Shown: piece by piece, positions 1-64,000 of the stretch
How the letters are laid out: every line of letters starts with the position of its first letter
Position numbering within the stretch: the first letter of the stretch is position 1
The notes under the pieces: generated by a model
Database searches by the model: none
What the model saw: only the letters and a program-made list of their open reading frames with translations
What the model was told of the DNA's origin: nothing
Position numbers and translations under genes: made by a program
From: Escherichia phage Esco_phi_B-01
Length of the DNA: 64,000 bases
Reading direction: 5' to 3' (one strand)
Sequence record: OP292222.1

Positions 1-50
1 TGGCTTGTTTTAATGCCTTTGTTCAGCGTATCAAGAAAGAACGTAAAGAA

Positions 51-257
51 ATGGCAAAGAAATACAGCTACTTCGTCCATAACGTTTATGACGCTAATGA
101 CGACGACATGGTAGGTATCGCAGATGAAACTTTTATCCAGGATATTTACGACAAAATGACTCAGTACGAAACCTCTTTAGTTAAAGCGCCAGGGTCTGAT
201 AAGAGCGCCGAATCTAAAGTTGGTGAGCTGGATTTTTTATATGGAACTCAAGATTAA
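51..257 (+). CDS. hypothetical protein; frame is open upstream to the window edge, so this may be the 3' part of a longer gene
   Basis: ORF track; no in-frame stop between position 3 and the first ATG at 51. Confidence 0.4.
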
Positions 258-468
258 CCTGGTAGGCCTTTTAGAAGAAGTAGATGGAGAGTATTCGGCA
301 ATTCCTTATGTTCTTAAAATGTATCTTAAGGATATTGCCAAGCTTCCTATTGTAATAGACCCAAAACACCCTGATTCGGTAGAAATTAAAGCTGAAAAAG
401 GAACATTAACTTATAACTATCACGTTACCGACGAAGATTTTTATATAAAACTGAATTACAAGGATTAA
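241..468 (+). CDS. hypothetical protein (75 aa)
   Basis: ORF track frame; track start at 220 is a TTG, first ATG is at 241. Confidence 0.4.
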
Positions 469-469
469 T

Positions 470-781
470 ATGCAAAGCACCGACATTTCTCAATTGACTG
501 AAGAGCAAATTGAAGAAGCCCAGAAGCGTTTAGAAGAGAATAATGCTAAAGAAGCCGCTTCTCAAGCTGCCAAAATTCTTAAAAAGAATGCCCGTGAAAT
601 TAAGCGTCTTAATACCCATGCTCAGGGCGCTGTTCTTGAAAACAATTTCGAAGCTTACAAATATGCTATAATTAAATTACGTGGTATTTACCGTCAACCA
701 ACTACTGACGAAATCGTTAGAGTTATGTGGGAAACTACGCGTAAACAGATTTGGGAAATTATCAATGGCGCTAGTAAATAA
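470..781 (+). CDS. hypothetical protein (103 aa), acidic/basic helical
   Basis: ORF track; RBS aaggatta 4 nt upstream of ATG. Confidence 0.55.
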   Translation: MQSTDISQLTEEQIEEAQKRLEENNAKEAASQAAKILKKNAREIKRLNTHAQGAVLENNFEAYKYAIIKLRGIYRQPTTDEIVRVMWETTRKQIWEIINGASK

Positions 782-1120
782 ACCCTTTAAACGGCTTCTT
801 ATTGGAGCCGCCTTCAGACTTCGCTCATACGGTAATATTTGTATTAAGCAGACTGAAACCGAATATAAAATGGTTGGGCAGTATTCCGATGAAATTTTTC
901 GGATTGAGCCTGTAGCCAAGGTTTGGGTGGATTCACATCAACTTAAGAAGTGGTGGCAACGATGATAACATGGACTGCCGGTTAATGAATGACGAATACG
1001 AAAAAGTTTAAGAGGTGTATTATGACTATTGATGATGTAGATATTCTTACTTCCGACGAATTAAAACGATTGGGTAATATATTTCAAGACGAACATCCTG
1101 ATTTTTAAGAGGTCATATGA

Positions 1121-1294
1121 ATGACGAATTCGACGGATTTTGATAAGATTAAATCTGACAAAAATGAGATGATACTTAAATTTGAAGCTGCTCGTATTAA
1201 AGCGGAAAATGAAGGTACTATTACCTATAAGCCTATCAAGTTCAGGTCTTCTCATGAACCTCTGTACGGGGTATTAATTGGTAAAGGAGCTTAG
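1121..1294 (+). CDS. small hypothetical protein (57 aa)
   Basis: ATG preceded by aagaggtc; stop codon lies inside the terminator hairpin at 1285-1306. Confidence 0.35.
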   Translation: MTNSTDFDKIKSDKNEMILKFEAARIKAENEGTITYKPIKFRSSHEPLYGVLIGKGA

Positions 1295-1306
1295 GCTCCT
1301 TTTTTG
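1285..1306 (+). terminator. intrinsic terminator (aggagc-ttag-gctcct + TTTTT)
   Basis: perfect 6-bp GC-rich stem followed by T run. Confidence 0.6.
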
Positions 1307-1334
1307 CTTTATATTCGGATGATAAAATGAATTT

Positions 1335-1952
1335 ATGAAATACATCACATACCTGACAATATATTCCGGGACTAAGCTTCCACCGTTTTATATAGGGTCC
1401 ACCACTTTAGAGAAGCATTTGAATGGATACCACGGAAGTGTCCTTTCTAAAGCGTATAAAGAAATCTATAAAAACGAGCTTTTAGAGCATCCTGAACTAT
1501 TTGACTCATGTATTGTAAGTGAACATCCCACAAGAGAAGAGGCTTTAGAAGCTGAAAGAATGTACCAGTTAAGAACTGATGCAGCTCAAAATCCTTTATT
1601 CTTTAATAGGGCTATTGCCGCCCCTAAAGGGTTCTTCGGGCTTTCGCTACCTAAAGAGCATCACCCTCTTTACGGCTCTCATAATGCCAAAGGGTATATT
1701 CATTCCTATAATCCTGTTACATTAGAACAGACCTTTGCACCTACGGTCCCTGAAGGATATGTAGAAGGTCGTTCTCCTAATTATAAAGCATCTAGTCACA
1801 ATAAGGGCAGGAAGTGGTATAATAACGGAATAGAACATAAACTGATTAATCCGTCTAATATTCCTGATGGATGGGTCAAAGGCAAACTTCCGGGCTCGGC
1901 TTCTAAAGCCGCCTCTAAAATGTGGGAACGAATACGTAATGAAAATTCTTAA
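1335..1952 (+). CDS. GIY-YIG family endonuclease-like protein (seg-like homing endonuclease candidate)
   Basis: N-terminal YLTIYSG...FYIGST motif followed by conserved R, E (EEALEAERMY) and N; basic C-terminal region; overlaps gene 47 start by 14 nt. Confidence 0.55.
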   Translation: MKYITYLTIYSGTKLPPFYIGSTTLEKHLNGYHGSVLSKAYKEIYKNELLEHPELFDSCIVSEHPTREEALEAERMYQLRTDAAQNPLFFNRAIAAPKGFFGLSLPKEHHPLYGSHNAKGYIHSYNPVTLEQTFAPTVPEGYVEGRSPNYKASSHNKGRKWYNNGIEHKLINPSNIPDGWVKGKLPGSASKAASKMWERIRNENS

Positions 1953-2961
1953 TACAGGCGACTGGCACCTTGGAGTTAAGAACGACGACCCTTGGGTCCA
2001 AAACATTCAATTGACCGGCATTAAAGATGCTATCAATTATTCTAAAGCAAATGGTATTACTGTATGGATTCAATACGGTGATATTTTTGATGTCCGTAAA
2101 GCCATTACTCATAAGTGTATGGAATTTGCTCGGCATATTTCAGATTTGCTTAAAACCAATGGCATCACCATGTATACCATTGTTGGTAACCATGATGCCC
2201 ACTACAAAAACACCCTAACTCCGAATGCTGCTTCTGAAGTTCTGGGTAAATATGACCATATCAAGGTTATTGAGAAACCTACTACGGTTAACTTTGATGG
2301 CACCGAAATTGATTTGATTCCATGGATGTGTGAAGAAAACACGACTGATATCATGGACCATATCAAAAATACCACAGCAGATTTCTGTATTGGTCATTGG
2401 GAATTAAATGGTTTCTATTTCTATAAAGGAATGAAATCTCACGGTTTAGAACCTGATTTCCTTAAAAAGTATAAGCAAGTTTGGTCAGGCCACTTCCATA
2501 CTATTTCTGATGCAGCAAACGTCAAGTACATTGGTACTCCATGGACCCTTACTGCAGGCGATGAGAACGACCCTCGTGGTTTCTGGATTTTCGATACCGA
2601 AACTCATAAAATGGATTTCATCATTAACGAAACCTGTTGGCATCGTAAGATTCATTATCCTAATGCGACTATCGATTACAAAGATTTTACAAATATCGCA
2701 GTTCGTGTTATAGTCGATAAAATCGATGACGGCCTTACTAAGTTTGAATCAGAACTTGAAAAGGTTGTTCACTCTTTACGTATTGTGTCTAAGGTAGATA
2801 ATAGTGTTGATATCGATGATTCTGAAGAGGAAGATGAAGTTAAATCCCTCTTGGATATGATGTATGATTATATCGACGCCCTTCCTGATGGCCACACTGA
2901 AGAAGACGTTAAAGCCCTTAAGACTATGGCCGCACAACTTTATAATGAGGTTACACGATGA
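1939..2961 (+). CDS. 47: gp47 recombination nuclease subunit (Mre11-like phosphoesterase)
   Basis: starts MKILNTGDWHLG, calcineurin-like motifs (GDWH, GNHD, GHxH); matches T4 gp47 in length and position. Confidence 0.9.
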   Translation: MKILNTGDWHLGVKNDDPWVQNIQLTGIKDAINYSKANGITVWIQYGDIFDVRKAITHKCMEFARHISDLLKTNGITMYTIVGNHDAHYKNTLTPNAASEVLGKYDHIKVIEKPTTVNFDGTEIDLIPWMCEENTTDIMDHIKNTTADFCIGHWELNGFYFYKGMKSHGLEPDFLKKYKQVWSGHFHTISDAANVKYIGTPWTLTAGDENDPRGFWIFDTETHKMDFIINETCWHRKIHYPNATIDYKDFTNIAVRVIVDKIDDGLTKFESELEKVVHSLRIVSKVDNSVDIDDSEEEDEVKSLLDMMYDYIDALPDGHTEEDVKALKTMAAQLYNEVTR

Positions 2962-3221
2962 CTTTAGATGAATTCAAAAAATCGGGACTTGAACTGGAAC
3001 ACGACTGTATAGTTATTGACGATGATGGCCAACCTAGTACAATTAAGTTCTGGTTTGAAGCCGTGAGCACTCGTGATACCGGCGAGCTTATTAAAGTTTA
3101 TGTTGCTACCGATTGGGCTGTAGAATTTAGCTTTAATGTAATGGTAGATGATACTCCAGAAACATTAATTCATATGGCTGAATCATGCATCAAGGATGCG
3201 TATAACGATGAAGACTTTTAA
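2958..3221 (+). CDS. hypothetical protein (87 aa)
   Basis: ORF track; ATGA start/stop overlap with gene 47. Confidence 0.5.
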   Translation: MTLDEFKKSGLELEHDCIVIDDDGQPSTIKFWFEAVSTRDTGELIKVYVATDWAVEFSFNVMVDDTPETLIHMAESCIKDAYNDEDF

Positions 3222-4890
3222 GTTAAAAAAAGTAACGTATAAAAATATTATGTCGGTAGGGCAGCAGCCCATTACAATCCAACTTGACAAGGTCCAAAAG
3301 ACCTTAGTCACTGGTAAAAATGGTGCAGGGAAATCAACATTCCTTGAAGCTGTAACATTTGCTCTGTTCGGTAAGCCTTTTCGTGATGTTAAGAAAGGGC
3401 AGTTGATTAACTCAAGTAACAAGAAAGACCTTTTGGTCGAACTGTGGATGGAATATGATGGCAAAGAATACTATATCAAACGCGGGCAAAAACCCAACGT
3501 TTTTGAAATCTCTTGTGACGGTGAACGTCTTGATGAATCTGCCAGCAGTAAAGACTTCCAAGCGGAATTTGAACAGCTTATCGGAATGTCCTATGCAAGC
3601 TTCAAACAAATTGTCGTACTCGGCACAGCTGGATATACCCCTTTTATGGGCCTATCCACTCCTGCAAGAAGAAAACTCGTCGAAGACCTCTTAGAGGTTT
3701 CTGTATTAGCGGATATGGATAAGTTAAACAAATCTTTGATTCGTGAGACTAATAGCCAAATCCAAGTAATAGACGTTAAGCAAGATTCTATTACCCAACA
3801 AATTAAAATTTATAATGACAACGAAGAACGTCAACGTAAATTATCTGGCGAAAACGCTGCCCGTCTACAATTAATGTATGATGAGCTCGTTAAAGAAGCC
3901 AGGACTGCGAAGGCGAGCATAGAATCCCTGACTGATGAATTACTCAATGTTATCGTAGATGATGACCCTAGCGACTCCATGAGTGACCTGAGTAATAAAG
4001 GATTTGCAATCAAAAATGATATGGCGACCTTTACAAAGGTGGTTAAGTTATACGAAACTGGTGGTCACTGCCCTACGTGTATGCAAGGGTTAGAAGAGCA
4101 TGGTAATATCCTTACTAAAATTAAGGATAAAAACTTTGAGCTTCAAAAATCTTTGGATAAGATTAATGAGCAATACCAAGAGCTCAAGCTCATTAAAGAC
4201 CAAGTAACCGAACAACGCAATAAAGCGTTGGCTATTAAATCTCAGATAGCTACTCATAAGCAGCAAGCCATTACTGCTGTAGAGAAAGCCAAAAAGGTTA
4301 AGGTATTAATTGACCAAGCAGCAGCTGAGTTCGTAAGTAATGCCGAAGAGATTGCTACGCTTCAAGCAGAGCTTGATAAAATCGTCTCTACCAAATCGTC
4401 CTTGGTAATGGAAAAATATCATCGTGGAATTCTGACAGAAATGTTGAAGGATACTGGTATTAAAGGTTCCATTATTAAGAAATACATTCCTATCTTTAAT
4501 AAGCAGATTAATTCTTATTTGAAGATTATGGAAGCGGACTACGTCTTTACCCTAGACGAAGAATTCAATGAGACGATTAAATCACGTGGACGTGAAGACT
4601 TTAGTTATGCTTCATTTTCACAGGGTGAGAAAGCACGTATTGATATAGCACTTCTTTTTACATGGCGCGATATTGCTTCTAAGGTATCAGGTGTTAATAT
4701 CAGCACGTTAATTCTTGATGAAGTTTTTGATAGTGCAACTGACGCTGAAGGCGTTAAGAGCATTGCAACCATCTTGAATAGCCTTGAGGATACGAACGTG
4801 TTCATTATCTCTCACCGAGACCATGACCCACAAGCTTATGGCCAACATCTTCAAATGAAGAAAGTTGGGCGATTCACGGTGTTAGAATGA
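3208..4890 (+). CDS. 46: gp46 recombination ATPase subunit (Rad50/SbcC-like)
   Basis: Walker A GKNGAGKST, coiled-coil middle with CPTC zinc hook, C-terminal LILDEVFD Walker B; start chosen at MKTFKL by alignment to T4. Confidence 0.9.
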   Translation: MKTFKLKKVTYKNIMSVGQQPITIQLDKVQKTLVTGKNGAGKSTFLEAVTFALFGKPFRDVKKGQLINSSNKKDLLVELWMEYDGKEYYIKRGQKPNVFEISCDGERLDESASSKDFQAEFEQLIGMSYASFKQIVVLGTAGYTPFMGLSTPARRKLVEDLLEVSVLADMDKLNKSLIRETNSQIQVIDVKQDSITQQIKIYNDNEERQRKLSGENAARLQLMYDELVKEARTAKASIESLTDELLNVIVDDDPSDSMSDLSNKGFAIKNDMATFTKVVKLYETGGHCPTCMQGLEEHGNILTKIKDKNFELQKSLDKINEQYQELKLIKDQVTEQRNKALAIKSQIATHKQQAITAVEKAKKVKVLIDQAAAEFVSNAEEIATLQAELDKIVSTKSSLVMEKYHRGILTEMLKDTGIKGSIIKKYIPIFNKQINSYLKIMEADYVFTLDEEFNETIKSRGREDFSYASFSQGEKARIDIALLFTWRDIASKVSGVNISTLILDEVFDSATDAEGVKSIATILNSLEDTNVFIISHRDHDPQAYGQHLQMKKVGRFTVLE

Positions 4891-5078
4891 GTGATTTTAT
4901 AACAGGCCAGCATTTGTTGGCCGTTCCAGAAATAAAGAGATATGTTTTAGTTAACAACTTCTCTGGAGACGAACATCTTGTTACTGAAGATTATCTCCAA
5001 AATGCTTTTAAGTCAGAATATGTTACAATAATGTCAAATAGAAATCCAGCATGGTTTGTCTATGAGTACTTTGATTAA
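4887..5078 (+). CDS. hypothetical protein (63 aa)
   Basis: ORF track; ATGA overlap with gene 46 stop. Confidence 0.5.
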   Translation: MSDFITGQHLLAVPEIKRYVLVNNFSGDEHLVTEDYLQNAFKSEYVTIMSNRNPAWFVYEYFD

Positions 5079-5080
5079 AT

Positions 5081-5104
5081 TGCTTTAAAATATTGATTTA
5101 TAAT
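5081..5104 (+). promoter_or_regulatory. MotA-dependent middle promoter (TGCTTTA - 11 nt - TATAAT)
   Basis: MotA-box consensus at 5081-5087 with a -10 hexamer at 5099-5104. Confidence 0.5.
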
Positions 5105-5134
5105 ACATTTACCAACTAAATGAGAGAAAATATT

Positions 5135-5554
5135 ATGTTTGCTACTTCTAATGGCGTTACCGTTAAAGATATCCAAGTTAAAACCATCCGTACTGATTCC
5201 AACCCACATAATCAGAACCGTATCCGTAAATCATGGGTACTGAATATTGATACCAACTCTGCACGCCGATTGCAGTCTCTTCCACAAGAAACCAAGTTTA
5301 TGCTGTACAGTATCATCGATAATGATGTATCTGATAAGTGGATTGAAATCATGCGTAAACACTTTAAAGATTCTTTGGCTGCAGGTGCTAAACTTGTTAT
5401 CGACCGCGACGGTTCTGAACGTTTAGAAGATGATTATTGCGTCGACCCTGATGAGCAGTTGCTTGAAGCCGGTTCTATTATTGCTTCCAAGATTCCAGAG
5501 TATATTGAATCTCTGCCTGAATCAATCCGTAAACAAATGATCGTAATTGCTTAA
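5135..5554 (+). CDS. rpbA: RpbA-like protein (name by position between genes 46 and 45)
   Basis: ORF track; RBS gagagaaaa; name is positional only, start could be 5120. Confidence 0.5.
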   Translation: MFATSNGVTVKDIQVKTIRTDSNPHNQNRIRKSWVLNIDTNSARRLQSLPQETKFMLYSIIDNDVSDKWIEIMRKHFKDSLAAGAKLVIDRDGSERLEDDYCVDPDEQLLEAGSIIASKIPEYIESLPESIRKQMIVIA

Positions 5555-5579
5555 TAATTTGACTTGATAAGGAAACATT

Positions 5580-6278
5580 ATGAAATTCTCTAAAGAAACC
5601 CTGAACATTCTTAAAAACTTCTCTGGTATTAACCCAGGCATTATGCTTAAACCAGGTAACACCATTCTGACCCGATCTGTTACCGGTGCAAGTTACGGTG
5701 AAGCTACTGTAAGTGATACCTTCGATATCGAAGCGGCAATCTATGATTTGAATGGCTTCTTAAGTATTCTGTCTTTGGTATCGGAAAGTGCTGAAGTTTC
5801 GGTAAGTGAAGACCAAACCACATTAATTATTAAAGACCAACGTTCAACAATTAAGTGGCCTATTGCTGACCCAAGCACAATCGCATTCCCAAGTAAAGCT
5901 ATTCCGTTCCCTGTGGCTGAAGTTATTTTCGACCTGAAAGCCGAAGATTATCAACAGTTGATGCGTGTGTCCTCCGGTCTGAGTATTGATACATTTGCAA
6001 TCACTGTAGACGATGGTAAAATTGTTATCAACGGTTATAAACAAGTCGACGATAAAGAATTAACTCGTCCATTGTATTCTCTGGTCGTGGCTGACCATGA
6101 TGGTCCTGACTTTAAGTTCATCATTAACAAAACCAATATGAAAATGATGCCTGCCGATTATCATGTGTTGTTATGGGCGCGCGGTGAAGGTCAGGATGCT
6201 CGATTTGCAGCTAAGTTTGAAGGTACACAAGCTTCTTACGTATTAGCTATGGAAGCAGGCTCAAGCCACTCGTTCTAA
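5580..6278 (+). CDS. 45: gp45 sliding clamp
   Basis: near full-length similarity to T4 gp45 ([25 protein letters not shown]... LLWARGEG). Confidence 0.93.
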   Translation: MKFSKETLNILKNFSGINPGIMLKPGNTILTRSVTGASYGEATVSDTFDIEAAIYDLNGFLSILSLVSESAEVSVSEDQTTLIIKDQRSTIKWPIADPSTIAFPSKAIPFPVAEVIFDLKAEDYQQLMRVSSGLSIDTFAITVDDGKIVINGYKQVDDKELTRPLYSLVVADHDGPDFKFIINKTNMKMMPADYHVLLWARGEGQDARFAAKFEGTQASYVLAMEAGSSHSF

Positions 6279-6284
6279 AGCATA

Positions 6285-6301
6285 GGGAGGAATTTCCTCC
6301 C
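6285..6301 (+). other. perfect 8-bp inverted repeat (gggaggaa t ttcctccc) without T run, upstream of gene 44
   Basis: seen directly; followed by ttggagtataat. Confidence 0.4.
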
Positions 6302-6339
6302 TTGGAGTATAATGTAAAAACAAACCTGAGGAAATTAAT

Positions 6340-7299
6340 ATGCTTACAGTAAATAATAATGAATTCATGTTCGAACAGAAATATCGTCCAGGTACTTTAT
6401 CTGAATGTATTCTGCCTGCTCATGATAAAGAAACTCTCCAAGCCATTGTTAATAAGGGCCTAATCCCTAACATTATCCTAGTCTCTGCTTCACCAGGCAC
6501 AGGTAAAACTACCGTGGCTAAAGCATTGTGTGCTGATACAAATTCAGACATGTTGTTTGTTAACGGTTCCGACTGTCGTATTGATTTCGTTCGTAACGAA
6601 CTTACTCGTTTTGCATCTTCTAAATCTATCGAAGGTAAACGTAAGGTAATTGTTATTGACGAATTCGACCGTGCTGGTGTTGCTGAAGCTCAACGCCACC
6701 TTCGTTCATTCTTAGAGGCCTATTCCTCAAACTGTTCTGTAATTATTACAGCAAACAATATTGATGGTATCATCGGTCCACTTCAATCCCGTTGTCGTGT
6801 AATTAAATTTGGTGAAGCCACTCCAGCTGACCAAACAGCCATGATGAAAGAAATGATTCATCGTGCCGTAGCAATTTGTAAAAACGAAAATATCGAAGTC
6901 GAAGACCTTAAAGTTATTGCTGCTTTAGTTAAACAAAACTTCCCTGACTTCCGTAAAACAGTTAACCAACTGGACCGTTATTCCTCAAGTGGTAAAATCG
7001 ATGCAGGCATTTTGAGTATTGTAATGAATACCAATTCGCCTATTGATGAAGTAGTGGCTGCACTGAAAGATAAAAACTTTAAAGAACTCCGTGCATTAGC
7101 TCCACGTCATGTCAATGATTATGCCAACTTTATTATGGCATTGGCTAACGAACTCTATGGTAAATTGCCTGGACCAAGCATTGTTAGAATGTATGAAATC
7201 GTCGGTGAAAATAACCAATACCACGGTATTGCTGCTAACCCAGAAATTCACCTGACTTATCTGTTTATCCAACTTGCTCTGGAGCTCCAATGGCTATAA
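6340..7299 (+). CDS. 44: gp44 clamp loader large subunit (AAA+)
   Basis: SPGTGKTT Walker A, VIDEFDR, SRC motif; 319 aa as in T4. Confidence 0.93.
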   Translation: MLTVNNNEFMFEQKYRPGTLSECILPAHDKETLQAIVNKGLIPNIILVSASPGTGKTTVAKALCADTNSDMLFVNGSDCRIDFVRNELTRFASSKSIEGKRKVIVIDEFDRAGVAEAQRHLRSFLEAYSSNCSVIITANNIDGIIGPLQSRCRVIKFGEATPADQTAMMKEMIHRAVAICKNENIEVEDLKVIAALVKQNFPDFRKTVNQLDRYSSSGKIDAGILSIVMNTNSPIDEVVAALKDKNFKELRALAPRHVNDYANFIMALANELYGKLPGPSIVRMYEIVGENNQYHGIAANPEIHLTYLFIQLALELQWL

Positions 7300-7862
7300 G
7301 TCTTTTTGATGATGACGTTGAACTGAATGAACATGAAGTTGCTTGGAAACAACGTAACGACGCTGCTATTCAAGCCTTGGCCGATTCATTTAAAGAAAAG
7401 GCTGAAAACGAATTGTTTGCCATTATGAACGATATCACATACGGTAAAAAACAACGTAACTTGGCTCAATCAGAAAACTATAATCAATTTTGGCTAGATA
7501 ATAGTTTGAGCCAGCACGTAGATTGCATTATGCAAGCCGCGATGGTTAACTGTCTTAAACTTGACGACCAAAGTCACTTCAATTATCTTTTACATGCTGT
7601 TCCTAAGGGTAAGAGATTTGGTAAATGGGCTAAGGCCCATGATGATGAAGTTAGTGTAGTTTTTATTACTCGTTTATTGATGAAATACCATTCAATTAAT
7701 AATGATGACGCTTATCGTTATCTCGAGACTTATAAAATTAAAGGCCATCTTCCGGCAATGCTTAAGAAGATGAAAGGGTTGGTTACGGACGAGTTCCTGA
7801 AATCCGTAACTAAAAATGTGAAAGAACAAAAAGATTTGAAAAAGAAAGCATTGGAATGGTAA
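7290..7862 (+). CDS. 62: gp62 clamp loader small subunit
   Basis: similarity to T4 gp62 (LNEHEVAW, C-terminal VKEQKDLKKKALEW); overlaps gene 44 end. Confidence 0.85.
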   Translation: MAISLFDDDVELNEHEVAWKQRNDAAIQALADSFKEKAENELFAIMNDITYGKKQRNLAQSENYNQFWLDNSLSQHVDCIMQAAMVNCLKLDDQSHFNYLLHAVPKGKRFGKWAKAHDDEVSVVFITRLLMKYHSINNDDAYRYLETYKIKGHLPAMLKKMKGLVTDEFLKSVTKNVKEQKDLKKKALEW

Positions 7863-7868
7863 ATTAAA

Positions 7869-8231
7869 ATGATTGAAATTACTCTGAAACAACCTGAAGA
7901 CTTCTTGAAAGTGAAAGAGACCCTAACTCGTATGGGTATCGCTAATAATAAAGAAAAGAAACTATATCAATCCTGTCACATTTTGCAAAAGCAAGGACGG
8001 TATTATATTGTCCACTTTAAAGAGATGTTGCGTATGGATGGCCGCCAGGTAGATATCGATGGTGAAGACTACCAACGCCGTGATTCCATAGCCCAGCTTC
8101 TTAAGGATTGGGGACTTATTGATATTGTAGACGATTCTGAATTGTTCGAAATTACTAATAATTTCCGTGTCATTTCATTTAAACAGAAAAATGACTGGGA
8201 ACTGCTGTCTAAGTATACGATTGGTAATTAA
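7869..8231 (+). CDS. regA: RegA translational repressor
   Basis: near-identical to T4 RegA N-terminus (MIEITLKQPEDFLKVKETLTRMGIANNKEK). Confidence 0.9.
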   Translation: MIEITLKQPEDFLKVKETLTRMGIANNKEKKLYQSCHILQKQGRYYIVHFKEMLRMDGRQVDIDGEDYQRRDSIAQLLKDWGLIDIVDDSELFEITNNFRVISFKQKNDWELLSKYTIGN

Positions 8232-8241
8232 GTTTAAGCAA

Positions 8242-8261
8242 AGGGACTTTGGTCCCTTTTT
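8242..8261 (+). terminator. intrinsic terminator after regA (agggac-tttg-gtccct + TTTTT)
   Basis: GC stem plus T run; followed by ttggagtataat. Confidence 0.55.
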
Positions 8262-8319
8262 GGAGTATAATTATTCATCAACAAACAAAAGACAATCACT
8301 CGTCTATAAAGGAAATGAA

Positions 8320-11031
8320 ATGCAAGAATTCTATTTGACAGTCGAACAAATCGGTGATAATATTCTCGAACGTTACATCGATAAAAATGGTAACGAACGT
8401 AGTCGTGAAGTTCCTTACAAGCCTACAATGTTTATGCATGCCAACCCAGAGCAAGCCGTAAAATATATTGACATCTACGGTAAGGGCTGTGTTAAGAAAG
8501 AATTCGATTCAATGCGCGATGCTTCTCAGTGGATGAAGCGAATGGACGATATGGGTCTCGAAGCCCTTGGTATGGACGACTACAAATTAGCCTATTTGTC
8601 TGATACCTATCGTAAAGAAATCAAGTATGATTCTTCCAAGATTCGTATTGCTAACTTCGACATCGAGGTAACATCTCCTGATGGATTCCCTGAACCTGCC
8701 CAGGCTAAACATCCTATCGATGCCATTACTCACTACGACTCGATTGACGATAAATTCTATGTATTCGACCTTTTAGTTTCACCTTATGGTACGGTCGAAG
8801 AGTGGTCGATTAAAATCGCTGAGAAACTCCAAGACGAAGGTGGTGACGAAGTTCCACAAGAAATCATTGACAAAATCGTTTATCTTCCGTTTAATTCTGA
8901 AGAAGAAATGATGCTTGAGTATCTGAATTTCTGGCAACAGAAAACTCCTGTGATTTTGACTGGATGGAACGTTGAATCATTTGACGTGCCATACGTTTAT
9001 AACCGTCTGAAAAATCTGTTTGGTGAGAACACTGCTAAGCGATTAAGCCCGCATCGTAAGACTCGTGTTAAAGTTATCGAGAATATGTACGGTGTTCGTG
9101 AAATTATTACACTGTTCGGTATTTCTGTTCTGGATTATATCGACCTTTATAAAAAATTCAGCTTTACTAACCAGCCTTCTTATTCTCTGGATTATGTTTC
9201 TGAATATGAATTGAAAGTAGGTAAGTTGAAATATGATGGTCCTATCTCCAAGTTACGTGAGACAAACCACCAACGATATATTTCCTATAACATTATCGAC
9301 GTATATCGTGTTGTGCAGATTGATATGAAACGCCAGTTCATTCTTCTTAGTCTGGACATGGGTTATTATGCTAAGATGCAGATTCAGTCAGTGTTCAGTC
9401 CAATTAAGACTTGGGACGCTATTATCTTTAATAGCCTTAAAGAACAGGGTAAAGTTATTCCTCAGGCCAAATCGCATGCGGTTCAACCTTATCCAGGTGC
9501 TTTCGTTAAGGAACCTATTCCTAACGCGTACAAATATGTAATGAGTTTCGACCTTACATCTCTGTACCCAAGTATCATTCGACAAGTGAATATAAGCCCA
9601 GAGACCATCGCAGGCACATTCGCCAACGCACCGATACATGAATATATTGCCGGAACTGCTCCGCGTCCTAGCGACACCTACAGTTGCTCTCCTAACGGCA
9701 TGATGTACTATAAAGACCGTGATGGTGTGATTCCTACAGAAATCACGAAGGTGTTCTTACAACGTAAAGAACATAAAGGTTATATGCTCGCAGCTCAACG
9801 TAATGGTGAGTTAATTAAAGAAGCATTAGAAAATCCTAATCCATCTGTTGATAGTCCACTGGATATCGATTATCGTTTCGACTTCTCTGACGAAATCAAA
9901 GCCCAGATTAAAAAATTGTCAGCATCTTCTTTAAAAGAAATGTTGTTCAAAGCCGAACGTACTGAAGTCGCAGGTATGACTGCTCAGATTAACCGTAAGT
10001 TGCTTATCAACTCCCTTTATGGTGCACTTGGTAACGTATGGTTCCGTTACTATGACCTCAGGAACGCAACTGCAATCACATTGTTTGGTCAAATGGCCCT
10101 CCAATGGATTGAACGTAAGGTTAACGAATATCTGAATAGCGTATGTAAGACCGAAAACCAGAAGTTCGTGCTCTATGGTGATACCGACTCCATTTATGTT
10201 AAGGCCGATGCAATCATCAATAAAGTAGGCGAAGATAAATTCCGTGATACTAACCACTGGGTTGACTTCTTAGATAAATTTGCACGTGAACGTATGGAAC
10301 CAGCTATTGATGCAGGCTTCCGTGAGATGTGTGAATACATGAACAATAAACAGCACTTGATGTTCATGGACCGAGAAGCTATCGCAGGTCCTCCACTTGG
10401 TTCTAAAGGTCTTGGTGGATTCTGGACAGGCAAGAAACGTTATGCACTGAACGTTTGGGACATGGAAGGTACTCGTTATGCCGAACCACACTTGAAAATC
10501 ATGGGTCTCGAAACTCAGAAATCAAGTACACCTAAAGCGGTTCAGAAAGCACTGAAAGAATGTATCCGTCGTATGCTTCAAGAAGGCGAGGCCTCTTTGC
10601 AAGAGTATTTCAAACAGTTTAATAAGGAATTTAACGAATTAGACTATGTAAGCATTGCTGCAGTATCCAGTGCTAACAACATCGAGAAATATAATGAAGG
10701 TGGTTTCCCTGGTTCTAAATGCCCGTATCACATCAAAGGTTGCTTAGCTTACATGCGTGCTTCTGCTGGTGATTTGACTATGCCTCGTATCGTTGATGGT
10801 GAAAAGGTATATGTACTGCCACTTAAAGAAGGCAACCCGTTCGGTGAAGCTTGTATGGCATGGCCGTCAGGTATTGAACTTCCGATTCAGATTCGTGACC
10901 AAGTCCTCCGTTGGATGGACTACAACGTACTGTTCCAAAAGACCTTTATCAAACCCCTGACCGGTTTTACTGAGTCTGCTAAAATCGACTACGAGAAAAA
11001 AGCAACATTATTTGACATGTTTGACTTTTAA
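8320..11031 (+). CDS. 43: gp43 DNA polymerase (family B)
   Basis: start MQEFYL aligned to T4 MKEFYI; exo motifs (FDIE), pol motifs (SLYPS, YGDTDS); RBS aaaggaaa. Confidence 0.95.
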   Translation: MQEFYLTVEQIGDNILERYIDKNGNERSREVPYKPTMFMHANPEQAVKYIDIYGKGCVKKEFDSMRDASQWMKRMDDMGLEALGMDDYKLAYLSDTYRKEIKYDSSKIRIANFDIEVTSPDGFPEPAQAKHPIDAITHYDSIDDKFYVFDLLVSPYGTVEEWSIKIAEKLQDEGGDEVPQEIIDKIVYLPFNSEEEMMLEYLNFWQQKTPVILTGWNVESFDVPYVYNRLKNLFGENTAKRLSPHRKTRVKVIENMYGVREIITLFGISVLDYIDLYKKFSFTNQPSYSLDYVSEYELKVGKLKYDGPISKLRETNHQRYISYNIIDVYRVVQIDMKRQFILLSLDMGYYAKMQIQSVFSPIKTWDAIIFNSLKEQGKVIPQAKSHAVQPYPGAFVKEPIPNAYKYVMSFDLTSLYPSIIRQVNISPETIAGTFANAPIHEYIAGTAPRPSDTYSCSPNGMMYYKDRDGVIPTEITKVFLQRKEHKGYMLAAQRNGELIKEALENPNPSVDSPLDIDYRFDFSDEIKAQIKKLSASSLKEMLFKAERTEVAGMTAQINRKLLINSLYGALGNVWFRYYDLRNATAITLFGQMALQWIERKVNEYLNSVCKTENQKFVLYGDTDSIYVKADAIINKVGEDKFRDTNHWVDFLDKFARERMEPAIDAGFREMCEYMNNKQHLMFMDREAIAGPPLGSKGLGGFWTGKKRYALNVWDMEGTRYAEPHLKIMGLETQKSSTPKAVQKALKECIRRMLQEGEASLQEYFKQFNKEFNELDYVSIAAVSSANNIEKYNEGGFPGSKCPYHIKGCLAYMRASAGDLTMPRIVDGEKVYVLPLKEGNPFGEACMAWPSGIELPIQIRDQVLRWMDYNVLFQKTFIKPLTGFTESAKIDYEKKATLFDMFDF

Positions 11032-11033
11032 GT

Positions 11034-11063
11034 GTTTACATACCACATGGAACGTGGTATTAT
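11034..11063 (+). promoter_or_regulatory. T4-type early promoter (GTTTAC - 18 - TGgTATTAT)
   Basis: -35 GTTTAC at 11034-11039, extended -10, conserved leader cctatcaactacatgagga. Confidence 0.6.
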
Positions 11064-11093
11064 CCTTCCTATCAACTACATGAGGAAATTATA

Positions 11094-11330
11094 ATGGAAG
11101 CTTTAATCGTTAGTGCTGGTGTTTTAGGATTCGGTTCTCTGGCTATTATGTTCATTGGTTACTTTTTACCATGGATTCTAGCTCTTTTGCGAGGCACCCG
11201 TAGCAATGTCGGAATCTTCTTCCTTAATCTCTTGTTAGGATGGACGATGATTGGTTGGGTAGTGGCTTTAATCTGGGCCATCGTCGCTGAACGTAAATCA
11301 AACGCACAAATCATTATCGTTAAACAATGA
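11094..11330 (+). CDS. imm: Imm-like superinfection immunity membrane protein (two TM helices)
   Basis: 78 aa with two hydrophobic helices and conserved GW motifs; sits where T4 has imm, next to gene 43. Confidence 0.5.
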   Translation: MEALIVSAGVLGFGSLAIMFIGYFLPWILALLRGTRSNVGIFFLNLLLGWTMIGWVVALIWAIVAERKSNAQIIIVKQ

Positions 11331-11464
11331 AGATAATTATTTTATTTCTTATAATGACTGCCTTTACCGTTTATTGGGCAGTGGCAATTCCTCCAATGAT
11401 TCCAACATTAATCATAGGATGGATTATTCTTATAGCACAAATTAAGTATAACTGTTTTAATTGA
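11327..11464 (+). CDS. small hydrophobic membrane peptide (45 aa)
   Basis: ATGA overlap with the imm-like stop; hydrophobic throughout. Confidence 0.35.
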   Translation: MKIIILFLIMTAFTVYWAVAIPPMIPTLIIGWIILIAQIKYNCFN

Positions 11465-11471
11465 GGATATT

Positions 11472-11972
11472 ATGAAAAAGTTAATTATCGCAATGAGTAT
11501 GCTCCTATCAGGTTGCGCGGTCCAATACGGTGATGCAGTTTCGGCTGATGAAGTTGGTAAAGCTCGTATTGCAGCTGAACAGAAACAATTCGACGGCGAA
11601 ATGAAATTCCGTGCCGGTTCTGGACTTGTGTATACCCGAGCTAATAATCAATGTGGTAATAACTGTGCAAAATATGCTCAAAGGGAAATCGAATTCCAAC
11701 GTGAACAAGAGTCTAAGCGTGAAGAGGTACTAGCCAAACACCAGGCAGAAATGAAGCGCCAAGATGATTTGTACAAAAAGCAGAAACTGTATTCTATGTG
11801 TGTAAACCATATCAATCTACAGATTTCTGTCCATGAGGCTCGTTATTACGAAATGCTCGAAACCGAGAGCTTCGATAAAGCTCGTGATTATAAGAAACAA
11901 ATCAACAAGCTTAAGACCAAAGTGCCTGCTGCAGTAGAACAGTGCATGGAATACGGTAAAGATAAGATTTAA
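11472..11972 (+). CDS. putative lipoprotein (166 aa)
   Basis: signal peptide with lipobox LLSGC; RBS gagga. Confidence 0.6.
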   Translation: MKKLIIAMSMLLSGCAVQYGDAVSADEVGKARIAAEQKQFDGEMKFRAGSGLVYTRANNQCGNNCAKYAQREIEFQREQESKREEVLAKHQAEMKRQDDLYKKQKLYSMCVNHINLQISVHEARYYEMLETESFDKARDYKKQINKLKTKVPAAVEQCMEYGKDKI

Positions 11973-12032
11973 GCAATAGAAATTTATTAAAAATAGTGTA
12001 TAATGTACCTACATTCACTTGAGGAACAGATA

Positions 12033-13706
12033 ATGAAAAAGGTTGTTATTTTAGGCGCAGGTCTTGGCTCACGGTTGTATCCAATTACTAACGAAATCCC
12101 GAAGGTATTGGTTAACTATAAACAACATACGGTATTAAAGCATTTGTATGATTTGTATAGTAACCAATCAGATGAAATTATTCTGGTTATTCACAGCAAA
12201 TTTAACGACCTCGTTAAAGGCTATATTAAATCCATTAACATGATTACTGGTGATAAGCCTAAATTCACTATTCGTAACGTTGATGTTGCTAATGGTTCAG
12301 CTCATGCAATCGATTGCATTGCCGAAGATATCATTGGCCATAATGTCCTGTTTAACTGGTGTGACATCATTCCTATCGGTCATAAAGTTGAATGGGGTAA
12401 CGACTACTGTTATACCTATGGAACTGACTGTCGTTTTACATTTGAAGAACCGTACTTACGTGAAATTGGTACTGGTGGCGGTGTAGTTGGTTTGTATCAG
12501 GTAGCCAATTGGACAGGTTTCGACCGTTCTAATTATGGTGAAGACCTTGCTGATAACCTGGATTCAATGGTCTATTTGACCGAACGTAAACTGGATTTTG
12601 TAGTTGATGTCGGTGACAAATTGAAACTGGCTAAGGCCCATGAAGAATCTGAAATTAACCGTGAATTTAATAAATTAGAATTCACCGAGAATCTGGCTAT
12701 TAAAGTACCAACTAACGAATTAGGTAAAGAAATTCAATCTAAAGAAATCAATTGGTATAATTCTATTGATTCTGAATTCGTTCCTAGCATTGTAGACTTT
12801 TCTCCAGGCGAATTCATTAAAATGGAACGTATCTTTGGTCGAACCATGGCAGATGCCTACCGGTTTATGTCCAAAGAAACTAAAGTCCTCATGGTTTATA
12901 AGGTCATTAGTGCATTACGTTCATTTGGTGGAACTATTGATAACCCGTCCGATGAGCAATGGTATTCCGATGTTAAGAAAGAAGTATTGGACAAGGTCCT
13001 TATTCGTAATGCTTCTATTGCTGGATTGATTGAAGGCTTTGCTCCACAGGGCATTACCCATGTTAACGATTTCAAAGTAGGCGACCCTGAAAAACTTCTT
13101 CGCCATGCACTAGAAATTCTGTCTGAACATAAAGAACCGTACCAACTTATTCATGGCGACCCGCACTACAGTAATATTATGCTGTCGGACGAAGGTGATA
13201 TTAAAATCATCGACCCACGTGGTTATTTCGGTAATAGTTCTAAAGGCCCTGCGATTTATGATGAAGCTAAGGTGCTTTATTCTATCGATGGCTATGACAA
13301 ATTTAACTCAGACCCTCTATGGGGCGGATTAACTCGTAACGGAACTCGTGTATTCGTTGATATCGAAAAGATTATGCCTTTAGACGATATCCCTATGTGC
13401 ACATTTAAGCACAAGCTCTGGATTGCTGTTATTTGGATGGCTCTGGCAGGTTACTTTAAGAATAACCCTCTGAAAGCTCTAGGTGCTTATTATAACGGTT
13501 TGTACCAACTGAGTGTGCTGCTGAAGCGGCATCCTCGTAAGCGTAAGCTTATTACGGGTGAATTTGTCGATGAAGTTCGTGACCCTATTACGGCTCAAAT
13601 TATTACTCGTTGTCCTGATAAGTGGGTTTTGCTTGACCAGGAAACTGGTGTAAAATATAAACCTACAGGTTCTACTGAACTCCACAAACAATGGAAGAAA
13701 ATTTAA
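12033..13706 (+). CDS. bifunctional sugar-1-phosphate nucleotidyltransferase / APH-like sugar kinase fusion
   Basis: N-terminal ILGAGLGSRLYPIT...PKVL (RmlA/GlmU-type NTP-transferase signature); C-terminal HGDPHYSNIML...IIDPRGYFG (aminoglycoside/choline kinase fold Brenner and DxxG motifs); RBS gagga. Confidence 0.75.
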   Translation: MKKVVILGAGLGSRLYPITNEIPKVLVNYKQHTVLKHLYDLYSNQSDEIILVIHSKFNDLVKGYIKSINMITGDKPKFTIRNVDVANGSAHAIDCIAEDIIGHNVLFNWCDIIPIGHKVEWGNDYCYTYGTDCRFTFEEPYLREIGTGGGVVGLYQVANWTGFDRSNYGEDLADNLDSMVYLTERKLDFVVDVGDKLKLAKAHEESEINREFNKLEFTENLAIKVPTNELGKEIQSKEINWYNSIDSEFVPSIVDFSPGEFIKMERIFGRTMADAYRFMSKETKVLMVYKVISALRSFGGTIDNPSDEQWYSDVKKEVLDKVLIRNASIAGLIEGFAPQGITHVNDFKVGDPEKLLRHALEILSEHKEPYQLIHGDPHYSNIMLSDEGDIKIIDPRGYFGNSSKGPAIYDEAKVLYSIDGYDKFNSDPLWGGLTRNGTRVFVDIEKIMPLDDIPMCTFKHKLWIAVIWMALAGYFKNNPLKALGAYYNGLYQLSVLLKRHPRKRKLITGEFVDEVRDPITAQIITRCPDKWVLLDQETGVKYKPTGSTELHKQWKKI

Positions 13707-14089
13707 TGTCGTATCGAGTAGAAAATAAGCCACATTTATGTTTTGATATCGATAACACAATCACGATTTGGAACCATGACCGTGATTATGAGAACTTTAA
13801 ACCGGACACCGAAATGGTGTCCATGATTAATAAGCTTTATGATGAAGGGTACGAGATTACATTGTTCACCGCGCGTGGCATGACTTCATGTGGCCCAGGT
13901 CGAATCTTGGTTGAAGTAGTTCCTGCCTTGGTTAAGAACCTTGAAAAAATTGGATTGAAATATCACAATTTGCTTACACATAAGCCGAGTTATACTTTTA
14001 TCATCGATGACCGAGCAATCCGTCCTGACCACTTTAAAGAAATGGTTCGTGAAGGAACTCTTGATGGTTATAAGGCCTATCATCCATGA
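13706..14089 (+). CDS. small HAD-superfamily phosphatase
   Basis: motif I FDIDNTIT near the N-terminus, TAR motif II; TAATG coupling to the upstream gene. Confidence 0.6.
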   Translation: MSYRVENKPHLCFDIDNTITIWNHDRDYENFKPDTEMVSMINKLYDEGYEITLFTARGMTSCGPGRILVEVVPALVKNLEKIGLKYHNLLTHKPSYTFIIDDRAIRPDHFKEMVREGTLDGYKAYHP

Positions 14090-14622
14090 ATCCAAAAATC
14101 ATTGTTATAGACGGCCCGGATAATTCCGGGAAGTCCACTTTAATTAAAAATCTGTTATCCAATAAGAAATACCGCCTTATTGATTTTCCTAAAAAGATTA
14201 ATGGCAAGTGTATTTCATTAGGAACTGATAACGATAAGGCTTTAGTTGAAACTCTGTATAAGTTTTTAGACCCTAATTTCGTTTATATCCTTGACCGTGG
14301 TTATCCAAGTAATATTGTTTACTCAGGATTCCTTCGTGGTGAAATGGACCCTTATGTAGAACTGGAAGATTGGAAAGGGTTTAAATCTGAATTTAACGTT
14401 ATCGAGGTTATTTTAACTCGCAACCCATTAGACGAAGACTTCGAAGACGACCTTATTAAATTAACCGAAGATGAGTTCAACCTAACTATCCGGCAATACG
14501 AAACATGTTTTGAAAACGTGTTTAAAATCTTAAATCATGACGGCCATAATAATTTGCTTAATGTTGATATGGTAGAATTAAAACGTCTGAACGAATATAT
14601 TGAAAATAAGGTGAATAAATGA
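14086..14622 (+). CDS. thymidylate-kinase-like P-loop nucleotide kinase
   Basis: IVIDGPDNSGKST P-loop and DRGYPSNIVYSG (TMK DR(Y/F)..S..AYQ-like motif); ATGA coupling. Confidence 0.6.
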   Translation: MNPKIIVIDGPDNSGKSTLIKNLLSNKKYRLIDFPKKINGKCISLGTDNDKALVETLYKFLDPNFVYILDRGYPSNIVYSGFLRGEMDPYVELEDWKGFKSEFNVIEVILTRNPLDEDFEDDLIKLTEDEFNLTIRQYETCFENVFKILNHDGHNNLLNVDMVELKRLNEYIENKVNK

Positions 14623-15317
14623 AACACATTACCGCTGTTAGTTTTGAAAATGCATTTAAACAAATGAACGAAGAAATCCTGGAAGCTCCACAGTTTGCAG
14701 TTGATTCTCGTATCGGACGTTGTTATGAAATTGGTTCTGCTTCGGTAGAAGTACTGGATGCAAGCACCTATAAATTCACCGACCCACGTATTAATCGTAT
14801 TAGTTATGAATATGCCGAATCCTTTTGGAAATTTATGATTTCTGGTGGTACTGACGCTGCCGAAGCATTTAAGGAATACCCTAATGTTGCTAAGTTCATT
14901 GATAAGCCGAAAAGTGACGTATTGCCTGCAAACTTCAACACTTTCTATGGACCTCGAATTGTGGCCCAACTCCCAGCCCTACTTAAAGAGCTTAAAGAAA
15001 AGGCTAACTCGCGAAGAGTTGTGTTCCAGATTCTCCAAGAACAAGACCAAGCCCTCCTTGATTCTGACGAATCCTTAGAATATCCGTGTACCGATTCGGT
15101 AACGTATTATATTCGTGACGGACGTTTGTATGCACACACCCATATGCGTTCACAGAACTGCGCTGTTGTTATGCAGCTGGATTTCTATCTGCAGGGTAAA
15201 CTGATGGCATTTATTGCTGAACAGTGTGGTGTCGGTTTAGGTACATATTCCCACACCATGGTAAGTGCACACGTGTTTGAACGCGATTTTGACTACGTCC
15301 GAGGTTTCCTGAAATGA
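14619..15317 (+). CDS. 42: dCMP hydroxymethylase (thymidylate-synthase fold)
   Basis: catalytic-Cys region YPCTDSV and MRSQN... align with T4 gp42 FMCTNTV / MRSND; position as in T4. Confidence 0.8.
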   Translation: MKHITAVSFENAFKQMNEEILEAPQFAVDSRIGRCYEIGSASVEVLDASTYKFTDPRINRISYEYAESFWKFMISGGTDAAEAFKEYPNVAKFIDKPKSDVLPANFNTFYGPRIVAQLPALLKELKEKANSRRVVFQILQEQDQALLDSDESLEYPCTDSVTYYIRDGRLYAHTHMRSQNCAVVMQLDFYLQGKLMAFIAEQCGVGLGTYSHTMVSAHVFERDFDYVRGFLK

Positions 15318-16207
15318 GTTTGTTTATCGTTCCTATTTTCAGTATGCGTAGTTACGAAACAGGTGAATATGCCGTCCTTAAGGACGGCAATTTTCAACTC
15401 CATTTAAATCGTGCTCGTCCAGGTGATTATCTGGCTTATCCTAGAAATTCGAGCGATATCAAAGAATGCATTGAATTATTCCCGGAACTGAATTTCGTAC
15501 CACTTTGGTATAAAGAAAATGCTTATGAAACCCGTAAACATTTCTGGTCTGAAAATGAGTTTGTAGTCGATTCACTAATCGAATACTACGATTGCTCAGG
15601 ACTGGTAACTGATATCACCGGTTATGATGGTGCTCACACTGTACAATTCAACTTTAATATCACAATGGACCCTGAAGTTCCTCGTTATTATATCGACGAG
15701 TTCATTGATATTGATGTGGCTTCAGTTGAACGTTCACTTTATACTACAGTCCTGAATCAATGCCAGAAAGACGTCCTGGTGTCACGAGGTGCATCCTCTG
15801 ATAAGATTTTTGTAGACCAAAAGGTAATTAATCCTGCAGTAATTGAGCGTTACTCTGAAGGTCTAGCGCCTATTAAAATTGATGGTATTTTCCATCCATT
15901 CCGTATTTCGGATAAGTGCTATCAATTCGAAAGAGTTGTAGACCAAGCTGCCGCTGAAGGTGCTCGTCTTTATATCACTGACCCGAATGATTCATTTAAG
16001 CGTGAAGACTATCGTCCTGATGTAGAGATTATTAAATTCAAACCGAGTAAGGTTGAATATTATCAAATTCTGAAATCAAGACCACATATCATTTATCATG
16101 AGAACCCAGGTTTAGTATTCCATCCTGGTCTGGCTGAATTCATTTATTTCGGTGCCAATATTCATTCTGAATACGAAATGCCACGTTATGAGGACGTAGT
16201 ATGCTAG
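15314..16207 (+). CDS. hypothetical protein in the beta-glucosyltransferase position; candidate hmC glycosyltransferase
   Basis: 297 aa, coupled to gene 42 (ATGA), no recognisable similarity to T4 beta-gt; function inferred from position and operon context only. Confidence 0.45.
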   Translation: MSLFIVPIFSMRSYETGEYAVLKDGNFQLHLNRARPGDYLAYPRNSSDIKECIELFPELNFVPLWYKENAYETRKHFWSENEFVVDSLIEYYDCSGLVTDITGYDGAHTVQFNFNITMDPEVPRYYIDEFIDIDVASVERSLYTTVLNQCQKDVLVSRGASSDKIFVDQKVINPAVIERYSEGLAPIKIDGIFHPFRISDKCYQFERVVDQAAAEGARLYITDPNDSFKREDYRPDVEIIKFKPSKVEYYQILKSRPHIIYHENPGLVFHPGLAEFIYFGANIHSEYEMPRYEDVVC

Positions 16208-16332
16208 GTCCTCTATTGCTTTTTATAGGTTTGTTATTATTCTCTTTCGGAGCCTTGCTATTACTAGTGTGGCTCGAGAAACGAGAAGTTCGGAAGATAG
16301 TCGATAAGGCTATCAACCGAGGAATTAAGTAA
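16201..16332 (+). CDS. small membrane peptide (43 aa, one TM plus basic tail)
   Basis: ATG overlapping the upstream stop; hydrophobic core LLLFIGLLLFSFGALLLLVWL. Confidence 0.35.
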   Translation: MLGPLLLFIGLLLFSFGALLLLVWLEKREVRKIVDKAINRGIK

Positions 16333-16357
16333 TGCTGTAGCTGTGAAGTGATATAAT
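16333..16357 (+). promoter_or_regulatory. MotA-dependent middle promoter for uvsX (TGCTGTA - 12 - TATAAT)
   Basis: MotA-box-like element with one mismatch, correct spacing to -10. Confidence 0.5.
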
Positions 16358-16409
16358 TACCCTATCTTAAAACGTGAGAAAAATATAATGATGCCTATGG
16401 AAAAATATA

Positions 16410-17582
16410 ATGTCTGATTTAAAATCCCGTTTGATTAAAGCTTCTACTTCTAAAATGACTGCCGACCTGACCAAATCTAAATTGTTTAATGGTCGTGACG
16501 AAGTTCCTACTCGTATTCCTATGCTTAATATTGCATTGGGTGGTGCGTTGAATGCAGGCTTACAATCAGGTTTGACAATCTTTGCTGCACCGTCTAAACA
16601 CTTTAAAACGTTGTTTGGATTAACTATGGTTGCGGCATATATGAAGAAATATCCAGACGCAATTTGCTTGTTCTATGACTCTGAATTCGGTGCTTCAGAA
16701 TCTTATTTCCGTTCAATGGGTGTTGACCTGGAACGTGTGGTTCATACGCCAATCCAGTCAGTCGAACAACTGAAGGTTGACATGACCAACCAATTAGAAG
16801 AAATTACTCGTGGCGAAAAGGTTATTATCTTTATCGACTCCATCGGTAACACTGCTTCTAAGAAAGAAACCGAAGATGCTTTGAACGAGAAAGTTGTAGG
16901 TGATATGACTCGTGCTAAGTCTCTGAAATCTCTGTTCCGTATCGTAACACCTTATCTGACTATCAAGGATATTCCTTGCGTAGCAATTAACCATACGGCT
17001 ATGGAAATTGGTGGAATGTATCCTAAAGAGATTATGGGTGGCGGTACTGGTATTCTGTACTCTGCTTCTACCGTATTCTTTATCTCTAAACGTCAGGTTA
17101 AAGATGGTACCGAGCTCACTGGTTATGACTTCACCCTGAAGGCCGAAAAATCTCGTACTGTTAAAGAGAAATCAACGTTCCCAATTACTGTGAACTTTGA
17201 AGGTGGTATCGACCCATTTAGTGGTCTGCTCGAAATGGCTACTGATATTGGCTTTGTTGTGAAACCTAAAGCTGGTTGGTATAATCGTGCATTCCTTGAC
17301 GAAACCACGGGTGAAATGGTTCAAGAAGAAAAATCATGGCGTGCTAAAGCTACCGATTGTGTCGAGTTCTGGGGACCGCTGTTTAAACATGCTCCATTCC
17401 GTGAAGCAATCGAGAATAAGTATAAGCTCGGTGCAATTAATTCTATTAAAGAAGTCGATGATGCGGTGAACGACCTTATTAACTCTCGTGTCTCTAAGAA
17501 CGTTGCAGTTAAATTGAGTGGCGACACTCAAAGCGCAGCTGATATCGAAAACGATTTAGAAGAGATGGATTTAGATGACTGA
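16410..17582 (+). CDS. uvsX: UvsX recombinase (RecA-like)
   Basis: N-terminus MSDLKSRLIKASTSK identical to T4 UvsX; conserved throughout. Confidence 0.95.
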   Translation: MSDLKSRLIKASTSKMTADLTKSKLFNGRDEVPTRIPMLNIALGGALNAGLQSGLTIFAAPSKHFKTLFGLTMVAAYMKKYPDAICLFYDSEFGASESYFRSMGVDLERVVHTPIQSVEQLKVDMTNQLEEITRGEKVIIFIDSIGNTASKKETEDALNEKVVGDMTRAKSLKSLFRIVTPYLTIKDIPCVAINHTAMEIGGMYPKEIMGGGTGILYSASTVFFISKRQVKDGTELTGYDFTLKAEKSRTVKEKSTFPITVNFEGGIDPFSGLLEMATDIGFVVKPKAGWYNRAFLDETTGEMVQEEKSWRAKATDCVEFWGPLFKHAPFREAIENKYKLGAINSIKEVDDAVNDLINSRVSKNVAVKLSGDTQSAADIENDLEEMDLDD

Positions 17583-17904
17583 TTTATCTGATTTAGATAA
17601 TTTTGTTAAAGATACTGAAGAGGGTCCTAGTGACCCTCGTTATTATGAGAAATCGTTAGATATAATCCGTAAGTCAATGGGTTCTGTTAAGCAGGAAATT
17701 ATGCTTACATTACCTGATGGCACTGCTCACATCGTTTATGTGATGAATATTGTTATTGAGAAAGATGGAAAAGTGTCGGTTGATTTCGGAACGCCTTCCG
17801 AAGACCGAAAAGAAGAGCTAGCGCTTCATGTAGAAAAATGTGTTACAATGCAAATACAAGAAGAACTGGATAAAATTAAATCTAAGAGGTGGTGGAAGTG
17901 GTAG
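17575..17904 (+). CDS. 40: gp40-like protein (name by position between uvsX and 41)
   Basis: 109 aa ORF overlapping both neighbours; positional assignment only. Confidence 0.5.
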   Translation: MTDLSDLDNFVKDTEEGPSDPRYYEKSLDIIRKSMGSVKQEIMLTLPDGTAHIVYVMNIVIEKDGKVSVDFGTPSEDRKEELALHVEKCVTMQIQEELDKIKSKRWWKW

Positions 17905-19328
17905 AAACTATTTTGGCTCAACTGCTAGGCAATAGTGATTATTTCACTAAGGTCTGGCCTTATATGAATGATTCTTATTTTGACCAGGGTCCGGCAAAGA
18001 CCCTTTTCAAAGAAATCAAAAAACATGTCAATGAATATAATGCGGTGCCTTCTAAAAATGCTTTGAGTATTGCATTAGATAACAGCACCCTTTCAGAAGT
18101 TGAACATCAAGGAGCTAAAGAGCTTTTAAATTCTCTGAATGCAGGCCCTGAAGACCAAGAATGGTTGGTTAAAGAGACAGAGAAATATGTTCAGAAGGCA
18201 GCGATGTATAATGCCACTTCAAAAATTATTGAAATTCAAACTAATGCCGACCTTCCGGTTGAGCAACAAAATAGAAAACTCCCAGGTATTGGTGCTATTC
18301 CAGATATCATGCGTGATGCATTATCGATTTGTTTCGATTCTGAATTAGGCCATGACTGGATGGATGACTATGAAGAACGTTTTAAAAGTTATTCTGATAA
18401 AGCACGTAAGGTTCCATTCCGTCTTAATATTCTGAATAAGATTACTAAGGGTGGCGCTGAGTTTGGTACTGAAAACGTATTGTTAGCAGGAACAAACGTA
18501 GGTAAGTCTCTGGGTCTGTGTTCATTGGCTGCTGATTACCTTCAATCCGGTTACGATGTTCTTTATATCTCCATGGAGATGGCAGAGGAAGTATGTGCTA
18601 AGCGTATCGATGCTAACCTTCTAGATGTATCACTGGATGATATTGATGATGGTCACGTCTCATGGCCTGAATATAAAGCCAAGATGGATAAGTGGCGTTC
18701 AACTGCTACTTTAGGTCGTTTAAAGATTAAACAGTATCCTACTGGTGGTGCTAATGCCGATACATTCCGTGCATTATTAAACGAATACAAGCTCAAACAA
18801 AACTTTGTCCCACAGGTCGTTATCGTCGACTACTTGGCCATCTGTGCTTCATCCCGTACGAAAGTTTTCTCTGAAAACAGTTATGGATTGATTAAGATGG
18901 TTGCCGAAGAACTACGTGGACTTGCAGTAGAGAAGAAATTATTGTTGTGGACTGCAGCCCAGACTACTCGTGGCGCGAACGTTGCAGCCGAAATCGATAT
19001 GGCTGATATCGCTGAATCCTTTGGTATTGCACATACTGCAGACTTCATGTTAGGTGTGGTCGAGACAGAAGAGTTTGCTCAGATGGGTATGCAGATGGTT
19101 AAGCAGCTTAAATCCCGTTATGGTGATAAGAGCTACTACAACAAATTTAAGATTGGTGTTAAGAAAGGAAACCAGCGTTGGTATGAAGTTGAAGACGATT
19201 CTAACCCAGGCCCAGTGAACACCGTTCGTGAGGCTACAGGTGAAATGAATCGCCAAGCAGAGGTCAATCGTCAGTCGCGTGTTAATAGAAGCGATTTAGA
19301 CGATTTAGCAGCATCTATCAAATTTTAA
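17889..19328 (+). CDS. 41: gp41 replicative DNA helicase (DnaB-like)
   Basis: GTG start aligning MVEVV.. to T4 MVEII..; Walker A GTNVGKS; C-terminus like T4 gp41. Confidence 0.93.
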   Translation: MVEVVETILAQLLGNSDYFTKVWPYMNDSYFDQGPAKTLFKEIKKHVNEYNAVPSKNALSIALDNSTLSEVEHQGAKELLNSLNAGPEDQEWLVKETEKYVQKAAMYNATSKIIEIQTNADLPVEQQNRKLPGIGAIPDIMRDALSICFDSELGHDWMDDYEERFKSYSDKARKVPFRLNILNKITKGGAEFGTENVLLAGTNVGKSLGLCSLAADYLQSGYDVLYISMEMAEEVCAKRIDANLLDVSLDDIDDGHVSWPEYKAKMDKWRSTATLGRLKIKQYPTGGANADTFRALLNEYKLKQNFVPQVVIVDYLAICASSRTKVFSENSYGLIKMVAEELRGLAVEKKLLLWTAAQTTRGANVAAEIDMADIAESFGIAHTADFMLGVVETEEFAQMGMQMVKQLKSRYGDKSYYNKFKIGVKKGNQRWYEVEDDSNPGPVNTVREATGEMNRQAEVNRQSRVNRSDLDDLAASIKF

Positions 19329-19349
19329 GGAGCTTCGGCTCCTTTTTTG
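19328..19349 (+). terminator. intrinsic terminator (aggagc-ttcg-gctcct + T6)
   Basis: UUCG-loop hairpin plus T run immediately after gene 41. Confidence 0.65.
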
Positions 19350-19357
19350 TTTTAAGG

Positions 19358-19386
19358 GTTTACTTCTCCTGTAGGCATGATACTAT
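19358..19386 (+). promoter_or_regulatory. T4-type early promoter (GTTTAC - 17 - TGaTACTAT)
   Basis: consensus -35/-10 and conserved leader atagacctgtcaactaatggag. Confidence 0.65.
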
Positions 19387-19412
19387 AGACCTGTCAACTA
19401 ATGGAGAACAAA

Positions 19413-19730
19413 ATGAAAACCATCGACTGTAAAGCGGAATATAAAGTGTATTACCATGGAAGTTGTAGTGTTGCTAATATTGGTAATATGCTTTGTCCTC
19501 CTGAGGAAACAGGAGTTCTGTCTGAAACTGGTCGTAAGAAAAACCTGAACCGTGTGTTCTTTACTGAAGATATTGGTTTGGCTAAGATTTATGCTGGCCG
19601 AGCTGCTCGTTCGGTGGGAGGAGAACCTCGTCTTTATCGTGTAATTGCTCCGGTAGATGTGGTTTGTTTAAATGATACCAAAGGCGCTACGGTTTATCAC
19701 GCTGAATGGGCCTTCTGTGAGGAAATCTAA
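19413..19730 (+). CDS. hypothetical protein (105 aa) with HGS...Y...E spacing
   Basis: ORF track; start moved to the ATG that follows RBS ggaga. Confidence 0.5.
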   Translation: MKTIDCKAEYKVYYHGSCSVANIGNMLCPPEETGVLSETGRKKNLNRVFFTEDIGLAKIYAGRAARSVGGEPRLYRVIAPVDVVCLNDTKGATVYHAEWAFCEEI

Positions 19731-19934
19731 ATGTTTAAATTAGAAATCGTAGTGTTTATTGGTTGGTTTGAAAATGGTAATATGTTTACCAAAGAAACTG
19801 CGCTGGATGTTAGTGACCAAAAAATGATTGAATGGGTTACAGTGCAGTATGCAGAAGTGAATAATGCACTGGTGAAAGCCTTTGTTAATGACAATAAAGT
19901 TTTTGAATATGATGCCCGCATTGAGGAAATCTAA
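19731..19934 (+). CDS. dmd: Dmd-like antitoxin (inhibitor of RnlA/LsoA toxins)
   Basis: VVFIGWFENGNMFTKE...QYAEVNNALVKAF matches remembered T4 Dmd (VVFMGWFKNESMFTKE...QYAEVNKALVKAF). Confidence 0.6.
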   Translation: MFKLEIVVFIGWFENGNMFTKETALDVSDQKMIEWVTVQYAEVNNALVKAFVNDNKVFEYDARIEEI

Positions 19935-20075
19935 ATGGAAGAGGTTGAATGTGTAGTATGTGGTTGTTCGGTATGTGAAGACCAGGCGGTATTTGATGCT
20001 TGGGACAACGCAACTTGTTTAGACTGCGATAGCGAATACGAAGAAATTGCTCATAAACATGAAGACGAGGAATAA
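19935..20075 (+). CDS. small Cys-rich zinc-ribbon protein (46 aa)
   Basis: CVVCGCSVC...CLDC four-Cys pattern; RBS gaggaaa; acidic tail. Confidence 0.4.
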   Translation: MEEVECVVCGCSVCEDQAVFDAWDNATCLDCDSEYEEIAHKHEDEE

Positions 20076-20315
20076 ATGAATATTGTATTAATGAAGCCGA
20101 CCTCTAGCTCTTTTTGGAATAAATCTTTTGGTAAGCATAATATGTTTATCCAACGCACCGTAAGCAGCTGGGAACTAGTTCTTTCAGTCGGTCACAACGA
20201 TTATGAACAAGAATACGTAGAGTTCTTCGAATTTCCTGTGAAGCCTACTAAGCGTCAGATTCGTCAGACCAAACATAAATTCCGTAAAATTTATTTGGAA
20301 GATTCATTAAAATAA
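20076..20315 (+). CDS. hypothetical protein (79 aa)
   Basis: ORF track; directly follows the upstream stop. Confidence 0.5.
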   Translation: MNIVLMKPTSSSFWNKSFGKHNMFIQRTVSSWELVLSVGHNDYEQEYVEFFEFPVKPTKRQIRQTKHKFRKIYLEDSLK

Positions 20316-20316
20316 A

Positions 20317-20346
20317 GTTTACAACGGTCTATGGTAGTGATACTAT
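20317..20346 (+). promoter_or_regulatory. T4-type early promoter (GTTTAC - 18 - TGaTACTAT)
   Basis: consensus plus conserved leader atagacctatcaactaatgaggag. Confidence 0.65.
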
Positions 20347-20374
20347 AGACCTATCAACTAATGAGGAGTTAAAA

Positions 20375-20668
20375 ATGAAAAAGTTATTAATCGCAGCAAT
20401 CCTTACAGTAGCATCATGTGGTACAGCTCCAGTTACGGCTGGATTGGATAAAGACCTTTGTGAATGGTCTATGACCGCAGACCAAGAATCAGTTGAACAT
20501 CAGATTTACGCTGATATCATGAATATCACTAAACGTGACCGTCCTGATATGGTTAAAGAAGTATCTGACCAATTGGCTTCTAGCGGTGTTATGCAGTATA
20601 ACTATGTTCTGTACTGTGATGCTAATTTCGATAACAAAAATATTGTTAAAGAGGTGATAGGTGAATAA
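20375..20668 (+). CDS. sp: Spackle-like periplasmic protein (Sp)
   Basis: 97 aa with signal peptide; DKDLCEWSMTADQ...VMQYNYVLYCD resembles remembered T4 Sp. Confidence 0.5.
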   Translation: MKKLLIAAILTVASCGTAPVTAGLDKDLCEWSMTADQESVEHQIYADIMNITKRDRPDMVKEVSDQLASSGVMQYNYVLYCDANFDNKNIVKEVIGE

Positions 20669-21101
20669 GATTAACAGAAATTTGGTTATCAAAAAGCTCC
20701 GTTGCAAAAATCCAAATGCACAAGCATACAGGATGTTTTGGAGCGACGACCACCAGTACCTGGGTTATTTTCTTGTTGATAGTGATGATAGAATTACAAT
20801 GGCCCATAAACTTCTTAACAGAGAATTAAACCATTGGCAAGAACTTATTGCGGTAAGGTCTAAATTATTTTCATGTAATGCAATGCATCAATTGGTTTAT
20901 TTTTTCGCTGAAGGTATTCCTGACAAGGTTGAGTTTGATGGATTCGAATTTAAAGATATCCACCCGGACAACGAATTGAACGACCGCGTTAATATGGATA
21001 TCCCTAGCAAGTATATCAAAAACAGTCTGTTGAAAATTCTGGAAGCTCCGGTTTATTCAATTGACGACCAGATTTTTAATGCCTTTATGAACCGAGGTTA
21101 A
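20661..21101 (+). CDS. hypothetical protein (146 aa)
   Basis: ORF track; GTG start preceded by aaagagg. Confidence 0.5.
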   Translation: MNKINRNLVIKKLRCKNPNAQAYRMFWSDDHQYLGYFLVDSDDRITMAHKLLNRELNHWQELIAVRSKLFSCNAMHQLVYFFAEGIPDKVEFDGFEFKDIHPDNELNDRVNMDIPSKYIKNSLLKILEAPVYSIDDQIFNAFMNRG

Positions 21102-21102
21102 T

Positions 21103-21294
21103 ATGACTGCAATGTGTACGGGCTCTAAGATTTCTGTATTCGAACTGTTCGAAGAATATGAAATCGTATCAAAAGACCAAGAAGCTATCCATATTATTGC
21201 CGGTGATGGCGTAACTTGGATTATCCCACTTTACCACGAAGATACATATGAAGTCACTGATGCAAATGGTGATAAAGCTATTTTCGTAATATAA
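21103..21294 (+). CDS. hypothetical protein (63 aa)
   Basis: ORF track; start 2 nt after upstream stop. Confidence 0.45.
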   Translation: MTAMCTGSKISVFELFEEYEIVSKDQEAIHIIAGDGVTWIIPLYHEDTYEVTDANGDKAIFVI

Positions 21295-21297
21295 ATA
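21290..21297 (+). promoter_or_regulatory. T4 late promoter box TATAAATA
   Basis: exact TATAAATA 14 nt upstream of the ATG at 21311. Confidence 0.45.
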
Positions 21298-21310
21298 AGG
21301 CCAGGAGCCT

Positions 21311-21472
21311 ATGAAATCTTTTAAAGAAGTTATGAACGAAGATATGGTCGCAGGCGATGCTGGTGGAAATCCATCTAATATTGCCTCCGGAACTACCTCA
21401 GGCGCAGTCGTCAACAAAGGGCCTGAACAAATCCCATCTAAAAAGCGTAAAGAAAAATCCGAAAACGAATGA
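21311..21472 (+). CDS. small Gly/Ser-rich protein (53 aa) with basic tail
   Basis: RBS aggag; preceded by a late-promoter box. Confidence 0.4.
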   Translation: MKSFKEVMNEDMVAGDAGGNPSNIASGTTSGAVVNKGPEQIPSKKRKEKSENE

Positions 21473-21510
21473 TATAATGGCTCTATTAATTTAGAGCCCA
21501 AGGAAAAATA

Positions 21511-22539
21511 ATGTCATATGTCGATAGAGAATTTGCTGTACGTGCCTTGAATTACCAACCTAAATTCAGACAAGTAACTGGTAGTGATTTTAAATTAAAC
21601 TGTCGTTGTCGTGTATGCGGCGACTCCCAAAAGGATGAGAACAAAGCTCGATTCTGGGCCTATCCAGCCAATGACGGCTCTGTAATGCTACACTGTTTTA
21701 ACTGTGATTATTCGGCAGGAATTAAGAAGTACCTATACGAATATGAGCCTGATTTATATCGCGAATATATTCTTGAGAAACATAAAGAGCAATCGTTCGG
21801 GAGACAAGCTGCGCCTAAGGTGGAGATATCTGAAAAAATTAAAGCTAAGATGCCTGTCATTGAAAAGCTTAATTTCTGTGAACGATTAGATAGAATGCCG
21901 AAAGACCATCCTATTATTAAGTATGTAACTCTGCGGTGCATTCCTGAAAATAAATGGAATCGGTTATGGTTTACTAAAGAATGGCCTGCATTGGTGAATT
22001 CTGTTAATCCAGGGACATATTCCAAAGAAATGCCTGAACCACGTTTGGTTATTCCAATTTTCAATAAGAATAAACAAATTGAAAGTTTTCAGGGCCGAGC
22101 CTTACGTAAAGATGCTCCACAAAAATATATTACAATAAAAGCTCATGACCAAGCTACAAAAATATATGGAATGGATACAGTTGACGAACGTCAATTGGTG
22201 TGGGTAATGGAAGGTCCTATTGATTCATTATTCGTACCTAATGCAATAGCAATTACTGGTGGGTCGTTGGACTTGGCTATGGTTCCATGTAAAGAAACTC
22301 GTGCCTGGGTAATGGACAATGAACCCCGTCATCCTGACACAATTAAGCGTATGCAACGATTAGTTGATGCCGGCGAAAGGGTCCTATTCTGGGACAAGGC
22401 CCCATGGCCTTCTAAAGATATAAATGATATGGTTATGAAAGATAAAGCTGATATAAATGATGTATTGGCATATATGAAAGCTAATATAGCCCAAGGGTTA
22501 ATGGCAAAAATGAGGCTTTCAAAATATTCTAAAATTTAG
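21511..22539 (+). CDS. 61: gp61 DNA primase
   Basis: 342 aa; zinc-ribbon CRCRVCGD...CFNC; C-terminus NIAQGLMAKMRLSKYSKI matches T4 gp61. Confidence 0.92.
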   Translation: MSYVDREFAVRALNYQPKFRQVTGSDFKLNCRCRVCGDSQKDENKARFWAYPANDGSVMLHCFNCDYSAGIKKYLYEYEPDLYREYILEKHKEQSFGRQAAPKVEISEKIKAKMPVIEKLNFCERLDRMPKDHPIIKYVTLRCIPENKWNRLWFTKEWPALVNSVNPGTYSKEMPEPRLVIPIFNKNKQIESFQGRALRKDAPQKYITIKAHDQATKIYGMDTVDERQLVWVMEGPIDSLFVPNAIAITGGSLDLAMVPCKETRAWVMDNEPRHPDTIKRMQRLVDAGERVLFWDKAPWPSKDINDMVMKDKADINDVLAYMKANIAQGLMAKMRLSKYSKI

Positions 22540-22736
22540 ACAGGAACTCCGCTAAAGAATCCAATTATGCTTAATACGTGTTCCATTGTAACCGCTGGTA
22601 AAATTACCCCTTGGCTAGCGGCTACAGGAACTACTAAAAGATTCCAAAGGAATACGTCTAGCGCAAGAAAACCTAACATCATTTTCTTGTCTTTCTTTTC
22701 AGCCAATTTCCAGATTTGGTAAAAAATACTACCCAT
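22536..22736 (-). CDS. small membrane protein (66 aa) on the opposite strand
   Basis: strong minus-strand RBS AGGAGGA 5 nt before ATG; amphipathic N-terminus then TM segment. Confidence 0.5.
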   Translation of the reverse strand: MGSIFYQIWKLAEKKDKKMMLGFLALDVFLWNLLVVPVAASQGVILPAVTMEHVLSIIGFFSGVPV

Positions 22737-22765
22737 GTTATCCTCCTGTTAAATTAATATTTATT

Positions 22766-22789
22766 CGCTTTAATCTAGCAGTTTATAAT
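22766..22789 (+). promoter_or_regulatory. MotA-type middle promoter for gene 56 (cGCTTTA - 11 - TATAAT)
   Basis: MotA-box-like element with one mismatch, -10 TATAAT. Confidence 0.4.
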
Positions 22790-22830
22790 TATCTAACTTA
22801 CTAACAAATGAATTGATAAGGAAAAATATA

Positions 22831-23352
22831 ATGGCTCATTTTAATGAATGTTCTCAACTGATTGCCGGTGCCGATAAAGCTGAAGAAGCTTATTTTAATG
22901 CTCTGATTCACGAAGATAAAGACCCTCTGCAGGTTATGCTTGATATGCAGAAATCTTTGCAGGTTCGTTTAGCTAAAGATAAGCCTGAATATAATCGTCA
23001 TCCTGATGATTTGGCCACTGCGGGTGAAGTTGTCGATTGGCTTCGCAACCAGAAAGATTATATTGATGACGAATTCCGTGAACTTCTGACTTCTCTTGGT
23101 GGTATGAGCAATGGTGAAAAAGATGCATCTGCAGTATGGAAGCCTTGGAAAGCTCAACATGCTGAACGTCGTGAAACCCTGATTAACGATTTGTCTCCTG
23201 AAGACCAGCTCGAAATTAAATTCGAAATGATTGATATTCTGCACTTTGTTCTGAATATGTTCCAGGGTCTTGGACTGACTGCTGAAGAAATCTTTAAACT
23301 GTATTATCTTAAAAATGCCGAGAACTTTGCTCGTCAAGACCGAGGTTATTAA
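22831..23352 (+). CDS. 56: gp56 dCTPase/dUTPase (MazG-like)
   Basis: MAHFNEC...DPLQVMLDMQ...IDDEFRELLTSLG...EIFKLYYLKNAENFARQDRGY closely matches T4 gp56. Confidence 0.85.
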   Translation: MAHFNECSQLIAGADKAEEAYFNALIHEDKDPLQVMLDMQKSLQVRLAKDKPEYNRHPDDLATAGEVVDWLRNQKDYIDDEFRELLTSLGGMSNGEKDASAVWKPWKAQHAERRETLINDLSPEDQLEIKFEMIDILHFVLNMFQGLGLTAEEIFKLYYLKNAENFARQDRGY

Positions 23353-23354
23353 GT

Positions 23355-23362
23355 TATAAATA
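23355..23362 (+). promoter_or_regulatory. T4 late promoter box TATAAATA upstream of soc
   Basis: exact TATAAATA about 30 nt before the soc ATG. Confidence 0.6.
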
Positions 23363-23393
23363 CACCTGTAATTAAACAACAAAGGAGTTAATT

Positions 23394-23627
23394 ATGGGTG
23401 GTTTCGTTAATATCAAAACCTTTACGCATCCAGCTGGTGAAGGTAAAGAAGTTAAAGGTACTGAGGTTTCAGTTCCGTTTGAAATCTATTCAAATGAGCA
23501 TCGTATTGCCAATGCTCATTATCAGACTTTCCCTTCGGCCGTTGCAGCCTATACTACTGTAGTGACTGATGCAGCCGATTGGCGAACTAAGAACGCGGCG
23601 ATGTTTACGCCTACCGATATTGTTTAA
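23394..23627 (+). CDS. soc: Soc small outer capsid protein
   Basis: GFVNIKTF...AHYQTFPS matches T4 Soc; late promoter upstream; RBS aaaggag. Confidence 0.8.
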   Translation: MGGFVNIKTFTHPAGEGKEVKGTEVSVPFEIYSNEHRIANAHYQTFPSAVAAYTTVVTDAADWRTKNAAMFTPTDIV

Positions 23628-23632
23628 TTATA

Positions 23633-23656
23633 AGGAACCTTCGGGTTCCTTTTTTC
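23633..23656 (+). terminator. intrinsic terminator (aggaacc-ttcg-ggttcct + T6)
   Basis: GC stem, UUCG loop, T run. Confidence 0.7.
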
Positions 23657-23665
23657 GTTTTAGTA

Positions 23666-23695
23666 GTTTACTTTACGAGTAGGCCATGTTAAGAT
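23666..23695 (+). promoter_or_regulatory. T4-type early promoter (GTTTAC - 18 - TGtTAAGAT)
   Basis: -35 consensus with weaker -10. Confidence 0.5.
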
Positions 23696-23721
23696 AGATG
23701 TATCTTATAGAGGAGAACACT

Positions 23722-23931
23722 ATGTTAAATCGTTGGATTAAACCAAATAAAACTTTGGATGAAATTATCGCTAATCACGTATTGAAAAAGTACTTCTATA
23801 CTCCTTGGTATACCGAAGTTATTGTCCATTCATTTATGATGCATGAAGACGGTTCTATCGAATTTAACGCCGAAATCCGTCACGAGACTGATGATATTGA
23901 TAAAGTTGAATTTAAACGAGGTTTCCTATGA
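23722..23931 (+). CDS. hypothetical protein (69 aa)
   Basis: start after RBS aggag; the track ATG at 23698 lies inside the promoter. Confidence 0.5.
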   Translation: MLNRWIKPNKTLDEIIANHVLKKYFYTPWYTEVIVHSFMMHEDGSIEFNAEIRHETDDIDKVEFKRGFL

Positions 23932-24275
23932 TTCAGTGGCTTAAGAATTTTTTCAAAATTAGACCGGGCGAAGGCGCGGTCCCTATTAGGCCTTCAGATG
24001 TCAAGCTAAGAGAATATGTTTATATGGGCGACGGTATGATGGAAGAAGTTATCCGTCAGCCTGAAAAAGCAGGCAATGTTGGGTCTCACGCTTCGAGCTT
24101 AAATGCCGACGAATTAAAAGCCCGTTTAGAAAAATTAAAAGACGAGCGAGCGCAAAGGCAAAATTATATTGATACCACTCCTATTATGGTTGCGGCTGCC
24201 GTTAGTTCTTGGACCGGCGATTCGTCTTATTCTGACTCAGGAAGCTGTGACTCATCGTCCGGCTCGTGTGATTAA
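23928..24275 (+). CDS. hypothetical protein (115 aa) with Ser/Cys-rich C-terminus
   Basis: ORF track; ATGA coupling. Confidence 0.5.
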   Translation: MIQWLKNFFKIRPGEGAVPIRPSDVKLREYVYMGDGMMEEVIRQPEKAGNVGSHASSLNADELKARLEKLKDERAQRQNYIDTTPIMVAAAVSSWTGDSSYSDSGSCDSSSGSCD

Positions 24276-24475
24276 TGAAACCTTTATCATGGCTTAAAGA
24301 TTGGCTAGACCGTCCTGGTGATTATCTTGATGACGGTTGGTTAGACCAAGCTAATGCAGAAATGAAACGTGAATCCGAGGAATGGATTCTTAAAGGCATC
24401 CGTGACGAACGCGAAAAGAAATTAGAACGCGAGGCCCTTAGGATTATGCGTGATATCTATGGGGACAAATCATGA
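24275..24475 (+). CDS. hypothetical protein (66 aa)
   Basis: ORF track; TAATG coupling. Confidence 0.45.
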
Positions 24476-24625
24476 CTATTGGAGAAGCTGAAGCACGTAC
24501 TAAAGAGGCAATGGATTTGCTTCTTAAAATTGGTAGTAAAATGATGGAAGAAAACGAGAAATACATCCAGGAAAATAAAATTCCGGATGGTCCTTTAGTA
24601 GGTAAACTAAAAAGAGGAAAACATA

Positions 24626-25117
24626 ATGAAAGTCTATGAACTCGAATTCCATGTACGTGATTCATCAGGCCAAACGCGTCCTTATGATGCTACGGCGTGT
24701 CTTATCTTTGTCGACAATGGTATGAATTCTATAACCCAGTTAGAAACACGATTAAAAGATATTAAGCTGCCAGAAAATATTCTGATGAAGGCTTACCATA
24801 ACAAAAATGTTGATGTCGCTGAGGGATGCCCTTTTAGTGTGGCTCAAGCCTTGCATATCAAAGGCTATCGTTACCCGGCAGACCCTTATGCCGAAGGAAC
24901 AATGGATATTTTCTATAAAGATAGAGATAGAATGGCTACTGAACGTCTTAAAGGTCGTACTTATCTGATTTCTACCGTCGAAGACCTGACGGAGGTAGAA
25001 TGTCAGATTTGGAAACACTTTGATATTGGTTTGCGTTTTACCCCGACCGAAGAAGCTATTCGTGATGCTAAGTTACGAGCTCGTATGTATGGTTATGGTC
25101 CTATCGGTGGTTACTAA
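24626..25117 (+). CDS. hypothetical protein (163 aa)
   Basis: ORF track; RBS aaaagaggaaa. Confidence 0.55.
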
Positions 25118-25305
25118 TGGACTTATTTGATATGTTTGTCATTCCGGACCCTGAGCCTGAAACAACTCAGGAGCCGCCTATTGACCTTGTCAATGAACTT
25201 GATATGATTATACAGAAGCACGGCTTTAAGTTGCCTAAAGATGCCCTGGCTGACCTAGCTTCTTACTATCAAGACCCTCCACCCTGGGCTCCTTGGGTAA
25301 AATAA
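25117..25305 (+). CDS. hypothetical protein (62 aa), acidic/Pro-rich
   Basis: ORF track; TAATG coupling. Confidence 0.45.
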   Translation: MDLFDMFVIPDPEPETTQEPPIDLVNELDMIIQKHGFKLPKDALADLASYYQDPPPWAPWVK

Positions 25306-25538
25306 TGAATTGGCTAACTAATATACCTACATCGGCGTTGGATATCGACCGTAAACAAGCTCGTAAGGAAACCGAGCAAAAAAATATTCAGGCAAAAGCT
25401 CCTAAGATTGAAGTTGAGAAGCCAGAAACAAAAAGCTCTTATGAATCAAAAAGCTCCTATACTTCATATACCCAATCCTCATTAGGCATGGCTGCCGACA
25501 TTGCGGTGTTTGGCGTCCCACTTGGTGTGTTTAAGTAG
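25305..25538 (+). CDS. hypothetical protein (77 aa) with C-terminal hydrophobic segment
   Basis: first ATG overlapping the upstream stop (track start is a TTG). Confidence 0.45.
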   Translation: MNWLTNIPTSALDIDRKQARKETEQKNIQAKAPKIEVEKPETKSSYESKSSYTSYTQSSLGMAADIAVFGVPLGVFK

Positions 25539-25566
25539 TTTACATCTCCTCCCTTCATGTTATAAT
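25538..25566 (+). promoter_or_regulatory. T4-type early promoter (GTTTAC - 17 - TGtTATAAT)
   Basis: consensus; inverted repeat atgacctc/gaggtcat downstream covers the RBS and ATG. Confidence 0.6.
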
Positions 25567-25590
25567 GACCTCTAAATCACTGGAGGTCAT

Positions 25591-26160
25591 ATGAACATCG
25601 AACAAAAATGTCTTTATCAAGACCGAATCAATTCCAAATTTTCAAAATCTGAACAAGCGTTGTTAGAGAAATGTCTGGATGCCAAAAAAGACCCTAACTT
25701 ACATTATGACCTAGACAAACTAGTTCGTAAACATGTTACTTCGGCCGTTCCGGTAGAGCTTTATCGTGGGATTACCACCAGAGAACTTGAGCAATTAGAG
25801 CTCCTTTCAGTAGGGTGCCACTGGTCTCCTGGTCGGGTTACTTCTTTTAGTACACAATACTCTCAGGCTTGCCAGTTCGCAGGGTCATGGGAATATGGAA
25901 CCAAAACCATTTTAAGTCTCAGGAATGCACCCTTCATTTTTGACTACTACAATCATGCTATCGACCTTGTTCTTGCAGGGAATGCGGACGAACTTGAAAT
26001 AGATGAAACCCGTATTGACCTCTATGATATGGTCGAAACCGAATGTGAGTTCATGGTCTCTAGTCTATCACGGTTCGAGATTGTGGAAATCGAAACTATC
26101 AAAAGGGACCCATACGACATCGAGTACAAAATAATTCATTTAAAAATGTTGGATTTTTAG
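25591..26160 (+). CDS. modB: ADP-ribosyltransferase, ModB-like (R-S-E type)
   Basis: LYRGI (Arg), FSTQ (S-x-S), ECEFMV (E-x-E); position relative to srd and dda as in T4. Confidence 0.55.
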   Translation: MNIEQKCLYQDRINSKFSKSEQALLEKCLDAKKDPNLHYDLDKLVRKHVTSAVPVELYRGITTRELEQLELLSVGCHWSPGRVTSFSTQYSQACQFAGSWEYGTKTILSLRNAPFIFDYYNHAIDLVLAGNADELEIDETRIDLYDMVETECEFMVSSLSRFEIVEIETIKRDPYDIEYKIIHLKMLDF

Positions 26161-26189
26161 TTTACAGGCAAGGATGCTTATGTTACTAT
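26160..26189 (+). promoter_or_regulatory. T4-type early promoter (GTTTAC - 18 - TGtTACTAT)
   Basis: consensus elements. Confidence 0.55.
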
Positions 26190-26214
26190 CTTTCTATCAA
26201 CTGAGGAGAATAAT

Positions 26215-26829
26215 ATGTTATATCCAAGCCATAAATTAGCAGAATTTATCAACAATGCCAAATGCGATGATTTCCGTGAGAATACTCAGATAGAAATTGA
26301 TGAGGTGTATTCTGATTTAGAACAGAGCACGCTCTGGCAGTGTATGGAAAATAAACCTGATTCTATCCAGGAAACTCTGAACAAAATTATTCGTAAGAAC
26401 CTGACTTCTGTAGTGCCTGATAAGCTCTATCGCGGTATATCTAAAAAGACCCTGAAGTATCTAGAGTCCACAATGTGTGTGGGTGCGGTAATTGAATTCG
26501 ACCGCGTGATGAGCTTCTCTAAAGACTTCAACGTAGCAAGGAATTTCGCATCTTATAACTTCTACGGCACATTTAATATCTTTTGTATTAATGATGCGCC
26601 ATTTGTGTACAATTATCAGGAAGAAATCTTTAAAATGTTATGTGCTGCGCCCCCTGAAGAGTTCCCAGGCGCATTTCCTGAATCTACCCGTGTAGCAAAC
26701 TTACAATTAATTAATGATGAAGATGAGATGATGTTCCCTGCGGGAACTACGCTGCGCGTAGACTCTATTGAGAGAAATCCTAAATGGAATAATTACACCA
26801 TTTGGAATCTTTCCGTTCTTTCTTACTGA
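26215..26829 (+). CDS. modA: ADP-ribosyltransferase, ModA-like (R-S-E type)
   Basis: LYRGIS, MSFSKDF, EDEMMF motifs; paralog of the upstream gene. Confidence 0.55.
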   Translation: MLYPSHKLAEFINNAKCDDFRENTQIEIDEVYSDLEQSTLWQCMENKPDSIQETLNKIIRKNLTSVVPDKLYRGISKKTLKYLESTMCVGAVIEFDRVMSFSKDFNVARNFASYNFYGTFNIFCINDAPFVYNYQEEIFKMLCAAPPEEFPGAFPESTRVANLQLINDEDEMMFPAGTTLRVDSIERNPKWNNYTIWNLSVLSY

Positions 26830-26898
26830 ACCACCCGGTTTAATTGAAAGGCAAAGTCCTTGATTCATTATACCGTTGAAAATTTAAAGCAAAAAAGT

Positions 26899-26927
26899 GT
26901 TTACTTTATTAAGCAACATGATACTAT
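26899..26927 (+). promoter_or_regulatory. T4-type early promoter (GTTTAC - 17 - TGaTACTAT)
   Basis: consensus plus conserved leader atagacctatcaactaat. Confidence 0.65.
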
Positions 26928-26967
26928 AGACCTATCAACTAATCGTCCGTAAGATGAGAAAAATATC

Positions 26968-27717
26968 ATGCCTACTATTAAAACTAGCGATGAATTTGAG
27001 TTAAAGGTTTACAACCGCCGCAAACACACCAAAGCTTCTGCTTATAAACGTGGTAAGGACTTCAATCTGTCTAGTAAGTATGTTCGTAGACTTCTCGAAC
27101 AAAAAGTGTGCGCTTATTCAGGCGAGTACTTTGATGAAAATTCAGTTAATGATAAGATTTCATTTGAACGTTTTAACAACGATATCGGCTATATTGAGGG
27201 TAATGTAATCCCAGTTAAAGTTAAGTATAACAGCTTACGTGCCGATTTGTCCCTTGATGAACTGAAACGTGCCCAGACTCGTTTAGCAGTTCGTATTTCA
27301 GGTAGTTCTAAAATGCCTAATAGTTTTAAAGTTACCCCTGATAATTATTATAAAATCCGTAAAATCGTTAAAAATATAAAAGATACCCAAAGAGGTCTTA
27401 AAAAACGTGAAAAACGTCTTAAAGACCTTATTAAATCGGGAGCTACTGATAAGACTCCTTCTGTTATCGCGGTTAAGGCCCGTATCCACGGTTCTAACGC
27501 TTCAATCGGTACTATGGAAAAAGGTCTTAAATCTTTAATTGGTGGGCCTGACTGGCGCGTCAAGTTTAAATTGTCTGAAGCAGAAACGCGTTACGATATG
27601 TATGATAAAATTATTCAAGGTCTGGAGCGTTTAGAACACCTTTCTTTTATTGACAAATTGAAGTTGAAAAAAGGTCTTCCGCTGAATGCTTCAATTTTTT
27701 CACTGATTAGAGGTTAA
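26968..27717 (+). CDS. srd: Srd-like protein (name by position and size)
   Basis: 249 aa ORF located modA - srd - dda.1 - dda as in T4; contains a CxxxGE...N...N HNH-like core lacking the His residues. Confidence 0.55.
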   Translation: MPTIKTSDEFELKVYNRRKHTKASAYKRGKDFNLSSKYVRRLLEQKVCAYSGEYFDENSVNDKISFERFNNDIGYIEGNVIPVKVKYNSLRADLSLDELKRAQTRLAVRISGSSKMPNSFKVTPDNYYKIRKIVKNIKDTQRGLKKREKRLKDLIKSGATDKTPSVIAVKARIHGSNASIGTMEKGLKSLIGGPDWRVKFKLSEAETRYDMYDKIIQGLERLEHLSFIDKLKLKKGLPLNASIFSLIRG

Positions 27718-27721
27718 CGTG

Positions 27722-28018
27722 ATGTACTATGCATACGTATTAGTTCACAAGGACAAAGACGGGTATGAAATTCCATTAGAAGATGCCGGTGAAGTGACTT
27801 TGTATTCGACAAAGATTGGAGCCGACACTGCTTTAGAGGCTTATGAAATCTCAACAAAAAGATATCTTCGGCTTGGACGCCTTGAAACAGTGTGCACGCC
27901 AAGAAAATGGTGGTTTGATAAGTGGGAAACTAAAACAGTTTTTCCTACCAAAGAACGGGCCCGAGAATTAAAATTGATTTTAGACACTTTATATGTTAAG
28001 CGAGTAAAATTGGCATGA
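27722..28018 (+). CDS. hypothetical protein (98 aa), dda.1 position
   Basis: ORF track; ATG just after GTG. Confidence 0.45.
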   Translation: MYYAYVLVHKDKDGYEIPLEDAGEVTLYSTKIGADTALEAYEISTKRYLRLGRLETVCTPRKWWFDKWETKTVFPTKERARELKLILDTLYVKRVKLA

Positions 28019-29346
28019 TTACATTTGAAGACTTGAATATTGGGCAACGGACGGCCTTTAAAGAAATCATTGAAGCTGTTAAACGACGTAAGGGCGAATG
28101 GATTACATTGAATGGTCCTGCGGGTACAGGTAAAACGACCCTTACTAAATTTATCCTTGACCACTTAGTCAAGAATGGCGAACTCGGAGTTATTTTGACC
28201 GCACCTACGCACGCGGCCAAGAAGGTATTGTCGAAACTCGCAGGCCAAGAAGCATCGACAATCCACCGAATCTTAAAGATTAACCCGACTACATACGAAG
28301 ACCAGGATATTTTTGAACAACGTGAAGCTCCTGATTTGAGCAAATGTAATGTTCTTGTGGTCGACGAAGGCTCAATGATTGACGGTAAGTTGTTTAAGAT
28401 TATCGAAGCATCGGTTCCACCATGGTGCACTGTACTGGGGATTGGCGACCGAGCTCAGTTACAGCCAGTAGAACCTGGAAGTGATGGAAGTCCTCAGTTG
28501 TCTCCATTCTTTACCCATCCTAAAATTAAACAGCTACACCTTACTGAAGTAATGCGTAGTAATGCTCCTATCATTGAGGTTGCTACTGAAATCCGTAATG
28601 GTGGATGGTTCCGAGATTGTATATTCGAAGGTCACGGTGTCCATGGTTTTAAATCTCAAACGGCTTTAAAAGATTTTATGATGAATTATTTTTCCATCGT
28701 AAAAGATGCTGATGCCTTGTTTGAGAATAGGATGTTTGCTTATACAAATAAATCAGTTGAAAAACTGAATAGTATTATTCGTAAAAAGCTTTATGAAACC
28801 GATGCACCTTATATCAAGGGCGAAATCCTCGTGATGCAAGAGCCTTTTATTAAGGAACTTGAATATGACGGTAAGAAATTCTCTGAAACCATTTTTAATA
28901 ACGGCCAGATGGTTCGTATTTTAGATGTGAACCACACCTCATTGTTCTTGTCTGCCAAGGATGTAGGCACTCGCCAGATGATTAATTACTGGGACCTCCA
29001 GGTTGAATCTGTTGATGAGGATGACGAGTACTACGTAGAACACTTGAAAGTTATTGATGAGGCTTCAGTTGAGAAGTTCCATTATTTCTTGGCTAAGGTG
29101 GCTACTGAGTACAAGGCCATGCGTGGGACTGGTAATAAACCTAAGTGGGCTGATTTCTGGAAAGCCAAGCGAATGTTCACTAAGGTCCGAGCTCTTCCGG
29201 TGAGCACTGTTCATAAATCACAGGGCCTTACTGTCCAAAACAGTTTCATCTATACTCCGTGCATGCACATGGCTGATGCGAATTTAGCTTCACAGCTGGC
29301 TTATGTTAGTATTACCCGTGCTCGTACTGATGCCTATTATGTTTGA
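28015..29346 (+). CDS. dda: Dda DNA helicase (SF1B)
   Basis: LNGPAGTGKTT Walker A, VVDEGSM Walker B, C-terminal SITRAR motif; 443 aa. Confidence 0.9.
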   Translation: MITFEDLNIGQRTAFKEIIEAVKRRKGEWITLNGPAGTGKTTLTKFILDHLVKNGELGVILTAPTHAAKKVLSKLAGQEASTIHRILKINPTTYEDQDIFEQREAPDLSKCNVLVVDEGSMIDGKLFKIIEASVPPWCTVLGIGDRAQLQPVEPGSDGSPQLSPFFTHPKIKQLHLTEVMRSNAPIIEVATEIRNGGWFRDCIFEGHGVHGFKSQTALKDFMMNYFSIVKDADALFENRMFAYTNKSVEKLNSIIRKKLYETDAPYIKGEILVMQEPFIKELEYDGKKFSETIFNNGQMVRILDVNHTSLFLSAKDVGTRQMINYWDLQVESVDEDDEYYVEHLKVIDEASVEKFHYFLAKVATEYKAMRGTGNKPKWADFWKAKRMFTKVRALPVSTVHKSQGLTVQNSFIYTPCMHMADANLASQLAYVSITRARTDAYYV

Positions 29347-29353
29347 GGAAAAT

Positions 29354-29593
29354 ATGATTAAAGTAACTAAAGACCAATTTTATAAGTTGAAATTCGAAAC
29401 CGAATATATTATTAAGGTCAACCCAGACGATACAAATATCCGTGGCAAGGCTCATAAGGTCTTGCATTCACTTAAAGAGATTGAAAGTGATTTTATTGCA
29501 GTGCAAAAACTGATGGACGACAACATCTCTTCGGTTTATATTGAAGACTATACTGTTGGCCAAATCCGAGACCTTATGAGGTACGTTAAATGA
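29354..29593 (+). CDS. hypothetical protein (79 aa)
   Basis: start after RBS gaggaaaat. Confidence 0.5.
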   Translation: MIKVTKDQFYKLKFETEYIIKVNPDDTNIRGKAHKVLHSLKEIESDFIAVQKLMDDNISSVYIEDYTVGQIRDLMRYVK

Positions 29594-30264
29594 AAGATAT
29601 AATTATTGACTTCGAAACCTTTGCCACTACCCAAAATGCAGCAGTTATCGACCTCGCCGTAATTGCTTATGACCCTAATCCAGAGGTAGTAGAATCTTTT
29701 GAAGAGCTTACTCAACGTGGCCTTCGTATTAAATTCGATTTGGCTTCTCAACGCGATAAACGTCTGTTCTCTAAAAGCACATTGCAGTGGTGGAAAGAAC
29801 AAGGACCTGAAGCACGTAAAAACCTGGCTCCGTCCGAAATTGATGTGAGTACTTCTATCGGCATTGGTAATTTCTTGGAATACTGCCGTAAAAACGAAGT
29901 GGACCAATGGAAATCCCAGATGTGGTGCCGCGGAATGTCCTTTGACTTTCCAATCTTAGTGGACCTTATTCGTGATGCTTATCGTTCTGAAGGTGTTCCT
30001 GAGAACGAAATCGATACCACTAAGTTGGAACCGGTTAAATTCTGGAACCAACGCGATATCCGTACGGCCATTGAAGCCTATTCACTGACGCGTGGATTAA
30101 GCATGTGCCCTCTGCCTAACGGGACATTGAATGGCTTTGTGGCTCACGACTCTATCCATGACTGCGCCAAGGATATCTTGATGCTGAAATATGCCCAACG
30201 ATATGCTTTAAACCTGGAAGATGTTCCTGAGAATCCAGACCCATTAAGTGTAAAAAATCGATAA
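29590..30264 (+). CDS. dexA: DexA exonuclease A (DnaQ-like 3'-5' exonuclease)
   Basis: IIDFETFAT exo I motif, HDSIHDCAKD exo III; 224 aa; position after dda. Confidence 0.8.
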   Translation: MKDIIIDFETFATTQNAAVIDLAVIAYDPNPEVVESFEELTQRGLRIKFDLASQRDKRLFSKSTLQWWKEQGPEARKNLAPSEIDVSTSIGIGNFLEYCRKNEVDQWKSQMWCRGMSFDFPILVDLIRDAYRSEGVPENEIDTTKLEPVKFWNQRDIRTAIEAYSLTRGLSMCPLPNGTLNGFVAHDSIHDCAKDILMLKYAQRYALNLEDVPENPDPLSVKNR

Positions 30265-30268
30265 AAGT

Positions 30269-30297
30269 GTTTACTTCTCCTCATGACATGATATTAT
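30269..30297 (+). promoter_or_regulatory. T4-type early promoter (GTTTAC - 17 - TGaTATTAT)
   Basis: consensus elements. Confidence 0.6.
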
Positions 30298-30324
30298 CTA
30301 CCCTATCAACATGAGGAGAACAAA

Positions 30325-30834
30325 ATGAAACTTTATCGAGTTGAGTCATCGTTCAGTATCTTAGATGATGGAAACGCTATCACAATACGACGAGACCTCT
30401 GTACTCAAATGACCCCGTATAGAAGTACAACAGACTCATGGAGTGAAGGCTGGTTATTAGAAGTAGGTTTAGACAGGCCTATTTTTAGACACCATCATAG
30501 CATTAATAAAAATATCCCACTACCAAGTCAAGATAAGCTGTTGGTAGAAAATTCTAATAAAGCCATTAGAACTAAGTGGAAAAGGCCTGATTATGAAGGC
30601 TCTGATGATTATATTCCAGGTTGGTTTGTTAACCTCTACCATTTTGCTTTTGCCAGTGAGTATGATATGATGCGCTGGTTCACTCGTGAAGAGCGTGAAG
30701 AATTATCTTCTAAAGGATTCTATCTTGCTGTTTACGAAATACCAGAAGATGAGGTTGTCATCGGTGGCCGCCAAGTAATGTTCCGCAAATCCCATGCCGA
30801 ACTTGTAGATTTTATTGAATTGAGAACAATATGA
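30325..30834 (+). CDS. hypothetical protein (169 aa)
   Basis: ORF track; RBS gaggaga. Confidence 0.55.
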   Translation: MKLYRVESSFSILDDGNAITIRRDLCTQMTPYRSTTDSWSEGWLLEVGLDRPIFRHHHSINKNIPLPSQDKLLVENSNKAIRTKWKRPDYEGSDDYIPGWFVNLYHFAFASEYDMMRWFTREEREELSSKGFYLAVYEIPEDEVVIGGRQVMFRKSHAELVDFIELRTI

Positions 30835-31379
30835 AATTTAATTACAACCCTAAATACACCCCGAATCCGGCAGCTAAACTGATTGATTTTGATGTTTTAA
30901 GCACTTATGTATGCCCTGTTAAACCACTGGAAATTAAGGAAACCACTATGACTACTCAGACTATCGAAATCGGCAAAACCTACAAACTGGTTGAACCTGA
31001 AATTAAAACTAAGGCCTTGATTTCTGGTTATAAAACTCTGACTTATGTTTTTGGCGAAGGCGAATTTATTGTTGAAGAATTCGCCAAAAGTGAGTGGTTT
31101 GACAAATCTTACGTCCTCCACGGCCGCCGGTTAGATAATAACAAAATAGAGAAAAACCTGGTTTATGAAGATGAGTTCATCCTGTTCCAAGAAGTTGAAG
31201 AACAAGGCCCTACCGACCTGTTGTGTGCTGCTGTGGCTATCCGTCGTCCTTTTGATAATCCTATCTGTGGTTGGGTAACAGACCAGTGGATTGAAGATGG
31301 TGTTGAACTCCTGAACGTTGTACATGCTGGTGATTTTAGCGTAGTACCTCGTAGTGCAGTGGTTAATGTATTGAATTAA
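30831..31379 (+). CDS. hypothetical protein (182 aa), paralog of 31453-32019
   Basis: shared C-terminal domain (GWVTDQWIEDGVELLNVVHAGDFSVVPRS vs GYITDQWVEEGVKLYNIVFLGTFKVVPES). Confidence 0.5.
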   Translation: MKFNYNPKYTPNPAAKLIDFDVLSTYVCPVKPLEIKETTMTTQTIEIGKTYKLVEPEIKTKALISGYKTLTYVFGEGEFIVEEFAKSEWFDKSYVLHGRRLDNNKIEKNLVYEDEFILFQEVEEQGPTDLLCAAVAIRRPFDNPICGWVTDQWIEDGVELLNVVHAGDFSVVPRSAVVNVLN

Positions 31380-31381
31380 TA

Positions 31382-31410
31382 GTTTACTTTATCGAGGGCC
31401 ATGTTATAAT
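31382..31410 (+). promoter_or_regulatory. T4-type early promoter (GTTTAC - 17 - TGtTATAAT)
   Basis: consensus elements. Confidence 0.6.
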
Positions 31411-31452
31411 GGCTCTCATGGATTATAAACCTTTAACCAAGAGAGAAAAATT

Positions 31453-32019
31453 ATGATTACTATTTCCGATATCGGCAGTATCGTTCGTGTATCCAAAAAG
31501 TCTCGTTCAAAAGCTGCGGGCAGTTTAGTTGAAGTTGTTAGCATCCAACTTAAAGAAGGTGTCAGTGAAGAAAATTATGAAGTAAAAGTTCGTATCATTC
31601 CTAAAAATCGCCAGACTGAAACCCAATTCGGTTATGTGCGCGCTAAATTCTTGGAATCGACTGAATTTACCGGATACATCGCTCCCGTAGTTGAAGAAGT
31701 TGAATCCCATGATGGGTATGTATGTGAAAGCAATGATATCCGTGGCGTAGTAGCTCAAGACGTTGAAACTATTGACCAATCTCATGTCGGCGTTGATTTC
31801 AAATGGAAATTAGGTCGAGGAGTGTGTTTTAATACTCCTAAACCGTTCAAATATGTTGACGAACCTTTTGGTACTTATGAAACTACTAGCATGTCCGGTT
31901 ACATCACAGACCAGTGGGTTGAAGAAGGCGTTAAGCTTTATAACATCGTGTTCCTTGGAACCTTTAAAGTGGTTCCTGAAAGCTTTATTGTCGAGTATGC
32001 TAATATTCATCGTGCATAA
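31453..32019 (+). CDS. hypothetical protein (188 aa), paralog of 30831-31379
   Basis: see paralog; RBS gagagaaaaa. Confidence 0.55.
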   Translation: MITISDIGSIVRVSKKSRSKAAGSLVEVVSIQLKEGVSEENYEVKVRIIPKNRQTETQFGYVRAKFLESTEFTGYIAPVVEEVESHDGYVCESNDIRGVVAQDVETIDQSHVGVDFKWKLGRGVCFNTPKPFKYVDEPFGTYETTSMSGYITDQWVEEGVKLYNIVFLGTFKVVPESFIVEYANIHRA

Positions 32020-32033
32020 AGTTTAAAAAAGTA

Positions 32034-32063
32034 GTGTACAACAAGATAGGGTAGTGATAAGAT
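32034..32063 (+). promoter_or_regulatory. early-type promoter variant (GTGTAC - 18 - TGaTAAGAT) inside an inverted repeat agggta/taccct
   Basis: near-consensus -35 and extended -10. Confidence 0.4.
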
Positions 32064-32179
32064 TACCCTATCAAAACAAATGAGTGATGGAGAATAAAAA
32101 TGTTTGCACCTTATATTATGATTGCAGTTATCGTTATCTGTCTGTATCTTTTAATTAAAGCTTGTTAAGGAGATTCAAA

Positions 32180-32398
32180 ATGGCTAAAGTTGCTGTGAAC
32201 TCAACTCGCGAAGAATTTGAAGATGTTCTGTTCAACCCTGATTTAATCGTAGTTCAAAAGGAACATTCTGATACGTTTTCTCATTTATCGTCGGTTTATG
32301 TATACGAAAATCAAGGTGATAAAAACCCTATCTATGCAGTGTTCCGTGAAATTACTGCTGAAGGTACTGACTTCTGGAAGGAAACTTATAATGCGTAA
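32180..32398 (+). CDS. hypothetical protein (72 aa)
   Basis: start after RBS aaggaga. Confidence 0.45.
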   Translation: MAKVAVNSTREEFEDVLFNPDLIVVQKEHSDTFSHLSSVYVYENQGDKNPIYAVFREITAEGTDFWKETYNA

Positions 32399-32807
32399 TC
32401 AATCTAAATTTGAAGTTGGTAAGTGGTATTATTTTAAAGACGAAGCATCTGAAGCTGAATTCCGTCGTAGAGTTATCAATAACACCGGTATAGCGGATGC
32501 TATTGTTGAAGCCGAAGGTTTTTGTCCAAGGACTATCAAAGCGGGTAATGTAATTAATGTAGACCTAGCTTATGGTGATAATAAAGATATGATTTTATAT
32601 CCTACTGAGCGGAAATTCTTTACTGAAATGTGTGTAGTTGAAAATGAAGATGAATGGGCAGAAGACGGTGTCTCCGAAGACGAAGACCAGTCTGAAGATG
32701 CTGCGCCGTTCGAACCGAGTGATTTCCCTTTGACTAAAATCACTATTTCTAATAATTCTGAAGCCTGGACAGTTTACCAGATGCTGAAAGCCCACTTTAA
32801 GGAATAA
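32391..32807 (+). CDS. hypothetical protein (138 aa), acidic C-terminus
   Basis: ATG overlapping the upstream stop. Confidence 0.5.
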   Translation: MRNQSKFEVGKWYYFKDEASEAEFRRRVINNTGIADAIVEAEGFCPRTIKAGNVINVDLAYGDNKDMILYPTERKFFTEMCVVENEDEWAEDGVSEDEDQSEDAAPFEPSDFPLTKITISNNSEAWTVYQMLKAHFKE

Positions 32808-32810
32808 TAG

Positions 32811-32987
32811 ATGCCACTTTATGATTACAAATGCCAATCTGAAGACTGTGCAAAAGAATACGAAAAAATCAAGAAAATCTCTGAAAGAGATAACGATGTT
32901 TGTCCTGATTGCCATCGGCTGGCTGTTCGGTTAGTTTCAGCTCCTAAACATGTTAACGGCGGGTTCTATGACCTGCTAACTAAGTGA
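32811..32987 (+). CDS. FmdB-family-like zinc ribbon protein (58 aa)
   Basis: MPLYDYKCQSEDC...CPDC pattern typical of the small CxxC...CxxC regulatory zinc ribbon; RBS aaggaa. Confidence 0.45.
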   Translation: MPLYDYKCQSEDCAKEYEKIKKISERDNDVCPDCHRLAVRLVSAPKHVNGGFYDLLTK

Positions 32988-32993
32988 GAAATT

Positions 32994-33254
32994 ATGAAAT
33001 ATGTTAATCGTTCTATCGCGGCTCTTGTACTAGCAGTTTCGTTGGTTGGTTGTACTGATGCCGATAATGCTACCCGTGTATTAGATGCAAATGGCTACGA
33101 ACAAATCCAAATCACGGGATACAACCTATTTGGCTGTTCTGAAGATGATTTCCAACGTACAGGCTTTATTGCTGTAGGGCCGACAGGTAAAAGGGTTGAA
33201 GGAACAGTTTGTTCCGGGTTATTCTTTAAAAAGTCGACCATTCGATTTGATTAA
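32994..33254 (+). CDS. putative lipoprotein (86 aa)
   Basis: signal peptide with lipobox LVGC. Confidence 0.55.
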   Translation: MKYVNRSIAALVLAVSLVGCTDADNATRVLDANGYEQIQITGYNLFGCSEDDFQRTGFIAVGPTGKRVEGTVCSGLFFKKSTIRFD

Positions 33255-33270
33255 GGGCTTCGGCCCTTTT
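33253..33270 (+). terminator. intrinsic terminator (aagggc-ttcg-gccctt + TT)
   Basis: UUCG hairpin plus T run. Confidence 0.55.
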
Positions 33271-33271
33271 A

Positions 33272-33296
33272 TGCTTTAAGTGAAATGGGATAATAT
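33272..33296 (+). promoter_or_regulatory. MotA-dependent middle promoter for gene 39 (TGCTTTA - 12 - TAATAT)
   Basis: exact MotA-box core with correct spacing. Confidence 0.5.
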
Positions 33297-33320
33297 TCTC
33301 CTACTACATGAGGAAATAAC

Positions 33321-35138
33321 ATGATTAAGAATGAAATTAAAGTACTGTCCGACATTGAACATATCAAAAAACGTAGTGGGATGTATATTGGCTCAAGTGC
33401 TAATGAAGCTCACGGTCGATTCCTGTTTGGTAATTTTACCCAGGTGAACTATGTTCCTGGACTGGTTAAATTAATTGACGAAATCATTGATAACTCTGTC
33501 GATGAAGCTATTCGTACCAATTTTAAATTCGCAAATAAAATCGATGTTCAAATTAAGAATAATCAGGTTTCAGTTTCTGATAATGGCCGTGGTATTCCTC
33601 AAGCAATGGTTACTGACCAAAACGGTGAACAAATTCCGGGCCCTGTAGCTGCATGGACTATTCCAAAGGCAGGTGGTAACTTTGGAGATGACGCCGAGCG
33701 TAAGACAGGCGGCATGAACGGTGTTGGTAGTAGTTTAACTAATATCTTCTCTGTTTTGTTCACAGGCATCACCTCTGATGGTGAGAATGAGATTACTGTT
33801 AACTGTTCCAACGGAATGGAAAACAAAGGTTGGTCTACTAAGAAATCTAAAGGTAAGGGTACTTCGGTTATATTCACCCCAGACTTTAACCATTTCGAAG
33901 AAAATAGCCTGTCCCAAATTTATCTGGATATTACATTAGACCGTCTTCAAACACTGGCCGTAATTTATCCAGATATCCAATTTACTTTTAATGGTAAAAA
34001 AGTGGATGGCAACTTTAAAAAGTATGCTAAGCAATTTGGTGAAGACTTTGTAATCCAAGAAACCGATAATGTTTCGATGGCATTTACTCCTTCTCCGGAC
34101 GGGTTCCGTCAACTGACGTATGTAAACAATATCCATACTAAGAACGGTGGTCACCATGTTGAATGTGTGTTCGATGATATCTGTGAGCACCTTCTGCCAG
34201 GTATTAAAAAGAAATATAAAGGAATCGAAGTAACTAAGGCCCGTGTTAAAGAATGTCTGACCATGGTCATGTTCATTCGTGATATGAGCAATATGCGTTT
34301 TGATTCACAGACTAAAGAGCGATTAACCTCTCCATTTGGTGAGATTCGTAACCATATCCAAATTGATGCTAAGAAAATTGCAACGGCTATTCTTAAGGTC
34401 GATGGGTTGATTATGCCTATTGTCGAAGCCGCTTTAGCACGTAAACTTGCTGCTGAAAAAGCCGCCGAAACAAAAGCTGCTAAGAAAGCTTTGAAAGCCA
34501 AGGTCCATAAGCATATTAAAGCCAATATGTATGGCAAAGATGCTGATACGACTTTATTCCTTACGGAAGGTGATTCTGCAATGGGTCCTTTCATTGAAGT
34601 TCGTAATAAAGACCTCCAAGGTGGTTATCCGTTACGCGGAAAGGTTATGAATACCTGGGGTATGACTGCTGCCGATATCATGAAGAACAAAGAATTGTTT
34701 GATATCTGTGCAATCACTGGACTGGTTATTGGTGAACCTGCAGATAAAACCAACTATCGTAATATCGCTATCATGACTGACGCCGATGTGGATGGTACTG
34801 GTTCGATTTATCCTTCGTTATTAGCTTTCTTTAGTCAGTGGCCGGAATTGTTTGAACAGGGACGAATTCGTTTCTGTAAGACTCCTGTAATCATTGCTCA
34901 GGTTGGTAAAGAACAGGAATGGTTCTATGATGTACCTAGTTATACCAAAGCTAAGGACTCACTACCAAAACATTCTATTCGTTATATTAAAGGTCTCGGT
35001 TCTCTTGAGAAGGCTGAATACCGTCGAATGATTCAAGACCCTAAATTCGATGTAGTTCAATTACCTGAAGATTGGAAAGACCAGTTCGAAATGCTCCTTG
35101 GAAACGACCCACAGCTGCGTAAGGCTTGGATGTCATAA
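33321..35138 (+). CDS. 39: DNA topoisomerase II large subunit, fused gp39+gp60 equivalent (GyrB-like ATPase plus TOPRIM)
   Basis: 605-aa continuous ORF; GHKL ATPase motifs (IDNSVDE, GRGIP, GGxxGxG) and C-terminal part matching T4 gp60. Confidence 0.92.
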   Translation: MIKNEIKVLSDIEHIKKRSGMYIGSSANEAHGRFLFGNFTQVNYVPGLVKLIDEIIDNSVDEAIRTNFKFANKIDVQIKNNQVSVSDNGRGIPQAMVTDQNGEQIPGPVAAWTIPKAGGNFGDDAERKTGGMNGVGSSLTNIFSVLFTGITSDGENEITVNCSNGMENKGWSTKKSKGKGTSVIFTPDFNHFEENSLSQIYLDITLDRLQTLAVIYPDIQFTFNGKKVDGNFKKYAKQFGEDFVIQETDNVSMAFTPSPDGFRQLTYVNNIHTKNGGHHVECVFDDICEHLLPGIKKKYKGIEVTKARVKECLTMVMFIRDMSNMRFDSQTKERLTSPFGEIRNHIQIDAKKIATAILKVDGLIMPIVEAALARKLAAEKAAETKAAKKALKAKVHKHIKANMYGKDADTTLFLTEGDSAMGPFIEVRNKDLQGGYPLRGKVMNTWGMTAADIMKNKELFDICAITGLVIGEPADKTNYRNIAIMTDADVDGTGSIYPSLLAFFSQWPELFEQGRIRFCKTPVIIAQVGKEQEWFYDVPSYTKAKDSLPKHSIRYIKGLGSLEKAEYRRMIQDPKFDVVQLPEDWKDQFEMLLGNDPQLRKAWMS

Positions 35139-35146
35139 TAAATACG

Positions 35147-35164
35147 TACGGTACATGAGTACCG
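35147..35164 (+). other. hairpin acggtac-atga-gtaccgt without T run
   Basis: 7-bp inverted repeat just after gene 39. Confidence 0.35.
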
Positions 35165-35180
35165 TATAAAAGGAGACTTT

Positions 35181-35342
35181 ATGAGAAAGTACTGGGTTAC
35201 GCTCGTCACAGGTGAATATGGTTATCTCTGGACAGATACACGTCCTCTTTTTGCAGAGTACGTTACTATCACAGTTGAAACATGGGACGGCGAAGTTTAC
35301 CAAACCCGTGGTCAAGTTTATAGAGTCGATTCAAGCAACTAA
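35181..35342 (+). CDS. small hypothetical protein (53 aa)
   Basis: RBS aaaggag; ends before the terminator at 35347. Confidence 0.35.
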   Translation: MRKYWVTLVTGEYGYLWTDTRPLFAEYVTITVETWDGEVYQTRGQVYRVDSSN

Positions 35343-35346
35343 TTAA

Positions 35347-35364
35347 GGGCCGCAAGGCCCTTTT
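35347..35364 (+). terminator. intrinsic terminator (gggcc-gcaa-ggccc + TTTT)
   Basis: GC stem with GNRA loop and T run. Confidence 0.6.
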
Positions 35365-35368
35365 CGGG

Positions 35369-35396
35369 GTTTACAACAGATTAAAAGTGTGATACG
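35369..35396 (+). promoter_or_regulatory. early-type promoter (GTTTAC - 16 - TGtGATACG), weak -10
   Basis: consensus -35 only. Confidence 0.35.
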
Positions 35397-35416
35397 ATTC
35401 TCTAAGAGGTGAGAAT

Positions 35417-35740
35417 ATGATTATGCAAGATAATAGTATAGTGAACACTGATAACTTGGCTTTGTCTTTTATGGAGACCGCAATTCGCAATTGTAAAGAC
35501 GAAGGAGTCGTGATTACAAGTGGCAAGGGACTAGAATATCTTAAGGCTGTAAAATCTATTGCCTTAAAGATTAAAGATAACCAGGCGCTCTCTCCTGTTG
35601 TCCAGGAAAAGGTTCTGGAGATATTGTATCGCCACAGAGAGCACAAAAGTACAATGGGTTCTATGAGAAGAATTCTGGCTGAACTGGGTTCTACCAGAGA
35701 ATATGTTCAACATGAGGTAGTTAAAAATGACAAACTTTAA
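35417..35740 (+). CDS. hypothetical protein (107 aa)
   Basis: ORF track; RBS aagaggtgag. Confidence 0.5.
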   Translation: MIMQDNSIVNTDNLALSFMETAIRNCKDEGVVITSGKGLEYLKAVKSIALKIKDNQALSPVVQEKVLEILYRHREHKSTMGSMRRILAELGSTREYVQHEVVKNDKL

Positions 35741-35930
35741 AGTCAACATTGATTTGTTTGATAAAGCTGTCCACAAAGAATTCCGGCTAATCCAGAGATT
35801 TTTTGATATCAATGCAGCTGAAGATTTTAAAGAACGCTTTAAAGAAATCAGATATAAAATACTCAACGACATCGCTACTAAGGAAGAGCTCCTTGAAGTA
35901 GCAGATATTTTTAAACGTAACCTGAATTGA
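35727..35930 (+). CDS. hypothetical protein (67 aa)
   Basis: ORF track; overlaps upstream end. Confidence 0.45.
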   Translation: MTNFKVNIDLFDKAVHKEFRLIQRFFDINAAEDFKERFKEIRYKILNDIATKEELLEVADIFKRNLN

Positions 35931-35937
35931 GAAAAAT

Positions 35938-38148
35938 ATGATTATTGAAACCGAAAAAGAACAAATCATTGGCAACGGCTCTAAGTCCACAGGATTTACT
36001 ATCCAGGCCTCGCCTAAGGTCTTTAAAATTCTTTCATCAGACCTTTATAGTAATAAGGTACGTGCTGTAGTTCGTGAACTAATTACCAACATGATTGATG
36101 CTCATATTCTGAATGGTAATAAAGAACGTTGGAAAGTACAGGTTCCTGGTAAGCTCGACCCTCGCTTTGTGTGCCGTGATTTCGGACCAGGCATGAGTGA
36201 TTTCCAGATTCGTGGTGATGAAAACGAAACCGGTTTGTATAACTCTTATTTCGCATCATCCAAAACCGCTTCTAACGATTTCATTGGTGGCTTTGGCCTT
36301 GGTTCTAAATCTCCGTTCAGTTATACAGAAACGTTTAATATTACCTCATGGCACAATGGTGAAGTTCGCGGATATGTAGCTTATATGGATGGCGATGGTC
36401 CACAGATTAAACCTACTTTCGTAGAACCTATGCAGCCAGGTGATAAAACAGGTATCGAAATCACGGTTCCTGTCGATGAAGAAGATTTCCGTAAGTTTGA
36501 AACTGAAGTTCGATATATCATGCGTCCGTTCATTGGACTCGGCGATGTTGACGGTGTTGAAGTTGATTATTTCCCTGAATTTGATGACTACTATGCTGTA
36601 ACAGATACAGGTTACAGAGATTTCGAACGTTCAGGACTTTATGCTGTTTATGGCGGTATTGTTTATCCATTGGATTCTGCTTATAATAAAGGCACATGGA
36701 TGCGTACTCGCCATGATGTAGTTTATATTAAGTTCCCTATGGGCTCGCTGGATATTGCTCCGTCTCGTGAAGTGTTGTCTCTTGATAAACGTACGATGGA
36801 AAATATTGCAACCCGTATCGAAGCACTGGATGCAGTGGTCTTTAAAAACGATACACAAGAATGGGTTGAATCTGATAATCCACGCCATGTTTATCGCGAC
36901 CTTTCTAACCTTGGTTACAGTGCTCGTGACTATCTTACCAAAAAAGGTGGGACTAGCCTGTTTACTACAGAAAAATTGACATACGAGAAATTGTACCAAC
37001 GTTATACACTTCAAAACGACCTTATTAATTTGGGTGTTGTTTACGAAATCGTTTCAGACCCACGTTTGAAACGAATTAAGCCGAGTGGTAATACTTCTTC
37101 GGTGGCAGGACTTAGTAGCCTATTAGGCATTAATAATAAAGAAATCCATATTGTTTATGATGATGAAAAGGGTCGTGTGCCACTAGTTCGAGGACTTTGG
37201 GCTCTAGCAATGGACAACAGTGCTTCGGCTAAGAAAATTGTTAAAGAGAACAATATTCCTAAATACGGAACTGACCTTATTTTCGTCGACCCAAATTCAA
37301 TGCTGCAAATGCAACAACTTGAAAAGGTTAAAGAACTTTTTAAAGGTGATACTATTCATTTTTATAAAGTCTCTGAACTGAATAAAATTGTTAAGCCATG
37401 GATTCCGGTTACTGTTCGTTCATCCGAACCTCGTCCTAAAACACCAAGTGCTTATCGTTGGTTCATTAAAGACGGGCGTTGGCAACAAGAGACCTTATAC
37501 TTAACTGCTGCAGAAGCAGAAGAAATTACAGGGTACGTATTGTTTGGTAGTCGTTCTGATATCATGGGAATGGATGAAGCTTATGGTATCTTTGACATCA
37601 ACACCACTACCATGTGTCGTATGGCTAATTTGATTGGTGCTACCGAATTCCATATCATTCGCCCTCAGATTGCCAAAAAGATTAAAAAGTTAGGCCAATG
37701 TGAATGCTTGATGGAAACCACGTTGGAAGCTTATGCCGAAGCACTAGATGCTGTAGATATTGATGAATATATTGGTAGTAATACCCGTGCAAGGTATTAT
37801 CTTGAAATCATTGCTAAGTTCCCTGAGCTTGGTTTTATGACCAAATATTTCAGTGATAAGCCGGTGTCTGAAGCATATACTCGTCTGAGTAATTTCTATG
37901 ATATATTCCGTTATATGAATTTCCATGGGTATATCACTGATGACAAACTTTCTGTTATCAAGAAAATCTGTAACACGACGTTCAATACGTTAACCAATAA
38001 TGCTTCAAGTAACAATGATAAAATGACTGTACAGTTTGAATCCGATTACCATTTAGTTTCGGACTACATGTATCGTCGTGGAACATCCATTACCGAGGCT
38101 TCTGTAGCTCAAATCGTTAAATTCATGAAAGCCGTGGAAGCGGCTTAA
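35938..38148 (+). CDS. rIIA: rIIA protein (GHKL-ATPase-like N-terminal domain)
   Basis: 736 aa; N-terminal region VRELITNMIDA, GFGLGSKS typical of rIIA; followed by rIIB. Confidence 0.85.
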   Translation: MIIETEKEQIIGNGSKSTGFTIQASPKVFKILSSDLYSNKVRAVVRELITNMIDAHILNGNKERWKVQVPGKLDPRFVCRDFGPGMSDFQIRGDENETGLYNSYFASSKTASNDFIGGFGLGSKSPFSYTETFNITSWHNGEVRGYVAYMDGDGPQIKPTFVEPMQPGDKTGIEITVPVDEEDFRKFETEVRYIMRPFIGLGDVDGVEVDYFPEFDDYYAVTDTGYRDFERSGLYAVYGGIVYPLDSAYNKGTWMRTRHDVVYIKFPMGSLDIAPSREVLSLDKRTMENIATRIEALDAVVFKNDTQEWVESDNPRHVYRDLSNLGYSARDYLTKKGGTSLFTTEKLTYEKLYQRYTLQNDLINLGVVYEIVSDPRLKRIKPSGNTSSVAGLSSLLGINNKEIHIVYDDEKGRVPLVRGLWALAMDNSASAKKIVKENNIPKYGTDLIFVDPNSMLQMQQLEKVKELFKGDTIHFYKVSELNKIVKPWIPVTVRSSEPRPKTPSAYRWFIKDGRWQQETLYLTAAEAEEITGYVLFGSRSDIMGMDEAYGIFDINTTTMCRMANLIGATEFHIIRPQIAKKIKKLGQCECLMETTLEAYAEALDAVDIDEYIGSNTRARYYLEIIAKFPELGFMTKYFSDKPVSEAYTRLSNFYDIFRYMNFHGYITDDKLSVIKKICNTTFNTLTNNASSNNDKMTVQFESDYHLVSDYMYRRGTSITEASVAQIVKFMKAVEAA

Positions 38149-38162
38149 TCTAAGGAAATATT

Positions 38163-39128
38163 ATGTACAATATTAAATGTGTCTCTGAATACGAACAAAC
38201 CTTAATTACTTCTATGTATGCTTCAGGTAATTATACCCAATCTGAACTGGCCGAAGATTTTGGTATCTCGGTTGATACGGTCCGTAAAGTTCTAAAAAAT
38301 GCTGAAGAAGCTAAACGTTCACAAGTGGTTATTACTGGAAATATCAAAGTAACGGTTCCTAACGAGCCTCGTGTAGTTCCGGTTGAAGTTACTATTGGTG
38401 GCTCTCGTCCAGAAATTATCTGGAACGCGAGTTCTAAATTCGTATCCATCACTGAAGGTCGTACAGTATGGAATACTACTAATAAGAACAAACACTTTGA
38501 TGCCATCGTACAGGCCCTTAAAGAATCCCGTTTTGATGATGCGATTAAACTGATTTCCATTAAAGAAGCTGTTAAGGCTTTCGTTAAAGGTAACGTTCGT
38601 ATTGAAGGTGGACGTCTGGTTTATCAAGGTATCGAATTGCGTTCAGGCTTGATTGACCGTATTATCACCTCAATGGAAAATGGCGAAGATTTTGAATTCT
38701 ACCTGCCGTTCCTTGAGAATCTGTTAGAAAACCCAAGCGAAAAAGCTGTACAGCGTCTGTTCGACTTCCTGGTCGCGAACGATATCAAAATCACTGAAGA
38801 CGGCCACTTTATCGCATGGAAAGTTGTTAACTCAGATTACACCGACTGCCGTACCGGTACGTTTGATAACTCGCCAGGTAAGCCAGTTAAAATGCCTCGT
38901 TCGCGTGTAAATGACGATGATGAAGTAACTTGTTCAAGTGGTCTGCACGTTTGCTCTCGTAGCTATATCGGTCATTTTGGTAACTCAAGCTGTAAAGTAG
39001 TTTCATGTAAAGTTAACCCACGTGATGTTGTTAGTATCCCAGTTGATTATGGTGATGCTAAAATGCGTGTGTGTTATTATGAAGTTCTGGAAGACGTCAC
39101 TGAACAGTTCGCAAACGAATACAAATAA
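38163..39128 (+). CDS. rIIB: rIIB protein
   Basis: 321 aa ORF immediately after rIIA, size and order as in T4. Confidence 0.8.
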   Translation: MYNIKCVSEYEQTLITSMYASGNYTQSELAEDFGISVDTVRKVLKNAEEAKRSQVVITGNIKVTVPNEPRVVPVEVTIGGSRPEIIWNASSKFVSITEGRTVWNTTNKNKHFDAIVQALKESRFDDAIKLISIKEAVKAFVKGNVRIEGGRLVYQGIELRSGLIDRIITSMENGEDFEFYLPFLENLLENPSEKAVQRLFDFLVANDIKITEDGHFIAWKVVNSDYTDCRTGTFDNSPGKPVKMPRSRVNDDDEVTCSSGLHVCSRSYIGHFGNSSCKVVSCKVNPRDVVSIPVDYGDAKMRVCYYEVLEDVTEQFANEYK

Positions 39129-39163
39129 ACTAAATGGAGGCTTCGGCCTCCTAAGAGGAAATT

Positions 39164-39361
39164 ATGTTAGATTACCAAGCACGTGTAATTGATGAATATG
39201 CCCAACTGGTCCTGAAAATTAATGCACTAGAAACCTTTATTAAAGGCGGTGTTTTTGAAACTCTTGATATCCGTCAACAAGGGTTACTTATTGCACAACT
39301 GGACGCGATGGGTGCATACGCTCATTGTTTAGAGGTTCGTATTTCTTATTTCGGTGAGTAA
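39164..39361 (+). CDS. hypothetical protein (65 aa)
   Basis: ORF track; RBS aagaggaaa. Confidence 0.45.
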   Translation: MLDYQARVIDEYAQLVLKINALETFIKGGVFETLDIRQQGLLIAQLDAMGAYAHCLEVRISYFGE

Positions 39362-39362
39362 A

Positions 39363-39680
39363 ATGATTAATTTCATGAACGTCGGCGACGAAGATATCAA
39401 AGATAGTTATCTCCAAGGTAATCATGTGGCCGATAAGGTTTATTGTGTAGATGTAATCAAATCTGATAAAGCTACAGGCCATCTTTTTGCAACAGATGTG
39501 ATTTTCGATTCAGTTGAAAACCTTAAAAAATTAGACCACAGTAAATTGAGTGAAAACTCTCGTATCTATTTTGGTAATGTTCACGTCGAAGAATTGTATA
39601 TTGGTGGCGATTATGAATCCGTCAAATCCGGGACTAGTTCGACTGTCGAAGATGCCGACATTTACCCTGAAGACATCTGA
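39363..39680 (+). CDS. hypothetical protein (105 aa)
   Basis: ORF track; first ATG after a GTG. Confidence 0.45.
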   Translation: MINFMNVGDEDIKDSYLQGNHVADKVYCVDVIKSDKATGHLFATDVIFDSVENLKKLDHSKLSENSRIYFGNVHVEELYIGGDYESVKSGTSSTVEDADIYPEDI

Positions 39681-39693
39681 TTTAACGGGTGAA

Positions 39694-40170
39694 ATGAAGG
39701 TCAAGATTAAGGATACCGTATTGTATTCCTTAAGCCAAGACCCGTCCCAAGATAAGAAAGAAGTATTGACTCGGTGTGTTATTGCAACGTATGCAGAGTA
39801 CATGGTTGCTGATTGGTTGAAAGGATACGTCAACAGTGGTCTGGAAGACCATGACGACCCTTATACCTACGCCTGGGATGTTTTAGCCCATCCTATGTAC
39901 TGTGGACTACGTGTAGAGGTCAAGACCCACCAATCTGATTCTAAGTGGATTTCCTGCACTACAGGATACTCGGGTGACTTCCCTTATGGAACAGGGATAA
40001 ACCTAGGACCGCTCTTGAATCATAAAGTTGCAGACTGTATAATTATATTCGACACTTCAGTAAATGAGGCAGGCGACGTCCTGTTCACTCCTAAGTTCTC
40101 TGGTGACAGAGAATCCATCAAAAAGCTAGTCCGTAAGAGTAATTACAACGGCTGGTATCTCGCCTTATAA
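39694..40170 (+). CDS. hypothetical protein (158 aa); occupies the denB position but is unverified
   Basis: ORF frame; internal ATG chosen because earlier starts overlap the upstream gene. Confidence 0.45.
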   Translation: MKVKIKDTVLYSLSQDPSQDKKEVLTRCVIATYAEYMVADWLKGYVNSGLEDHDDPYTYAWDVLAHPMYCGLRVEVKTHQSDSKWISCTTGYSGDFPYGTGINLGPLLNHKVADCIIIFDTSVNEAGDVLFTPKFSGDRESIKKLVRKSNYNGWYLAL

Positions 40171-40183
40171 TTTTAAAATAAGT

Positions 40184-40213
40184 GTTTACATACGCCATGG
40201 ATGGTGTTACTAT
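40184..40213 (+). promoter_or_regulatory. T4-type early promoter (GTTTAC - 18 - TGtTACTAT)
   Basis: consensus plus leader cctatcaactacatgagagg. Confidence 0.6.
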
Positions 40214-40244
40214 CTTCCTATCAACTACATGAGAGGAAAACAAA

Positions 40245-40505
40245 ATGGATATCAAATTATATTACGCTAAACACAAAGTTACGGGTAAAGTTGTTGCCGC
40301 AATGTATGATGCATCAGGTGAAGATGTTATTACGGAATTATCCCTTTCTAATTGTAGATTTCTTCGTCCTTTGATAGCGTCAAAAAAAGATTTACAAAAA
40401 CTTATCGACGGTAAATTAGATAATGTCGATGGTATAGATATCCATTATGAACTCCGCCATGCACTGAATGATGGGTTTATGGAAATAAAAGAGATAGTAT
40501 TATGA
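40245..40505 (+). CDS. hypothetical protein (86 aa)
   Basis: ORF track; RBS gagagg. Confidence 0.5.
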   Translation: MDIKLYYAKHKVTGKVVAAMYDASGEDVITELSLSNCRFLRPLIASKKDLQKLIDGKLDNVDGIDIHYELRHALNDGFMEIKEIVL

Positions 40506-40730
40506 GTAGCAAAACCTGGTGCTTTATTTGGATGACTTGTATTCCAATTATTTGTATATGTTTTAGTTTAATTATAATTTTATAATGAGGATTTATGTAT
40601 ATACATAAATTTGGTAAAGATAAGTTCGGCAACTGGTTAGTTATGCGCGATTACATTTTTGAGTGCCAGGCCTTAAACGCCCAAAGAATTTACGGTGGTA
40701 TAATAGAATATTACGAAAAACGATAAATCA

Positions 40731-40759
40731 GTATACATCTCCATTAGACATGATACTAT
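40731..40759 (+). promoter_or_regulatory. early promoter variant (GTATAC - 17 - TGaTACTAT)
   Basis: consensus -10 and leader atagacctatcaactaatggag. Confidence 0.5.
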
Positions 40760-40785
40760 AGACCTATCAACTAATGGAGATGATT

Positions 40786-40896
40786 ATGAAAAACTTACTT
40801 AAAGCAATTTGGAACATGTTTGTGTTATTGGTTGTATTGAGCATTTTCCCAATAGTTTTTATGATTGACCACGTACGTGTATTCTTTAACTTCTGA
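40786..40896 (+). CDS. small membrane peptide (36 aa)
   Basis: RBS ggaga 5 nt before ATG; hydrophobic core. Confidence 0.35.
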   Translation: MKNLLKAIWNMFVLLVVLSIFPIVFMIDHVRVFFNF

Positions 40897-40906
40897 GGAA
40901 AATATT

Positions 40907-41053
40907 ATGGGTAATCGAATTTATAAAGTAAAGCTGCACGGTAAAGTGATTACTACCGTTAGCTTTAATTTTTATATCAGCGCTGACTGCGCCCGCGATA
41001 TCCTCATCGAGGAAGGATATAGCGAATACATCCAAATTGAAGAAGTTCTTTAA
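40907..41053 (+). CDS. small hypothetical protein (48 aa)
   Basis: RBS tgaggaaaatatt before ATG. Confidence 0.4.
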   Translation: MGNRIYKVKLHGKVITTVSFNFYISADCARDILIEEGYSEYIQIEEVL

Positions 41054-41069
41054 TTCTGAGGAAAATATT

Positions 41070-41294
41070 ATGAAACTTTTTAAAGATATCGCAGTTGGTG
41101 AAAAATTTGTCTTAGGTAATGGTCAACAATTGATTCGTATTTCTCCTTTAATGGATAATAGCGAGCGGCCTATTCGTACTGAAAACTGTTTGGATTATCC
41201 TTTTTATCAAAAGCGTTTTGCTATTGAAAATAATACCGAGTGTTTCACGGTTGATGAACTGATGGAATTATCAGAAGAAGTCGACTCTGAATAA
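41070..41294 (+). CDS. hypothetical protein (74 aa)
   Basis: RBS tgaggaaaatatt before ATG. Confidence 0.45.
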   Translation: MKLFKDIAVGEKFVLGNGQQLIRISPLMDNSERPIRTENCLDYPFYQKRFAIENNTECFTVDELMELSEEVDSE

Positions 41295-41308
41295 TTGAGG
41301 AAATTATC

Positions 41309-41653
41309 ATGTCTAAAGTATTTTTTGGTAATGCTAAGATTATGTTCTTTGAGCAACTCAGTCTTAAAGAGGCATTGGCAGCCTTCAATCAAGAACTGGT
41401 TACTGGGTTAGATTCAAAAACTATGGCAAGCGCGGATTTCGTTTTCGTTCAAGACCCGGATACAGGGTTTTATCGATTCATCAAATTCCGTATGAGCATG
41501 GACCCTGACTATCGTAGTGCTTACTATGTGAGTTACGAAAATGTTATCAAAGAATTACGTGATACCTATGGACGTGCTTTGAACCCACTGAATAAGGTAT
41601 ATAATGCGTCCTTTTATACGAGCGGATTTATTTTAGAACAGCTACAAAAATAG
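41309..41653 (+). CDS. hypothetical protein (114 aa)
   Basis: ORF track; RBS gaggaaa. Confidence 0.5.
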   Translation: MSKVFFGNAKIMFFEQLSLKEALAAFNQELVTGLDSKTMASADFVFVQDPDTGFYRFIKFRMSMDPDYRSAYYVSYENVIKELRDTYGRALNPLNKVYNASFYTSGFILEQLQK

Positions 41654-41681
41654 TTTACAACCTCGAGAATCATGTTATAAT
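41653..41681 (+). promoter_or_regulatory. T4-type early promoter (GTTTAC - 17 - TGtTATAAT)
   Basis: consensus elements. Confidence 0.6.
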
Positions 41682-41730
41682 GGTTCTCGTTGACTGGATA
41701 ACAAAACATTAATCTACTGAGGAAATTGAT

Positions 41731-42180
41731 ATGAATACTTATATGACTCGCGGTAACGTTCTGTCTGCTGGTGCTACTACTGTTGCTTATGTTAAGAATG
41801 GCGAATACCAAAATGGTAAGCCTTCTAAAGAAATCTCAGCTCAGCCAGGCTTCTACTTCTTTGTTAAAGGTGAAGCAGATTCTCGTGTCGTAGCCGCTCG
41901 CTTTTATGTCGGTAACCAACGTTCAGCTCAAGGTCTTGATGGTATTGTGGCTAACATCCGTAAGAAACGTTCTCAATCAGCTCGCACTATGGCAGTGAAT
42001 GGTGTGGTGTATGAAGTTCTTTATGTGCCAGCTTCTAAAATGAAACCTCTGACTACAGGCTTTGGTAAAGGTCAAATTGCAATGGTTTTCACTCGCAATC
42101 ATAGTTCAGACCTTCAGACACTGGAAGAAATGAACCGTATGTTGGCCGATAACTTCAAATTCGTTCTGCAGGCTTACTAA
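41731..42180 (+). CDS. ndd: Ndd nucleoid disruption protein
   Basis: C-terminal half [16 protein letters not shown]...FTRNH...[21 protein letters not shown] essentially identical to T4 Ndd. Confidence 0.8.
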
Positions 42181-42260
42181 TGAGTAATTTCCATAACGAA
42201 CATGTGATGCAATGGCACCGTCATAATCTGAAATTAACCGGTGTCTTCGGACGCCCTTGA
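42180..42260 (+). CDS. stp: Stp-like 26-aa peptide (T4 Stp modulates the host EcoprrI restriction / PrrC anticodon nuclease system)
   Basis: [26 protein letters not shown] versus remembered T4 Stp [26 protein letters not shown]; ATG shares the A of the ndd stop. Confidence 0.6.
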
Positions 42261-42267
42261 GGAAAAT

Positions 42268-42417
42268 ATGAATATTTTACAAGGTTTTGCTGCGGGTATT
42301 TGGACTTATCTAGGTATTTGGACTATTACGACGGGTGAAACTTCGGTCATTTCTCAGGCCATTCCACAATTCATATTGGCATTTGTTCTGATTCTACAGG
42401 CCTTTACCAAAAAATGA
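42268..42417 (+). CDS. small membrane protein (49 aa), cassette copy A
   Basis: RBS tgaggaaaat; hydrophobic. Confidence 0.4.
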   Translation: MNILQGFAAGIWTYLGIWTITTGETSVISQAIPQFILAFVLILQAFTKK

Positions 42418-42477
42418 TTAAGAAATCTTGGGTTACTCGGTAGCCCTTTCTTCTTTATTGGTAACACTGTATTACGG

Positions 42478-42552
42478 AGTAATTCCCATAACGAACATGT
42501 GATGCAGTTCTATCGTAACAATCTTAAAACTAAAGGCGTCTTCGGACGCTAA
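42478..42552 (+). pseudogene. stp paralog remnant lacking the initiator ATG (encodes ...[24 protein letters not shown])
   Basis: second repeat copy; start codon replaced, internal GTG/ATG at 42499/42502 would give only a 16-17 aa product. Confidence 0.4.
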
Positions 42553-42562
42553 TGAGGAAAAT

Positions 42563-42724
42563 ATGATTATCATAGTTTTTATTGAACTTATTACGGCTAT
42601 AGTCTGTTCGGTTTGCTTCTTTTTAGGTGTGTGGACCCCTGGTCCGGTATTCTTAAGTTTTCTGTTTATTGGCTGGGTTCTTTCTACTTTTGTCGGTTTA
42701 CTTAAGATGATTAAAAATGATTAA
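42563..42724 (+). CDS. small membrane protein (53 aa), cassette copy B, unrelated to the copy A ORF
   Basis: RBS tgaggaaaat; two hydrophobic segments. Confidence 0.4.
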   Translation: MIIIVFIELITAIVCSVCFFLGVWTPGPVFLSFLFIGWVLSTFVGLLKMIKND

Positions 42725-42857
42725 GAAAATCTTGGGCTACTCGGTAGCCCTTGCTGCTTTATTGGTAGCACTGTATTATGGAGTAATATTCGGTCTTATC
42801 CAAGTTGTGCTTTTTATTTCCGATGTTATTATGGTTATTCATTCACTAGTATGGTAA
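42717..42857 (+). CDS. small membrane peptide (46 aa); its copy-A counterpart at 42414-42443 is frameshifted
   Basis: intact only in copy B (aagaaaatc vs aagaaatc). Confidence 0.35.
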   Translation: MIKKILGYSVALAALLVALYYGVIFGLIQVVLFISDVIMVIHSLVW

Positions 42858-42861
42858 AATT

Positions 42862-44241
42862 ATGGCTGATGTAATTGATACCCTTTTTAAACAATCCTTA
42901 GATGTTTACGATGATGCTTTTACTCGTCGTGACTTAAAAAGCATTATCGACAATGAAGCGCTGGCTTACGCAATGTATACTGTCGAAAACCGCGCCATTC
43001 CAAATATGATTGATGGCTTTAAACCCGTACAACGTTTTGTAGTTGCTCGTTGTCTTGATATGGCTCGTGGTAATAAAGAAAAATTCCACAAATTAGCTTC
43101 TATTGCAGGTGGTGTAGCCGACCTTGGATATCACCATGGTGAAGGCTCTGCTCAAGAAGCAGGTGCTCTGATGGCTAACACTTGGAACAACAACTTCCCA
43201 CTGTTGGATGGCCAGGGTAACTTTGGTTCTCGATTGGTTCAAAAAGCAGCGGCATCTCGTTATATTTTTGCACGTATTGGAACTAATTTCGCAAAGGTTT
43301 ATAAGGATACAGAATATGCTCCGGTTCATGCGGATGTCGAACATAAGCCACCAGCTTTTTATCTGCCTATTATTCCTACTGTTCTTCTTAATGGTATTTC
43401 CGGTATTGCAACTGGTTATGCAACTAATATTCTTCCTCATAGTTTTGATTCTGTTAAGAAAGCTGTATTGCAGGTTCTTCAAGAAAAACGCGTAACCAAG
43501 CCTAAGGTGGCTTATCCGGAATTCCGTGGTGATGTGGTTGAGATTGAACCAGGTAGTTATGAACTACGAGGCACGTATAAGTTCACATCTCGAACCCAAA
43601 TGCATATCACAGAAATCCCGTACAAATACGACCGTGAAACGTATGTGGCCAAGGTATTAGACCCTCTAGAAGACAAAGGGTATATCACATATGATGACGA
43701 TTGTGACGAGAATGGTTTCGGCTTCAAGGTTAAGATTCGTAAAGAATATGAATTGCCTACTGAAGAAAATAAGAAGCACGAAAAAATCATGAAGGACTTT
43801 GGGTTAATCGAACGCCGTTCACAAAACCTGACTGTCATTAATGAGAAAGGTAAACTTAAGGTTTACGAAGATGCAGTTGAACTGATTCGTGATTTCGTTG
43901 AGGTCCGTAAGACCTTTGTACAAAAACGTATTGATGGTAAAATCATCGAAACCGAAGAAGCTTTCAAACTGGCATTGGCTAAAGCCACCTTTATCAAAGA
44001 TGTTATTGATGGAATTGTGGTTATCCAAGGTAAGACTCGTAAGGTTTTAACCGAAGAATTGGCTGGTAATAAAGTCTACGGCGAATATGCCGATAAACTC
44101 GTAGCAATGAATATTTTCCATATCACTTCCGATGAAGCTAAGAAACTGGCTTTGGAAGCCAAGGCTAAGAAAGAAGAGCACCAATACTGGAAAACCACTG
44201 ATGTTGTAACTGAGTATGTTAAAGATTTGGAGGCTCTATGA
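42862..44241 (+). CDS. 52: gp52 DNA topoisomerase II medium subunit (GyrA-like)
   Basis: 459 aa; RAIPNMIDGFKPVQR motif typical of the GyrA/ParC N-terminus. Confidence 0.92.
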   Translation: MADVIDTLFKQSLDVYDDAFTRRDLKSIIDNEALAYAMYTVENRAIPNMIDGFKPVQRFVVARCLDMARGNKEKFHKLASIAGGVADLGYHHGEGSAQEAGALMANTWNNNFPLLDGQGNFGSRLVQKAAASRYIFARIGTNFAKVYKDTEYAPVHADVEHKPPAFYLPIIPTVLLNGISGIATGYATNILPHSFDSVKKAVLQVLQEKRVTKPKVAYPEFRGDVVEIEPGSYELRGTYKFTSRTQMHITEIPYKYDRETYVAKVLDPLEDKGYITYDDDCDENGFGFKVKIRKEYELPTEENKKHEKIMKDFGLIERRSQNLTVINEKGKLKVYEDAVELIRDFVEVRKTFVQKRIDGKIIETEEAFKLALAKATFIKDVIDGIVVIQGKTRKVLTEELAGNKVYGEYADKLVAMNIFHITSDEAKKLALEAKAKKEEHQYWKTTDVVTEYVKDLEAL

Positions 44242-44342
44242 GCCTTGGAGTCGAGTTCTTGTTACTCTGTATCTTTGCTGTTATCCTAGGCCTGGCAACA
44301 GGCTTAGCTATAGGTTTAATAGCGGCTCACTTTAAAAAGTAA
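44238..44342 (+). CDS. small membrane peptide (34 aa)
   Basis: ATGA overlap with gene 52 stop; ends at the terminator. Confidence 0.3.
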   Translation: MSLGVEFLLLCIFAVILGLATGLAIGLIAAHFKK

Positions 44343-44365
44343 GGAACCTTCGGGTTCCTTTTTTG
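44342..44365 (+). terminator. intrinsic terminator (aggaacc-ttcg-ggttcct + T5)
   Basis: same hairpin as at 23633. Confidence 0.7.
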
Positions 44366-44383
44366 GGTTTAGTGCAAAAAAGT

Positions 44384-44412
44384 GTTTACATCTGCTTTAA
44401 ACATGATACTAT
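44384..44412 (+). promoter_or_regulatory. T4-type early promoter (GTTTAC - 17 - TGaTACTAT)
   Basis: consensus; the spacer also contains TGCTTTA. Confidence 0.6.
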
Positions 44413-44460
44413 AGACCTATCAAATAAATGAACTGAAACAAACAACCCGGAGATACAAAA

Positions 44461-44688
44461 ATGAAATTTAAAATCGAAAACGAAATCGTTAAAGCTAAAA
44501 ATGCTCTGACTGCTAACAAACTGGTTGTAGATGGTATTGAATATGATATCTGTGGAGTTCGTGAAGAAAAACCCGGTGTTCTGACTTTCTTCACAATGAT
44601 TTTTAAATTTAAAGGTGTCACAGAATTCAAACAGTTTGATTTTGCCCCTGAAGACGAAATCGAAGTTCGTAATCTGAACATTAAGTAA
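44461..44688 (+). CDS. hypothetical protein (75 aa)
   Basis: ORF track; RBS ggaga. Confidence 0.5.
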   Translation: MKFKIENEIVKAKNALTANKLVVDGIEYDICGVREEKPGVLTFFTMIFKFKGVTEFKQFDFAPEDEIEVRNLNIK

Positions 44689-44699
44689 GTACTTTATTA

Positions 44700-44719
44700 G
44701 AGCTCTTGAAAAAGAGCTC
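44700..44719 (+). other. stable hairpin gagctctt-gaaa-aagagctc (GNRA loop) without T run
   Basis: 8-bp perfect stem directly after the upstream stop. Confidence 0.4.
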
Positions 44720-44727
44720 AAAATAAA

Positions 44728-44756
44728 GTTTACTTCTGCTTTAAACATGATACTAT
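44728..44756 (+). promoter_or_regulatory. T4-type early promoter (GTTTAC - 17 - TGaTACTAT) upstream of motA
   Basis: consensus plus conserved leader. Confidence 0.65.
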
Positions 44757-44790
44757 AGACCTATCAAATAAATGGTTATCGGAGATTAAA

Positions 44791-45423
44791 ATGTCTAAAA
44801 TTACTTACATCATCAAAGCTTCTGAAGACGTCCTGAATGAAAAAACGGCTTCTATCTTAGTACATATCATCAAGAACAACTTCATCACTTCAGGCGAAGT
44901 CCGTGAAGCCCTGAGTGAACAATTTAGTGCAGCGGTAGTTAACTCTAACATCGGTGTATTGATTAAGAAAGGATTCATCGAAAAATCTGGTGATGGACTG
45001 GTGGCTACAGGTGAAGCAATGGACCTAGTTCAAAAAGCTGCCGACCTGTTCGCTTCTGAAAATGCTCCAGAGATGTTGGAAAAACGTAAAACTCGCAGTT
45101 CACGTGGTGTTACTCCTGAAATGGTAGTATTGGCTGATGAAGTTAAATCTTTGTTAGAAGACCGTATCGAGATTCGTGAAATCGCTGAAAACCGTAGCAA
45201 TCTTGAAGTTCGATTCGCTAAACGTACCAATGGTATTCGTCAAATCGAAGTCCGTCGTGACGGAATGATGCGTATCTTCGGTTATAATATGACCGATAAA
45301 GAAAAACAAGTGTTTACTTCTTTGAATCTTGATGTTAAGATTAAGACCGGTGGTAAGAATACTTATATCGACTTCCAAAACGTATCATCTGAAGTTATCA
45401 AAACCGTAACCAACGCAATTTAA
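44791..45423 (+). CDS. motA: MotA middle-transcription activator
   Basis: MSKITYIIKASEDVLNEKTASIL...NSNIGVLIKKGFIEKSGDGL matches T4 MotA; 210 aa. Confidence 0.88.
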   Translation: MSKITYIIKASEDVLNEKTASILVHIIKNNFITSGEVREALSEQFSAAVVNSNIGVLIKKGFIEKSGDGLVATGEAMDLVQKAADLFASENAPEMLEKRKTRSSRGVTPEMVVLADEVKSLLEDRIEIREIAENRSNLEVRFAKRTNGIRQIEVRRDGMMRIFGYNMTDKEKQVFTSLNLDVKIKTGGKNTYIDFQNVSSEVIKTVTNAI

Positions 45424-45441
45424 CTGACTGAGGAAATTATT

Positions 45442-45771
45442 ATGAACAAGCTGAATATTGTTAATGAACTTCGTCGTTGTGCAGAACCTACTCAAGAAGG
45501 TTGGGATATTTGGTACCATGGCGCTTATCTTGGAACTATTGTTAAGATTAAAGCGGGTAAATACTTAATCATCCGTGGTGGTTCTGAAGCTTCTATGGGA
45601 ATTCGTAAGAACTTTATGGCAGCCATCAGCACCTTTGTTCCAGCTGCTTATGAAGTCTATAAAGCCGACTACAAAGAATACCAGGAATCACAACCAGTTA
45701 TTCGTTCAATTGGTGTTAATAAAGCTCAACAGAAAACTTTATGGCAACGTATTAAAGGATGGTTCAAATGA
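45442..45771 (+). CDS. hypothetical protein (109 aa)
   Basis: ORF track; RBS tgaggaaatt. Confidence 0.5.
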   Translation: MNKLNIVNELRRCAEPTQEGWDIWYHGAYLGTIVKIKAGKYLIIRGGSEASMGIRKNFMAAISTFVPAAYEVYKADYKEYQESQPVIRSIGVNKAQQKTLWQRIKGWFK

Positions 45772-45923
45772 AAACATTTAAAATTGTCGTAGAATTTTAT
45801 AACGGCGAAGGTGTGGTCCATCTTAAAGCAGCCAACCAATTTGATGCTGTAAGAGTATATTGTCAATGCTTTGAAAGTTCCAAAAAGGCCATAAAAATCA
45901 AAAGCGTTGAGGAAACCAAATGA
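45768..45923 (+). CDS. small hypothetical protein (51 aa)
   Basis: ATGA overlaps at both ends (translational coupling). Confidence 0.4.
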
Positions 45924-46384
45924 AACCCTTCAAAGAGCGTCTTGAATTATTAGACCTGGCTTTATCACGTGAGACCCCTGAAAGTCTTGCTGCTAAATTC
46001 CAGTCATATGGATACGCCAACTATACAGAAGAAGATGTTCTAAAAGAAGTTCCTGAAATCTGTTGGCAGATTGCTCATTGGAACAACAATGAAAAATATC
46101 AGCGACGAATTGTGTGTGCAGCCAACCGCTTTAAGTTAAAAGACGGCGGGACTTTGGTTATTCCTGGCGCTCGTCATTATTCAAAAGATATGGCGGAAGT
46201 GCTTGACCAAGTAAGTGATAAACTTGTGTCAGAGCATGTTTGTGGTGATGACCAAGGATTTATCGACCAATATTCAAACTATTGGACTCGCGAAGAAGCA
46301 ATGATTATTGCAACATATGCTAATCAAGTTCGTATTGAACGTGGTGGTAGTGAAAAAGAACTTTACTCTGAGGACCTTTACTAA
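45920..46384 (+). CDS. hypothetical protein (154 aa)
   Basis: ORF track. Confidence 0.5.
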
Positions 46385-46665
46385 TGAATCTTAAACAACT
46401 CCAGATTGATGCAATCGAAGCCCATATCAACCATATTAAACGTCTGAATGTTATGGTGGAAGACAACTGGGGAACTTATGTCAACCAACCGGCTTGGGAT
46501 GCATTAGACCATGAATATATAAAGAATATTAGCTCCAAGACAATCCATGGGAATATGGAAGGGTTGAAGCCGTTCCTACGTGATATGTATATTGCAACTA
46601 ATAAAGAAATTATCAGTTCTCTTGAATATCAATTAAGGAAATTACGTGAACAATCTGGTAGCTAA
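46384..46665 (+). CDS. hypothetical protein (93 aa)
   Basis: ORF track; TAATG coupling. Confidence 0.5.
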   Translation: MNLKQLQIDAIEAHINHIKRLNVMVEDNWGTYVNQPAWDALDHEYIKNISSKTIHGNMEGLKPFLRDMYIATNKEIISSLEYQLRKLREQSGS

Positions 46666-46754
46666 GCACGATTTCAATAAGGCTTCGGTCCATAAGGACA
46701 AGAAGAAAAATTTTAAAGAGTCCAAGCGTAAGCAGAAACATAAGGGTAAAGGGT

Positions 46755-46919
46755 ATGAGTCATAACTTAGAGAATACCGTAACAGGTATGCGTACGCGTG
46801 AGCAGGAGTGCTTTGAGGAATTCCTAGGAGCTGATTTTAAGTTCCAGGAACCTATTGAAGAAATGTATCAGGAATATGTTGTACGGATGAAAAATCATGT
46901 GTACAACCTAGAAGAATAG
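46755..46919 (+). CDS. small acidic hypothetical protein (54 aa)
   Basis: RBS aagggtaaaggg. Confidence 0.35.
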   Translation: MSHNLENTVTGMRTREQECFEEFLGADFKFQEPIEEMYQEYVVRMKNHVYNLEE

Positions 46920-46977
46920 TGTTACAATATTCTTACTGAATAAATGAATGTCCTATTGAATACTTGAGTAAATTAAA

Positions 46978-47253
46978 ATGACTAAAATTGAAATCGTTTC
47001 CGAAATTGCTACTATTGTTTCCATTTTGATTAAAACGGATTGTGAAGACATCATGCAACGCCGTGATGAGTTTATTGCCTTTTTGAATGAGTTAGGTATT
47101 CGTAATGAACATGGAAAGGAACTTAACGGTCTATCTTTTAATAAACTCTTTAAGTCTTTAACTGAAGATGAACGTGATACTCTTATTGAGCAATTTAACG
47201 AAGGGTATGAAGATATACACCGTTATCTAATGATGTATACCTCCAATTTTTAA
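46978..47253 (+). CDS. asiA: AsiA anti-sigma70 factor
   Basis: IVSILIK...FIAFLNE...LTEDE...LIEQFNEGYE...YLMMYT matches T4 AsiA; 91 aa. Confidence 0.88.
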   Translation: MTKIEIVSEIATIVSILIKTDCEDIMQRRDEFIAFLNELGIRNEHGKELNGLSFNKLFKSLTEDERDTLIEQFNEGYEDIHRYLMMYTSNF

Positions 47254-47903
47254 CGAGTTCGACCTAATGTCCTCCCGGCCTGACCACACATAGACGAAAG
47301 TCTAGGAAATCCTAAATCCGGTTTGGTATCGTACCAATATAATGATATCGAGCCGGCATAGATGTTATCCAAATTAAAAAACGGGCATGAAAACATATAC
47401 GTGAATTGGGTTTTCTTCTTTGTAGGAAGGAACACAGTTTCTGTACTTGATTCAAAATAGTTTCCGTTAACTCCCGCCATATATTCTACTGACGTTTTGT
47501 CAATTGGAAACCCTCCCGTATTTTTTGCGTCTACCGTTTCCGGTAATTTACCCTCATAAGCAACCATATCCACAAAATAATTCATGTTGGTTGGTCTAAA
47601 AGAATATATTGCTGTGAAGTCTGCGCCTGAAGAAGAATGCACTATTCGGAGCTGCTCGATAGCCGCAATTTTAAATCTATTGTCCTGGTCTTGTCTAATC
47701 ATTTCAGTATAAGAGGCATAAGTTGTCTCTTTATAAAAGTTTAGAATATACTCGCCTTTATACCAAACTAATGCCATAAAGAACAATAATATTACGACTA
47801 GGACCCGGGAAAAAACTACTTTCCCGGAAGAAGTATCTTTAAAAATTCTATCAAGAAGTCCAAAAAGTAGGTCTGATAATGAAAATCCTACTTTTGGTTC
47901 CAT
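47250..47903 (-). CDS. t: holin T
   Basis: LSDLLFGLLDRIFKD, single TM, YMFSCPFFNLDNIYAG as in T4 gpt; 217 aa. Confidence 0.9.
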   Translation of the reverse strand: MEPKVGFSLSDLLFGLLDRIFKDTSSGKVVFSRVLVVILLFFMALVWYKGEYILNFYKETTYASYTEMIRQDQDNRFKIAAIEQLRIVHSSSGADFTAIYSFRPTNMNYFVDMVAYEGKLPETVDAKNTGGFPIDKTSVEYMAGVNGNYFESSTETVFLPTKKKTQFTYMFSCPFFNLDNIYAGSISLYWYDTKPDLGFPRLSSMCGQAGRTLGRTR

Positions 47904-47921
47904 ACTTTTCTCCTTTAAAGA

Positions 47922-47929
47922 TATTTATA
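47922..47929 (-). promoter_or_regulatory. T4 late promoter TATAAATA (minus strand) for t
   Basis: plus-strand tatttata; RBS AAGGAG between box and ATG. Confidence 0.55.
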
Positions 47930-47945
47930 ATTTAATACTTTCGTA

Positions 47946-48722
47946 TTATACCCAAGACCCGTAAATAGTACCTGTGGCACCCCATGAAGGACTATTACCA
48001 CTTACAGCAGGCCCTGCAGCTCCAGGTGGAGACATGGATACACTGCGTCCATAACCCCAGCCGCCTGCAGCGCCTGCGTCACCGCCCCAACCGCCACCAA
48101 ACTGTCCGCCGGCATCCCCGGGACCACCGGCCCCAGCATAACTAGCGTTACCGCCAGGTCTATAACTAGTTGCACCACCTAACCCGAATGGTCTGCCACC
48201 GCCACCGCCGCAGGTTGAGCCAGAAGGATAGCTATTTTGCAATGATGTAGCACCGCCACCACCGCCACCACCACAGATAACACCATAGTTCCATATGCGT
48301 AAACGCCCACCAATTTCATTATAAATTGCTGTACCGCCTTGTTGGCCTCCACCGCCATTGGTTGCGCCATTACCACCGCGTCCCCACATATGAACCCCAC
48401 CATGAATATTCAAAGTAACGTATTCGTTAGGGATGTCACTATTCATAAAGAACAATGGAAGGTCTCTAGTATAAGATACTAAATCGCCGGTGATATTAAA
48501 CACAATAGGTGCAGCGCCGGCTTCAAAACAACGGTCTCTAAACCAATACCCGTTGAAGTTGTGGTCCGCCCCAAGTGTGTGAATTATTTCAACAGACCGA
48601 CCTATCATATTACTCATCCAAAATGGAACACCCATTCTCAATCGTTGGGCTGCTCCTGCCATCCAAGGGTCCCCAGTTTGTACCCTTGCAGACCATCCTA
48701 CCCACGGTCCTTCAACTGCCAT
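47946..48722 (-). CDS. 38: gp38 tail fiber adhesin (T2-type, glycine-rich motifs)
   Basis: polyglycine tracts ([20 protein letters not shown]); [11 protein letters not shown] region like T2 gp38; start at the ATG that follows SD GGAGG. Confidence 0.85.
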
Positions 48723-48734
48723 ATAAACCTCCAA

Positions 48735-48748
48735 GGGGCCTAGGCCCC
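48735..48748 (-). other. perfect palindrome ggggcctaggcccc between the gene 37 stop and the gene 38 RBS
   Basis: seen directly. Confidence 0.4.
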
Positions 48749-48753
48749 TCTTA

Positions 48754-51700
48754 TTATTTTAACAATGATTTAACTAAAGCTTTAAGTTCTTCAATCTCTG
48801 ATTTCAATTCTGCTATTTCGGCAGTGTGCTCATTGATTGCAGCTGTATTTAAACCAATTACACCGTTATAGTTCAAACGAAGTAAAGCTTCACCATCAGG
48901 GTCACCTTCAACCAATTCAGGTAAAATAGCTTGAACTTCTTGGGCAATTAAACCAGCATTAGGTTCCCATTTCTGATTACCTTCCTCATCTAGGCCTCGC
49001 TTCTGCATATAAGTGTAACCGTTAATTTTAGAAAGCTTCTGAGAAGCATTTTCAAATTTAACAAGGTCCTTTTTAACACGAATATCAGAGCGGACATAAA
49101 CATCGCGGACAAACGTAGAATAGGCATCACTTTGTTGGACTAAATGCCCATAAGAAATAATAGCTCTTCCTGTTTCGGTCCACAAAGCACCGGTGGTATC
49201 CCAAAGACCTTGATGAATCTGATAACCGGCTGACCATGAAGCAATATGAACACCATTGGCAACCATATTGATTCGGCCATCGCCACCATGAACTAATCCG
49301 GTATCATTATCACCAATAACAAGACATGGTCCGGCCCACACAGGGTCACCGCCGCCAGCTGATAATCTTGCTCCAGTTTTAACCATGTTAGGAACAAACA
49401 GAGTTCCATTGTGGTGGAATTCATATATAGCTTGTGGGTCAGAACCGTTTTCTTGGTTACCTACACGAATAATACCTTGCGCCCATGTATTAGTGATGCG
49501 TCGCATGCCAAAATCAACACCTGATATGTATCCTTCGTTAGTAATACCAGATTTTCCTTTGATAATTGGATAATAACTATCATTACCAACATTACCAAAA
49601 TCAACAAATACCGGTGCTTCTTGCTTCCATTGGTTTCCCCAATCGCCAGCCTGGTGGGATGCCCAGACAGAGCCATTAATAAAAAGACGGTCCCTATTAA
49701 AATTAAAAGTGGCTGAACCTTGTGGGTTTAAAGCAATATCGCCGTCTGCATTAATATTTACGCCTGAATTAGTTTGAAAACTATAAATTGATACAGCATT
49801 ATCGGCACCGCCGTTACCTACATACCAGTTATCAATACCAGCTTTTTGTCCTTTCATATAACCAGATTCGGTTGCAGCACTGTTAATAACAATAGCATCC
49901 GAGTTTGCATTCAGCGTTAAACGCCCGGTCATTGTGTCGCCGCCTTTACCTACACGAGTATTCACCGCTGCGTCAAGGTTAGTAGCACCGCTATACTTGT
50001 TCCAAATAGAACCTGCAATATTACCATCAGTATTCATGAAAGCTGTACCGGCATATAAGCGGTTCTGAGCCATGAAGTTACCTTCTTTGGTAAAGCGCCA
50101 GTATTTTAATCCGGTTGTAACGCCATCGCCCTGCAAATCACCTTGAGCAACAATTCGGTATTCGCTCGTGGTGCGGTCCATACCTTGAGTAATAGTTACA
50201 TTAGAAACTGTATTTTTCTGCTTGGTAATTGGATAGAATGCTTGGGTTGCTGCACCAAGTGTTTGATACAACGGAGCTTTAGTCGTATTCTGGTTGGCAT
50301 AAGATGCACCATTACCAGCAGGGAATTCTAATACGCTGTTAGCAATAAAAGAAACTTGGTCAGCCGCTAAATTAGGGATTTTAACTTGACCGGTGTCTAA
50401 CGTAATACTTAATGGGCGTAATGGGCCTAATCCGCCACTTTCGCCGGCATTAACATTGGTTGGGATAATATGCAGCTGGTCTTCTGAATTTCGGAAAATA
50501 ACACCATATTTATCATTCCAAATACGAAGACCACTAGCAGCGCGGACTTTAATTTCATTGGAAACATACAGATTGCGTTTTAAGGATGTATCTTGACTGA
50601 CAGACAATCCTTCGACGATGTTCATCGTACCGTTTAAATAAGATTCGACTTTACCTGCTGTAGTTCGTTGAATATAGTGCATCCAGCCGGTAGCATCAGA
50701 TGTTTCCAATACGTTTTTACGAGAACCACCTACCGTATTAAAAGTGTCACCCCAACCTTTGAGCTCTATATTATCAACTGAACTATATCCTGTGGTACTT
50801 CCTTTAAAAATCACAGTGGAAGCGTTACCACGACCGTCAATATTAACCGAACCACCACGGACTTCAACGTTACCAGGAGTAACCAACAACCCACCATCAG
50901 TGTTAACGTTTGTTACACCTTTACCACGGAAATAATGGTGGTATTTACCACTCTGATGATAACCTAAAAGAGTCTGTCCATCACCAAAGCCGTTTTTATC
51001 ATTAGTAGTATTAACAATAACTAATGGATAGTTTTGAGCTGTAGGAAGAATTAAATCAGAACCGTTGGTTGAATAACCAGCAACTAACTGTTTAAGGCTT
51101 GTAACTTCAGTCGGAGTTGTAAGTAAAGTATAAGCTCCATTATTAACTGTATGGAACTGGCCGTCTTGTTTCCATTTCAAACCTGTGTTATTGTCACCAA
51201 GAGCAATTGAAGCCGTCCCTAATTCAGAATATCCTTTAGGGCCACCTGGAAGACCTACAGAAATAGAATGACCGGCTTTCAATCCACCGGACCAGGTAAA
51301 CGACCAAAGATAAGTGTCTAAGCCATCTCCGGAATACCAGGCTATTCCGTCATTAACATTAACTTCGTGGAAAATACCTGCTCCTACAGCATTTCGCATA
51401 ACACGGAGGTGGTTAATAGCCGTTTCGCTTTCTGCCAATGGAGTGTTATTTGATAATGAAGATATATCGTAATCGCCGGCGGCTTTACCGTCGGTAATAA
51501 CTTTATTAGTATAAATTATTGGAGATTTTACCGATGTTCCACCAGAAATAGATGGAGCATAAAATAAACCGTCACCGTTGAATGCAAAAATATTAGATGT
51601 TGAATTAGTGTAATCCTGAACACGAACATTTAAGATTTGCTTGGTATCCCCAGCACGGTTTTGAGAATAAATTATGCCTCTTTCACGCGCATCAGCCAAA

Positions 51701-52074
51701 TCCTGGAATCGAACGTGGGTAGTTCCTGCACCCCGTACAAGAACTTCACCGTTATCTGTCATTAGGCGAGATTTTGCTGTGATATCACCATTTGCTGTTA
51801 TACTTCCGGATGTCGTATAACTACCTGTTTGGGTAAAAGCACCCTTCAGGGCATAATCGCCGGTCTGGTTGTAGTTACCGTTATGAATAACGTTTCCGTC
51901 GATATTACCACCTTTAGCAAAGCCAAGGTCGATAATCGCTCCAGTGTCATCTTTGGTAAATAACAAACGGTCTTTTAAGTTAATAGCCAGCTCGCCTTCA
52001 GCCAACTGCGCTGGCGTAGGACGTACACCAGCTACTTTACTTCTTTTAAATTGTATCTGTTTTAAAGTAGCCAT
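48754..52074 (-). CDS. 37: gp37 long tail fiber distal subunit with C-terminal intramolecular-chaperone (peptidase S74-like) domain
   Basis: N-terminus [13 protein letters not shown] as T4 gp37; C-terminus SDIRVKKD...[15 protein letters not shown]...coiled coil. Confidence 0.9.
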
Positions 52075-52082
52075 AATGCCTC

Positions 52083-52730
52083 TTAATAATAACCAAAATC
52101 TTGAATAGAATCTTTTTGAACAATCTGGTCAAAGCGAGGAACGTGTCCTGCACCAGAGGCCGGATTCCGTGAAATAAAGTTAGGAGCCGCTAGCACTCCA
52201 TCCATTATTTGCATGTCAGTATTATTTATTTGGACCTGTTTTGCGTTATCTACTAATGACAATCCAACTTGGGCTTTAGTAGGGGTGTTGCCTGGGCTGA
52301 ATACGCGGCCTGATTCATCATAAACTTGACGGAATAACGAATCACCCATTACAGTAAGACGTTTAGCACCAACTGTTGTATTTGGGTCAAATATCATAAA
52401 CGGAGTACCATCTTCCGTTTCATATCCAAAAGCACCTTTAATACGGAAAGAAGCTGTGAACGGGGCTCCGCCGGTTCTTGCTCCTAATTTAATACCATAT
52501 CCATTAGTATCATTAAAGGTCAAACCTTTTTCAAAATACACGTTGTTCTGATAATTACCACCGTTAGCTTTTGAAACGAAATCGTTATCAACTGCTTGAG
52601 GTTTATTATACTCGGTGTAAACTTTATATGTTTTGTAAAGAAGGTCGTTTGATACAGGCGTTAAAGGAAAATTACCTTGGTGCCATAATACCGAACCTCC
52701 TGCTGTAGAACCTAATTTTAAATCTGCCAT
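52083..52730 (-). CDS. 36: gp36 long tail fiber connector
   Basis: MADLKLGSTAGGSVLWHQGNFPL matches T4 gp36 N-terminus. Confidence 0.88.
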   Translation of the reverse strand: MADLKLGSTAGGSVLWHQGNFPLTPVSNDLLYKTYKVYTEYNKPQAVDNDFVSKANGGNYQNNVYFEKGLTFNDTNGYGIKLGARTGGAPFTASFRIKGAFGYETEDGTPFMIFDPNTTVGAKRLTVMGDSLFRQVYDESGRVFSPGNTPTKAQVGLSLVDNAKQVQINNTDMQIMDGVLAAPNFISRNPASGAGHVPRFDQIVQKDSIQDFGYY

Positions 52731-52784
52731 TTGAGTTTCCTTTGGGAGTTATAGCCTTTTATATATTTATGGCTGTAGAAAATG

Positions 52785-52806
52785 AAAAAGGAACCCGAAG
52801 GTTCCT
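52785..52806 (-). terminator. intrinsic terminator on the minus strand between genes 35 and 36
   Basis: minus strand reads aggaacc-ttcg-ggttcct + TTTTT. Confidence 0.6.
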
Positions 52807-53927
52807 TAATATTTTTCTCTAAATTCAGCGACCCAAACCTGACCAGGCTTAGTACCTGTTTTATCGTATAACTGAGCTATGGTAGTACCCATATTCTTAG
52901 TTTCGGTACCGAAATTCATACGAATACCATTTACACCAAATTCGGCTGATTTAGGTTGAGATTCTGGCTCTGATACTTCACCAAACATCACATTACGTAC
53001 ACCGCCAACTCCATCGGCCACTGTTTTTCTTGCATACAATGTAAATGTTTCAGTATTAGCAGGAACTTCAATTACCCGCTCAAAAGTCATCCAAGACCCA
53101 GCAGGGACATTAGGTGGAACTTCCATATTAACCGACCCTGTTAAAGCACCTGAGGCATTAAAAAATCTAACAGACATCTGAGAGGTCCCTAAATCTTTTA
53201 ATTCCTGGTCACACATCATTTGGAATTTAAGATAAAAGAATTCTCCAGGCTTCATATTATAATCGGCGCAAGGAGTAGTAGGAGATTCAGTAGGGAAACG
53301 TTTTATTTCCTCTCCATCATTACTTAGATAAGTGTTTTCATCTTCCACTATTCTTATAGGATACCCGGTGCCGCCAACATCACTGATATCGTCAAAAACG
53401 ACTTCTAATGGTGTAGAAACATCTTCAACAAACACCCCATCATTATAAAGGACGTGTTCCATCACTATAGTATTTCTACCGGACACGTAAAAGGCCGAAT
53501 AAGACGGCTCGAAGCGGTCTATTAGCCATTTAGATGGAAATGCGGTACTTCCAGCTGCACGGAACCAATCAATAAGATTTTGTGAAGCATTTAATCTACC
53601 GGAAGATACTAAACAAACTATTCTATTGGCTGGTATTGAACTTATGTAAGTAATAAAAGCTTCAGAGATAACATCAAAATCTTTTGTAAAGCTATAAGTT
53701 TTGTTAGCCACCACTTTAGGTTCGGCACTAACATCAATTTCTATAAGGTTTAGTCCATTTTGAAAATTCTGGGGACCAAAGTCCCCATCTTGAAATTTAA
53801 CATATGCTTTTGTGGTAGACTTAGTACAGCTACCTGCTATACTAAGTTTATACCTTACAGCATTGTTTTCAGATAATGTAGGAACCTGGACATATCCTTG
53901 TCCAAATTCTGCCATAAATCTTTCCAT
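52806..53927 (-). CDS. 35: gp35 long tail fiber hinge protein
   Basis: MERFMAEFGQGYVQ and C-terminus like T4 gp35. Confidence 0.88.
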   Translation of the reverse strand: MERFMAEFGQGYVQVPTLSENNAVRYKLSIAGSCTKSTTKAYVKFQDGDFGPQNFQNGLNLIEIDVSAEPKVVANKTYSFTKDFDVISEAFITYISSIPANRIVCLVSSGRLNASQNLIDWFRAAGSTAFPSKWLIDRFEPSYSAFYVSGRNTIVMEHVLYNDGVFVEDVSTPLEVVFDDISDVGGTGYPIRIVEDENTYLSNDGEEIKRFPTESPTTPCADYNMKPGEFFYLKFQMMCDQELKDLGTSQMSVRFFNASGALTGSVNMEVPPNVPAGSWMTFERVIEVPANTETFTLYARKTVADGVGGVRNVMFGEVSEPESQPKSAEFGVNGIRMNFGTETKNMGTTIAQLYDKTGTKPGQVWVAEFREKY

Positions 53928-53935
53928 AATACCTC

Positions 53936-56900
53936 TTATTCAATCCACTCAAACTTAACGGATTTAGTGACTGGGTCAGGGATAATACGAACATTACCAA
54001 TACGTAACCAATCAAGGATTGTAATGTTTTTCATGGTGGCATTATCTGCAGGTAAAGCACCCACGTCATTGGCTGTAGGCGGGTTAGCTGCTGTATAAAC
54101 CATAGCAAAATCCGTCCACTCATTTTTATTTTTCTGCCAAGTACGGGTATAACGAATGGTACCACCATTCAAACCTACAGGATAACAAATCCAATCTTGA
54201 TAACACGAATCCAATGTATTACCAAACTGGGTTAACGTACCAGGGTATTTAATTTCGTTTTTATCTCTATCAAAGAAATCAAACCATTGGCCTCTAAGCT
54301 TTTCATCATTAGAGCCTAAAACCGGGGCTCCTTCAGTACCATCCTCATTCAGATAATGTATTTCAGGCGAATCAAAAGTTCCATCTAACGTCAACCAGCC
54401 TGAGGCTTTCCAAACTTCATCCGTCACCGAAGGTGGCTTGGTCTGAATTGTATCAATAGTTATATGACGACGTAATATCATTCTATGATACCCAGGGAAC
54501 TTACTATAAGTAGCCTCGTCATTGATATCAACAGACCAGAAGCCAACTGTCTCTGCCGTAGGAACCTGAGAATCTAATGTAGGCTTAGTACCAAATACGC
54601 GAACCGGAGCATTCACACGGAGTACACCGGACATTGTATCACCGGCTTGGTTAACAAAGTTTCTGTCTACAATTTCTACTGCGTTTTTCTCGGTAAGAAC
54701 TTTATAAGCACCACCACCATTAGCTACGATATTTCCTGCATCTAATGTTTTAAGTACCAAGTTCTGTGAGTTATCGCCTAAAGTCAATGTAGCACCAGAA
54801 GCTTCACCAGTGGTGGTTGCGATAGTTCTTCCATTTAACACAAAGTTATTTTTGGCTTGAACATCATTACCAGCGCTAAGGTTGTTAAGTGCAGCAACAT
54901 TACCTGTAGCAGTGTTTAATGTCAATACGTTAGTAGTATCGCCAATCGTTAATGTAGTTCCAGTAGATGGAGATGTTATTTTCCATTTATTAGTTCCGTT
55001 AACAACATTCACTGTACCAAAGGTAGAATTAGTAGCTGTAACATCCGTAAATGTAGCAGTACTAGAAGACACCAGAGGGGCTGCCAGGTTCAATTGTTTG
55101 GTCAGGGTTAAAGAACCATTAACCGTTTGGTCGACGTCTCTACGAATGAACTGAAGTGAATCCAGGCCATCCAATTTCTCGGAGTTCACAGCCGTAGCAT
55201 TTATAGGTAAAAAGTTCTGTAAAGTTTTATTCATCTCGTAAGATGAAACCGCATAACCTGTTTTAGGATAGTTGGCTGCATTCAGAACAGTATCGTCATT
55301 CTCATAAAGGCCTGTAGCTGAGTTAAATTTAACACCAGAACCGGTAACTTTATTTCCTGAGTAAGTCAAAGCACCTTCGGTCAATTTAACAAATCCACGA
55401 CGAAGTGCAGTAGATTCCCAAGTGGTTTCGGTCTGTACTACATATTTTAAACCAGAAGGGCTTACAGCCAGAACTTTAGAAGTTCCTGCAGTGGTTTCGG
55501 TATTCGTTGCAACACGAATAATACCTTCAGAACTTTCAGTAGATTTTTTAGAGTGTAATTTCAAAGGAGTGATGATGGTTTTGTCATCAGTGCCAACATT
55601 GACTTCGGTCTGGGTAGCCAGACGAGCGGTACCACGTTGGGTCTCATTTGCTTCTCTAATATCTAGTGTATAATGGTTCCATAAGGTTCCTGATTCAATC
55701 AAACCACTGGCTGCTGAGACAGAAGTTCTAGCAGTATCATTAAGTCTTGTTTTAATTTTCAACGGAGTTGAAATAACATTATCTAACGTGCCTTCATCAA
55801 ATTCTGCCTGGGTTGCAATTCTAGCAATACCAGTCAATCCTTCCGTAGCTTTCCTATCATTTAACGTTTTAGGCGTTACCGCACGAGTATAATCTGTTCC
55901 AGTATCTGTCTCTACTTGCGTAGCAATTTCAATTAACCCTGTACGAGTATCAAGAGCCACACGAGCATGCAACGTTTCAGGAGAAACCGCGCTGTTAGCA
56001 AATCCACTAGCAGATTGTCCGGTATTAACTTCTGATTGGGTAGAAAGATATACCGTACCTTGTTGGACTTGAGTAGCTTTATATTGGTCTAAAGCTTTAG
56101 GAGAAATAACCAAATTGCCTACGTTCTTATTATAAACGTTAGTACCTACAGTGTCCCTAGCAGTCGCAGGAGTTGTGTCTACCGTAGAGGTATATTTTAC
56201 AATACCTGAAAGACTTTCAGTGCCCTGGCGCGTCTGTAGCTTCTTAGGAGTAATAATGGTGGTATCGTCAACACCGGCATCAGTTTCCTGTTGCGTAGCA
56301 ATTTCGGCTACACCACGACGAGTTTCGGTTGCAGTACGTTCGTTTAATTTCTTAGGAGAAATAATCAAATCATCCTGGAAAGCGAAAGTTGTATCTTGGT
56401 TCACCTGAGCAGTCGTAGCAATACGAGCAATACCACGACGAGTTTCAGTGGCAACACGATTGGCTAAAGTCTGAGGAGTAATTGCAAGTTCTTTTTCAGG
56501 ATTATTTTCATGGTCAACGTTAGCCTGGGTCTGAGACGCAAGGGCAATAACACCAAGACGAGCACGAGTTAAATCATCCTTAGAATCTACACGTTCTACT
56601 GTAGGAACGTTCTGAGCAACAACCCAATATTTACCGCCTGTAGTGGTGTCTTCGATATAACTCAGTTCAATAACCGGGGTATAACTTATATTGCCATTAA
56701 AGGTCAATACGTCATTCAACACCCATTCAGTATCTGGTGGATATTCAGAACGTTTAGGGAACTGGAGCAATTGAACAGAAGAAGCAATTTTATCACCTAC
56801 AGCAGCCTTAATATTTACTGTCTGTGCTTTACGAAGATAGTTCAATGCGATTTTAATAGTATCGCCTTGTGCTACGCTAGTAGGTAAAGTGATATTAATA

Positions 56901-57907
56901 GTTTGTGGAGTTGTGTTATTAGGACCAAAAACAATAATACTTTCGTTAGCCAAAAGTTCTACGTCATCACGAATAACACGCAGTCGAGTTTGGCGGTCAC
57001 CGTCCCAAACATACCATATTTTTTCAACAGAGTTATAAACAAAGAACCCATCACCAGAGGTACGGAATTCCATGCTATGCTGGCCAGGCTTACCTAATGA
57101 AGACGATGCATCAAAGGTTTCAACGATTAAGTGGAACTTACTTCCAAGACCATCGATATCTACGGTTTTAACCATATCACCTTGGTTCGCATACTTAGGA
57201 AGAGTAAATTTAATTACTGCACCTGAAGTATAACGACGTAAAACGTTATCACCCGCTTGAGCTTGGAACTGTGCAGTATTAGGCTCTACGCGAATACCAC
57301 GTTCTTCGTTACCTGCTTCCCAGAAATGCCAAAGACGGTTAGCAAAGATAAGCATGTTATAAGAAAAAGGTTTGGTTATCAGAGTTTCAGAGAACTGGTT
57401 ACCAAATCGAACAATTTTCTGATTACCGCCGCCTGGAGCAGAACTAGATTGAACCTTGATTTCATTATAACCTACACGACCGCCGATATCCTTGATTACA
57501 ATGGTATCACCATCAGTAGGGTTAGGAGGCAGAGTAAATGTAGTAAAGCTAGCAGCTGAGTCCACCGCAATATATTCACCGGAAGCCAACTGGCGCGTAG
57601 GAGATGCTACTGTAATCCATTTAGGGTCAGTACGGGTAGCAGTCCAATAACCAGGTACAAAAGTTCCAGATGGTGCAGCGATATCACGTTGAGCAACCCA
57701 AATACGTTGGTCATGGATTACGGCAAACCCTTTCTTATATCCGCGCGTCTCGTCGTACGCCTGGATGGTGTTCTCATCTATAAAGAATTCAACGTTGACG
57801 CCATCATCTAGTACATTGTAATCGGCTTTGGCAACATTGATAACTTTCTCGCCCGCAGCATCGAGTCCGGATGTAGCACGGAATGCAGGTTTTAAAATAT
57901 CAGCCAT
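53936..57907 (-). CDS. 34: gp34 long tail fiber proximal subunit
   Basis: 1323 aa; gene order 34-35-36-37-38 as in T4. Confidence 0.9.
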   Translation of the reverse strand: MADILKPAFRATSGLDAAGEKVINVAKADYNVLDDGVNVEFFIDENTIQAYDETRGYKKGFAVIHDQRIWVAQRDIAAPSGTFVPGYWTATRTDPKWITVASPTRQLASGEYIAVDSAASFTTFTLPPNPTDGDTIVIKDIGGRVGYNEIKVQSSSAPGGGNQKIVRFGNQFSETLITKPFSYNMLIFANRLWHFWEAGNEERGIRVEPNTAQFQAQAGDNVLRRYTSGAVIKFTLPKYANQGDMVKTVDIDGLGSKFHLIVETFDASSSLGKPGQHSMEFRTSGDGFFVYNSVEKIWYVWDGDRQTRLRVIRDDVELLANESIIVFGPNNTTPQTINITLPTSVAQGDTIKIALNYLRKAQTVNIKAAVGDKIASSVQLLQFPKRSEYPPDTEWVLNDVLTFNGNISYTPVIELSYIEDTTTGGKYWVVAQNVPTVERVDSKDDLTRARLGVIALASQTQANVDHENNPEKELAITPQTLANRVATETRRGIARIATTAQVNQDTTFAFQDDLIISPKKLNERTATETRRGVAEIATQQETDAGVDDTTIITPKKLQTRQGTESLSGIVKYTSTVDTTPATARDTVGTNVYNKNVGNLVISPKALDQYKATQVQQGTVYLSTQSEVNTGQSASGFANSAVSPETLHARVALDTRTGLIEIATQVETDTGTDYTRAVTPKTLNDRKATEGLTGIARIATQAEFDEGTLDNVISTPLKIKTRLNDTARTSVSAASGLIESGTLWNHYTLDIREANETQRGTARLATQTEVNVGTDDKTIITPLKLHSKKSTESSEGIIRVATNTETTAGTSKVLAVSPSGLKYVVQTETTWESTALRRGFVKLTEGALTYSGNKVTGSGVKFNSATGLYENDDTVLNAANYPKTGYAVSSYEMNKTLQNFLPINATAVNSEKLDGLDSLQFIRRDVDQTVNGSLTLTKQLNLAAPLVSSSTATFTDVTATNSTFGTVNVVNGTNKWKITSPSTGTTLTIGDTTNVLTLNTATGNVAALNNLSAGNDVQAKNNFVLNGRTIATTTGEASGATLTLGDNSQNLVLKTLDAGNIVANGGGAYKVLTEKNAVEIVDRNFVNQAGDTMSGVLRVNAPVRVFGTKPTLDSQVPTAETVGFWSVDINDEATYSKFPGYHRMILRRHITIDTIQTKPPSVTDEVWKASGWLTLDGTFDSPEIHYLNEDGTEGAPVLGSNDEKLRGQWFDFFDRDKNEIKYPGTLTQFGNTLDSCYQDWICYPVGLNGGTIRYTRTWQKNKNEWTDFAMVYTAANPPTANDVGALPADNATMKNITILDWLRIGNVRIIPDPVTKSVKFEWIE

Positions 57908-57939
57908 TTTATTTCCTTTTCGTTTTCAGGGTATAGAAC

Positions 57940-57947
57940 TATTTATA
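57940..57947 (-). promoter_or_regulatory. T4 late promoter TATAAATA (minus strand) for gene 34
   Basis: plus-strand tatttata 32 nt upstream of the gene 34 start. Confidence 0.55.
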
Positions 57948-57954
57948 GCAAAGT

Positions 57955-57983
57955 GTTTACTTCTTCCAGGGTCATGATATAAT
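57955..57983 (+). promoter_or_regulatory. T4-type early promoter (GTTTAC - 17 - TGaTATAAT) for rnh
   Basis: consensus; diverges from the gene 34 late promoter. Confidence 0.6.
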
Positions 57984-58014
57984 AACCTTCTACACTAATT
58001 GGACAGAGGTTCAT

Positions 58015-58962
58015 ATGAACGATTTAGATTTCTTACTTCCTGAAGAAGACCAACAAAAAGACGGATTTTTACTCCTGGATTTCAGCCAAATCATTATGGC
58101 TGCAGCCTTCCAAGAATTTGGTGAAAGCGCTGGATTTCCTAAAGTAACCACAGCAATGCTTCGACACCTTGTGTTGAATTCAATTAAGAAAAACATTAAA
58201 GACTTTAAAAAACAAGGTTACAACCAACTAATCATTTGTGTTGATAACTCTAAATCAGGTTATTGGCGTCGTCGTTATTCTTCTTATTATAAGAAAAACC
58301 GTGCCAAGGCACGTGACGAATCACCATTTGATTGGGAAGGCTTATTCACTGCAATGCATATTATTGTGGATGAACTGGAACAAAACATGCCTTATATTGT
58401 TATGAATATCGATACAATCGAGGCTGATGACCATATTGCTGTATTGACTCGTATCCTTACGGCTAAAGGCCATCCGGTTATGATTGGTTCTTCTGATGGT
58501 GACTTTACCCAACTTCATAAATTTCCTGGTGTAAAACAATGGTCTCCAATGCAGAAAAAATTCGTCAAAACAAAATCCGGTGATGCTCTGCTTGATTGTG
58601 TGACTAAGGTTGTTAAAGGTGACCGCAAGGACAACGTTGCAAGTATTAAAGTTCGTGGTGATTATTGGTTGACAATGGTTGAAGGCGAACGTACTCCTAG
58701 CACTCGTGCCAAGGAACTTGAAGCAATTGCTCTGAATTATTATGACCATGATATAATTAAAACACTTCTTACTGAGGAACAATATGAACGTTTCTGTGAA
58801 AACCAAATCTTAATTGATATGGACTTTATTCCAGACGATATTGTTGCTTTAATTACTGAAAGATATAATACGTATAACAAACCTTCGAAATCTAAAGTTT
58901 ATCCTTATTTCGTTAAATCAGGTTTGTCTAAACTAACTGCTACAGTAGCTGATTTTTATTAA
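58015..58962 (+). CDS. rnh: RNase H (FEN-1-like 5'-3' exonuclease)
   Basis: LLDFSQI, CVDNSKSGYWRR, SSDGDFTQLH match T4 RNase H. Confidence 0.9.
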   Translation: MNDLDFLLPEEDQQKDGFLLLDFSQIIMAAAFQEFGESAGFPKVTTAMLRHLVLNSIKKNIKDFKKQGYNQLIICVDNSKSGYWRRRYSSYYKKNRAKARDESPFDWEGLFTAMHIIVDELEQNMPYIVMNIDTIEADDHIAVLTRILTAKGHPVMIGSSDGDFTQLHKFPGVKQWSPMQKKFVKTKSGDALLDCVTKVVKGDRKDNVASIKVRGDYWLTMVEGERTPSTRAKELEAIALNYYDHDIIKTLLTEEQYERFCENQILIDMDFIPDDIVALITERYNTYNKPSKSKVYPYFVKSGLSKLTATVADFY

Positions 58963-58972
58963 GGTGAATATA

Positions 58973-59242
58973 ATGGCTAAAGAAAAAGTGAAAGTTGAAT
59001 TCAATCAAGAAGAACATGGTAATACCCTGGCCCAGTTGATTAAAACTGCTTCCGATACTAAATTAAAAATGGAAGCATATGGTGACGAAATTAAAGATAT
59101 CAAAGACCGTGCTAAGACTGAACTTGGTGTAGACGGTAAAATGTTTAACCAGCTGTTCTCCCTGTATCATAAAGGCACTCGTGAACGTTTCGAAGACGAA
59201 AAAACTGAAGTGGTAGAACTGTATGACACAATCTTTGAATGA
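58973..59242 (+). CDS. dsbA: DsbA double-stranded DNA binding protein
   Basis: 89 aa; ELGVDGKMFNQLFSLYHK and C-terminal VVELYDT match T4 DsbA; RBS aaggtg. Confidence 0.75.
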   Translation: MAKEKVKVEFNQEEHGNTLAQLIKTASDTKLKMEAYGDEIKDIKDRAKTELGVDGKMFNQLFSLYHKGTRERFEDEKTEVVELYDTIFE

Positions 59243-59525
59243 TTTTGATGGAGCGGTTAATACCGCTTCTGAACCCGTCCATGTATTGGTAAATAAACAA
59301 CAGAATGGCCTTGATATTGAGGCCTTTGTTGAGGCTGAAGGTTGTAGTTACCTCGAAGCGGCTACCGCATGGTTGGAAGAGAACAGCATCCCTGAAGGTA
59401 ACTTTGCTCGTTATTTGCCTGCAGGAATTATTGATAAAATTATGAACGAGGCCATTGATGATAACTTGCTTCGTCCTTCAATGGCACGAACGCAAAAAAC
59501 TAATACCCTGGATTTCTTGTTATGA
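59223..59525 (+). CDS. 33: gp33 late transcription co-activator
   Basis: SYLEAATAWLEENSIPE...NLLRPS...KTNTLDFLL matches T4 gp33. Confidence 0.8.
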   Translation: MTQSLNDFDGAVNTASEPVHVLVNKQQNGLDIEAFVEAEGCSYLEAATAWLEENSIPEGNFARYLPAGIIDKIMNEAIDDNLLRPSMARTQKTNTLDFLL

Positions 59526-60175
59526 TTAAGATTCGCATGCCACCAAACAATAACCGTATGGTGAATGGTAAGAGCGTATATTCACTATACTTAATGCTCA
59601 AACATCACTTCAATGCCAAATACGACGTTATAAAATATAACTGGGTCATGCGAATCTCTGATACGGCTTACCAAAAACGTCGTGACAAATATTTCTTCGA
59701 GAAATTGAGTGATAAATACACTTTGAAAGAGCTTGCTCTTATCTTCATGAGTAACTTGGTGGCTAACCAAGATGCATGGATTGGCGACATCAGTGATGCT
59801 GACGCCTTAGTCTTTTACCGAGAATATATCGGTAGACTTAAAAGAATAAAACAAGTTTTTGAGGATGATATCAAAAACATCTATTATTTCAGTAAGAAAG
59901 TGGAAGTTCAAGCGCTTTCTGAAATTTTTGAATATAATAAAAAAGTTAACTCGAGCTATATTTTTAAGCTCCTTCAATCGAATGTTATTTCATTCGAAAC
60001 GTTTATTTTGCTTGATTCATTTATGGATATAATAAATAAACATGATGAACAGACCAACGATTTAGTGTGGTCTAAGTATTCGACTAAATTAAATGCTTAT
60101 AAGAAAATTCTTATAATCGATAATTTAGAAGCTCGTAAATTGTTCATTGAAACTATCAAATCTTGTAAGTTTTAA
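59522..60175 (+). CDS. 59: gp59 helicase loader
   Basis: MIKIRMP...YDVIKYNWVMRISD...SNLVANQDAWIGDISDADALVFYREYIGRLK nearly identical to T4 gp59. Confidence 0.88.
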   Translation: MIKIRMPPNNNRMVNGKSVYSLYLMLKHHFNAKYDVIKYNWVMRISDTAYQKRRDKYFFEKLSDKYTLKELALIFMSNLVANQDAWIGDISDADALVFYREYIGRLKRIKQVFEDDIKNIYYFSKKVEVQALSEIFEYNKKVNSSYIFKLLQSNVISFETFILLDSFMDIINKHDEQTNDLVWSKYSTKLNAYKKILIIDNLEARKLFIETIKSCKF

Positions 60176-60184
60176 TGCTTCATA

Positions 60185-60265
60185 TTAAATGTGTTAATAT
60201 ACTAACTCAATCTGTTAAAAACTGTTAATAAAATACAACTGCTAAAATCTGCTAAGGTAAATAAT
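60185..60265 (+). promoter_or_regulatory. gene 32 5' leader with reiterated CTG(T/C)TAA elements (candidate gp32 translational operator)
   Basis: five repeats at 60192, 60213, 60223, 60240, 60250 in an A/T-rich leader. Confidence 0.45.
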
Positions 60266-61171
60266 ATGTTCAAACGTAAAGACCCTTCCCAACTGGCTGC
60301 TCAACTGTCTGCAATGAAAGGTGGTTCTTCTTTCTCTTCCGATGATAAAGCTGAATGGAAATTGAAAGATGACAATGGTGTTGGTACTGCGGTAATTCGT
60401 TTCCTACCTTCGAAAAACGAAGAAAATCCATCTCCATTCGTTAAGCTCGTTAACCACGGCTTTAAGAAAAATGGTCAATGGTACATTGAAAACTGTACGT
60501 CTACTCACGGTGATTTCGATTCTTGTCCTGTATGTAAATACATGAACCAGAACGATACGTATAATACTAATAACGCCGAATACAAACTGATGAAACGTAA
60601 AACTTCCTTCTGGGCTAACATCCTTGTTATTAAGGATAGTGCAGTGCCTGCTAACGAAGGTAAAGTGTTTAAATTCCGTTTCGGTCAGAAAATTATGGAT
60701 AAAATCAACCAGATGGTTGAAGTTGATACTGATATTGGTGAAGTGCCGGTTGACGTAACATGTCCGTTTGATGGTGCTAACTTCGTACTGAAATCTAAGA
60801 AAGTTGGTGACTTCAAAAACTACGACGATTCCAAATTCATGGGTCAGTCTGAAATTCCTAACATCAATGATGAAGCTTACCAAGCTAAATTGATGGAAGA
60901 AATGCACGACCTTTCTAAACTGCTCGAGTTCAAATCGTTTGAAACTAACGAAGCCAAGTTTAAGAAAGTTGTTGGTACTGCTGCTCTTGGTGGTGCTGCC
61001 GCTAAAGCTTCTGCAGCTGCTGATAAGATTGGTGATGACCTGGACGCATTCAGTGCAGACCTTGATGCATATGATTCCAAACCGTCTACACCGACCCGTT
61101 CCACTACTCCTGAACCATCAGTAAGTCCTTCTGATGACGATGGTCTGGACGACCTGTTAGCTGGTCTATAA
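60266..61171 (+). CDS. 32: gp32 single-stranded DNA binding protein
   Basis: 301 aa; MFKRK...AVIRFLPSK...VNHGFKKNG...zinc site and acidic C-terminus as in T4. Confidence 0.95.
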
Positions 61172-61187
61172 GTTATTGATTTATAAT

Positions 61188-61213
61188 GGGAAGACTTCGG
61201 TCTTCCCTTTTTG
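61188..61213 (+). terminator. intrinsic terminator (gggaagac-ttcg-gtcttccc + T5)
   Basis: 8-bp stem, UUCG loop, T run. Confidence 0.7.
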
Positions 61214-61223
61214 GCATTTAATG

Positions 61224-61252
61224 GTTTACAATGCCTTTAAACATGATACTAT
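61224..61252 (+). promoter_or_regulatory. T4-type early promoter (GTTTAC - 17 - TGaTACTAT)
   Basis: consensus plus conserved leader. Confidence 0.65.
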
Positions 61253-61281
61253 AGACCTATCAACTACATGAGGAAATAAAA

Positions 61282-61650
61282 ATGGAAATTGGTAAATTTT
61301 ACGTATTAGACCCTGCTGCCAAAAAACAATTCATCGCTGGTAGTCCTGATGATAATTATAATTCGTGCATGGTCAAGTTGATGGAACAACATGGCAATTC
61401 CTTCAAAGTCCTGGATATGAGTTATATTGAAGGTGATTATTTTGTTGAAAAAGTTGAAATGAAAGATGGCACTATCCTGAATAGTATGGGTGGGCCTGAT
61501 GAGTACTTTGAACTCGGTGAATGGGAATTCCAACATTTCATGGAAGTTGATGGTGATGCACCTGTTGATACCCAAACCATTCATGTGCAGGTAAACCACA
61601 AAAATGCGGCAGAAGTTGTTGCCTTGATTAAAGCAACCTTTGGAATTTAA
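61282..61650 (+). CDS. hypothetical protein (122 aa), tandem paralog of the next gene
   Basis: shares M.IGK.Y.L.P...EEYFEL.E.EF architecture with 61654-62034. Confidence 0.5.
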   Translation: MEIGKFYVLDPAAKKQFIAGSPDDNYNSCMVKLMEQHGNSFKVLDMSYIEGDYFVEKVEMKDGTILNSMGGPDEYFELGEWEFQHFMEVDGDAPVDTQTIHVQVNHKNAAEVVALIKATFGI

Positions 61651-61653
61651 AAA

Positions 61654-62034
61654 ATGAAAATTGGTAAAAAATACGAACTTCGCCCTGAGTGTATCAAAGC
61701 TTTTATTAATATCACCCCTATCAATAATAATGATATGGTCGATATTATCCAAGAAAACGGCGGGTGGTTTGAAGTAAAGGATACAATGACCACAGATGGG
61801 GATAAATTTGTAACTAAAATCAAATGTGCTAATGGCAAGATTTTTAGTTCGGACGGAACACTAGAGGAATATTTTGAATTGCATGAAGATGAGTTCTATT
61901 GCTTCCGTGAATATGACGAAGATGAAGTTGACAAACCTGTTACTAAGGCAGGCGTGACTCAAATCCATTGCATTGTTACCGAACAGAACGTTGACCAAAT
62001 TATTGAACTTTTGCAAAAAACTTTTAAGGCCTAA
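61654..62034 (+). CDS. hypothetical protein (126 aa), tandem paralog
   Basis: see previous. Confidence 0.5.
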   Translation: MKIGKKYELRPECIKAFINITPINNNDMVDIIQENGGWFEVKDTMTTDGDKFVTKIKCANGKIFSSDGTLEEYFELHEDEFYCFREYDEDEVDKPVTKAGVTQIHCIVTEQNVDQIIELLQKTFKA

Positions 62035-62035
62035 C

Positions 62036-62296
62036 ATGACTAAAGATGATTTCCTGGATGCAGTAGAAAAAGCCAGTGAGAAATTTGAAGTGATGGCTGT
62101 TCGAGTTCACAAAGACCGAAATTACGGCCTCGATATCCAAACGTATTCGTTATGGCTTGTAGGTGAACATAGCCTTGTAACCACTTTAGTTATGGGTGTT
62201 GATGCTCAACCTTTACTGGTTAAATTTAGAAGTATGGAAAAAGCCACCAAGGAAATGATTAAACTTGGTAAATGGCTTGATAAAATTCAAAAATAA
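62036..62296 (+). CDS. hypothetical protein (86 aa)
   Basis: first ATG 2 nt after upstream stop. Confidence 0.45.
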   Translation: MTKDDFLDAVEKASEKFEVMAVRVHKDRNYGLDIQTYSLWLVGEHSLVTTLVMGVDAQPLLVKFRSMEKATKEMIKLGKWLDKIQK

Positions 62297-62298
62297 AT

Positions 62299-62327
62299 GT
62301 TTACAAGGTCTATAGGCATGATACTAT
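62299..62327 (+). promoter_or_regulatory. T4-type early promoter (GTTTAC - 17 - TGaTACTAT)
   Basis: consensus; flanking inverted repeat ggtctatag / ctatagacc. Confidence 0.65.
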
Positions 62328-62359
62328 AGACCTATCAACTAACGAGTGAGGAAAATAAA

Positions 62360-62587
62360 ATGGCTAAGGTTAATATTGATATCGTTGATTTTGAATACAC
62401 CTACGAAGTTATCCGTAATCGTTATCCTTCTTTGACTATGACTTATATCAAAGACACACAATTCTGTAGTATGCAAATTGAAGTCCAAGGTCCTCTTGAA
62501 GACCTTACCCGCTTTATGGCTGATGAATATTGCGATGGTATGCATGCTGAAGACGCTGAATTTTATATGGGCTTAATTCAAAAATAA
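62360..62587 (+). CDS. hypothetical protein (75 aa)
   Basis: ORF track; RBS gaggaaaat. Confidence 0.5.
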
Positions 62588-62589
62588 GT

Positions 62590-62619
62590 GTTTACCTAAG
62601 GCTATGGTAGTGATACTAT
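62590..62619 (+). promoter_or_regulatory. T4-type early promoter (GTTTAC - 18 - TGaTACTAT)
   Basis: consensus; inverted repeat aaggctat / atagcctt around the -10. Confidence 0.6.
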
Positions 62620-62645
62620 AGCCTTATCAACTTGAGGAGAATAAA

Positions 62646-62885
62646 ATGAAATTACAACGCGAATCAATTAAAGATTCTGAAGTTAAAGGCAAATGGTACT
62701 TCACAATCCAAGGTAGCAATCCGGAAGCTCTGGAAAAAGCCGAACAAGCTTTGTGTGAAATGGGTTGGAAAGATGAGTGTGATGGATGTCCTCTTTATGA
62801 AGATGGTAGCTCATCTGGTTTCTGGATTCACCATTCTGATGTTGACCAATTTAAAGCTGACTGGAAAATCGCTAAGAAAGCGTGA
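62646..62885 (+). CDS. hypothetical protein (79 aa)
   Basis: ORF track; RBS gaggaga. Confidence 0.5.
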   Translation: MKLQRESIKDSEVKGKWYFTIQGSNPEALEKAEQALCEMGWKDECDGCPLYEDGSSSGFWIHHSDVDQFKADWKIAKKA

Positions 62886-62895
62886 GGAAAATATA

Positions 62896-64000
<1,105 letters not shown>

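What the first reader, a model, noticed from the sequence alone, without database searches (positions are those of the whole stretch)
30831..32019. Tandem paralogous genes of unknown function (and a second pair at 61282-62034)
The ORFs at 30831-31379 and 31453-32019 share a conserved C-terminal domain with a TDQW(V/I)E(E/D)GV motif and different N-termini; each has its own early promoter. The ORFs at 61282-61650 and 61654-62034 are another adjacent paralog pair. Duplicated, diverging early genes are frequent among anti-defence or host-takeover factors.
Basis: seen in the sequence. Interest (0 to 1): 0.35.

Follow-up and report, generated by a model that had tools for sequence, protein, structure and literature searches.

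The report
T4-type motB.1/motB and frd.2 pairs
The two adjacent gene pairs are real paralogs, but they are the already described motB.1/motB and frd.2a/frd.2b early genes of a T4-like (JS98-type) coliphage, so the finding is ordinary, apart from a few small details not mentioned in the papers I read.

Summary
The ORFs at 30831-31379 and 31453-32019 share a C-terminal block of about 38 aa (50% identity, E 2e-11), including TDQW(I/V)E(D/E)GV. The ORFs at 61282-61650 and 61654-62034 are full-length paralogs (38% identity, E 2e-23).

The window is a Dhakavirus (JS98-like) T4-type phage. Pair 1 is motB.1 plus motB. Pair 2 is frd.2a plus frd.2b (Pfam FRD2). Both relationships are published. Patterson-West et al. 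2021 reported the shared MotB/MotB.1 C-terminal domain and proposed a duplication. Kim et al. 2025 grouped the MotB.1, GoF and Frd.2 N-terminal domains as an "LSm-like" family.

"Unknown function" is wrong for MotB. T4 MotB is a toxic, non-specific DNA-binding early protein that copurifies with H-NS/StpA and alters H-NS footprints. MotB.1 and Frd.2 remain uncharacterised.

"Each has its own promoter" is half right. Only motB has one (31383-31410). motB.1 overlaps the motB.2 stop codon (ATGA). The frd.2 pair shares one promoter.

My own additions:
- Both pair-1 proteins model as two small beta-barrels.
- The shared domain is acidic.
- MotB.1 carries a conserved disordered motif.
- More distant T4-like phages have one gene in place of the pair.
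- The T4 reference motB.1 is frameshift-truncated.

Novelty: already known. Interest: low.

The parts
30270..30297 (+). Promoter-like site (TTTACT-16-TG-TATTAT) upstream of motB.2. It is the likely promoter for the motB.2-motB.1 unit.
   Evidence: Consensus scan. Function is inferred, not shown.
30325..30834 (+). motB.2 homolog (169 aa, PHROG 1106, function unknown). Its stop codon overlaps the motB.1 start (ATGA).
30831..31379 (+). motB.1 homolog, long form (182 aa): disordered N-terminus with a conserved motif, an LSm/SH3-like barrel, and a MotB-type C-terminal barrel.
   Evidence: PHROG 2333 E 6e-86. JS98 annotation and synteny. AF2 model.
30879..30920 (+). Conserved linear motif LIDFDVLSTYVCPV (aa 17-30; pattern phi-D-x-D-phi-x-x-[MT]-Y) in a segment modelled as disordered.
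   Evidence: pLDDT below 50 for aa 1-42, yet column conservation is 0.89. The motif is in 116/120 MotB.1 homologs, 0/93 MotB and 0/23 Frd.2, and occurs once in the six-frame window.
30936..30950 (+). Internal Shine-Dalgarno-like AAGGA, 7 nt, then ATG (Met40) at the start of the LSm-like domain. It may be a relic start or a site of internal initiation.
   Evidence: Sequence. K36, E37 and M40 are invariant in 34 homologs. This is inference only.
30957..31205 (+). MotB.1 N-terminal barrel (aa 43-125), remotely related to the Frd.2/GoF N-terminal domain.
   Evidence: phrog_622 E 1e-3. hhalign P 1.4e-4 over 81 columns, 53% probability. Five strands plus helices, pLDDT about 70-80.
31206..31376 (+). 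MotB.1 C-terminal domain (aa 126-182), compact form of the domain shared with MotB. It is acidic (net -4).
31383..31410 (+). Early-type promoter-like site for motB (GTTTACT-16-TGtTATAAT, 10/12 match).
   Evidence: A similar GTTTACA...TATAAT sequence occupies the same gap in T4.
31453..32019 (+). motB (188 aa): basic KOW/SH3-like N-terminal barrel (aa 1-68), acidic disordered linker (aa 69-110), and C-terminal barrel (aa 111-188).
   Evidence: Pfam PF17613 E 5e-61. 55% identity to T4 MotB, E 9e-67. AF2 model. Charges.
32391..32807 (+). goF-like gene (138 aa), a third and more distant member of the Frd.2/GoF family in this window.
   Evidence: phrog_622 E 2e-24. 36% identity to T4 GoF, E 1e-14.
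61188..61207 (+). Terminator-like hairpin followed by a T-run, after gene 32.
61225..61252 (+). Promoter-like site (GTTTACA-16-TG-TACTAT) serving both frd.2 genes.
61282..61650 (+). frd.2a (122 aa), the diverged copy. It is 34% identical to T4 Frd.2.
   Evidence: Pfam FRD2 E 9e-32.. Copies at 60% identity or more occur in only 66 phage records.
61654..62034 (+). frd.2b (126 aa), the conservative copy. It is 62% identical to T4 Frd.2.
   Evidence: Pfam FRD2 E 8e-39..

Best explanation
The window comes from a JS98-like (Dhakavirus) T4-type coliphage. Pair 1 is motB.1 followed by motB, in the conserved block dexA - motB.2 - motB.1 - motB - cef - goF - 39.2 - 39.1 - 39. The two proteins share one module, a C-terminal small beta-barrel of about 50 residues with the core G(W/Y)(V/I)TDQW(I/V)E(D/E)GV-L-N-V. 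It is attached to different N-terminal barrels.

MotB has a basic KOW/SH3-like N-terminal barrel and an acidic disordered linker. MotB.1 has a Frd.2/GoF-type ('LSm-like') barrel preceded by a conserved disordered motif.

Shown for the T4 ortholog, not here: MotB is abundant early, toxic when expressed alone, and binds DNA without sequence specificity. It copurifies with H-NS/StpA, changes the H-NS footprint, de-represses part of the H-NS regulon, and doubles burst size.

Inferred here: DNA binding sits in the basic N-terminal barrel. The shared acidic C-terminal barrel is a protein-contact or self-association module, not the DNA binder. MotB.1 would then deliver the same module, plus its linear motif, without DNA binding, acting as a partner or modulator in the same host-nucleoid takeover pathway.

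The pair most likely arose by an old tandem duplication of a single KOW-motif-barrel gene, a form still present in Kanagawavirus-type and related phages. One copy then swapped its N-terminal domain for an frd.2/goF-type domain.

Pair 2 is a lineage-restricted tandem duplication of frd.2, transcribed from one promoter. Its biochemical function is unknown. The family fold and the GoF(D25Y) phenotype point to post-transcriptional or RNA-related modulation.
For: Identity and synteny:
- Megablast gives 88-96% identity to JS98-group phages, with motB.1/motB and frd.2a/frd.2b annotated there.
- Pfam MotB and FRD2 hits lie far above the gathering scores. PHROG 2333, 1671 and 622 also match.
- Window MotB is 55% identical to T4 MotB over the full length.

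Shared module:
- establish the similarity.
- It is old rather than a recent conversion: third-codon identity is 13/38.

Folds:
- The AF2 models show two barrels in each protein. The strand order is beta1-4, a short helix, then beta5, with pLDDT about 75-90 in the barrels.
- The best PDB matches for both are tandem Tudor domains, but weak (E 4e-3 to 1e-2).
- Foldseek aligns the window MotB.1 model with the predicted T4 MotB.1 structure over 118 columns.

Charge:
- The MotB N-terminal barrel is +2 to +9 in all 45 homologs.
- The MotB C-terminal domain has a median charge of -2.
- The MotB.1 C-terminal domain is -3 to -6 in all 34 homologs.

Single-gene state:
- Edwardsiella phage PEi20 and relatives have one place per genome, between motB.2 and cef. 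It encodes KOW + DxDxxxMY motif + MotB.1-type barrel.

Frd.2:
- The diverged copy is confined to 66 records. Other T4-likes match only at under 60% identity (34-41% in the rows sampled), mostly with a single frd.2 place per record.

Literature: PMC6070864, PMC7827196, PMC12152347, PMC11879866.
Against: - No experiment exists for this phage. All functional statements are transferred from T4.
- Which MotB domain binds DNA has not been mapped. The 2021 paper left both open and called the C-terminal domain an OB fold.
- My barrel assignment rests on AF2 secondary-structure order and on Foldseek matches that do not reach E 1e-3.
- T4 motB.1 deletion and amber mutants showed no change in burst size or plating. 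MotB.1 had no effect in the RNA reporter assay, so there is no phenotype to anchor a role (PMC12152347).
- The MotB.1-to-Frd.2 domain link is weak by sequence here (53% hhalign probability, PHROG E 1e-3).
- The direction of evolution, from a single gene to a pair, is inferred from distribution, not from a rooted tree.
Confidence: 0.85

Rival explanations
1. The shared C-terminal domain is the nucleic-acid-binding part, an OB-fold or cold-shock-like domain as proposed in 2021. On this view MotB.1 is a second DNA- or RNA-binding protein.
For: HHpred-based assignment in PMC7827196 (eIF5A C-terminal domain hits). The MotB.1 N-terminal fold is LSm-like, and such folds often bind RNA (PMC12152347).
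Against: The domain is acidic in every MotB.1 homolog (-3 to -6) and about neutral in MotB. The modelled strand order puts the short helix between beta4 and beta5, which is SH3-like, not between beta3 and beta4 as in an OB fold. Among the 50 PDB matches listed for MotB, the only OB-related entry is a low-probability cold-shock-protein complex at rank 24. MotB.1 had no effect on reporter RNA (PMC12152347).
Confidence: 0.2
2. The pairs are anti-defence genes that diversify by duplication. Their lack of laboratory phenotype would reflect missing defence systems in laboratory hosts.
For: They are early, non-essential, lineage-variable and modular. T4 motB.1 and goF mutants have no phenotype on standard hosts (PMC12152347).
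Against: No published or computed link to any defence system was found (literature search). The MotB effects that have been measured concern H-NS and DNA. frd.2 scored as a fitness gene in T4 on an ordinary laboratory host (PMC11879866), which argues for a core role rather than a counter-defence role.
Confidence: 0.1
3. The C-terminal similarity reflects recent gene conversion or a recent duplicate, not an old functional module.
For: The genes are adjacent and the core is very similar (9 of 10 identical or conservative residues in GWVTDQWIED versus GYITDQWVEE).
Against: Nucleotide identity over the shared block is 56%. Third codon positions match at only 13/38, which is close to saturation. 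Both forms are separately conserved across hundreds of phages.
Confidence: 0.02

Closest known systems
T4 MotB ('modifier of transcription', Pfam PF17613; Patterson-West et al. 2018, 2021)
   Same: The ORF at 31453-32019 is its ortholog. It is 55% identical over the full length and sits in the same genomic position between motB.1 and cef. It has the same two-domain layout and the same early-type promoter in the upstream gap.
   Different: The window protein has a 24-aa insertion in the acidic linker. No experimental data exist for it. My model suggests an SH3/Tudor-like C-terminal barrel rather than the published OB-fold assignment, on weak evidence.
T4 MotB.1 (PHROG 2333; Category 2/4 proteins of Patterson-West et al. 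2021; 'LSm-like family' of Kim et al. 2025)
   Same: The ORF at 30831-31379 is in the same PHROG and in the same position upstream of motB. Its stop-start arrangement with motB.2 is similarly tight. It shares the C-terminal core, and the predicted structures align over 118 columns.
   Different: BLASTP similarity to T4 MotB.1 covers only aa 104-154, so the N-terminal barrel sequence has diverged. The window form has an extra 42-aa N-terminal segment carrying the DxDxxx[MT]Y motif, which T4 lacks. The T4 reference protein is annotated without the last three strands (see the items noticed in passing).
T4 Frd.2 / GoF family (Pfam FRD2 PF03197, PHROG 622)
   Same: Both ORFs of pair 2 match FRD2 over the full length. 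They sit just downstream of gene 32, in the 32-to-frd block where T4 has frd.2. The goF-like ORF at 32391-32807 belongs to the same PHROG.
   Different: T4 has one frd.2, whereas this lineage has two in tandem. The first copy has diverged to 34% identity with T4 Frd.2.
Tandem Tudor / SH3-like small beta-barrel proteins (53BP1, UHRF1 TTD, SAWADEE)
   Same: They are the best structural matches for both pair-1 models: two small five-stranded barrels in tandem.
   Different: The matches are weak (E 4e-3 or worse, TM 0.2-0.4, 8-15% identity). An aromatic cage was not examined. There is no evolutionary link. This is a resemblance in fold class only.

Membership tests
MotB (Pfam PF17613) | Full-length match to the family profile above the gathering score | tested here: met
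   The ORF at 31453-32019 scores 205.6 bits against a cutoff of 25, E 5e-61. PHROG 1671 E 3e-70 covers aa 5-188.
MotB (Pfam PF17613) | Position between motB.1 and cef in the dexA-to-gene-39 early block | tested here: met
   The gene order in the window matches JS98 and T4.
MotB (Pfam PF17613) | Non-specific DNA binding, toxicity, and copurification with H-NS/StpA | not testable with these tools
   Known only for T4 MotB (PMC6070864, PMC7827196).
MotB (Pfam PF17613), applied to the ORF at 30831-31379 | Full-length match including the KOW-like N-terminal domain | tested here: not met
   Only profile positions 117-153 of 162 match (34.9 bits). The N-terminal domains show no similarity (hhalign E 0.91). 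It shares a domain with MotB but is not a MotB ortholog.
MotB.1 (PHROG 2333) | Profile match, position immediately upstream of motB, and a MotB-type C-terminal core | tested here: met
   E 6e-86 over aa 1-182. Synteny. C-terminal-domain hhalign 99.2%.
FRD2 (Pfam PF03197) | Profile match above the gathering score | tested here: met
   110.1 and 132.7 bits against a cutoff of 29.
FRD2 (Pfam PF03197) | Location in the 32-to-frd block | tested here: met
Phage 'LSm-like fold' family (GoF / MotB.1 / Frd.2 N-terminal domains; Kim et al. 2025) | N-terminal bent five-stranded antiparallel sheet shared by the three proteins | tested here: inconclusive
   For MotB.1, AF2 gives five strands plus helices at pLDDT about 70-80. 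The sequence link to Frd.2 is weak but consistent in three MotB.1 proteins (PHROG 622 E 1e-3 to 1e-4; hhalign P 1.4e-4, 53%).
Canonical Sm/LSm/Hfq proteins | Sm1/Sm2 motifs, ring oligomer, RNA binding | not tested
   No Pfam LSM or Hfq hit at E 0.1 or better. The best PDB neighbours were Tudor domains, not Hfq. Kim et al. could not model multimers with confidence (PMC12152347).
OB-fold cold-shock DNA-binding domain (published assignment for the MotB C-terminal domain) | beta1-beta3, helix, beta4-beta5 topology and a basic or aromatic nucleic-acid-binding face | tested here: inconclusive
   In the models the short helix lies between beta4 and beta5, and the domain is acidic or neutral. The profile found no PDB sequence match.

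The most novel reading that the evidence does not exclude
The MotB/MotB.1 C-terminal barrel, together with the conserved disordered motif phi-D-x-D-phi-x-x-[MT]-Y, forms a host-protein-binding cassette. The motif is found in long MotB.1 forms and in single-gene KOW-motif-barrel 'MotB' proteins, but never in T-even MotB. T4-like phages attach this cassette to interchangeable small beta-barrel 'heads' (KOW-like, or one or two Frd.2/GoF-like). After duplication, MotB kept DNA binding, while MotB.1 kept the motif and became a DNA-free competitor or adaptor for the same host target, for example H-NS/StpA. Published work on the T4 119-aa MotB.1 would have missed this. That construct may lack the last three strands of the barrel (if it followed the reference annotation), and the T4-type protein lacks the motif.
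Probability: 0.2. Interest if true: 0.45.

Novelty: already known. Interest (0 to 1): 0.15.

Why it matters
As a discovery it matters little. Both paralog relationships, the duplication hypothesis and the domain families are in the literature, and the genes carry names in the closest GenBank records.

The residual value is practical. [quoted passage not shown]

Three details found here could redirect experiments:
- The true T4 MotB.1 is probably 143 aa rather than 119 aa.
- A conserved linear motif accompanies the shared barrel.
- Some T4-like phages carry a single gene in place of the motB.1/motB pair.

Tried and rejected
- **More copies in the window.** HMMs of the MotB/MotB.1 C-terminal domain, the MotB N-terminal domain, the MotB.1 N-terminal domain and Frd.2 were run against all 2283 six-frame segments of 15 aa or more. 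No further copies of the C-terminal domain turned up. The goF-like ORF was not detected by my shallow Frd.2 profile (E > 1) and is recovered only by PHROG 622.
- **Segment 4827-5075.** It recurred among weak phmmer hits, but it belongs to an unrelated family (PHROG 1045).
- **Solved structures.** MotB alone and profiles A3 and A6 against PDB sequences gave nothing meaningful: Pizza designer proteins at E 0.08 and an oxidoreductase at E 1.4.
- **NCBIfam and PADLOC.** No hits.
- **Foldseek against PDB.** No match at E 1e-3 or better for either model. The Tudor resemblance is therefore a fold-class hint, not a family assignment.
- **Chance similarity and recent gene conversion.** Both were considered and rejected.

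Full report
**Observation.** The four ORFs are present exactly as described.
- Pair 1: the 182-aa and 188-aa products align only at their C-termini, aa 145-182 against aa 147-184. The match is 19/38 identical and 27/38 similar, E 2e-11.
- Against all stop-to-stop segments of the window, each protein finds only the other (E about 3e-9).
- Pair 2: the products align end to end at 38% identity, E 2e-23.
- Chance is excluded.

**What the window is.** The 3.7-kb stretch around pair 1 is 88-96% identical to JS98-group coliphages (Dhakavirus, Tevenvirinae), and the stretch around pair 2 is 95-97.5% identical.
- The JS98 record names the genes dexA, motB.2, motB.1, motB, cef, a goF-like gene, 39.2, 39.1 and 39. 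T4 has the same order.
- Downstream of gene 32, JS98 has frd.2a, frd.2b, an ORF, frd.3, frd.1 and frd. T4 has a single frd.2 there.

**Family assignments.**
- The ORF at 31453-32019 matches Pfam MotB at E 5e-61. It is 55% identical to T4 MotB over the full length, apart from a 24-aa insertion in the linker.
- The ORF at 30831-31379 is PHROG 2333, the MotB.1 family, at E 6e-86. It touches the Pfam MotB profile only at positions 117-153.
- Both ORFs of pair 2 match Pfam FRD2 (E 9e-32 and 8e-39).
- The second frd.2 copy is 62% identical to T4 Frd.2. The first is only 34% identical.
- The goF-like ORF at 32391-32807 falls in the same PHROG (622) as T4 GoF and T4 Frd.2.

**What is already published.**
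- Patterson-West et al. 2018 (PMC6070864) showed that T4 MotB is toxic in E. coli and binds modified and unmodified DNA without sequence specificity. It copurifies with H-NS and StpA and doubles burst size.
- Patterson-West et al. 2021 (PMC7827196) showed that MotB alters the H-NS DNase I footprint and up-regulates 75 host genes, a third of them in the H-NS regulon.
[quoted passage not shown] - Kim et al. [quoted passage not shown] They found no phenotype for motB.1 or frd.2 mutants and no effect of MotB.1 on a reporter RNA.
- Adler et al. 2025 (PMC11879866) found frd.2 to be the only T4 "Fit" gene of unknown function.

**Promoters.**
- A 10/12 match with an extended -10 (GTTTACT-16-TGtTATAAT) lies at 31383-31410, in the 73-nt gap before motB. 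T4 has a similar sequence in the same gap.
- motB.1 has no such site. Its ATG overlaps the motB.2 stop codon (ATGA at 30831-30834). The nearest early-type site is 30270-30297, ahead of motB.2.
- After gene 32 there is a terminator-like hairpin (61188-61207) and one promoter-like site (61225-61252). The two frd.2 genes are 3 nt apart.
- These are consensus matches, not demonstrated promoters.

**Anatomy of the proteins (my analysis).**
- MotB.1 was modelled with AF2 on a 34-sequence alignment. Residues 1-42 are disordered (pLDDT below 50).
- Its first barrel has strands at 50-53, 78-86, 93-100, 105-112 and 119-121, with helices at 61-74 and 113-118.
- Its second barrel has strands at 134-137, 145-155, 158-165, 168-173 and 177-181.
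- The MotB model shows a barrel at 10-68, a disordered segment at 71-109, and a barrel at 123-182 whose first hairpin is long.
- In all four barrels a short helical turn sits between the fourth and fifth strands. That is the SH3-like small-barrel order, not the OB order (established fold knowledge).
- Foldseek against the PDB puts tandem Tudor domains (53BP1, UHRF1, SAWADEE) on top for both models. No match reaches E 1e-3 and TM-scores are 0.2-0.4. I take this as a hint about fold class only.
- Against predicted viral structures, the MotB.1 model aligns with T4 MotB.1 over 118 columns (E 3.5e-7), although BLASTP sees only aa 104-154.
- Profile comparison links the MotB.1 first barrel to the Frd.2 N-terminal domain weakly: P 1.4e-4 over 81 columns at 53% probability. 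PHROG 622 E-values are 1e-3 to 1e-4 for three MotB.1 proteins.
- The two C-terminal domains match at 99.2% probability.

**Charge.**
- The MotB N-terminal barrel is basic in all 45 homologs examined (+2 to +9), and the linker is acidic.
- The MotB C-terminal domain is near neutral (median -2).
- The MotB.1 C-terminal domain is acidic in all 34 homologs (-3 to -6), and MotB.1 as a whole has pI 4.8.
- I infer that DNA binding by MotB resides in the KOW-like barrel. The shared barrel would then serve protein contact or self-association.
- This is inference. The 2021 paper left both domains open.

**Distribution and evolution.**
- A profile of the shared domain was searched against 1.84 billion representative proteins. 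It found only 33 hits at E 1e-3 or better. About 25 are credible, all 101-251 aa.
- Their architectures are modular: KOW + MotB-type barrel, KOW + MotB.1-type barrel, one Frd.2-like barrel + barrel, and two such barrels + barrel.
- The KOW + MotB.1-type form is the only copy in Edwardsiella phage PEi20 and in the Kosakonia and Enterobacter phage records listed. In PEi20, the one locus I inspected, it sits between motB.2 and cef.
- A simple deletion between motB.1 and motB could not produce that order of parts.
- I therefore read the single gene as closer to the ancestral state, and the pair as an old duplication followed by a swap of the N-terminal domain.
- The age is supported by third-codon identity of 13/38 across the shared block.
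- The diverged frd.2a copy occurs at 60% identity or more in only 66 phage records. Elsewhere a single frd.2 matches at 34-41%.

**A conserved linear motif.**
- The disordered N-terminus of MotB.1 is better conserved than its first barrel (0.89 against 0.81).
- It holds LIDFDVLSTYVCPV. The pattern phi-D-x-D-phi-x-x-[MT]-Y is present in 116 of 120 long MotB.1 homologs and in nine of the representative proteins, including the KOW hybrids.
- It is absent from all 93 MotB and all 23 Frd.2 homologs. It occurs once in the six-frame translation of the window.
- Its position varies: ahead of the first barrel in some proteins, directly ahead of the C-terminal barrel in others.
- I did not see it mentioned in the sections of the two papers that I read. 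T4-type MotB.1 lacks it.

**Verdict.** The feature is already known and named. The mechanism given above rests on T4 experiments for MotB, and on inference for the division of labour between domains and for MotB.1 and Frd.2.

Noticed in passing
L002 (T4 NC_000866.4) 4130-4340, minus strand; corresponds to window 31263-31379: The T4 reference motB.1 (119 aa, '13.8 kDa') ends GWVTDQWI-GRWR*. The next frame continues directly with EDGVELLNVVHAGEYSVVPRSAVVAILN*, which is the missing end of the shared barrel. The cause is one extra G (ATT GGA AGA, against ATT GAA GAT in the window). A repaired 143-aa protein matches 13 other T4, T4T, RB55 and RB59 genome records at 100% in one piece. Only AF158101.6 and NC_000866.4 need two pieces. 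The reference annotation is probably a sequencing error or a strain-specific frameshift. Kim et al. 2025 quote 13.8 kDa for MotB.1.
   Followed up: yes
window 30879-30920 (MotB.1 aa 17-30): A conserved short linear motif, phi-D-x-D-phi-x-x-[MT]-Y, lies in a segment modelled as disordered. It is specific to proteins with a MotB.1-type C-terminal barrel (116/120 homologs, 0/93 MotB). It is a candidate partner-binding peptide.
   Followed up: partly
window 30936-30950: An internal AAGGA, 7 nt, then ATG (Met40) lies at the start of the Frd.2-like barrel of MotB.1. K36, E37 and M40 are invariant in 34 homologs. A product starting at Met40 would be 143 aa, the same length as the repaired T4 MotB.1. 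This may be the relic start codon of the inserted domain or a second initiation site.
   Followed up: no
P0011, P0070, P0082, P0117, P0240, P0253 (homologs): MotB.1 forms of about 250 aa carry a further N-terminal domain ahead of the motif. Window residues 1-16 (MKFNYNPKYTPNPAAK) look like what remains after an internal deletion of about 68 aa from such a form.
   Followed up: partly
L005 (Edwardsiella phage PEi20) 2501-2956: A single 'motB' gene sits between motB.2 and cef. It encodes a KOW-like N-terminal barrel, the DxDxxxMY motif and a MotB.1-type compact barrel, combining features that are split between the two genes in the window.
   Followed up: yes
P0261 (43 aa): A metagenomic 43-aa ORF joins the first 13 or so residues of MotB.2 (MKIYRVESSFSIL) to the last 28 residues of the MotB.1 barrel. 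This suggests that a deletion removed most of motB.2 and motB.1 in some phage. It recalls the 29-aa RB69 peptide ('Category 3') of Patterson-West et al. 2021.
   Followed up: no
window 32391-32807: The goF-like gene starts 8 nt inside cef (cef ends at 32398). The mechanical ORF list gives a longer ORF from 32298, and Met32 of that ORF corresponds to the JS98 and T4 start. It is a third Frd.2/GoF-family member in the window.
   Followed up: partly
window 62300-62327: A second copy of the same promoter-like sequence as at 61225-61252 (TTTACA-16-TG-TACTAT) lies ahead of the frd.3 homolog at 62360-62587.
   Followed up: no

Follow-up and report, generated by a model that had tools for sequence, protein, structure and literature searches.

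A two-haplotype stp/ac-slot array upstream of gene 52 in Escherichia phage Esco_phi_B-01, very probably left by an unequal crossover at a 7-nt microhomology

Locus organization

A window of 64,000 nucleotides from Escherichia phage Esco_phi_B-01 (OP292222.1) was analyzed and is that of a JS98-like Dhakavirus. Between ndd and gene 52, where the initial annotation had placed it, lies an array of two head-to-tail units, A and B, on the + strand (Table 1). Each unit contains stp sequence, a small membrane-protein gene in the ac slot, and 52.1 sequence. The repeat of about 296 bp described in the initial annotation was recovered as two blocks recurring ~295–304 bp apart, the left 78–80% identical between copies and the right 92%. 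In a repeat search, the left block spans 101 nt (78% identity, spacing 295) and the right block 61 nt (42423–42483 vs. 42727–42787, 92%, spacing 304), and 42410–42425 and 42713–42728 share an exact 16-nt match, AAAAATGATTAAGAAA. Aligned to each other by blastn, the units match with E=1e-23 in the right block (66 nt, 92.4%) and E=6e-21 in the left (94 nt, 79.8%); against the whole window, the values are 1.5e-21 and 7.8e-19. No further significant copy of the unit was found in the 64-kb window by blastn, the next best match being 16 nt with E=0.015. Tandem Repeats Finder reported nothing at the array because the unit centers are unrelated. The proposed start of a third copy proved to be just the motif GGAGTAAT (42776–42783) inside intact 52.1, which is also present in single-copy JS10 and T4 and is the crossover microhomology described below.

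Table 1. Features of the ndd to gene 52 region, by window coordinates.
Feature	Coordinates	Strand	Basis	Description
Promoter-like site	41654–41681	+		Sigma-70 (early) type, upstream of ndd; TTTACA-16-TATAAT, 11/12 matches, TG before -10 hexamer
ndd	41731–42180	+	PF06591	Nucleoid disruption protein, 149 aa, Dhakavirus type
Left repeat block, copy 1	42175–42275	+	Repeat search, blastn	End of ndd, stp, Shine-Dalgarno and ATG of next gene
stp*	42180–42260	+	PF08133, phrog_6763	Intact, 26 aa, Gaprivervirus-type allele
Hairpin	42240–42255	+		C(UUCG)G type, within GVFGR codons of stp*; 6-bp stem, UUCG loop, -9.2 kcal/mol, z-score only -0.8
AcA	42268–42417	+	phrog_2501	Ac-family small membrane protein, 49 aa, own Shine-Dalgarno (GAGG-N7-ATG)
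Right repeat block, copy 1	42410–42483	+	Repeat search, alignment	5' remnant of 52.1, ~23 codons, ending in crossover microhomology
Hairpin	42430–42446	+	Motif/fold scan	GGGTTACTCGGTAGCCC then TTTCTTCTTT, in 52.1 remnant; putative intrinsic terminator by appearance
Left repeat block, copy 2	42470–42570	+	Repeat search, blastn	
GAGTAAT	42477–42483	+	Alignment	7-nt microhomology joining 52.1 (donor haplotype) to stp (recipient haplotype)
stp' remnant	42478–42552	+	Alignment	Codons 2–25 and stop of canonical Dhakavirus/T4-type stp; no start codon; F4S
B	42563–42724	+	phrog_9347	Small membrane protein, 53 aa, usual Dhakavirus ac-slot occupant
Right repeat block, copy 2	42713–42787	+	Repeat search, blastn	5' part of intact 52.1
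52.1	42717–42857	+	PF24129, phrog_3595	Intact, 46 aa, DUF7396
Gene 52	42862–44241	+	PF00521	Topoisomerase II medium subunit; conserved right-hand anchor of cluster

No + strand promoter-like site was found inside 42180–42860, the nearest being the one upstream of ndd, and no Rfam family was found in 41000–43500. Besides the two hairpins in Table 1, others lie at 42535–42550 and 42734–42750; all four are within coding sequence or remnants, and only the copy at 42430 has a U-rich tail. Thus no promoter-like site, Rfam match, or extra block copy points to a dedicated element. What recurs in the blocks is conserved coding sequence on either side of the slot, from stp and from the 5' end of 52.1, rather than any regulatory or mobile element.

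Gene content

The ndd stop codon overlaps the stp* start (TAATG). ndd is 96.7% identical to that of JS10 at the nucleotide level and only 72–74% identical to Gaprivervirus ndd. As expected for the Stp family, whose members lie just downstream of ndd or of an optional 57-aa ORF, stp* is directly downstream of ndd and upstream of the ac slot. Its product matches PF08133 with 55.3 bits (cut-off 25) and phrog_6763 with E=2e-19, so the Stp identity given in the initial annotation was upheld. It is 100% identical in amino acids and 95–96% in nucleotides to Gaprivervirus stp (VR25/UPEC01). Compared with T4 Stp, it differs at residues 12, 13, 15, 19, 20, and 26; 15 of the N-proximal 18 residues match, the exceptions being F12W, Y13H, and N15H. 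This WH-H allele is fixed in Gaprivervirus and present in 39 records, and stp* is therefore probably functional. Stp is an inhibitor of the type Ic restriction systems EcoprrI and EcoR124I and an activator of latent PrrC (PMC3014915); the initial annotation had drawn the EcoprrI/PrrC connection. None of the results ties the cargo ORFs functionally to Stp or PrrC. Its N-proximal 18 residues are near-invariant, and null mutations cluster at residues 4–14 (Penner et al. 1995, reviewed in PMC3014915).

The second stp sequence scores 64.8 bits against PF08133. Together with the adjoining intergenic region, it has nucleotide identities of 98.9% with JS10, 94.7% with T4, and just ~80% with stp*; its residues are nearer to T4 Stp than those of the first copy, as had been proposed. 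It is a probable pseudogene. Across the stp' remnants of three lineages, five non-synonymous or nonsense changes were counted against two synonymous ones, compared with 2 against 7–10 in intact copies (Fisher p=0.03–0.07, a weak statistic that stands at p=0.07 with unique events alone), and 52.1'::stp', the chimera in the middle, seems to be in decay.

The 42717–42857 product covers profile positions 1–46 of 46 in PF24129 with 78 bits (cut-off 27); the stop of B and the start of this gene overlap (ATGATTAA). The copy of 52.1 that begins at 42414 is truncated and frameshifted, with AAGAAATC in place of AAGAAAATC through an A4 to A3 change at 42423–42425, and would yield MIKKSWVTR*. This remnant is 87–91% identical to Dhakavirus 52.1. 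An intact 26-aa stp followed by a frameshifted peptide gene in unit A, and an intact 46-aa peptide gene in unit B, are as first annotated.

The two central genes show no detectable homology (hhalign probability 0.8%), and their assignment to different PHROGs agrees with the earlier view of these ORFs as unrelated. AcA is hydrophobic and matches phrog_2501 (E=3.9e-20), the PHROG that T4 Ac matches with E=2.2e-25. It is 49% identical in amino acids to a Jiaodavirus 'acridine resistance protein' and ~23% identical to T4 Ac. AcA and the Ac family have in common the motif (G)ETSVxSQ and invariant W12, T19, S26, V27, Q30, and Q34. In the classical T4 literature, Ac is defined through the phenotype of its mutant, as conferring acridine sensitivity or uptake on infected cells. 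B matches phrog_9347 (E=1e-25) and is 98.1% identical in nucleotides to JS10.

Comparison with other phages

The T4 cluster ndd-stp-ac-52.1-52 (NC_000866 165209–166040) has the same gene order, orientation, and families: Ndd, Stp (PF08133), Ac (phrog_2501), gp52.1 (DUF7396), and gp52. It also has the same overlapping starts and stops and the UUCG hairpin at the end of stp. However, T4 has one unit, whereas the window has two in tandem, with a different Stp allele and an extra, unrelated gene of 53 aa; between the units lies a 52.1'::stp' chimera that is probably dead.

Across three genera, the slot is filled by phrog_2501 in some phages and by phrog_9347 in others. The Ac family is the sole occupant in T4, UPEC01, and KP179; phrog_9347 is the sole occupant in JS10, dhabil, MX01, AugustSocin, VR25, VR26, dhaeg, and DCP80. 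The junction seen in the window is identical in JS98, IME281, UP19, EcWhh-1, and NC-G and in the Logan assemblies ERR11523140, ERR3179013, and ERR3179108. The array is thus common to at least two ICTV species, Dhakavirus JS98 and Dhakavirus ime281.

Other stackings were found in Gaprivervirus TH40, EAWsc9, and DCP80, arranged as stp*-B-52.1'(14 codons)::stp*'(from ~codon 9)-Ac-52.1, and in Tequatrovirus REP4 and the ENA metagenome contig L019, arranged as stp-B-[ATGATTAAGAAATCCTATATTTAATAATGAGG]-Ac-52.1. Like the window, the arrays of TH40/EAWsc9/DCP80, REP4, and the ENA contig ERZ27235398 k119_14484 combine Ac and phrog_9347 genes within a single pair of intact genes, stp and 52.1, and have a 52.1' remnant at the join, with or without an stp' remnant. 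They differ from it in their opposite gene order, B then Ac, in their Stp and Ac alleles, and in their breakpoints. One type joins 52.1 codon 14 to stp codon ~9; the second joins 52.1 nt 14, together with the 7-nt CTATATT, to the post-stp Shine-Dalgarno region. Roughly 9 phages among ~500–700 records with the locus carry a stacking, a lower bound because genomes with both cargo genes were counted by concatenated-query tblastn, which is insensitive to divergent Ac alleles.

In all, three junction types were found, each with different breakpoints. The initial annotation had suggested a recombination hotspot that swaps cargo. That holds insofar as the slot has alternative small membrane-protein genes and has been repeatedly recombined, but not as a mechanistic hotspot: with breakpoints so dispersed, illegitimate recombination whose products are sifted by viability, and perhaps by selection, is a better fit than a site-specific hotspot. 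The remnants at the junctions designated J1 and J3 both carry the A4-to-A3 change at the 52.1' start; for this reason the two events may not be fully independent, or the homopolymer may have slipped twice.

Across the phage collection, IMG/VR, the JGI metagenomes, and a set of 5.8 billion proteins, AcA was found solely in the stacked arrangement. A single-copy donor with the order stp*-AcA-52.1 was not found in 50,697 phage records, searched by DNA and by protein, or in these other collections. Searches of IMG/VR by protein and junction pattern returned only IME281 and JS98 themselves, and the JGI metagenomes gave no match for a unit A donor. The only matches in the protein set were AcA itself and one relative, 73% identical in amino acids and likewise inside a stacked array (contig L019).

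Origin of the array

The comparisons above establish the anatomy of the array, the parentage of its segments, and its junction. Codon ~23 of 52.1 is joined to codon 2 of stp, with 52.1-type sequence to the left and stp-type sequence to the right. The flanks are TATTATG-GAGTAAT-ATTCGG in 52.1 and TACTAAT-GAGTAAT-TTCCAT in ndd/stp; in the window they are TATTACG-GAGTAAT-TCCCAT. The T4 52.1 counterpart of the heptamer region is TATTACGGAGTAAT. The second stp lacks an ATG, as the initial annotation had noted; the ATG was not lost by mutation, because the crossover at codon 2 removed it and no point mutation is needed.

Single-copy alleles in other phages resemble each copy much more closely than its partner does, and for this reason the array is taken as a merger of two pre-existing haplotypes. 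Very probably, it is a scar left when two versions of ndd-stp-[ac slot]-52.1-52 recombined by unequal crossover at a microhomology. Two T-even-type phage genomes with different early-cluster haplotypes would have met. Haplotype 1 would have carried an Stp allele of the Gaprivervirus type with an Ac-family gene after it, and haplotype 2 the ordinary Dhakavirus unit, canonical stp followed by the phrog_9347 gene. Haplotype 1 as a single-copy donor is presumably unsampled. Exchange at GAGTAAT, from haplotype 1 52.1 codon ~23 to haplotype 2 stp codon 2, would give ndd - stp* - AcA - [52.1'::stp'] - B - 52.1 - 52.

An early transcript that reads through the whole cluster probably starts from the promoter-like site upstream of ndd. 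Translation of stp* would be coupled to ndd and that of 52.1 to B, with AcA and B translated from their own GAGG Shine-Dalgarno sequences. The central chimera would be non-functional. The net effect would be one Stp, of the WH-H allele and a presumed inhibitor of type Ic restriction, together with both small membrane proteins instead of one. That similar stackings occur in other genera, with breakpoints of their own, suggests that having both cargo genes is tolerated at the least and may be of advantage.

Alternative explanations

Integration of a small circle excised from another genome would lead to the same product, and the product alone does not separate this from a crossover between two genomes. 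Here, a ~295-bp circle (stp* 3' part - AcA - 52.1'::stp 5') would have integrated in Dhakavirus stp by homologous recombination, with the first 33 nt of stp, 100% identical between the genera, as the homology patch. A homology of 33–100 bp is on the short side for T4 to recombine efficiently, and formation of the circle still requires the same illegitimate GAGTAAT join. Such mini-circles are documented for T4-type plastic regions in the PeSL model (Arbiol et al. 2010, PMC2839356), but the defining PeSL features are absent: the array region has no + strand sigma-70 promoter-like site, and the repeated blocks are coding and occur nowhere else in the window. This route is unlikely, though it deserves some weight. 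A PeSL regulatory cassette has a sigma-70 early promoter inside its repeated motif and a stable intergenic stem-loop that serves as terminator or attenuator, and the motif recurs at many places in the plastic regions. Such a cassette was considered and rejected, with no promoter motif and no dispersed copies in the 64-kb window.

PeSL-mediated modular shuffling is described for T4-type hyperplastic regions (Arbiol et al. 2010, PMC2839356; Comeau et al. 2014, PMC4122927). The locus resembles it in that small non-essential ORFs are swapped, inserted, and stacked between conserved flanks in a plastic early-gene part of the genome, and in that direct repeats flank an inserted ORF, making excision and re-insertion possible. 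In the window, however, the flanks are conserved coding stp and 52.1 instead of promoter-plus-stem-loop cassettes, and the joins are illegitimate (0–7 nt microhomology), whereas PeSL exchange is homologous between ~100-bp motifs.

It is also conceivable, but doubtful, that stp / ac-slot / 52.1 is a counter-defense 'allele exchange' locus. The Stp alleles FY-N and WH-H would then differ in type I restriction/PrrC specificity, Ac and phrog_9347 would be non-redundant in host range or exclusion, and selection would repeatedly favor rare illegitimate recombinants in which both cargo genes are stacked, with the Δ31 sub-lineage (NC-G, ERR3179013, ERR3179108) re-expressing the second Stp as a 52.1'-Stp fusion.

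A functional two-Stp system with broader anti-restriction specificity, in which the second Stp is made by re-initiation or as a 33–35-aa 52.1'-Stp fusion, is improbable. NC-G and two Logan contigs (ERR3179013, ERR3179108) do have a 31-nt deletion (Δ31), through which stp' can be read on from the start of 52.1 in the same frame (MIKKSWATVLRSNFHNEH...), and the fusion product still matches PF08133 with 61 bits. In addition, stp* and canonical Stp differ at residues 12, 13, and 15, within the activity-relevant N-proximal 18 residues. However, the stp' of the window has no in-frame start and carries F4S, and residue 4 is inside the 4–14 null-mutation cluster. The fusion variants carry V9A and N15I, or T19I and a premature stop, the pattern expected of decay. 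For the proposed re-initiation, the TGA of a TTG-started 24-aa ORF overlaps the ATG at 42500, which would give a 16-aa product; that product would be without residues 1–9.

The initial annotation had read the array as a tandemly duplicated cassette with diverged cargo, that is, in situ duplication of one stp-cargo-52.1' unit within Dhakavirus followed by divergence. The head-to-tail geometry, the 295–304 bp period, and the conserved ends fit such a history, yet no similarity is detectable between the centers, which fall in different PHROGs, whereas flank identity is 78–92%. For both halves, nearly identical sequences exist as single copies in other phages and genera, and stp* is exactly the Gaprivervirus allele at the amino-acid level. 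In situ duplication is accordingly very improbable, and simple duplication, with the copies as each other's closest relatives, is contradicted by the identities of stp' and stp* given above and by the unrelated centers. T4 tandem duplications that arise by unequal or illegitimate recombination, for example in the rII region, likewise have a head-to-tail repeat, a novel join, and very short homology. Such repeats are expected to be unstable, with recombination between copies deleting one unit. Compared with these classical duplications, the array is heterologous, two haplotypes merged, and is old enough to be found in at least two ICTV species.

A mis-joined repeat, for which there is nothing more than the general risk attached to repeats, can practically be dismissed, since the same junction was found in five isolates sequenced independently between 2007 and 2023, in different laboratories and on different platforms, and in three assemblies from independent read sets, as a check for assembly artefacts asked, and the blocks, just 60–100 nt long, 78–92% identical, and with unique centers, are not prone to collapse or expansion.

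Significance

The proposed unequal crossover at GAGTAAT would belong to ordinary phage mosaicism: the array is a case of modular shuffling in T4-type plastic regions, with no new element or mechanism. It explains an unannotated 300-bp gap in JS98-type genomes, which belong to phages used in phage-therapy studies, and corrects the annotation to one live stp, one dead stp, and two distinct membrane-peptide genes. It also provides a base-resolved case of small accessory gene gain in T4-type phages by illegitimate crossovers between neighboring conserved genes, in which the surviving recombinants are those that keep every start, stop, and ribosome-binding site. That Ac and phrog_9347 are stacked in three genera, and that one Stp allele has spread between genera, invites functional study of these tiny proteins.

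Results and discussion

Between positions 41700 and 43000, the window shares 99.6-99.8% identity with Escherichia phages UP19, vB_EcoM_IME281, and EcWhh-1 and ~96-97% with JS98 and NC-G; these phages all belong to Dhakavirus (Straboviridae, Tevenvirinae). The gene order matches the T4 cluster ndd-stp-ac-52.1-52, with two units (A and B) of an imperfect repeat between ndd and gene 52.

Features of the ndd-to-52 region in the window
Feature	Coordinates	Strand	Remarks
Early-promoter-like site	41654-41681		strong
ndd	41731-42180	+	first gene of cluster
stp (stp*), 26 aa	42180-42260	+	unit A; PF08133, phrog_6763
49-aa ORF (AcA)	42268-42417	+	unit A; phrog_2501
5′ fragment of gene 52.1 (52.1′), frameshifted	from 42414	+	fused to stp remnant
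Heptamer GAGTAAT	42477-42483		crossover
stp remnant without ATG (stp′)	42478-42552	+	unit B; fused to 52.1 fragment
53-aa ORF (B)	42563-42724	+	unit B; phrog_9347
52.1, intact, 46 aa	42717-42857	+	DUF7396
Gene 52	from 42862	+	last gene of cluster
Repeat block L	42175-42275, 42470-42570		78-80% identity
Repeat block R	42410-42483, 42713-42787		92% identity, including a 16-nt exact run
stp-end hairpin	42240-42255, 42535-42550		C(UUCG)G tetraloop
7-bp hairpin GGGYTACTCGGTAGCCC	42430-42456, 42734-42750		52.1 remnant; intact 52.1
Initiation regions TGAGGAAAATATnATG	41056-41074, 41717-41735, 42257-42269, 42552-42570		short repeats D3 and D9

Against the Stp family profile the 26-aa product scores 55 bits (cut-off 25), which makes it a bona fide Stp. 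AcA falls in the PHROG that includes T4 Ac, B groups with ORFs of 54-55 aa in dhaeg, VR5, VR25, and VR26, and the 46-aa ORF is gp52.1. Strong hydrophobicity is common to AcA, B, and gp52.1. Stp is described as an inhibitor of type Ic restriction (EcoprrI, EcoR124I) that thereby unmasks PrrC (PMC3014915). Its N-proximal 18 residues are described as critical, with null mutations clustered at residues 4-14 (PMC3014915, citing Penner et al. 1995). At residues 12, 13, and 15 stp* departs from the canonical peptide, so it may also have a different specificity. Weak repeated tblastn matches to the Stp N-terminal 18-25 residues (61-71% identity) were seen in phage genomes of ~36-48 kb, far below T4-type size: BEK6 (MN158208), vB_EcoS_FP (MT682706), C1 (NC_054651), and Salmonella phages Segz_1, seszw, and vB_SenS_ST1UNAM. 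One match carries the annotation "anticodon nuclease activator family protein".

The initial annotation described a ~296-bp unit present twice, and blocks L and R confirm this. Units A and B match each other by pairwise blastn (E=1e-23 and 6e-21) and were recovered in searches of the whole 64-kb window (E ~1e-21 and ~1e-19), where blastn found no further copy. The supposed start of a third copy is only GGAGTAAT within intact 52.1, a motif also found in single-copy phages. The ORF calls in both copies all held. When the Ac and phrog_9347 families were compared profile to profile, the probability was 0.8%, which argues that the central ORFs are unrelated, as originally noted, as far as sequence can tell. 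Tandem Repeats Finder reported nothing in the repeat region because the centers of the units are unrelated. The same junction was recovered from five isolates sequenced separately and from Logan assemblies of three read sets, which excludes an assembly artefact.

Unit B is the ordinary Dhakavirus unit. JS10 and dhabil match its stp′ and intergenic region at 98.9% identity (T4 at 94.7%), JS10 matches B at 98.1%, and 52.1 shares 96.5-97.9% identity with JS10, dhabil, and MX01. Unit A is foreign. The stp* protein is 100% identical to Stp of Gaprivervirus VR25, VR26, and UPEC01 (DNA 95-96%), and the adjoining ndd is just 72-74% identical to Gaprivervirus. AcA has no close relative; its best matches are in one ENA contig (73% aa) and Klebsiella Jiaodavirus (49% aa). 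This parentage speaks strongly against the tandem duplication with later divergence proposed initially, and the array is best read as a merger of two pre-existing haplotypes.

Across genera, stp DNA is kept far better than its neighbors (stp′ 94.7% identical to T4, ndd 66%, gene 52 ~82%; window 42180-42260 and 42478-42552 versus T4 (L005), L011, and L012). Dhakavirus and Gaprivervirus do not differ at all over the first 33 nt of stp (100% identity). Such conservation suggests frequent horizontal stp exchange or nucleotide-level constraint.

Three aligned sequences place the crossover within GAGTAAT: intact 52.1 (...CTGTATTAT / GGAGTAAT / ATTCGG; T4 counterpart TATTACGGAGTAAT), the ndd/stp boundary (...GCTTACTAAT / GAGTAAT / TTCCAT), and the window junction (...CTGTATTACG / GAGTAAT / TCCCAT). 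Donor 52.1 is joined at ~codon 23 to recipient stp codon 2, and the crossover alone accounts for loss of the second stp's ATG; that frame never had an alternative start. The left edge of the foreign sequence lies beyond the first 33 nt of stp, whose identity between the two genera would permit ordinary homologous exchange. Unequal crossover between two co-infecting genomes could produce the array; integration of a ~295-bp excised circle would give the same product. Stereotyped translation-initiation regions (TGAGGAAAATATnATG) precede several small early genes and are a source of TAATGAG-type microhomologies at gene boundaries.

In each of three genera, the slot flanked by stp and 52.1 is occupied by an Ac-family gene or by one from phrog_9347. 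Tequatrovirus has Ac in T4 and phrog_9347 in AugustSocin; Gaprivervirus has Ac in UPEC01 and phrog_9347 in VR25, VR26, and DCP80; Dhakavirus has phrog_9347 in JS10, dhabil, MX01, C6, dhaeg, and VR5, with Ac only in stacked arrays. Many relatives have an optional 57-aa hydrophobic ORF (phrog_5941) between ndd and stp, its stop overlapping the stp start (comparison loci L001 783-956, L003, L007, L009, L010, L012, L013, and L030). It is present in the close relative JS98 and absent from the window. Jiaodavirus KP179 has this ORF and no stp ORF in the interval examined, VR5 (L026) has no stp between a 59-aa ORF and the phrog_9347 gene, and in vB_EcoM_005 (L027 869-1081) a deletion joins B to the 52.1 3′ end. 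In AugustSocin (MZ501052, L028 404-861), ndd is interrupted and annotated as two ORFs (part 1, part 2). Its phrog_9347 gene is labelled "acridine resistance protein", which looks carried over by position, not homology.

Stacked arrays have three junction types. J1 is the JS98-type, with order Ac then B. J2, stp*-B-52.1′(14 codons)::stp*′(from ~codon 9)-Ac-52.1, occurs in Gaprivervirus TH40, EAWsc9, and one copy in DCP80. J3, stp-B-ATGATTAAGAAATCCTATATTTAATAATGAGG-Ac-52.1, occurs in Tequatrovirus REP4 and an ENA contig (L019). Breakpoints are scattered, at nt ~67, ~42, and ~14 of 52.1 and, on the stp side, at nt 4, ~25, and the post-stp Shine-Dalgarno region. A site-specific recombination hotspot is not expected to produce such scatter; rare illegitimate events filtered for intact cargo Shine-Dalgarno sequences and stop codons are. 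Stacking is rare, with at least roughly nine phages among ~500-700 records containing the locus. In the J1 clade the 57-aa ORF and a 31-nt 52.1′ deletion, each present or absent, occur in all four combinations, evidence of recombination (or recurrence) over a span of a few hundred bases. The DCP80 record (PQ671644.1, 140,978 bp "complete genome"; L032, L034) contains runs of N and two ndd-to-52 versions (~33.3-34.1 kb and ~136.7-137.8 kb), one single-unit and one stacked, and is probably a mixed or chimeric assembly.

The central 52.1′-stp′ chimera carries an A4-to-A3 frameshift in the window (52.1′ reads MIKKSWVTR*) and an F4S change in stp′. In NC-G and two Logan contigs, the 31-nt deletion brings stp′ in frame with the 52.1 start, giving a 33-35-aa fusion still recognized by Pfam. 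Fusion copies carry V9A and N15I, or T19I and G24stop. Remnants in three lineages have 5 non-synonymous/nonsense versus 2 synonymous changes, and intact stp genes have 2 versus 7-10 (Fisher's test, p=0.03 for all observations, p=0.07 for unique events). These patterns suggest a decaying pseudogene.

The early-promoter-like site lies upstream of ndd and no other was found inside the array, so co-transcription is most likely. The ndd stop and the stp* start share TAATG, an arrangement suggestive of translational coupling. In both AcA and B, GAGG lies 7 nt before the ATG, and the start codon of 52.1 overlaps B's stop codon. The last stp codons (G-V-F-G-R) encode a tetraloop hairpin directly before the next gene's Shine-Dalgarno in both copies and T4; its folding gives weak z-scores (-0.8 and -2.3), and any role in mRNA stability or translation is putative. 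A second hairpin lies in the first 52.1 codons. Two G-to-T changes give the remnant copy a T-rich tail (TTTCTTCTTT), so that hairpin and tail score as an intrinsic-terminator-like site between the units.

Recombination would thus leave one live Stp (the WH-H allele, stp*) and both alternative membrane peptides in one phage. Among known systems, modular shuffling in the hyperplastic regions of T4-type phages comes closest, as outlined in PMC2839356 and PMC4122927. The promoter and dispersed motif that define PeSLs are absent from the window array, where neighboring conserved genes serve as homology arms instead. The array is ordinary phage mosaicism at unusually high resolution. It is mildly surprising that two unrelated cargo genes, the same ones, are stacked at differing breakpoints in three genera.

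Follow-up and report, generated by a model that had tools for sequence, protein, structure and literature searches.

Does the long tail fibre of Escherichia phage Esco_phi_B-01 (OP292222.1) end in a tip that matures by autoproteolysis and then carries a separate adhesin, and what is the palindrome that lies between the two genes concerned? An original prediction, made from the letters of a 64,000-nucleotide stretch of this genome (hereafter the window), raised both points and implied that a self-cleaving gp37 joined to a separate adhesin was a special combination. We followed it up computationally and conclude that the locus very probably encodes the distal module of the long tail fibre in a T-even phage of the T2/S16 type. 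On the minus strand, the genes run in the order g37, g38 and holin t, the same order as in the Dhakavirus IME281, and the surrounding genome is Dhakavirus-like. The features of the locus are collected in Table 1.

Table 1. Features of the gene 37–gene 38 locus, in window positions
Feature	Position	Strand	Basis
Gene 37, long tail fibre distal subunit (1106 aa, 118.7 kDa precursor)	48754-52074	minus	ORF
Predicted mature gp37, aa 1-995, 106.4 kDa	49090-52074	minus	Alignment with S16 gp37 (6F45_A) to the cleavage site
Peptidase S74 intramolecular chaperone (IMC) domain, aa 996-1106, 111 aa, 12.3 kDa	48757-49089	minus	PF13884, 6F45_A, AF2/Foldseek
Ser996 codon, predicted nucleophile and first residue of the released fragment	49087-49089	minus	Aligned with second Ser of S16 DLNVS^SDRRIKK
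Lys1001 codon, predicted general base of the Ser-Lys dyad (S-x4-K)	49072-49074	minus	Conserved in homologue alignment
Intercistronic RNA hairpin GAGGGGC-CUAG-GCCCCUU, 7 pairs including an outer G-U	48733-48750	minus	Fold and conservation
Shine-Dalgarno GGAGG of gene 38	48728-48732	minus	Directly after the hairpin, 5 nt before ATG
Gene 38, receptor-binding adhesin, predicted monomeric (258 aa, 26.1 kDa)	47946-48722	minus	PF21721 and PF05268, PHROG 2056
gp38 N-terminal attachment domain, aa 1-40, with W7, W20, W35	48603-48722	minus	Pfam and S16 gp38 alignment
gp38 glycine-rich specificity region, ~aa 110-258, motifs interleaved with variable loops	47949-48395	minus	35% Gly

The C-terminus of gp37 matches the S74 chaperone family

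In the profile search, gp37 fell at E=0 into PHROG 1699 ('long tail fiber protein distal subunit'); its Pfam matches were Gp34_trimer, gp37_trimer and Peptidase_S74; IME281 gp37 shares 93% nucleotide identity with it. The C-terminal sequence was identical to that quoted in the original prediction, which had seen hallmarks of an S74 chaperone in the last ~110 aa and suggested a profile search of this region. That search returned PF13884 (Peptidase_S74) at aa 996–1055, covering profile positions 1–57 of 58 with 47.6 bits (E 2.1e-12) against a curated gathering cut-off of 22 bits, and the last 143 aa aligned with S16 gp37 in PDB 6F45_A (E 1.4e-37), the SD-R-K motif included. The domain occupies the last 111 of 1106 aa, in a protein that also bears fibre distal-subunit profiles and trimerisation domains. 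A protein homologue search with the C-terminal 148 aa yielded 19 short proteins, all of them carrying PF13884; this number sufficed for a shallow alignment, though not for surveying prevalence.

The Ser996/Lys1001 dyad is intact (S996-D-I-R-V-K1001) and aligns with S-D-R-R-I-K of S16. Across the gp37 C-terminal homologues the pattern S-D-x-[RK]-x-K is conserved, with Lys1001 nearly invariant (at least 90%) and Ser found at position 996 in 13 of the 14 sequences aligned at this column; in the homologue P0010, the nucleophile Ser is replaced by Pro. An AF2 model of the gp37 C-terminus, built from a 15-sequence alignment and as a monomer only, reached a pLDDT of 75 overall and of 85–94 over the S74 domain, with a long C-terminal helix at model residues 111–147; it superseded a single-sequence AlphaFold prediction of the last 168 aa, which was uninformative (pLDDT 42.6). 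Foldseek matches in the PDB at E<0.1 were solely of the S74 type, namely the MyRF ICA (7DC3; E 2e-6, TM 0.49) and the endoNF chaperone (3GW6; prob 0.9). The TM-scores to solved S74 domains were modest (0.38–0.49), because the model is monomeric and does not include the trimeric intertwined state. Sequence and model together support the assignment of the gp37 C-terminus as an S74 intramolecular-chaperone domain, as originally proposed.

The position of the cut had to be revised. According to the passage of PMC7917993 that cites Dunne 2018, the last 113 aa of S16 gp37 autocleave at DLNVS^SDRRIKK, exposing the dock for gp38. Alignment with this site puts the scissile bond before the Ser of SDIRVK and not after it, as had been claimed, such that cleavage is predicted at R995^S996. 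By analogy, autoproteolysis would release a 12.3-kDa fragment from gp37, and the C-terminal residues of the mature protein (...DVYVR995) are predicted to form the docking tip for gp38.

gp38 resembles the S16 and PP01 adhesins over its full length

The two genes are separated by a 31-nt spacer, and the gp37 stop codon, TAA at 48754–48756, is followed by a second TAA at 48751–48753. The ORF lister picked a TTG at 48734 as the start of gp38; we place the start at the ATG at 48722 (MAVEGPW...) because Pfam Gp38_N aligns from residue 1. The Shine-Dalgarno sequence of gene 38 is unpaired in the MFE fold.

The product matched PF21721 (Gp38_N) at aa 1–40 (profile positions 1–40 of 40, E 8.6e-20), PF05268 (GP38) at aa 45–258 (profile positions 1–218 of 218, E 1.4e-73) and PHROG 2056 (E 2e-98); its PDB matches were PP01 gp38 (9V85, E 1.5e-68) and S16 gp38 (6F45_D, E 5e-47). 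The T4 gp38 chaperone family was absent from its Pfam and PHROG matches, which comprised adhesin families only, and gp37 ends in the S74 domain, not in a T4 needle tip. W7, W20 and W35 align with the three attachment-domain Trp residues of S16 gp38; in the (gp37)3–gp38 structure, Trp prongs of gp38 insert into pockets of gp37 (PMC6851490). Glycine makes up 25% of the protein and 35% of aa 110–258, with 14 Gly runs that include G7 (151–157) and G5 (172–176), and G151–G157 aligns with GRM3 (151–158) of S16. Thus, the earlier view of the neighbouring gene as an adhesin with long polyglycine tracts is borne out by both Pfam families and by the G7 and G5 runs, and the sequence evidence supports gp38 as a full-length adhesin of the S16/PP01/T2 type.

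Identity to IME281 gp38 is at least 90% in the N-terminal 90 aa, 86% over aa 91–120 and 56–76% in the glycine-rich region, with the variability concentrated between the glycine-rich motifs. The loop set has at most 78% identity to any listed record, except UP19 (95%). For receptor assignment, the literature consulted (PMC12032242, PMC3157838) offered no characterised adhesin whose variable loops are similar enough; the gp38 of RB69 is 73% identical to that of Esco_phi_B-01, and RB69 is reported there to need OmpF, FhuA and the LPS core.

The palindrome is conserved as an RNA hairpin

Between the gp37 stop codon and the gp38 Shine-Dalgarno sequence, the spacer holds a perfect 14-nt palindrome (GGGGCCTAGGCCCC, 48735–48748) within the 16-nt inverted repeat AGGGGCCTAGGCCCCT (48734–48749), which contains CCTAGG. 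The window holds 7 perfect 14-nt palindromes, no enrichment over the ~5.4 expected; a palindrome in which six or more of the seven pairs are G:C is expected only 0.018 times in 64 kb, and GC-rich hairpins as a class are enriched (11 seen vs 1.2 ± 1.1 in simulations). We compared the site among relatives, the more diverse of which came from a related-locus search rather than from an exact 16-mer scan of IMG/VR for the SD–ATG region (59 loci, mostly chance, with 8 gp38 loci). The hairpin stood at the same place in every relative examined, between divergent flanks, and was conserved in Tequatro-, Mosig-, Dhaka- and Gelderlandvirus as well as in more distant loci. Pairing was retained at all six inner positions of the stem, twice through compensatory change (A-U to U-A and G-C to C-G). 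The sense-strand loops of relatives are non-palindromic, UUCG or UUAG in place of the CUAG of Esco_phi_B-01, and the centre was asymmetric in all relatives examined (TTCG, TTAG, TTCT, CTCG, TTTG), which led us to reject perfect symmetry as the feature under selection. The fold energy is -13 kcal/mol on the sense strand vs -11.9 on the antisense strand.

As judged from this comparison, the palindrome is a conserved GC-rich mRNA hairpin directly 5′ of the gp38 ribosome-binding site, and its perfect DNA symmetry is incidental, resulting from the CUAG loop variant. The perfect 14-nt palindrome described originally does lie between the genes, but it is the core of a 16-nt palindrome that is really a conserved RNA hairpin and is perfect solely in this phage. 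Most likely, the hairpin acts on mRNA stability or processing or on the amount of gp38, a role proposed by homology.

An intrinsic terminator would be a different kind of element, either stopping part of the late g37 transcript and so lowering g38, or blocking antisense (plus-strand, early-direction) read-through from the asiA side. We consider this unlikely, although it carries some weight: the homologous hairpin is labelled 'putative transcriptional terminator' in two GenBank records, some distant relatives have 3–4 U after the sense-strand stem, and the scan calls the palindrome terminator-like on the plus strand, where CTTATTATTT comes after the hairpin and five of the eight bases after the stem are T. 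However, the sense strand in this window has just UU after the stem and then GGAGG, the antisense T-tract is not kept in distant loci (L079, L080), and it is only on the sense strand that the loop of relatives has the stable UUCG form. Furthermore, the late promoter TATAAATA, looked for between g37 and g38, was not found there, its sole nearby copy preceding t; efficient termination would therefore abolish the adhesin. Terminator-like sites overall (4 vs 3.9 expected) and sigma-70 promoters (16 vs 13 expected) showed no enrichment. An Rfam scan of 47200–52400 gave a sole match, c-di-GMP-I within the holin gene (E 0.43, 22 bits vs a gathering score of 35), which we treated as chance.

A joint reading of hairpin and adhesin goes further, and we regard it as rather improbable. 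The hairpin would serve as an expression-ratio device giving ~1 gp38 per 3 gp37, through partial termination, stabilisation of the g37 3′ end or a block of translational coupling, and might double as a recombination joint for adhesin swaps, while the loop set of gp38 may specify a receptor that is not predictable from characterised adhesins.

We give very little credence to a role for the palindrome as DNA, whether it bound a dimeric protein, formed a cruciform or, as a site of the recombination or restriction type, marked the edge of a swappable adhesin cassette. The perfect 16-nt inverted repeat with its CCTAGG would suit such a site, as would its location where the highly conserved IMC borders on gp38, a place of evident mosaic exchange; recombination near conserved motifs has been reported for the gp37/gp38 locus (PMC3157838). 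But the centres of relatives are asymmetric and stem complementarity alone is kept, by way of compensatory changes, which is the signature of a hairpin, and the window contains ~11 GC hairpins of this type. We conclude that the hairpin is not a DNA-level site.

The gp37–gp38 pairing is widespread

The junction of the IMC 3′ end with the gp38 5′ end occurs in 249 phage records. A tblastn search of phage genomes gave 178 records with an IMC of 95% identity or more, and the IMC of phage JS10 shows 100% identity. Upstream of gp38 homologues in distant loci, an SD-R-K domain is likewise present. Far from being special, the combination is canonical in T2, T6, S16 and hundreds of relatives (PMC3157838; PMC6851490). 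In the part of PMC3157838 that cites Drexler 1986, the gp37 C-terminus of T2 and T6 is described as cleaved and then capped by gp38, and the same source places gp38 of these phages at the fibre tip as the host-range determinant.

That the S74 domain is instead a retained, non-cleaving trimerisation module and gp38 mainly an assembly chaperone, as in T4, is scarcely credible: several GenBank and RefSeq records do carry the label 'distal long tail fiber assembly catalyst', and the Pro of P0010 means that non-cleaving variants may exist, but this label was carried over from the naming of T4 genes, the Ser996/Lys1001 dyad is intact here, gp38 belongs to adhesin families PF21721 and PF05268 with the solved S16 and PP01 adhesins, T4 gp38 is reported to differ strongly from the S16 adhesin in its amino-acid sequence (PMC6851490), and S16 docking, as described in the relevant passage of PMC7917993, needs the cleavage-exposed end.

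In the cleaving module that we favour, gp37 would be made as a 1106-aa precursor, in which the 111-aa S74 chaperone would nucleate trimerisation and folding of the beta-helical fibre. The Ser996/Lys1001 dyad would then cut R995^S996, freeing the 12.3-kDa fragment and exposing a hydrophobic fibre end. One gp38 monomer, made from the same late transcript, would dock on this end through its N-terminal helical bundle (W7, W20, W35) and turn the variable loops of its polyglycine-II sandwich towards a receptor protein in the outer membrane. Both the cleavage of gp37 and the capping of three gp37 chains by one gp38 are drawn from homology.

Host range is predicted to be set by a swappable, monomeric adhesin of 258 aa docked on the gp37 end that self-processing leaves. 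Across Tequatro-, Mosig- and Dhakaviruses, the IMC and the N-terminal domain of gp38 appear as near-universal 'adaptors' and are therefore useful for host-range engineering. The main value of the analysis lies in annotation, as it corrects the legacy 'assembly catalyst' label on many records.

Comparison with known systems

Intercistronic hairpins of the C(UUCG)G type in T4 mRNAs were reportedly described by Tuerk et al. in 1988 (PNAS 85:1364). The hairpin of Esco_phi_B-01 is like them in its short GC stem and its location between T-even cistrons, and its relatives share the C-G closing UUCG tetraloop; the CUAG loop here differs in being without the special UUCG stability.

Among S74 proteins, endoNF of phage K1F (PDB 3GW6; Schulz et al. 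2010) belongs to the same family and fold class and has a Ser-Lys dyad with the same five-residue spacing. Its chaperone is released after the trimer has folded, and the same release is predicted for the gp37 IMC. By contrast, the endoNF IMC sits on a tailspike enzyme and not on a fibre that is later capped by another protein, and identity is 11–13% in the structural alignment.

For gp38, the best solved match is that of PP01 (PDB 9V85; PMC12892980), which covers aa 37–257 and has the glycine-rich motif scaffold in common. The loops between the glycine motifs differ, and OmpC binding is therefore not transferable to gp38 of Esco_phi_B-01.

T2 and T6 (Drexler, Riede & Henning 1986, J Mol Biol 191:267; Riede et al. 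1985-87), compared here by their description in PMC3157838, are alike in the removal of the gp37 C-terminus and in the gp38 tip, but they are Tequatroviruses with other gp38 variable segments and defined receptors (OmpF/FadL, Tsx).

In S16 (PDB 6F45; Dunne et al. 2018, Structure 26:1573), gp37 likewise ends in an S74 IMC, alignable with that of Esco_phi_B-01 over 143 aa and with the S-D-x-R-x-K-K-D motif in both phages; gene order is the same, as is the three-part layout of gp38 (attachment domain with its Trp residues, beta-helix, and polyglycine sandwich with a central G7/G8 run). A GC hairpin also lies between the genes in Melville, a Salmonella phage of the genus Gelderlandvirus like S16. 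The differences concern the length of gp37 (1106 aa here vs an annotated gp37 CDS of 2,223 nt, ~740 aa, in Melville), the residues before the cleavage site (LNVS^S in S16 vs VYVR^S here), the gp38 variable loops, and the receptor and host, with OmpC being the S16 receptor and E. coli presumably the host of Esco_phi_B-01. The pairing of gp37 with gp38 is the normal design of T-even phages that have a gp38 adhesin, already known from the T2 biochemistry of 1986 and the S16 structure of 2018.

Results

The genome is that of a T-even-type phage, and the region 47946–49100 lies on its minus strand. We examined the C-terminus of gp37, the distal subunit of the long tail fibre, which the original prediction had taken for a self-cleaving S74 chaperone domain; the C-terminal sequence quoted there agrees exactly with the ORF translation. 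Pfam placed a Peptidase_S74 match at residues 996–1055 (47.6 bits, cut-off 22, E 2e-12). Since SDIRVK opens at Ser996 (codon 49087–49089), with Lys1001 five residues further on, the domain comprises the last 111 residues of gp37. A PDB sequence search aligned the last 143 residues with chain A of 6F45, which is a fragment of gp37 from Salmonella phage S16 (E 1.4e-37), with S16 ...RDLNVSSDRRIKKD opposite the C-terminal stretch of our gp37; the auto-processing domain of MyRF (7DC3) was a weaker match. Alignment with database homologues revealed a conserved S-D-x-[RK]-x-K motif and a conserved 11-residue core, and PF13884 was present in all of them. A single-sequence AlphaFold model had a pLDDT of 42.6; the alignment-based model reached 85–94 over the S74 domain. 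This model had two significant Foldseek matches in the PDB and no others: the MyRF ICA (7DC3), at E 2e-6 and prob 1.00, and, at prob 0.9, the intramolecular chaperone of endosialidase (3GW6). Thus, from the profile match, the 6F45 alignment, the motif conservation and the structural matches, the gp37 C-terminus shows every testable defining feature of an S74 domain. One homologue (P0010) carries PDRRVK in place of SDRRVK, with Pro at the position of the nucleophile Ser; this may reflect a sequencing error or a variant that does not cleave itself.

The downstream gene had been described as encoding a polyglycine adhesin, and this was borne out. Glycine makes up 35% of gp38 residues 110–258, with G7 and G5 runs. 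The protein gives full-length Pfam matches to Gp38_N (E 9e-20) and GP38 (E 1e-73), and it also matches PHROG 2056 ('tail fiber protein; host specificity'), and the solved gp38 structures of PP01 (9V85; 1.5e-68) and S16 (6F45_D; 5e-47, aligned end to end). Many GenBank/RefSeq records of homologues still bear the name 'gp38 distal long tail fiber assembly catalyst', and one reads 'tail protein and peptidase'. The former names what the T4 protein does; that protein reportedly differs greatly in sequence (PMC6851490), and both names are systematic annotation errors.

Features of the gp37–gp38 junction and GC-rich perfect hairpins
Feature	Coordinates	Strand	Remarks
Gene 37	48754-52074	-	1106 aa; ORF listing and raw sequence
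gp37 stop TAA	48754-48756	-	second TAA adjoining at 48751-48753
Palindrome GGGGCCTAGGCCCC	48735-48748	-	extends to 16 nt, 48734-48749
gp38 Shine-Dalgarno GGAGG	48728-48732	-	
Gene 38	47946-48722	-	258 aa; start ATG at 48722
Late-promoter motif TATAAATA	47922-47929	-	perfect T4 type; in the 42-nt gap between gp38 stop and t start
Holin gene t	47250-47903	-	next after gene 38
Ten other GC-rich perfect hairpins	6284, 13804, 14115, 15370, 17620, 35345, 39136, 42734, 53770, 61188		
C(UUCG)G-loop hairpins	39136-39151, 61188-61207		among the ten
GCAA-loop hairpin	35345-35362		among the ten

The Gp38_N alignment begins at residue 1 of MAVEGPW, so the ATG is the true gp38 start; it rules out the TTG at 48734 that a mechanical ORF listing had assigned. 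The double-stop ending of gp37, AAATAATAAG, is shared with most close relatives. Only four perfect T4 late-promoter motifs occur across the whole window. Because one of them precedes t and none was found between genes 37 and 38, t is probably transcribed from a late promoter of its own, and gene 38 probably relies on read-through, its message being read from the gene 37 transcript through the hairpin. Within the holin coding sequence (47503–47562, minus strand), a weak Rfam match to c-di-GMP-I, which scores 22 bits where the gathering score is 35 (E 0.43), is almost certainly due to chance.

The 14-nt palindrome noted between the two genes is real, but it extends further and forms the core of a conserved RNA hairpin within the 31-nt spacer from the gp37 stop to the gp38 Shine-Dalgarno. 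At this position, every relative examined has a GC-rich stem capped by a loop of four bases: GGGGC-TTAG-GCCCC in IME281, JS10 and QL01, GGGGC-TTCG-GCCCC in WFK and G4507, GGGCC-TTCG-GGCCC in BF15 and VR5, GGGCC-TTCT-GGCCC in Melville, and AUGGGGC-UUCG-GCCCCAU and similar forms at more distant loci with unrelated flanks. In a gap-free alignment of nine sequences, the six inner pairs were intact in all nine, two pairs had changed on both sides in a compensatory manner (A-U to U-A; G-C to C-G), and 95% of cells were paired, compared with 22–70% when the partners were slid. The loops of the relatives are asymmetric, and their mRNA strand is often of the C(UUCG)G type, reportedly characteristic of T4 intercistronic hairpins (Tuerk et al. 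1988). The stem covariation and the asymmetric loops identify an RNA hairpin as the selected object, and the perfect palindromic symmetry of the DNA in Esco_phi_B-01 is a by-product of its CUAG loop. The predicted fold is −13 kcal/mol on the sense strand versus −11.9 on the antisense strand, and leaves the Shine-Dalgarno free. In the old AR1 sequence (AF208841), two C residues are missing from the 3′ arm; compression at the GC hairpin during sequencing may account for this. The window holds 11 GC-rich perfect hairpins, against 1.2 ± 1.1 expected from composition-matched simulations; they thus constitute a class in this genome.

Discussion

We favour a role for the hairpin at the mRNA level: it may affect how stable the message is or how it is processed, or determine how much gp38 is made compared with gp37. 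Read on the plus strand (48734–48760), where CTTATTATTT comes after it, the palindrome was scored terminator-like, and in principle it could halt early read-through that runs antisense into the late fibre genes. Distant relatives do not share this T-tract. A true terminator on the sense strand is less likely, although in two GenBank records the homologous hairpin is annotated as a terminator and the terminator scan found the palindrome terminator-like on the opposite strand, since only UU lies beyond the sense stem.

The 281-nt junction (3′ end of the chaperone domain, spacer and 5′ end of gene 38) occurs in 249 phage records spanning Tequatrovirus, Mosigvirus, Dhakavirus and Gelderlandvirus. 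The 111-residue domain of JS10 shows 100% identity to ours; 178 phage records, drawn from three genera, match it at 95% or more, and 1182 phage records contain recognisable relatives. An SD-R-K domain also lies directly upstream of gp38 homologues in distant metagenomic loci. Therefore, an S74-type gp37 combined with gp38 is the norm, and S16-like fibres are the commoner type in T-even phages (PMC6851490). The surrounding genome is Dhakavirus-like: the fibre genes share 93% nucleotide identity with Dhakavirus IME281, and phage Ec2-ASingh matches the early region (30–47 kb) at 97% identity. Compared with IME281, gp37 is 100% identical over residues 1–500 and 80–100% over 500–1000, and gp38 is 90–96% identical over its first 90 residues, 86% over 91–120 and only 56–76% over the glycine/loop specificity region (47946–48395, minus strand); the best full-length gp38 match is that of phage UP19 (95%). 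gp38 is thus a mosaic of the familiar kind, with an exchanged specificity region. The chaperone domain (48757–49089, minus strand), which is predicted to be cleaved off, shows much stronger conservation than the fibre that it folds, and together with the hairpin and the gp38 N-terminus it forms a conserved block between variable flanks, plausibly a recombination anchor.

In passages of PMC7917993 that cite Dunne et al. 2018, the last 113 residues of S16 gp37, an intramolecular chaperone, are autocleaved after trimerisation between two serines (DLNVS^SDRRIKK), which exposes the gp38 docking surface. Because our sequence aligns with that site, the scissile bond should be R995^S996, before the conserved Ser and not after it as had been proposed. 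Cleavage would split the 118.7-kDa precursor into mature gp37 of 106.4 kDa and a fragment of 12.3 kDa (computed masses); the gp37 trimer would next be capped by a single gp38 monomer, whose variable loops would face an outer-membrane protein as receptor. The analysis confirms the observation and supports its interpretation, with the conserved hairpin and the receptor as the residual points of curiosity. Three tryptophans of S16 gp38, described as prongs that fit into hydrophobic pockets in trimeric gp37 (PMC6851490), align with W7, W20 and W35 here, and its central glycine-rich motif (151–158) aligns with G151–157; the feature is a textbook T2/S16-type fibre tip, already known.
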